A stretch of 19,906 nt of DNA from Thraustochytrium aureum. Its lineage: Eukaryota. The DNA lies in assembly GCA_012862495.1 (NCBI GenBank), contig BLSG01000198.1, positions 113,821-133,726 on the forward strand, in the 5' to 3' direction. A program made the translations under genes and the position numbers. The notes under the pieces are model-generated. The model searched no databases. It saw only the letters and a program-made list of their open reading frames with translations, and was not told the DNA's origin. Shown piece by piece: positions 1 to 19,906 of this stretch; position 1 is the stretch's first letter; the number at the start of each line of letters is the position of its first letter.

Positions 1-2
1 AG

Positions 3-1776
3 CGGAAGGAGGACCGCGCGGTAGAGGATGATCAAGTAAAGCAGGACGCCGCTGCCACGGCAGAGGGTAAACGCGGCAAGGCGAAGAAGAAGCGCTCGTC
101 CGAACAGGTCGTCGCGAAGAGTTCTACGAAGAAGGCCAAACGCGAGGTCGCGGAGCCAGCAATTGAGAATGAGCAAGTAGAAGACGAGGCCGAAGAGGCC
201 ACCGAAGAGGCCACGGAGAACGGCCGCAAGGGCGAGAGAAAGGCCAAGGTCGAAGCGCCGCTCGAACACGACGAAGATGGCTCCAAGAAAGGGTTCTTCT
301 CGGACGTAACGTTCGATTCGCTCGAGCTCTCGGACAACACCCGGAAAGCGCTGGCCGAGGCCGGGTTTGAGAAACTGACCCAGATCCAGGCCAAAGCCAT
401 CCCGCCCCTTCTCCAAGGCTGCGACTTGATCGGCGCTGCCAAAACCGGGTCAGGGAAAACCCTGGCGTTCATCGTTCCGGCCGTCGAGCTCCTGGCCCGC
501 GTCCAGTTCAAGGCGCGCAACGGGACCGGTGTTGTGGTGATCAGCCCAACGCGAGAGCTGGCTCTCCAAATCTACGGCGTTGTGCTCGAGGTGTGCAAAT
601 ACCACTCGCAATCGCACGGGATCGTGATTGGGGGCGCCAACCGGCGCGTCGAGGCAGAACGGCTGCAAAAGGGCGTCAACCTCCTGGTGTCCACACCAGG
701 GCGCCTGCTCGACCACCTGCGCAACACCAAGGGGTTCCACTTCAAAAACCTGCAGTGCCTCGTGATTGACGAGGCTGACCGCATCCTGGAGATCGGGTTC
801 GAAGAGGACATGCACCAGATCATCAAGCTTCTCCCGTCGGAGCGCCAGACGCTTCTGTTCTCCGCCACGCAAACGAAAAACGTCGAGGACCTCGTGCGCC
901 TCTCCATCAAAGGGAAGCCAGTATTCGTCAGCGTGCACAGCCAGGAGTCTGAGGCCACCGCGGCAGGGCTCGAGCAGGGCTACGTGGTGTGCCCGAGCGA
1001 GCTCCGTTTTCTGCTCCTGTACACCTTCTTGCGCAAGAACAAGAAGAAGAAGATCATGGTCTTCTTCTCCTCTTGCAATTCGGTCAAGTACCACTCGGAG
1101 CTCCTCAACTTTGTCGACCTCCCAGTCAAGGACATCCACGGTCGCCAAAAGCAGCAGAAGCGTACCACGACGTTCTTCGAGTTTTGCAACGCGACAACGG
1201 GGACGCTTTTGTGCACAGACGTCGCAGCCCGCGGCCTGGACATCCCCAACGTGGACTGGATCATCCAGTTCGACCCGCCTGACGACCCGAAGGAGTACAT
1301 CCACCGCGTGGGTCGCGCTGCGCGCGGGGCCAAGGGGACTGGGCGCTGCGCTCTTGTTTCTGATTCCGTCCGAGCTCAAGTTCCTTCAGTACCTGCGCAA
1401 GGCCAAAGTGACCGTCAACGAGTACGAGTTCCCCACCAAGAAGATCGCCAACGTGCAGACGCAGATGGAGGACCTCGTGCAGAAGAACTACTACCTGAAC
1501 CGCTCTGCGAAGGACGCGTACCGCAGCTACCTGATGGCCTACTCGTCGCACTCGCACAAGGACATCTTTGACATCCACAACCTCGACCTGCAGGCGGCGG
1601 CCAGGGCGTTCGGCTTCTCCGTGCCGCCCTCGGTCAACCTCAACATCAAGACGACAGGTCGCAAAGCCCGCGACCGCGACGCCAAGCACGACCGCCTTTC
1701 CACGGGCCACACCTTCTCCGCGAGCAACCCGTACGGCAAGCGCGACCCCAAGGACAAGCGCCAGTTCTCCCACTAG
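3..1776 (+). CDS. HAS1: ATP-dependent DEAD-box RNA helicase HAS1/DDX18 (5'-partial; one +1 indel at ~1347)
   Basis: The frame is open from position 3 with a charged N-terminus, then Q-motif (GFEKLTQIQ), [42 protein letters not shown] and YIHRVGR. Removing T1347 joins it to [14 protein letters not shown]...[19 protein letters not shown]..., the HAS1-type C-terminus, ending at TAG 1774-1776. The start lies upstream of the window. Confidence 0.95.
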
Positions 1777-1885
1777 CGCTCTGCGGCCACGCGTCTCCGA
1801 TGTACCCGCGCCCGCGCGTCGCGGACTGACACACCTCCAAAACCACTGCCAGCCATCTTGTCATCCAGCACCCCAGCCACCTTTC

Positions 1886-1904
1886 TACCTACCTACATAC
1901 ATAC
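1886..1904 (+). repeat. Short tetranucleotide microsatellite (CCTA/CATA) 3' of HAS1
   Basis: CTACCTACCTACATACATA. Confidence 0.5.
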
Positions 1905-2605
1905 TTGCCGCCGTCTCGGCCGCTCCCGCTCGCAGGACGCGCCAGTGACGGGCAGGTTGCAGGGCAGTCTGCCGTGCTTGCTGGCTGGCGCGCAGGGCTG
2001 TGCGTGCGCTTGCTGGCGCGCGGCCTGCGCCGTCGTCGGCATTTGACCGGTACATCGGGCCAAATCCGGCAGAGATNNNNNNNNNNNNNNNNNNNNNNNN
2101 NNNNNNNNNNNNNNNNNNNNNNNNNNNNNNNNNNNNNNNNNNNNNNNNNNNNNNNNNNNNNNNNNNNNNNNNNNNNNNNNNNNNNNNNNNNNNNNNNNNN
2201 NNNNNNNNNNNNNNNNNNNNNNNNNNNNNNNNNNNNNNNNNNNNNNNNNNNNNNNNNNNNNNNNNNNNNNNNNNNNNNNNNNNNNNNNNNNNNNNNNNNN
2301 NNNGGCAGGCAGGCAGCAACTCGCAGACGACCTGGCTCGAGCAGGCAAGGCGTTCCAACCAAGTTTCATCTGGGTGTCGATCTGCTGCAGTGCGTTGTTC
2401 GGTGGTGGCCGAGGCTGAGGCCTGGCGAAGGCCGTCGCCGTGAGCTTCGCCGCCAAATCTTCGCTCGTTCCTTCGCGTGTTGGGACGCCGACACCGCCAG
2501 CAATTGCGCTTGCTCGCAGGCGGCGGCGCGAGGCGAGAACGGGGTGGCGACAGCGGCAGAACAAGAACTAGCTCGAGACCGCCCCGCCCCAGAAAGTGAC
2601 GAGAC

Positions 2606-2680
2606 ATGGGACTCGGACGCAACGCCGCCGCACTCTGCACTGCCCTCCTCGCCCTGTGCTGCGCAAGACAGGCACACGCA
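2606..2680 (+). other. Predicted N-terminal signal peptide of the carotenoid polyprotein
   Basis: MGLGRNAAALCTALLALCCARQAHA|EEEAQQ: basic n-region, hydrophobic core, A-H-A cleavage motif, then acidic residues. Confidence 0.65.
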
Positions 2681-5600
2681 GAGGAAGAGGCGCAGCAGAA
2701 GCGCCAGCATGTGGCTGTGATTGGCGCAGGGTACGCCGGCCTGGCGGCGGCCTGCGAGCTGAGCTTGCAGGGGTTCCAAGTTACCGTATACGAGGCGAAC
2801 GACTTTGTCGGTGGGCGAGCCCATACCTACACGACGCCTGAAGGGTTTACCTTTGACGCAGGGCCGAGCTGGTACTGGATGCCCGAGGTATTCGAGCGCT
2901 TCTTCGCGCGATACGGCCGCACGCCCGACGAGTACTACACCCTCTCGCGTCTCGACCCAGCGTACCGAATCGTACTCCCACGAGGCGACGAGCCGGTCGA
3001 CGTGCCAGGGACTTGGGAAGGCTTTCTGGAATGGGCGCACCTCCGCGATCCTGAGCGCGCAGCCGCCCTTGACGTCATGTTTGAGGAGGCCCGCCGCAAG
3101 TACGAGAAGGGCATCTTTGAATGGATCTGGAAGCCGATGCTCAACGTGGCTGAGCTCGCAGATGTCGCTCTCATGCGCGCGGGGATCGAGTACGACATGT
3201 TTGGCGGATTCGAGGCGCACCTGCGCAAGTACGTGCGTGATCCACTGCTTCTCACGCCCTAAAGTGGCCGGTTATTTTCCTCGGCGCTTCTCCGGCGCAA
3301 GCCCCTGCGCTCTACTCGCTCATGACTTTTGCCGGCCACGCGCTTGGCACGTGGTACCCGTCGGGAGGTATGGACAGCCCTGCGCGGGCCATGGGGAAAG
3401 CTCGCTGGGGAACTCGGCGCGAAGTTCAACCTCGGGGCCGCCGTTTCCGCAATCAGGTTTGACGGGGTGGACACCCGACGAGCTACCGCAATTTGCGTTT
3501 CTGAACCAGGTGGCGCAGAGCGCTGCGACGCCGTGGACGGCATCGTGGCGGCTGCGGACTATCATTTCGTTGAACAGACGCTGCTTCCGATCGAGCTGCG
3601 TCGCTATGGGCCCGAGTACTGGGACAGCCAGGTGCTCTCTCCTTCCTGCCTGCTGTTCTACCTCGGATTGAACCGGCCGGTCAGGGGCCTGCGCCACCAT
3701 ACCTTCTTTTTCGACGTGGACCTTGACGAGCACCTTCGCGCCGCCTTCATCGACCACGTCCCTGCAGAGCAACCCACGTTTTACGTTTCTGCGACGAGCA
3801 AAACGGACCGGTCCGTGACGCCGGACGGAGCCGGCGAGGCCCTCTTCATCTTGGTTCCCATCTCCTACAAACTGAACGGGACAGACACCGCGCCCGGTTC
3901 GGCGGGCCGTGCTGGACCTGGTTCTGCGTCGGATGGAGCGCTCTCTTGCTGTTTCGGACTTGCGAAGAGCCATCGTCTACGAGCGGCACTACGGGCCGGG
4001 CGACTTTGAGCGCGACTTTCACGCATTCCGGGGGAACGCCTTTGGGCACGCCAACTTGCTCTCGCAGTCGCTCGTGCTCAAGCCCTCAATGGACTCGCTG
4101 GCCACCAACCTGGTTTTTGCCGGCCAACCTCACCAACCGGGGCCCGGCGTGCCGCCTGCTATCGTGTCGGGAACAGTCGCCGCGCAGCTTCTGCAGAGCA
4201 AAATGGCCGCAGAAGAGCCTAGCTCGTGGTTTACTTGGGGCGCCGCGGCGCGCTTGGCGCTGTTTGCGCACGGCCTCATCGCGCTCTGGATTCTTCTGTC
4301 AGAGCGGCGCAAATCCTATGCGCTGTGCGTCAAGCTCTTGTTCGAGAACGGCCGCACTTACTTTGCGGCTGCCACGCTCATGAACCAACAGCGCTTCCTG
4401 GACACCGCAGCTATGTACGGTTTGTTCCGCATCGCTGACGACTTGGTCGACAATGAAGACTCGCCGATGGAGCGCCACGCCAACCTAGAAAAGTTTATCG
4501 CCTCGTTCTGGGAGTGCTGGAGGCGCGGCGAGGGGGACTATACGCTCCACCCTGCCTTGCCCGCAATCATCGAGACATCTCGCCGGCACGCGTACCCGCG
4601 CGACCTATTCGAGCGTTTCTTCCGGTCCATGCGCATGGACGTCGGCAATAAAACATGCGCGACACTTGGGGATACAATGGACTACATGGAGGGGAGTGCA
4701 GCGGTCATCGGCGAGTTCATGCTCCCCGTCCTTATGCCACGCGCCACAGAGGACGAGATGCAGGCTGCGATGGGCCATGCGCGGGATCTAGGCCTCGCTT
4801 TTCAGCTGACCAACATGATTCGGGACGTCGACGAGGACCTTGACCTCGGTCGCCAGTACGTCCCGACAGAGACCTGCGCGCGACATGGCGTCGACCTGGG
4901 CTTGCGGGACGCCTCCCAGAGCGGGTTTGCGGACCTCATGGAGGAGATGTTTCGCCACGCGGACGCGTTTTACGCCTCTGCAGACATCGGCATCGAGCTT
5001 TTGCCGGCAGACGTTCGGGATGTCATTCGAGTGGCCCGCATCGCCTACCATCGCATCCATGACAAGATCCGGGCGGCCAAGTACGACATTTTCGCCTCGC
5101 GCGCAAGTGTGCCGTTTCGCGAGAAGCTATTCATCCTCCTTGCGACTGTGCCCAAGCTCAAGCTAGCGCGCATACTCGTCGTCGAGGCGTACGCGCGGGT
5201 GCTTCACGCTCTCACCCGCGCCCCCGTGCTGCTTCTTCTCTTTGGCCTTTTGGCAACGTCGTCTCTCGCCGCGCCAAGGGTTTTTGGGGTGTACGTACGC
5301 CCAGTTCCATCTGCTGTTCGTGCTTGGCCCGCTCGCCTCGCTTTTGCTTCTCGCCCGGGTCCAGGTTTTGGATAGAACGCCGCAGCAGGAGGCGCACGCT
5401 CGCCACGCGGCGGCTTGGACAGCACTGCTTTGCCTTGTTGCGACATTGTATACCACGCCATGGGACAATTACCTCGTCGCATCTGGGGTCTGGGGCTACC
5501 CACCGGAGCGAGTTGCGGCCACAATCGGCTACGTCCCGGTTGAGGAGTACGCCTTTTTCACTCTCGAGACCTTGCTTACCGGGGCGCTCTGGCTCACGTG

Positions 5601-6941
5601 TTTTCCAAATGCGCAGACGCTGCACCTTTCGACGCACAAGGTGCCGCCTGCAGCGGCGGCTGTTCGAGCTGTTGGCATCGCTGTTGGTCTGGGCACTTGG
5701 GCGTCTGGCGTCCTGATGGTCTCGGCCGGCGGCAACACGCTGTACTTGGGGTTGATCCTAGTTTGGGCGTTTCCTGTGCTCGTCTTCCAGTGGTGGTTCG
5801 GCTCGGGGGTGCTCATCGTGCATCGGAGCCCGTTGGTAGCCTGCATCGCCGCCTCGGCGGCGTACCTTTGCCTGGCAGACCAATGGGCTATCAGGCACGG
5901 CATCTGGCATATCTCATCCGCTTTCACCTTGCCGCAAGTCGTCTTCCCCGACCTTCCGATCGAGGAAGCCACCTTTTTCTTGGTCACCGCCTGCATGTGC
6001 TCCTTCGGACTCACCTTGGCTATGGTCGTGAGCAAGCACCACGCTTCTCGGTCAGGTAGCCTTGCTGATTCCCTTCGTACGGTTCACCGCTTCGGCCTGG
6101 CCCATGCCGCAAGAGTGGACGCGCCGAGGCCAGCGCCGACCATCACGCGAGTGCGACCGCGTGACCCGATGCGCCAGGCAGTGGCTGCGTCGTGTGCCGT
6201 CCTTGGCTTGGCGACCGCCTCGCTTTCGCTCCTCCTTCCTAGGCATACGATGCGCCAGGCGTGAGAGCCGCTCCGCTCGTCGCCCTGCTCGTCGGCGCTG
6301 TCGTGTTCGTGCTGGAGGGTGCCTCCAGCTCAATCCGGAAGGCGGCGTGGGCCTGTGGAGCGTGCGTATCAGCAGTCGCGCACGCCGTACTTGGCGTTGC
6401 CACGGCACAGCCAGTCACTCTCGTTGTTGTTGCAGTGTTGTGCGGTTTGGACACCTTTGGCGTCGAGCCGGCTGGTCGCTCGCGGTTTGCTCTTGTGGCC
6501 AAGAAGTCCGCGCTCGCTGTGCCACTCGCTCTTCATCCTGGCGCATTGGCTACTTTCATGGGCGGGGTGGCATCACCATGGGTTACATTTGAGGTTCTGC
6601 GGCTGTGCACCGCGACGTTTTGGGTCCATGTCGTGAGCCTCGCACTCCTTGCGTTGGGCCGACTGCTTGGGCGGACAAATCCTGGGCTCGACGCTGTGGA
6701 TTTCTTTCAGATTGCAGCGGCAGACGCGATGGCGTGCCTTTTGCACCCCTCGCTTTCATTCTCTGCTTTCCTGGTATTGTTTCATGTGGTTGAGGGCGCG
6801 TTGGGGAGGGCTCTGGCGCGCCGAGGCGGGTCGCCGCAGGGCGCTGTCGTTCCGGCGAGCAACTCCAGCGCACATCGCAAGTCCTCCCTGGAGCAATTGC
6901 GTATCGCTCTGCTCAAGCCGTCCCTGGACAAGCAGGTTTGA
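2606..6941 (+). CDS. crtIBY: Multifunctional carotenoid biosynthesis fusion: signal peptide-CrtI-CrtB-CrtYc/d plus a probable degenerate Brp/Blh-like C-terminal domain (~1,444 aa after indel correction; ~1,218 aa if it really ends at TGA 6262-6264)
   Basis: ATG at 2606. Overlapping ORFs 2606-3262, ~3259-3398, 3329-4009, 3909-5375, 5242-6264 and 6261-6941 join through single-base indels at ~3255 (-1), ~3397 (+1), ~3895 (+1), ~4128/4138 (+1/-1), ~5279 (+1) and ~6260 (-1). The CrtI-to-CrtB junction is in one uninterrupted frame (3909-5375). The I-B-Y order matches the known thraustochytrid trifunctional CrtIBY. Confidence 0.9.
2708..4200 (+). other. crtI: CrtI phytoene desaturase domain
   Basis: FAD-binding HVAVIGAGYAGLAAA...VYEAN..VGGRA; FTFDAGPSWYWMPEVFERFF; WPVIFLGASP..APALYSLM..GTWYPSGG (alternative frame); GNAFGHAN; NLVFAG[Q/H]LTNPGPGVPPAIVSG after local indel repair. 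Confidence 0.93.
4310..5140 (+). other. crtB: CrtB phytoene synthase domain
   Basis: GRTYFAAA, MYGLFRIADDLVD (first DxxxD), FFRSMRMD, YMEGSAAVIG, LGLAFQLTNMIRDVDEDLDLGRQYVP (second aspartate-rich motif). Confidence 0.95.
5290..6030 (+). other. crtY: CrtYc/d-type (fungal/archaeal/actinobacterial, membrane-integral) lycopene beta-cyclase, two repeats
   Basis: Repeat 1: TYAQFHLLF...TTPWDNYLVASGVWGY...IGYVPVEEYAFF. Repeat 2: YLGLILVWAFPVL...LADQWAIRHGIWHIS...LPIEEATFFLVT. Both carry the P(I/V)EE motif. Confidence 0.92.
6169..6810 (+). other. Degenerate Brp/Blh (beta-carotene 15,15'-dioxygenase)-like multi-TM domain
   Basis: Manual alignment to the remembered Blh consensus: GAVVFVLE ~ GLPHGALD; QPVTLVVVAVLCGLDTFG ~ LPAFSLLIFLLISIIHFG; LAVPLALHPGALATFM ~ LPLLFHPxEVxxLF; HPSLSFSAFLVLFH ~ PPLVTFATYFCFIH. 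No search was run. Confidence 0.6.
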
Positions 6942-7070
6942 GGCTGCGCATGACGCAGGGCCCGAGGGTTCATGTGCCATGTGTGTCAGGTTCGTTTTGG
7001 ACTGTTCTGGTCTTGCAATGCAAGCGACAAGCGCTGCAAGTGCTTGGCTACGCGTGGACGTGCGCGTATG

Positions 7071-7088
7071 AGTAGTAGTACTAGTAGT
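7071..7088 (+). repeat. (AGT)n simple repeat in the AT-richer spacer between the convergent crt and PH genes
   Basis: AGTAGTAGTACTAGTAGT. Confidence 0.45.
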
Positions 7089-7229
7089 TTCCAGTAGCTT
7101 TAACAAGAGTACAGGGCTAGGTAGGTTGACAACTACTGACAAGGATAGATCGCGGCCCCCAGACGCTGTGCCTCGCCTTCAGCAGGCGCGCTGCAATCGG
7201 GGTCTCGTGGCCGGCCTGACGCTGGGCTG

Positions 7230-8769
7230 TCACTCCACCATTTCCGCCCCGCCGGGCGCTTCGGCAGGCACCACATCGGGACCTGACACATGGGAGCCGA
7301 GAATTGCCGGCCGCGTTGCCGTAAGCTGCTCTGCAAGGAGCCGCGCTGAATACGGGCTCAACGAGAGGCACTCGATGGGCACGTTGCCCGTGATCCGTTG
7401 CCAATTGGTCCGCTCAATGACCTTGGCCAAGCCGGACTCCGCCTCCCAGTTTCCAACCATGCCAAGCCCGAACAGCTCCTGCAAGTCACCCCCGCTCGCT
7501 GAGCGCTGAACGTGCCCGATGCGCGGTATGATCATGTTTGCGTTGGCGCCTGGATCGAAAGAGGACGACCTGCTTCGCGGGAGGTCAGCAGACCCGGCGC
7601 TGCTGAACGACTTGAGCCGCGCAAAGCTGCTCGCCGTCACCCTCGAAAAGGAGGCCGCGCCGCTCAAGTGCGGCGGGATGTCGAGCCCCTCGAGCCGCGC
7701 CGCTCGCAGGGCAACATCTGCTTGGAGTCCGAGCGGCCGGGGCGCAGTAGTTGCGTGGGAGCCCCACTCGGCCTCAGGCGCTCCCGTGGGGTGCGCGTCG
7801 CCTGTCTGGCGCCGACCAAACCCCACAAAAGCTGCGGCATGCGGCTCTCCGGCAGCCCCCAGCGCGCCGTACCAAGGCGCGAGGTCCTTACTCTCGCTCC
7901 CGCCGTCTAAGGAGGACGTGCTAGACGACGAGGACGTCATGGAAGAGTACATTCGCAAGGGGCTGTCCCGAGCACCGTCTGCCAAGCCCGGTCGCGACTG
8001 CGAAGCTCTCGACGAGAGGCTCGACGCAGAGCCCGAGTGCTGCAAGTGGCCGAGGAGCCTCGCGCCGGGCGCTTCCGTCGCTGCGGTCTCCGCCACCGGG
8101 ACGAGCGGCTGGGCCTCCTCTAGGTCGGCAGACGAGATGGGCTCCTGAGAATCGGTGACCAGGGACAGCAGGCAGGCTTGCCATTCGCGCAGTGTTGCGT
8201 CCGAGTCCTCGCACGGATAGAGCATGACGACGCGCTTGCGCATCCGAATCTCCAGCACGTGCTGGCGCGGGACCCCCCTAGGGCTCGTGCGAATAGAAAA
8301 GCTGGACAGGCGCGCCTTGGCGAGATCGATCACGCCCTGGCTGTTGCCGTCCATGCTATTCTTGTAGAGAACGAGCTCTTTGCTCGAGAGTATGACGCAG
8401 AAGCGCTTTTTCCATACGGCCAACTTGCCCCCAGAGTGCTTCATCATCCAGCACTTGGCGAGGACCCGCGCCGACTCTGTGCGGCGCTTTTTGTCGACGA
8501 CTTCCTCGGCGTGGCACATCTCCAAGTATGCCATAATGTGCGATGTGCAAACGCGGCGCTGCCCCTCGGTGCGTGCCCCCAGAGTGATGGCGCTTGGAAA
8601 GACAACCTTGCGCCAGAAGGAAGGAAGGAACGCAGATGTGCGCTCATAGGGGAACGCCGGGACCTGTTTGACCTTCTCGCCGGAAATCGTGAACGGGAAG
8701 AACGCCTGCTCGCTCAAACTCTTTGTACTGCTAATGCGGCCACGGCCCTTGCCCAACGGGCTCTGCACG
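7230..8769 (-). CDS. PH-domain protein with a Ser-rich low-complexity region (5' end uncertain: ATG at 8534, or continues into the gap at 8770-9668)
   Basis: VLAKCWMMKHSGGKLAVWKKRFCVILSSKELVLYKN..SQGVIDL...VLEI...LREWQACL fits the PH consensus (K.GWL.K...WKKRYFVL...L.YY...G.I.L...W). The frame is open from the gap edge to TGA at 7230-7232. Confidence 0.8.
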
Positions 8770-9974
8770 NNNNNNNNNNNNNNNNNNNNNNNNNNNNNNN
8801 NNNNNNNNNNNNNNNNNNNNNNNNNNNNNNNNNNNNNNNNNNNNNNNNNNNNNNNNNNNNNNNNNNNNNNNNNNNNNNNNNNNNNNNNNNNNNNNNNNNN
8901 NNNNNNNNNNNNNNNNNNNNNNNNNNNNNNNNNNNNNNNNNNNNNNNNNNNNNNNNNNNNNNNNNNNNNNNNNNNNNNNNNNNNNNNNNNNNNNNNNNNN
9001 NNNNNNNNNNNNNNNNNNNNNNNNNNNNNNNNNNNNNNNNNNNNNNNNNNNNNNNNNNNNNNNNNNNNNNNNNNNNNNNNNNNNNNNNNNNNNNNNNNNN
9101 NNNNNNNNNNNNNNNNNNNNNNNNNNNNNNNNNNNNNNNNNNNNNNNNNNNNNNNNNNNNNNNNNNNNNNNNNNNNNNNNNNNNNNNNNNNNNNNNNNNN
9201 NNNNNNNNNNNNNNNNNNNNNNNNNNNNNNNNNNNNNNNNNNNNNNNNNNNNNNNNNNNNNNNNNNNNNNNNNNNNNNNNNNNNNNNNNNNNNNNNNNNN
9301 NNNNNNNNNNNNNNNNNNNNNNNNNNNNNNNNNNNNNNNNNNNNNNNNNNNNNNNNNNNNNNNNNNNNNNNNNNNNNNNNNNNNNNNNNNNNNNNNNNNN
9401 NNNNNNNNNNNNNNNNNNNNNNNNNNNNNNNNNNNNNNNNNNNNNNNNNNNNNNNNNNNNNNNNNNNNNNNNNNNNNNNNNNNNNNNNNNNNNNNNNNNN
9501 NNNNNNNNNNNNNNNNNNNNNNNNNNNNNNNNNNNNNNNNNNNNNNNNNNNNNNNNNNNNNNNNNNNNNNNNNNNNNNNNNNNNNNNNNNNNNNNNNNNN
9601 NNNNNNNNNNNNNNNNNNNNNNNNNNNNNNNNNNNNNNNNNNNNNNNNNNNNNNNNNNNNNNNNNNNNGGCGGTGGCCTGCGAGCAGTAGGAGCACCAGC
9701 ACGAGGAGATGCTGCTAAAAACCGAGCAGAAGCCGTGGCGTGATGCCCCCCGGCCGGCGAAGCCAGCCAGCCGCGAGGCAGGCTCGGAGCGGTGAACGAT
9801 GATGCTCTGCCCCGCCCGAGCCGCACGCTGCTCTTCTCCAGAAGGCCGCGCCTCCTCGCGCGCCGCCGCCGCAGCCTTCGCGTGTGGGACTGGCAACGTC
9901 TCCTTTTTGATTGATTGAACACGCGCAGAAAAACAATGTGCGAAGGCGACGGCGAACTGACGAGTCCTCGAGCT

Positions 9975-10300
9975 CGCTGTTGTCACGACTCGGCCGCGCC
10001 CCGCGAAGCCGAGAGCGTATTGCTTGCCGTGGATGCCGTCGGTTGGATTGGCCCGCTCGTCTCGATGCGCTGGAAATGGGTCTCTCTTGCTAGAGCTGGA
10101 GAGCGAGTGGACGCGCTGGAGTTGGGTTGAGCACTCTTACTTACTCCACTGCATGTAGGCCTGTGTAGTTCATGTCGCCAAACGCGCGAGTGATGTCGCG
10201 CAGGTTGCTCTTGTGATGACTCGGCCGCGCCAGATGCCGCGCAACCATGTGCGCATTGCTTGCCGTCGATTGGATTGGTCTTCTCGTCGTCTGGATGCAC
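9975..10300. repeat. Imperfect ~100-bp direct repeat pair (~9975-10070 and ~10205-10300)
   Basis: Shared ordered blocks: GACTCGGCCGCGCC (9987-10000 and 10218-10231), ATTGCTTGCCGT, TTGGATTGG and CTCGTC..GATGC. Confidence 0.7.
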
Positions 10301-10659
10301 GGGACCTCTAGAGATGGGACTCATCCAATGTCGTGACTGCTTCGGCGAGCGCGACGCCGAGGCTTCACGTTCGGCCGTGCCGCGGGCGGTGATGCTGACG
10401 ACGCTCGTGGAAATGGCATTGGTGGCGATGCTGCCGTCTACAGGTTGGAAAATGGTGCGTCTGGCGGCGAGGAAAGACAGACCTCTGTTCTGCAAACAAA
10501 CGAGAGCCGCGTTCGAGACAAGGCGTGGCGCAAGAGCGTTTGCCGTCGATGACGCGTACAGAAGCCAAACGACTTTCTTTACTTTTGCAAGGAGGAACTC
10601 GCTCTAGCGACCGCGGAGCAGAGGCGCTTCGCGCCGAAAGGGATCTCGATTCCAGGTTG

Positions 10660-11630
10660 CTACTCTGCTATCTTTTCCAGGCTGTCAAGCCTCTCGAGTG
10701 CGCCGACCAAGGTCGCCTCGAGCTGATTGCCCGAGAGAGTAAAGCGGCGCAGTGCAGAGCTCTTGCTGGTCAAATTGGCCGGCAAGGAGGCAAGGCGGTT
10801 GTTGGCGAGGAGGAGGTGCCGGAGCTTGGGCAGATCCGCGACGCGCTTCGCGACACCAACCAGGTGGTTGTTCTCTGCGTTGATAACCTCTAGCTTCTCG
10901 CAGCGGCCCAAGCACGCGTGGAGCTTTTCCAGTTGGTTGTCTTGGAGGTAGATTCGTTTCAGCGCTGTCATCCCTCCCATCGACTTTGGCAGCTTGGCCA
11001 GCTGATTGCCTTCCAGATGCAGCACCTCGAGGTTGACGAGGTCCCCAATAGATTTTGGCAAGCTCCGCAATTGGTTGCCGCCGAGGCCTAGCTCACGCAG
11101 CTTGGTGAGCGCCCCGAGCTGCTCCGGCAGCTCCCCGATCAGGTTGGCGTCCAGGTATAGTTCTTCGAGTTCCACAAGAGAGAGAAACGCCATCGGTACG
11201 GCAGCGAGCATGTTGCGATGCAAGGGAAGGCCTTTGAGGTTTTTGAGGCGCGCGAAAGAGGCGGGGAAGCTCGACTCCGTGAGGACGTTGTCTTCCAAGT
11301 AAATCGAATCGAGGTTTTCCAGGTCGCCGAGGGCCTCTGGTAGGCATGACAGCCTGTTACGCCGGAGATAGAGCTCAGTCAGAGCTGAGAGCTGTCCAAT
11401 TTCCTCCGGGAGCGCCTGAAGAGCGTTGTCTTCCAGGTAGAGGCCCTCAAGCTCTTCGACAGGAAGACGGCCGCCGGAACATGGTCCAGGGCTTTATCAG
11501 AGAGGTCAAGCTCCGTCACCTCCTCCTCATCCTCGTCCACATCTAGGTCGAGCTCCTCGATGAGGGCGGCGAGCTCCTCGGCGCGCCCCTGCCGTTTGCC
11601 TTCGCTCGGCACCTTTGCCTCTGTCGGCAT
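10660..11630 (-). CDS. Leucine-rich repeat protein (~323 aa, ~10 LRRs; one -1 indel at ~11461)
   Basis: ATG at 11630 gives MPTEAK...VTELDLSDKALDHVPAAVFL. After a 1-nt shift it continues VEELEGLYLEDNALQALPEEIGQLSALTELYLRRNRLSCLPEALGDLENLDSIYLEDN..., with repeated LxxLxLxxNxLxxLP to TAG at 10660-10662. Confidence 0.9.
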
Positions 11631-12623
11631 TGCGCTGACTGCGTTCAGCGTTACCGCTCACCAGGCGGCACTTCCGGCGCGCCGATGACGCTTGCTCCAG
11701 CGCGTAGCGCCGTGTCGCCAGCTCGTGGCCTGTCGGTCTGGGCTCGCCTTGTCGACTTCGAGACCGTGCAACGCGCAAAGGTGTTGCTAAACTGCAACGG
11801 GCAACACGCCCACGGCCCATTGCGAGGACTCGCGACAAACATTTTGCCCTCGACACCTGCGCCAGATGATCAGCAAGCGCGAGCGGGGTTGGATGGAACG
11901 GATGCGCTTGGATGGAGCGTGGCGCGCAAGCGATGAGGGATGTCGGGCTGGCCCTGCAGTCGAGCGGCAGCGAGTCGTCCAAGCTACTGCATCGCAAACA
12001 GGGCAAAAAGCCAAGCTGGCGTTGATGGGCAAAGTGCTACGAAATGACAGAGCGGCGCCAGACAATCGCGCGCACATTCCTCGCCAGCAGAGCCTGCCCT
12101 GACCGAGGATATCGGGCGTTTGAATCCAACGAACGAGCACCTGCGGCCAATCTGATCTGCACGCTCCGCGCCAGAACAAAGTTCAGAATTCAGATGATGG
12201 GCTGCGAGCGCATGTTCGCGCCAAAGCAGCAGCGCCGCCAACGCGCGCGCGTTCGCCCTCCACGAGCGCGCTCCCCAGTTGCACCTGCGCAGCGAGCCCA
12301 GCCGCAGCCCGGCGCAAGCCATCTCGTCGACATTTGGCGTCGCGTTGGACGCGGAGCTGCAGAGCTTTTCTACAAGAGCGGGTTCCACATTTCCACAGTG
12401 GAAAAGTCAAGAGTTGATAGAGCCGTTGGCGGATTGGAATCGGTTTGCTCGAGGACGTGCAGGCCATTGCCGCAAAGCCGAGAGCGCTGAGCGTGCGGGG
12501 CTCTCAGGATGGCAGCAGGCTTGGCGCCTTCTACGGGTTTGCCGCCTTCTCCATCGACTGGCTTGCCGAGAAACGGCGCGAGGCGCAAGCGCTCGCGAGC
12601 GTCAATTTCAACGCGGGCGGTGG

Positions 12624-15363
12624 ATGATGCCGCGAAAATGGCGCCGTCGGCCGCGGGGCCTGGCACTCGTGTCGACCTCGCGGGGCAGGAGGGCGGTGCA
12701 CGCTCCGCTCAGGGAAGAGCACGGCGACGGCGAAGTGATACATCCGCGGACAGTGCTGCTGCCGAGTGGCGCAGTCGATAAGCGGTCGCTTGCGCACGTG
12801 CGCTGGGCAGAAGCAGAGCAGCAGTCGCCGTACAAGCGCGAGACGCGGCCGAAACTGCTCCAAGATTTGTCCAGAGCGAGGGAGGCGCGAGCGAAGCGCA
12901 GCCAGGCCCCGCACGTTCGCGCGCAGCGGCGCTTGCAGCACGTCGTGAAGGAGATGCTCGCCGTTGCGCCTGGTCCAGCACAAAGCGACAGCGGCGTCCC
13001 TGCGGCTCCTCGACCCGAGCCTCTTGTCCGTCCACGCATCCTTGCGCCCCAGCTTCGGCCCAAGTTTGCTCAGACGTTCAACGAGCCCATGTTCGACCTT
13101 ATCGAGGAGTGGAAGGAGGAGGCCGAGTTGATTCAGCGCGAGGCGAGGGAGCGAGCCTCGGAGTCAGCCCAAGCTAAAGTCCCTGGGGCCGTCACTGCCT
13201 CATCGACAGAGATCCCGACTCTTCGAGAGGCGATCGCTCGCTCTGGCAACGCACCGGCGTTTTATGGTGTTCAAAGGCACCCGGCGCCAGGACGACTTCC
13301 TTCTCGCTTCGAGAGTGCTGCCCGCGGCGAGGGCGCTTCGTTCGCCAAAGAGCCCGCCACGGACTGGCGCTCCACGCCTGACAGTGCGGTTTTACGTCGG
13401 GCGTACTCTTACATGCTCGGCAACATTGCGCTCGACCAGGGCGACGAGGCAAGCGGGGTCGCCGAGTCCAAGGAGATGCGCGCCAACCTGGACGATCTGA
13501 TCAAGAGGAACGAGAACAACGGCTTTTGGCAAGATGAAGTCACATCGCAGATAGCCGCTCCTCTCAACGCAACAGCGTACTGCCGTGACCGCGACGCGCA
13601 GCTCTTCTCAAGCGACAGCGCGCCAGGCCTCGACTTGGACGCTATTCTTCCGATGCAGTACATCGAAGAGCTCAAGGTCCAGTACGACCGCGTAGACTGC
13701 CGTGAGCTAGAGCTGGGAGCTCGGGCCTCGGCTCGCCCCCTACCTCGTCGCGTGGAAGACGTGCGCGTGCCGTTTGAGCCGCCGCCGCGAGAGCGCTGGG
13801 AGTTTTGCTTCGCAGACGAGGCGCACCAAGCCGCGACACGAATCATACGCGTGTACCGCGCGCGCCTTGCAAAGCGGGCCGCAGCCTGCTCGCTAATCCA
13901 AAAGCGCGTGCGAGGATTCGTACTGCGAGCTGCGGTAGCCACGATGCGATCCGAGCGCGTCGCTGCCGCTGTGCGCATCCAGGCTGCGGCACGAGGTCGC
14001 TTTGGCCGCCGCGTTCTCGCCCTTCTCAAGATGGCGCGGAGTTTTGGCGCAAGCATCGACGATCTCGCAAGCTGGGAGCTCGTTCGCATTCCTGGCAACC
14101 TGAAGATTGCTGTTGCTCAGCGCCATCACGACGACGCGCTGCGCCGCCGCCAGGAGCGCCTCTACAACATGGCCCGACGTATCCAAGCGCGGTTTCGAGG
14201 CCAGCGCGGCCGCGAACGTGCTGCGGCTCGCCGTGTCGAGCTGCTGTGGCAGACGAAGGCTGCTCTGCACATGCAGCGCATTTATCGCGGGAACAAGTCC
14301 CGCGAGCAAACGAGCCCGATCCGTCAGGCAGTGCGGAACGGTCTCGCGCATATGCAGGCAGGGCTCCGCGGGAAGCTGCAGCGGCGAGTGTACCGCAACA
14401 TTCTTTTCACGCGGCAGTCTATGTCTGTTCAAATTCAGCGAGTCTATCGTGGGTACCAGGGCAGACAGCGAGCGGCGTTTGCCCTGCTCCAAAAGACCTG
14501 CGCCACGCAAATTTGTGCCGCGGCTCGCGGGTATCTGGCAAAGAAGCTCGTCAAGCGCTGGAAGACGGTGCGTCGAGCGGCGGAGCGCAAGCGGCTGGAT
14601 GCCGAGGCAAAGCACCTCGAGGGCGTCGTTGCCGATGCAATTGCTAGCTGTGACAAGTACCTGCGCTCTGGGCCCGGCCGGCTCGAGCTCAAGGCCGAGA
14701 CGAAACGAGCGCACGCCGCGCGTGTTGACCTCCAAAAGCGCCGCAAGGCAATGACAAAGCGCGAGTTGGACAAGTCGCTCGCTCTTGAAGCCTTCGCCAT
14801 GTTTGACATTGACGGCTCTGGCGAGATCGACCACAAAGAGTTTGTGCAAGCTGTGGGAGAGCTGTGCCTGCCCCTATCGCGGTCGCAAATCAGCCAGGCT
14901 CTCAGGGAGATGGACAAGGACGGTGACGGTGTCGTCACGCAAAACGAGTTTGTTCTGTGGCACGCAAACGCAGCAAGTGCGCCTGCTGAAACTTGCGACA
15001 CCCAAGCGCCTTCCGCCACTGCGGACCGCTCTGCCGCAGTGCATCCTGACGAAGACNNNNNNNNNNNNNNNNNNNNNNNNNNNNNNNNNNNNNNNNNNNN
15101 NNNNNNNNNNNNNNNNNNNNNNNNNNNNNNNNNNNNNNNNNNNNNNNNNNNNNNNNNNNNNNNNNNNNNNNNNNNNNNNNATCGCCAAGCGCACAATATT
15201 GGCCAGGCGGAGCGAGGAGGCGCGAACTGAAGGTCGTGCGGCGTACCGACTACAGCACCCTGCTGACCTCTGGTATCTGGCATACGAAGTCGAGCGGGAA
15301 GAGCGCCGTCGCAACCGTCATATTACGCAGATCCAGGAAGCCGCGATGCTCATCCTGGATTGA
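12624..15363 (+). CDS. Multi-IQ-motif (calmodulin-binding) protein with a C-terminal EF-hand pair; start uncertain; spans the gap at 15057-15180
   Basis: About 8 IQ-like motifs at ~13830-14545 (e.g. IQKRVRGFVLR, IQAAARGRFGR, IQARFRGQRGR, IQRVYRGYQGR, ICAAARGYLAKK). EF loops DIDGSGEIDHKE and DKDGDGVVTQNE at ~14800-14950. After the gap, IAKRTILARRSEEAR...LILD ends at TGA 15361-15363. The N-terminus may extend upstream through indels. Confidence 0.85.
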
Positions 15364-15855
15364 TTGAGAAAGTGCAAAGCAAACCTTGCAGTTTCTTTTG
15401 CTCTTCTGTACAAGTTTTTAAAAAGAAAGAGTTGAAAAACTACAGCGAAAGCCCCCATGGACCGTCTCGTATCGAGATTCCGCGATTGCATTGATGCCTC
15501 CTTGTTGATCGCCTCGACGCTTGCTGATTTTGCCTATCGATGGAGGTTTCCCGACAGTCAAAGGCGGACCCCGAAAACCTGCCGCAATGCCGAGCGCACA
15601 ACCAACCAACCGAGCTGCCAAGTAAACCGCCGTTCCTGCTCACAGTGGCAGCGAAATGCCTTCCAAACCTCGGGAGGAACGCTCCAAAGGCCAACCCGTT
15701 CGGACACCGGTGGCACGCGCCCTATGTTTTGGTTGGGCATTCTTGGATTGTCATTGCGAATGACTTTGCCGGCCATCACTTGCACCGTGCAAACATGCCG
15801 CGTGTGGGACGGCAGCGCAGATCCGCGGGTATAACGGTGTGGAAACACAAACCAA

Positions 15856-18175
15856 TCAAGATTTTTCTTCGTCTGCATCAGCCTCGGCCTCATCATCGGC
15901 AGAATCAAGACCGTCTCTAGCAGCGCCATTCACGCGATCGTCGGCCTTGTCCTTGTCCTCTCGTTGGCTTGGCGCTTCGACGGCGTCTGTCTTGTCCTGG
16001 ACGACGTCTTGGCCGCCCTGAGATTCTGCCCCCACAACGTTGCCGTCTTCTGCGCCCTTGTCGTCGTCGCCCTCTTCCTCCTCCGCCTCCTCCTCCTCCT
16101 CCTCATCCTCGTCTTCTTCGTCTTCCGCTTGAGCCTCCCCGCTCTCGCCATCGCGGGGGACCTCGTCGTACGACCAGACACTCACGCCGCTGAGGATATT
16201 GAAGAAGTACTCCTTCTGTTTGGACCTTGAGAACTCGCGTGTCCAGCCGGAAGGCAGCACGCGCTCTGTGGCCTGTGCGCCGGACTCGTCTTCCATCTTG
16301 GATTCGCAAGCCACTTCTCCTGCTTGGGCTGAGTCGCACTTCTCGGCCAACTTGGCTTCAGGAGACTTTTCTTCGACGCTGTCCTGGTCGTTGCCCCCAG
16401 CATCATCCTCCGCTGCCGTCTCCAGGCCAGAGTCCGTTTTAGCCTCGTCGTCGGTTTTGCTTTCGGAGGACTTGCACTCGAGTTGCTCTTCCAGCTTGTC
16501 GTCGGCGGACTTGGCTTCGGATGCAGATTTCGACTCGCTTGCCGACCTGCTGCGCGGCGATGCCTCGCTCTCGCCAGGCGCAGCCTCGTCCTGGTCGCTG
16601 CTTTCCGTTTCTGAAGCCTCTGGGTCCTCTGCATCAATGGCTTCTGCGCTCGGCGTCTGTTCTTGGTCTTCCAGCGCGGACTCGATGCGCGGGGTGATGA
16701 GGTTTTCGATCTCGTTGCTGCTCGCACTTGCCAAGGGCAGTACACTCGCGACAGGCTTGTCTTGGGTCTTGGTCTCTGGCTCCAAGGCCTCTGTCCTCCT
16801 GCCTGAAGCGGGGGCCAGTTTCATGCCCGGTTTGCTCGCCTCGATTCTTGGAATTGCAAGCTCTTCCTCCTTGTCCGTCGCAGCTTCTGCAGCAAGGGGG
16901 TCCGTCCGCTGCGCCTGCAAGTTGTAGCTAGAAGATACAACAGGGGGCGGCTTGACGCCGAGCGCAACCTCGCCGTAAGCGCGTTGGATGTTGTCCCAGC
17001 GCTCCAGGTNNNNNNNNNNNNNNNNNNNNNNNNNNNNNNNNNNNNNNNNNNNNNNNNNNNNNNNNNNNNNNNNNNNNNNNNNNNNNNNNNNNNNNNNNNN
17101 NNNNNNNNNNNNNNNNNNNNNNNNNNNNNNNNNNNNNNNNNNNNNNNNNNNNNNNNNNNNNNNNNNNNNNNNNNNNNNNNNNNNNNNNNNNNNNNNNNNN
17201 NNNNNNNNNNNNNNNNNNNNNNNNNNNNNNNNNNNNNNNNNNNNNNNNNNNNAAGCGCGTTGGATGTTGTCCCAGCGCTCCAGGTCGCGCTGGGCGGTCA
17301 CCGGGCTCTTTGCACGCGGAGCCTTGCGCTTGCCTTTCGCTGCGCGGGCGCCGACGCGCCCTCCCGAGGAAGCCGGCCCGCGTCGGGCCTGCGTCTTGCT
17401 CTGCACCGACTTTTTTGGCTGCGAGATATGATGTGCGCAGCGTCTGCGTGATCCCATGCTCGCCCCCGAGGTGGGTCTCGGAGATCTCAACGCCCTTGCG
17501 GTACGAGTCGAGCGCGCTCTCGAAGCGCTTGAGAAACTCGAGCTCTACTCCAGTGTTGTGGTAGGCGATCGCAAGAACAGCGATGCGGTCCACACCGGCG
17601 GTCCTTTTGTTGCCGCCCTCGCCCCCAGGGCTTAGTGGCCCCGGAAAGAGCTCTTCCTGCAGCAGAATGAGTGCTGACTGCGCGTGCTCGAGCGCCCCAG
17701 AGTGCCGGCCAAGCTGCGAGAGCACGGCGCACAGGTTTAGGTGTGTGTCAGCGCGGTTGTCCACGTCTACCAGGCGCTGCTCTACCTTGAGGGCCTTTTG
17801 CAGGTACTGCAGGGCTGCGTGGAGCTTGCCCTGGCGCCGATAGTAGCAAGCCAAGTTGTTGTACGTAACCGCTCTGCCGCGGTCGTCCCGCTCGGTGAGG
17901 ATCTCGGCCTTTTTCAAGAGCTCAAGCACCATCGGGAAGTCCTCCTGCTGCAGGTACGTCATCGCCAGCAGGTTGCACATCTCGCCGACCGTTTTGCATG
18001 CTTGCCACACCTCATCGCTTGACGGCCCGAAAAAGTGTTGCCGCAGTACAAGCCCGCGCTCCATCGTCTCTAGTGCCTCCAAATAGTTGCCTTGCTGCTG
18101 GAGCCTCGTGCACGTTTCGTCGATCCTGTGCAGCGCGAGCAGCTCGGCATTCCCTTCGTCTCCGCCGGCCTCCAT
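15856..18175 (-). CDS. TPR-repeat (kinesin-light-chain-like TPR) protein with a long acidic tail and a WW domain; one +1 indel in the A-run at 17411-17416; spans a false gap
   Basis: ATG at 18175. TPR helices AVTYNNLACYYRRQGKLHAALQYLQKAL, ADTHLNLCAVLSQLGRHSGALEHAQSAL and AIAYHNTGVELEFLKRFESALDSYRKG. WW domain LPSGWTREFSRSKQKEYFFNILSGVSVW at ~16171-16257. TGA at 15856-15858. Confidence 0.87.
16977..17285. other. Scaffold gap flanked by an exact 33-bp duplication (probable unmerged contig overlap)
   Basis: AAGCGCGTTGGATGTTGTCCCAGCGCTCCAGGT occurs at 16977-17009 and at 17253-17285, directly abutting the Ns. Confidence 0.85.
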
Positions 18176-18797
18176 CCTGCCAAACAAACCGCCCTGGAGC
18201 GCTCCCTGGCACCCAAAATCCCGTCCACCAGACCGATCGCGCGTCTAGNNNNNNNNNNNNNNNNNNNNNNNNNNNNNNNNNNNNNNNNNNNNNNNNNNNN
18301 NNNNNNNNNNNNNNNNNNNNNNNNNNNNNNNNNNNNNNNNNNNNNNNNNNNNNNNNNNNNNNNNNNNNNNNNNNNNNNNNNNNNNNNNNNNNNNNNNNNN
18401 NNNNNNNNNNNNNNNNNNNNNNNNNNNNNNNNNNNNNNNNNNNNNNNNNNNNNNNNNNNNNNNNNNNNNNNNNNNNNNNNNNNNNNNNNNNNNNNNNNNN
18501 NNNNNNNNNNNNNNNNNNNNNNNNNNNNNNNNNNNNNNNNNNNNNNNNNNNNNNNNNNNNNNNNNNNNNNNNNNNNNNNNNNNNNNNNNNNNNNNNNNNN
18601 NNNNNNNNNNNNNNNNNNNNNNNNNNNNNNNNNNNNNNNNNNNNNNNNNNNNNNNNNNNNNNNNNNNNNNNNNNNNNNNNNNNNNNNNNNNNNNNNNNNN
18701 NNNNNNNNNNNNNNNNNNNNNNNNNNNNNNNNNNNNNNNNNNNNNNNNNNNNNNNNNNNNNNNNNNNNNNNNNNNNNNNNNNNNNNNNNNNNNNNNN

Positions 18798-19481
18798 CGT
18801 GAGTGCCGCCGGAAAGGGGTGCTCTGGGGCAAGGCGGTAGTCTACAGAGACGATGACGAAGCCTTCAGCGGCAACACGTTCACAGAACACATGGTGCGTC
18901 ATCGTGCTCGGCGCGTTGAGGCAGAATCCCCCGCCGTGAAAGAACAGAATGGGCCGCATCTGCGCAAAGCTGGGGTTCCGTCGGAGCTCATGAGCCCTTG
19001 AAAGGCTCGGCTGAAACACACGAACGCTCAGATGCGGCGACACGCGGACGTCGCGGCTCACAACTCCAGTTTCCGCGTGGTATCGCGCTGGTTTCTCGAT
19101 GAGCTTGTGCACGGCGTTCCAAACCCAGCGCCGCATCGAGCGCGCGCCGGTCGCGCTTTGCAGCCCGAGGTCGGTCTTCGCAGCGAGCGCTTCTTCCTTG
19201 GCGGCTGTAGCGACGGCGGAGTTGGCGTCGCCGTCGACTTTGGCGAGTAGCATTTCGGCCCGCACGGCGCGTTCGACGGTGTCGATCCGTCTGACACCTA
19301 TCGCCGAGAAGATGGCGTGGCCCGCAAGCTCCATCACGCGGAGCTGCATCGGGTACTGCCAGCTGCGTGCAAAGACGGCCAATCGCTGGAGCCAAAACCA
19401 GATCGCGAGGACGAGCGCCTTGCCCTGCTGTCCCAGCGCGGCGACGCCCTGTGTCAAGCCCCCACTGCGCGACATCCCCAT
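18798..19481 (-). CDS. Alpha/beta hydrolase, HSL/GDXG (Abhydrolase_3) family esterase/lipase; 3' half lies in the gap at 18249-18797
   Basis: LSVRVFQP...PILFFHGGGF...VAAEGFVIVSVDYRLAPEHPFPAAL is the diagnostic HGGG plus YRLAPE motif pair. In-frame ATG at 19481; an alternative start at 19614 (MGIVRSLAIAAVVALAGS, signal-like) would need an indel. Confidence 0.88.
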
Positions 19482-19716
19482 CGCCGCGACAGCGCACTGC
19501 GCTCCGCCCCCTCCGCCAGGTAGGTCCCTCCGCGACTGGGGAAGAGCTGCCGTTCTGCGAGGAGCCCGCAAGAGCGACCACGGCAGCAATGGCGAGGGAT
19601 CGGACTATGCCCATGGCGCGAACGATGCGGCGCGCCAGCTGGACGAGACCCCGGAGGGTCGCGCGACAGGCCCGGCCCCGCGGTTGGCTTTCTCGCCGCG
19701 CGCGGCGCTGCGTATG

Positions 19717-19778
19717 AATCGATCGATGAATCGATCAATCAATCGGAAGGAAAGGAGGAAGGGAGGGAGGGACGGGAG
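19717..19778 (+). repeat. Simple repeats (ATCG/ATCA)n and a purine-rich (GGAA/GGGA)n tract upstream of the hydrolase
   Basis: AATCGATCGATGAATCGATCAATCAATC followed by GGAAGGAAAGGAGGAAGGGAGGGAGGGACGGGAG. Confidence 0.5.
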
Positions 19779-19906
19779 CATGACGCATGTCGGCCCGTGC
19801 GGAGGTCGCAGCCACCGTGAGACTGACAACGAGCAAGAGCAAGGTCCCACCCACTCGCCGCCTCCAAAAAAGGTAGAGTACAGCGCTTTGCCGCGCTCGC
19901 GGAAAC

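What the first reader, a model, noticed from the sequence alone, without database searches (positions are those of the whole stretch)
2606..6941. Candidate four-domain CrtI-CrtB-CrtY-Blh polyprotein: a GGPP-to-retinal pathway in one eukaryotic gene
Seen: CrtI, CrtB and CrtYc/d are contiguous and followed directly by a 226-codon hydrophobic ORF (6261-6941) that overlaps the preceding stop and has no ATG until 6558, so it is unlikely to be an independent eukaryotic gene. One added base near 6260 fuses it in frame, and the window carries many such indels. Known: trifunctional CrtIBY (GGPP to beta-carotene) occurs in thraustochytrids, and in prokaryotes crtI/crtB/crtY/blh cluster to make retinal for microbial rhodopsins. 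Inference: the extra domain derives from Blh, so a prokaryotic retinal operon appears to have been fused into a single ORF. I cannot confirm novelty; related fusions may already be reported in other heterotrophic protists.
Basis: partly seen in the sequence, partly recalled or inferred. Interest (0 to 1): 0.9.

Follow-up and report, generated by a model that had tools for sequence, protein, structure and literature searches.

The report
Carotene enzyme with decayed retinal domain
One gene of a marine protist (likely a thraustochytrid) joins three carotene-making enzymes to a fourth part that is likely a broken relic of the retinal-making enzyme, so it would make beta-carotene rather than retinal; the intact four-part version is already published from another protist.

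Summary
The fusion is real; the retinal claim and the novelty mostly are not. Contigs of public runs show seven indels against the window, including the missing base behind 6263 (2 of 4 runs; one contig bridges it). With them, 2606-6941 reads as one 1444-aa frame: CrtI, CrtB, CrtYc/d and a 303-aa tail. [quoted passage not shown] The tail has no Pfam or NCBIfam hit. It matches Blh only weakly but in register (hhalign E 0.0035, probability 9%; 0 of 1000 shuffles, 1 of 1000 local shuffles). It keeps one, at most two, of the four predicted iron histidines and lacks the last two helices, so it is most likely a dead Blh relic on a beta-carotene synthase. The host is likely a thraustochytrid, a group reported to lack the fourth domain. 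The modest news: thraustochytrid CrtIBY probably arose by decay of a four-domain retinal gene, and Blh was also switched off in another clade. No enzyme activity or transcript was tested. The scan's notes held no match by sequence.

The parts
2606..6941 (+). One intronless reading frame, 1444 aa after correcting seven assembly indels: crtIBY plus Blh-like relic
   Evidence: 56-57% identity over about 1130-1150 aa to P0001-P0003
2606..2680 (+). Signal-peptide-like hydrophobic N-terminus (predicted from hydropathy only)
   Evidence: a hydrophobic stretch near the N-terminus in 19 of 22 proteins whose N-terminus was located
2711..4226 (+). CrtI phytoene desaturase domain, GxGxxG motif at aa 40; holds five of the indels (3256, 3393, 3896, 4127, 4136)
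4242..4301 (+). Predicted transmembrane helix between CrtI and CrtB
   Evidence: hydropathy; a similar stretch in 24 of 24 proteins whose linker was located
4314..5156 (+). CrtB phytoene synthase domain with both aspartate-rich motifs (aa 611, 740)
   Evidence: PF00494 E 8.5e-52
5274..6030 (+). CrtYc/d lycopene cyclase, two repeats with PWD and PxEE motifs (aa 951, 977, 1117); indel at 5281
   Evidence: TIGR03462 E 1.5e-33
6175..6797 (+). Blh-like relic (about aa 1190-1397): His-188 equivalent kept (H1393, 6783-6785), His-78 equivalent is Thr (aa 1283, 6453-6455), His-21 equivalent most likely aa 1203 (not His)
6262..6264 (+). False TGA: one base is missing behind 6263 in the window
   Evidence: table 4 (X1, X2)
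6798..6941 (+). Polar C-terminal end where Blh has two more helices and His-256; no indel seen here in the contigs laid
3..1776 (+). Neighbour: HAS1/DDX18 RNA helicase (5' open, one frame change near 1380), used to place the host

Best explanation
This is one 1444-aa membrane enzyme gene, the crtIBY of a likely thraustochytrid, predicted to turn GGPP into beta-carotene, and its 303-aa tail is likely a catalytically dead relic of the retinal-forming enzyme Blh. Shown: the single frame, the three enzyme domains with their motifs, and the missing histidines. Inferred: CrtB makes phytoene from GGPP, CrtI desaturates it to lycopene, CrtYc/d closes both rings, as shown genetically for the orthologue in Aurantiochytrium limacinum (Rius 2023). 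Inferred: without its iron site the tail cannot cleave beta-carotene and serves at most as membrane anchor or carotenoid pocket, so the pigment accumulates. Inferred history: the thraustochytrid ancestor received the gene already fused in four parts, and the Blh part decayed, to 303 aa here and to 121-170 aa in P0001-P0003. Predicted topology (hydropathy only): signal peptide, CrtI on the luminal side, one helix, CrtB in the cytosol.
For: Frame. Domains. Orthology: the gene is sister to P0001 + (P0002, P0003 Aurantiochytrium KH105 / Hondaea cluster), SH-aLRT 94, in a five-row clade at 97-99. HAS1 is 89% identical to Mucochytrium and 86% to Hondaea over the best local alignment and falls in their clade (96). 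Hondaea HAS1 and CrtIBY are 14 accession numbers apart and list the same longest-contig length. Blh origin: same position as Blh in 16 of 36 long homologues. hhalign against 14 whole four-domain proteins puts the ORF on T. trahens 1271-1382, inside its Blh domain (1197-1452), 107 columns, 17% identity, E 0.0035. HMM without bias correction 11.8 bits: 0 of 1000 shuffles and 1 of 1000 local shuffles reach it, while the CrtY control scores 0.5; mixed profile 0 of 500 and 0 of 500. Motif blocks fall in order: the best places for His-21, RGG and His-188 and the second best for His-78; chain score 0 of 1000 and 1 of 1000 shuffles. His-78 to His-188 spacing is 110 here, 110 in the reference numbering, 111-130 in 14 fused domains. 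Dead site: His-78, -188 and -256 are present in 21 of 21 full-length bacterial rows and all four in 9 of 14 fused domains; the tail has no HG, HFG or PH dipeptide motif and no Blh end in any downstream frame.
Against: The Blh match is weak: no Pfam or NCBIfam hit at E 10; -2.4 bits with HMMER's bias correction, 410 of 500 shuffles as good; hhalign probability only 9% and 1-4% on trimmed profiles; nothing against bacterial Blh alone (hhalign E 0.39, 67 of 200 shuffles; HMM 5 and 22 of 500). The shuffle tests were chosen after seeing the alignment and share data. No relative of the tail among 1.84 billion representatives except one repeat protein. The short tails of P0001-P0003 do not beat local shuffles (55-160 of 1000), so their Blh origin is not shown. 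The tree does not reject one clade of all Blh-bearing fusions (p-AU 0.295), so it does not by itself show a four-domain ancestor. His-21 to His-78 spacing would be 80, above the 46-72 seen in members; another alignment puts H1259 on His-21. The iron ligands are themselves predicted, not solved. A T>A at 2766 in X1 and X2 would alone make a stop at codon 54; each contig holds one more unlisted difference, possibly in that codon, unresolved.
Confidence: 0.72

Rival explanations
1. The tail is not derived from Blh: it is a lineage-specific hydrophobic extension, and the likeness is that of any helical membrane stretch.
For: No family hit; negative score with bias correction; no match to bacterial Blh alone; other fusions end in unrelated or other tails, such as the hydroxylase-like ends of P0027 and P0028.
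Against: Colinear motif placement and spacing; best hhalign match among 1499 columns falls inside Blh; the equally hydrophobic CrtY control does not score; position right behind CrtY as in 16 of 36 homologues.
Confidence: 0.14
2. One reading: an active four-enzyme protein that takes GGPP to retinal for rhodopsins, perhaps with a changed metal site.
For: Frame intact in all contigs laid; H1393 kept and H1259 could stand for His-21; a model guided by a Blh alignment reaches pLDDT 86-96 over residues 71-170 of the ORF; T. trahens has this architecture.
Against: His-78 and His-256 equivalents absent in any register and two helices missing; the model is driven by the alignment given, single-sequence pLDDT 48; thraustochytrids accumulate carotenoids and hold Rpe65-type oxygenases (Rius 2023).
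Confidence: 0.07
3. The gene is a decaying pseudogene, or the last ORF is separate, and the indels are real.
For: Seven indels in the window; the apparent stop variant at 2766 in two runs; lower GC3 in the tail (0.66 against 0.74-0.77) and weaker codon bias (0.078 against 0.155 for an unrelated gene).
Against: Contigs restore every break; HAS1 shows the same kind of break; substitutions in aa 30-1141 are 19 synonymous, 5 non-synonymous and 1 apparent stop; no ATG before 6558.
Confidence: 0.07

Closest known systems
[quoted passage not shown] 2023, PMC10016063)
   Same: Domain order, length (1458 against 1444 aa), 46% identity over the first three domains, fourth domain in the same place
   Different: Its Blh passes PF15461 (E 9.5e-34) and TIGR03753 and keeps all histidines; the tail here has no family hit, one or two histidines and two helices fewer
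Thraustochytrid CrtIBY (Aurantiochytrium KH105 BBB35234.1 = P0003; A. limacinum; Hondaea; Iwasaka 2018 PMC5924542, Rius 2023)
   Same: Nearest named relatives (57% identity), same clade, same likely product, HAS1 nearby in Hondaea
   Different: Tail of 303 aa with detectable Blh likeness against 121-170 aa without; Rius 2023 states the fourth domain is not found in thraustochytrids
Brp/Blh beta-carotene 15,15'-dioxygenase (PF15461, TIGR03753)
   Same: Order and spacing of helices and motifs from the HFG place to the His-188 place
   Different: Below every family threshold; predicted iron site not kept; C-terminal helices absent
Histidine-less fused Blh domains of P0009, P0011, P0013, P0014, P0016 and L001 (unnamed records)
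   Same: Four-domain fusion whose Blh lost predicted iron ligands
   Different: They keep the whole domain (PF15461 hit) and form a separate clade next to P0015, so the loss is independent

Membership tests
CrtIBY trifunctional beta-carotene synthase | [quoted passage not shown] | tested here: met
CrtIBY trifunctional beta-carotene synthase | Catalytic motifs: GxGxxG, two aspartate-rich motifs, PWD and PxEE (motif roles recalled) | tested here: met
CrtIBY trifunctional beta-carotene synthase | Groups with thraustochytrid CrtIBY | tested here: met
   (quick and FastTree trees, support 93-99; the careful search did not finish)
CrtIBY trifunctional beta-carotene synthase | Makes beta-carotene from GGPP | not testable with these tools
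   inferred from the orthologue's knockout (Rius 2023)
Brp/Blh dioxygenase (PF15461, TIGR03753) | Profile score over the curated cut-off | tested here: not met
   no hit at E 10 for 6243-6938
Brp/Blh dioxygenase (PF15461, TIGR03753) | Four predicted iron histidines (His-21, -78, -188, -256; preprint 10.64898/2026.08.06.743266) | tested here: not met
   His-188 kept; His-78 is Thr; His-256 segment absent; His-21 absent or uncertain
Brp/Blh dioxygenase (PF15461, TIGR03753) | Whole nine-helix bundle | tested here: not met
   the protein ends 51 aa after the His-188 place with a polar stretch; fused members have 64-86 aa to His-256; model confidence under 50 there
Brp/Blh dioxygenase (PF15461, TIGR03753) | Descent from Blh (remote homology) | tested here: inconclusive
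   favoured; not (bacterial profile); about 85% by my judgement
Brp/Blh dioxygenase (PF15461, TIGR03753) | Same fold as Blh | tested here: inconclusive
   no solved Blh structure exists; fold searches gave only generic helical matches
Brp/Blh dioxygenase (PF15461, TIGR03753) | Cleaves beta-carotene to retinal | not testable with these tools
   needs an assay
Quadrifunctional CrtIBY-Blh (T. trahens type) | Fourth domain recognisable as an intact Blh | tested here: not met
   as above; position and length fit, the site does not

The most novel reading that the evidence does not exclude
A single pre-fused GGPP-to-retinal gene spread among unrelated protists and was repeatedly turned into a pigment gene by disabling its last domain. 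This window is the missing link for thraustochytrids: the dead Blh is kept as a beta-carotene-binding pocket that hands the product on, the same switch-off happened independently in the P0009/P0013 clade, and another lineage put a hydroxylase in the fourth slot.
Probability: 0.3. Interest if true: 0.62.

Novelty: new variant of a known kind. Interest (0 to 1): 0.42.

Why it matters
The headline architecture is known, so it is no discovery of a retinal polyprotein. What it adds, if the relic reading holds: the industrially used thraustochytrid beta-carotene synthase would be a truncated retinal gene, not a separate three-part fusion, which favours one fusion passed between eukaryotes over the repeated prokaryote-to-protist transfers proposed by Rius 2023. 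It also warns that four-domain length does not mean retinal output: 5 of 14 whole fused Blh domains examined lack most predicted iron ligands. The nine intact ones are ready candidates for one-gene retinal synthesis.

Tried and rejected
No genome is held for the window, so rhodopsin, rpe65 or a second blh elsewhere could not be sought. No RNA holder is on record; X2, X3 and X6 are only guessed to be RNA, so expression is not shown. Word-based homologue search with 6264-6938: none of 7994 candidates at E 10. phmmer over 1.84 billion proteins: one hit, a repeat protein, rejected. Single-sequence fold pLDDT 48 and its viral fold search gave nothing. The alignment-guided model (pLDDT 75) is circular as evidence of homology; viral search E above 0.3, solved structures best Z 7.8 at rmsd 4.0 over 111 residues, generic helical bundles. 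The protein atlas gave no answer. Viral contigs: 38 pattern matches, none a relative. An intron restoring the Blh end was considered: no downstream frame scores and no joints were seen. The first hhalign control run timed out and was rerun without context pseudocounts. Variant counts in the tail (3 synonymous, 3 non-synonymous) are too few to judge selection.
Full report
Observation. The coordinates are right. The CrtY frame ends at TGA 6262-6264, and a hydrophobic frame runs to 6941 with no ATG before 6558. CrtI, CrtB and CrtYc/d are confirmed by family scans; the last ORF has no hit in Pfam or NCBIfam at E 10. As given, the window changes frame four times before the last ORF.

The missing base. 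Eight public runs were listed; four were laid on 2400-7200 and four on 5900-7300. One search shows seven indels inside the gene, at 3256, 3393, 3896, 4127, 4136, 5281 and behind 6263; six occur in two or three runs, 5281 in X1 alone. The base behind 6263 is in X1, whose contig spans 5888-6565, and in X2, whose contig ends at 6287. X1 may be the source sample; X2 is from another study. With the seven changes, 2606-6941 is one frame of 1444 aa. Contigs of X1 and X3 cover 6264-6941 without another gap, so the short C-terminus is not an assembly error. All runs are contigs and none is on record as RNA: one transcript is not shown. One loose end: a T>A at 2766 in X1 and X2 alone would be a stop at codon 54; both contigs hold one more unlisted difference, and a like pair at codon 857 cancels out, but I could not see it.

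Host and orthology. The neighbouring HAS1 helicase is 89% identical to a Mucochytrium quahogii record, 86% to Hondaea fermentalgiana and 78% to Aplanochytrium and falls among thraustochytrids in a 24-row FastTree tree (support 96). The three-enzyme part is sister to P0001, P0002 and P0003 (Aurantiochytrium KH105, cluster with Hondaea) in three trees (34, 24 and 20 rows of the 37 held, tails removed; the careful search did not finish). The P0002 cluster holds an MMETSP0958 record, which I recall as A. limacinum; its printed taxon id resolves to a fungus, so that label is unverified. In Hondaea the HAS1 and CrtIBY accessions are 14 apart with the same longest-contig length. So this is most likely the thraustochytrid crtIBY locus.

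What is known. Rius et al. [quoted passage not shown] That protein is P0018 here. Of 36 long homologues, 16 carry Pfam BCD. The architecture is therefore known and common.

Is the tail Blh? Weakly, and in register. A profile from 15 fused Blh tails scores it -2.4 bits with bias correction, no better than shuffles (410 of 500), and 11.8 bits without, above 1000 of 1000 shuffles and 999 of 1000 local shuffles, while the hydrophobic CrtY control scores 0.5. A mixed profile of 22 bacterial and 14 fused domains gives 0 of 500 in both controls, the bacterial profile alone 5 and 22 of 500 (5 of 27 bacterial hits were dropped for lacking the trimming motif, which contains His-21). hhalign against 14 whole fusion proteins places the ORF inside the Blh domain, E 0.0035, probability 9%; trimmed profiles give E 0.011, 0.043 and 0.39. 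Motif blocks land in order, and the His-78 to His-188 distance is 110. These tests share data and were chosen after the alignment was seen. With the position behind CrtY I put descent from Blh at about 85%. Structure did not decide: single-sequence model pLDDT 48, alignment-guided model 75 but circular, no informative fold match.

Is it active? A 2026 preprint (10.64898/2026.08.06.743266; two passages seen; supplements closed) takes His-21, -78, -188 and -256 as the predicted iron site. His-78, -188 and -256 are present in 21 of 21 full-length bacterial rows, and all four in 9 of 14 fused domains. The tail keeps H1393 at the His-188 place, has Thr at the His-78 place, has no segment for His-256, and ends in a polar stretch where two helices should be. 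His-21 falls best on aa 1203; an alignment lacking the upstream part puts H1259 there. At most two of four ligands remain, so cleavage to retinal is unlikely. This is inference; nothing was assayed.

Mechanism. Predicted: CrtB joins two GGPP to phytoene, CrtI desaturates it to lycopene, CrtYc/d makes beta-carotene, and the tail does not cut it. Hydropathy suggests a signal peptide and one helix between CrtI and CrtB throughout the family, which would set these domains on opposite sides of a membrane. Substitutions among runs are mostly synonymous in the three enzymes (19 synonymous, 5 not, 1 apparent stop, of the 33 listed sites; 4 rows were not shown) and even in the tail (3 and 3), with lower GC3 there: compatible with relaxed selection, too few to show it.

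History. Tail lengths in the clade are 236 (P0004), 303 (this gene), 170, 125 and 121. If this tail is Blh, the ancestor of the clade had four domains and the named thraustochytrids lost most of the fourth. The short tails do not beat local shuffles, and the tree alone does not reject one clade of Blh-bearing proteins (p-AU 0.295), so the case rests on this tail. A separate clade lost the histidines but kept the domain, and P0027/P0028 end in a hydroxylase-like domain.

Novelty. Searches for crtIBY with blh, for crtIBY alone (17 papers, listings seen), and three further term sets showed no paper on a Blh relic in thraustochytrid CrtIBY; only Rius 2023 and Iwasaka 2018 (PMC5924542, passages) were opened for it, and subscription journals are not covered. 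The scan's notes held nothing by sequence and one unchecked note on a bacterial CrtI-CrtB fusion. Verdict: a real gene, a known kind of fusion, in a new decayed state; interest 0.42.

Noticed in passing
P0027, P0028: Two long fusions end not in Blh but in a domain with paired histidine motifs; the P0027 end matches small bacterial ORFs near crtI in 97 of 160 loci, 2 of 3 tested being PF04116 fatty-acid-hydroxylase family. A beta-carotene hydroxylase (CrtZ, name recalled) in the fourth slot would give a GGPP-to-zeaxanthin protein.
   Followed up: partly
P0009, P0011, P0013, P0014, P0016, L001:21-4436: A clade of four-domain fusions keeps a whole Blh domain but has lost His-21, His-188 and His-256 (P0014 also His-78): a second, independent switch-off (L001 seen in the alignment only).
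   Followed up: partly
P0015, P0017, P0025: Fusions with Pfam BCD carry EukProt labels Gymnodinium smaydae, Namystynia karyoxenos and Amoebophrya sp. AT5.2, wider than the six taxa of Rius 2023; prey or host contamination was not excluded.
   Followed up: no
window 2606-2680 and 4242-4301: Signal-peptide-like start and a helix between CrtI and CrtB are general in the family, suggesting the two soluble domains face opposite sides of a membrane; 'signal peptide' and 'transmembrane' do not occur in the main text of Rius 2023, nor 'transmembrane' in Iwasaka 2018.
   Followed up: partly
window 6168-6179 and 6249-6260: A 12-base direct repeat 81 bases apart, each copy starting a hydrophobic helix with MRQA; perhaps a local duplication inside the relic (seen).
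   Followed up: no
window 2766: T>A in X1 and X2 would make a stop at codon 54 unless the neighbouring base also differs; each contig has one unlisted difference.
   Followed up: partly
window 3-1776 (+): HAS1/DDX18 helicase with a frame change near 1380, likely the same kind of assembly error; HAS1 and crtIBY also seem to share a contig in Hondaea.
   Followed up: partly
window 10660-11493, 16928-18244, 18012-19604 (all -): Ordinary eukaryotic neighbours: leucine-rich repeat, TPR and alpha/beta-hydrolase proteins; five N gaps, at least one (17010-17252) flanked by repeated ends.
   Followed up: no
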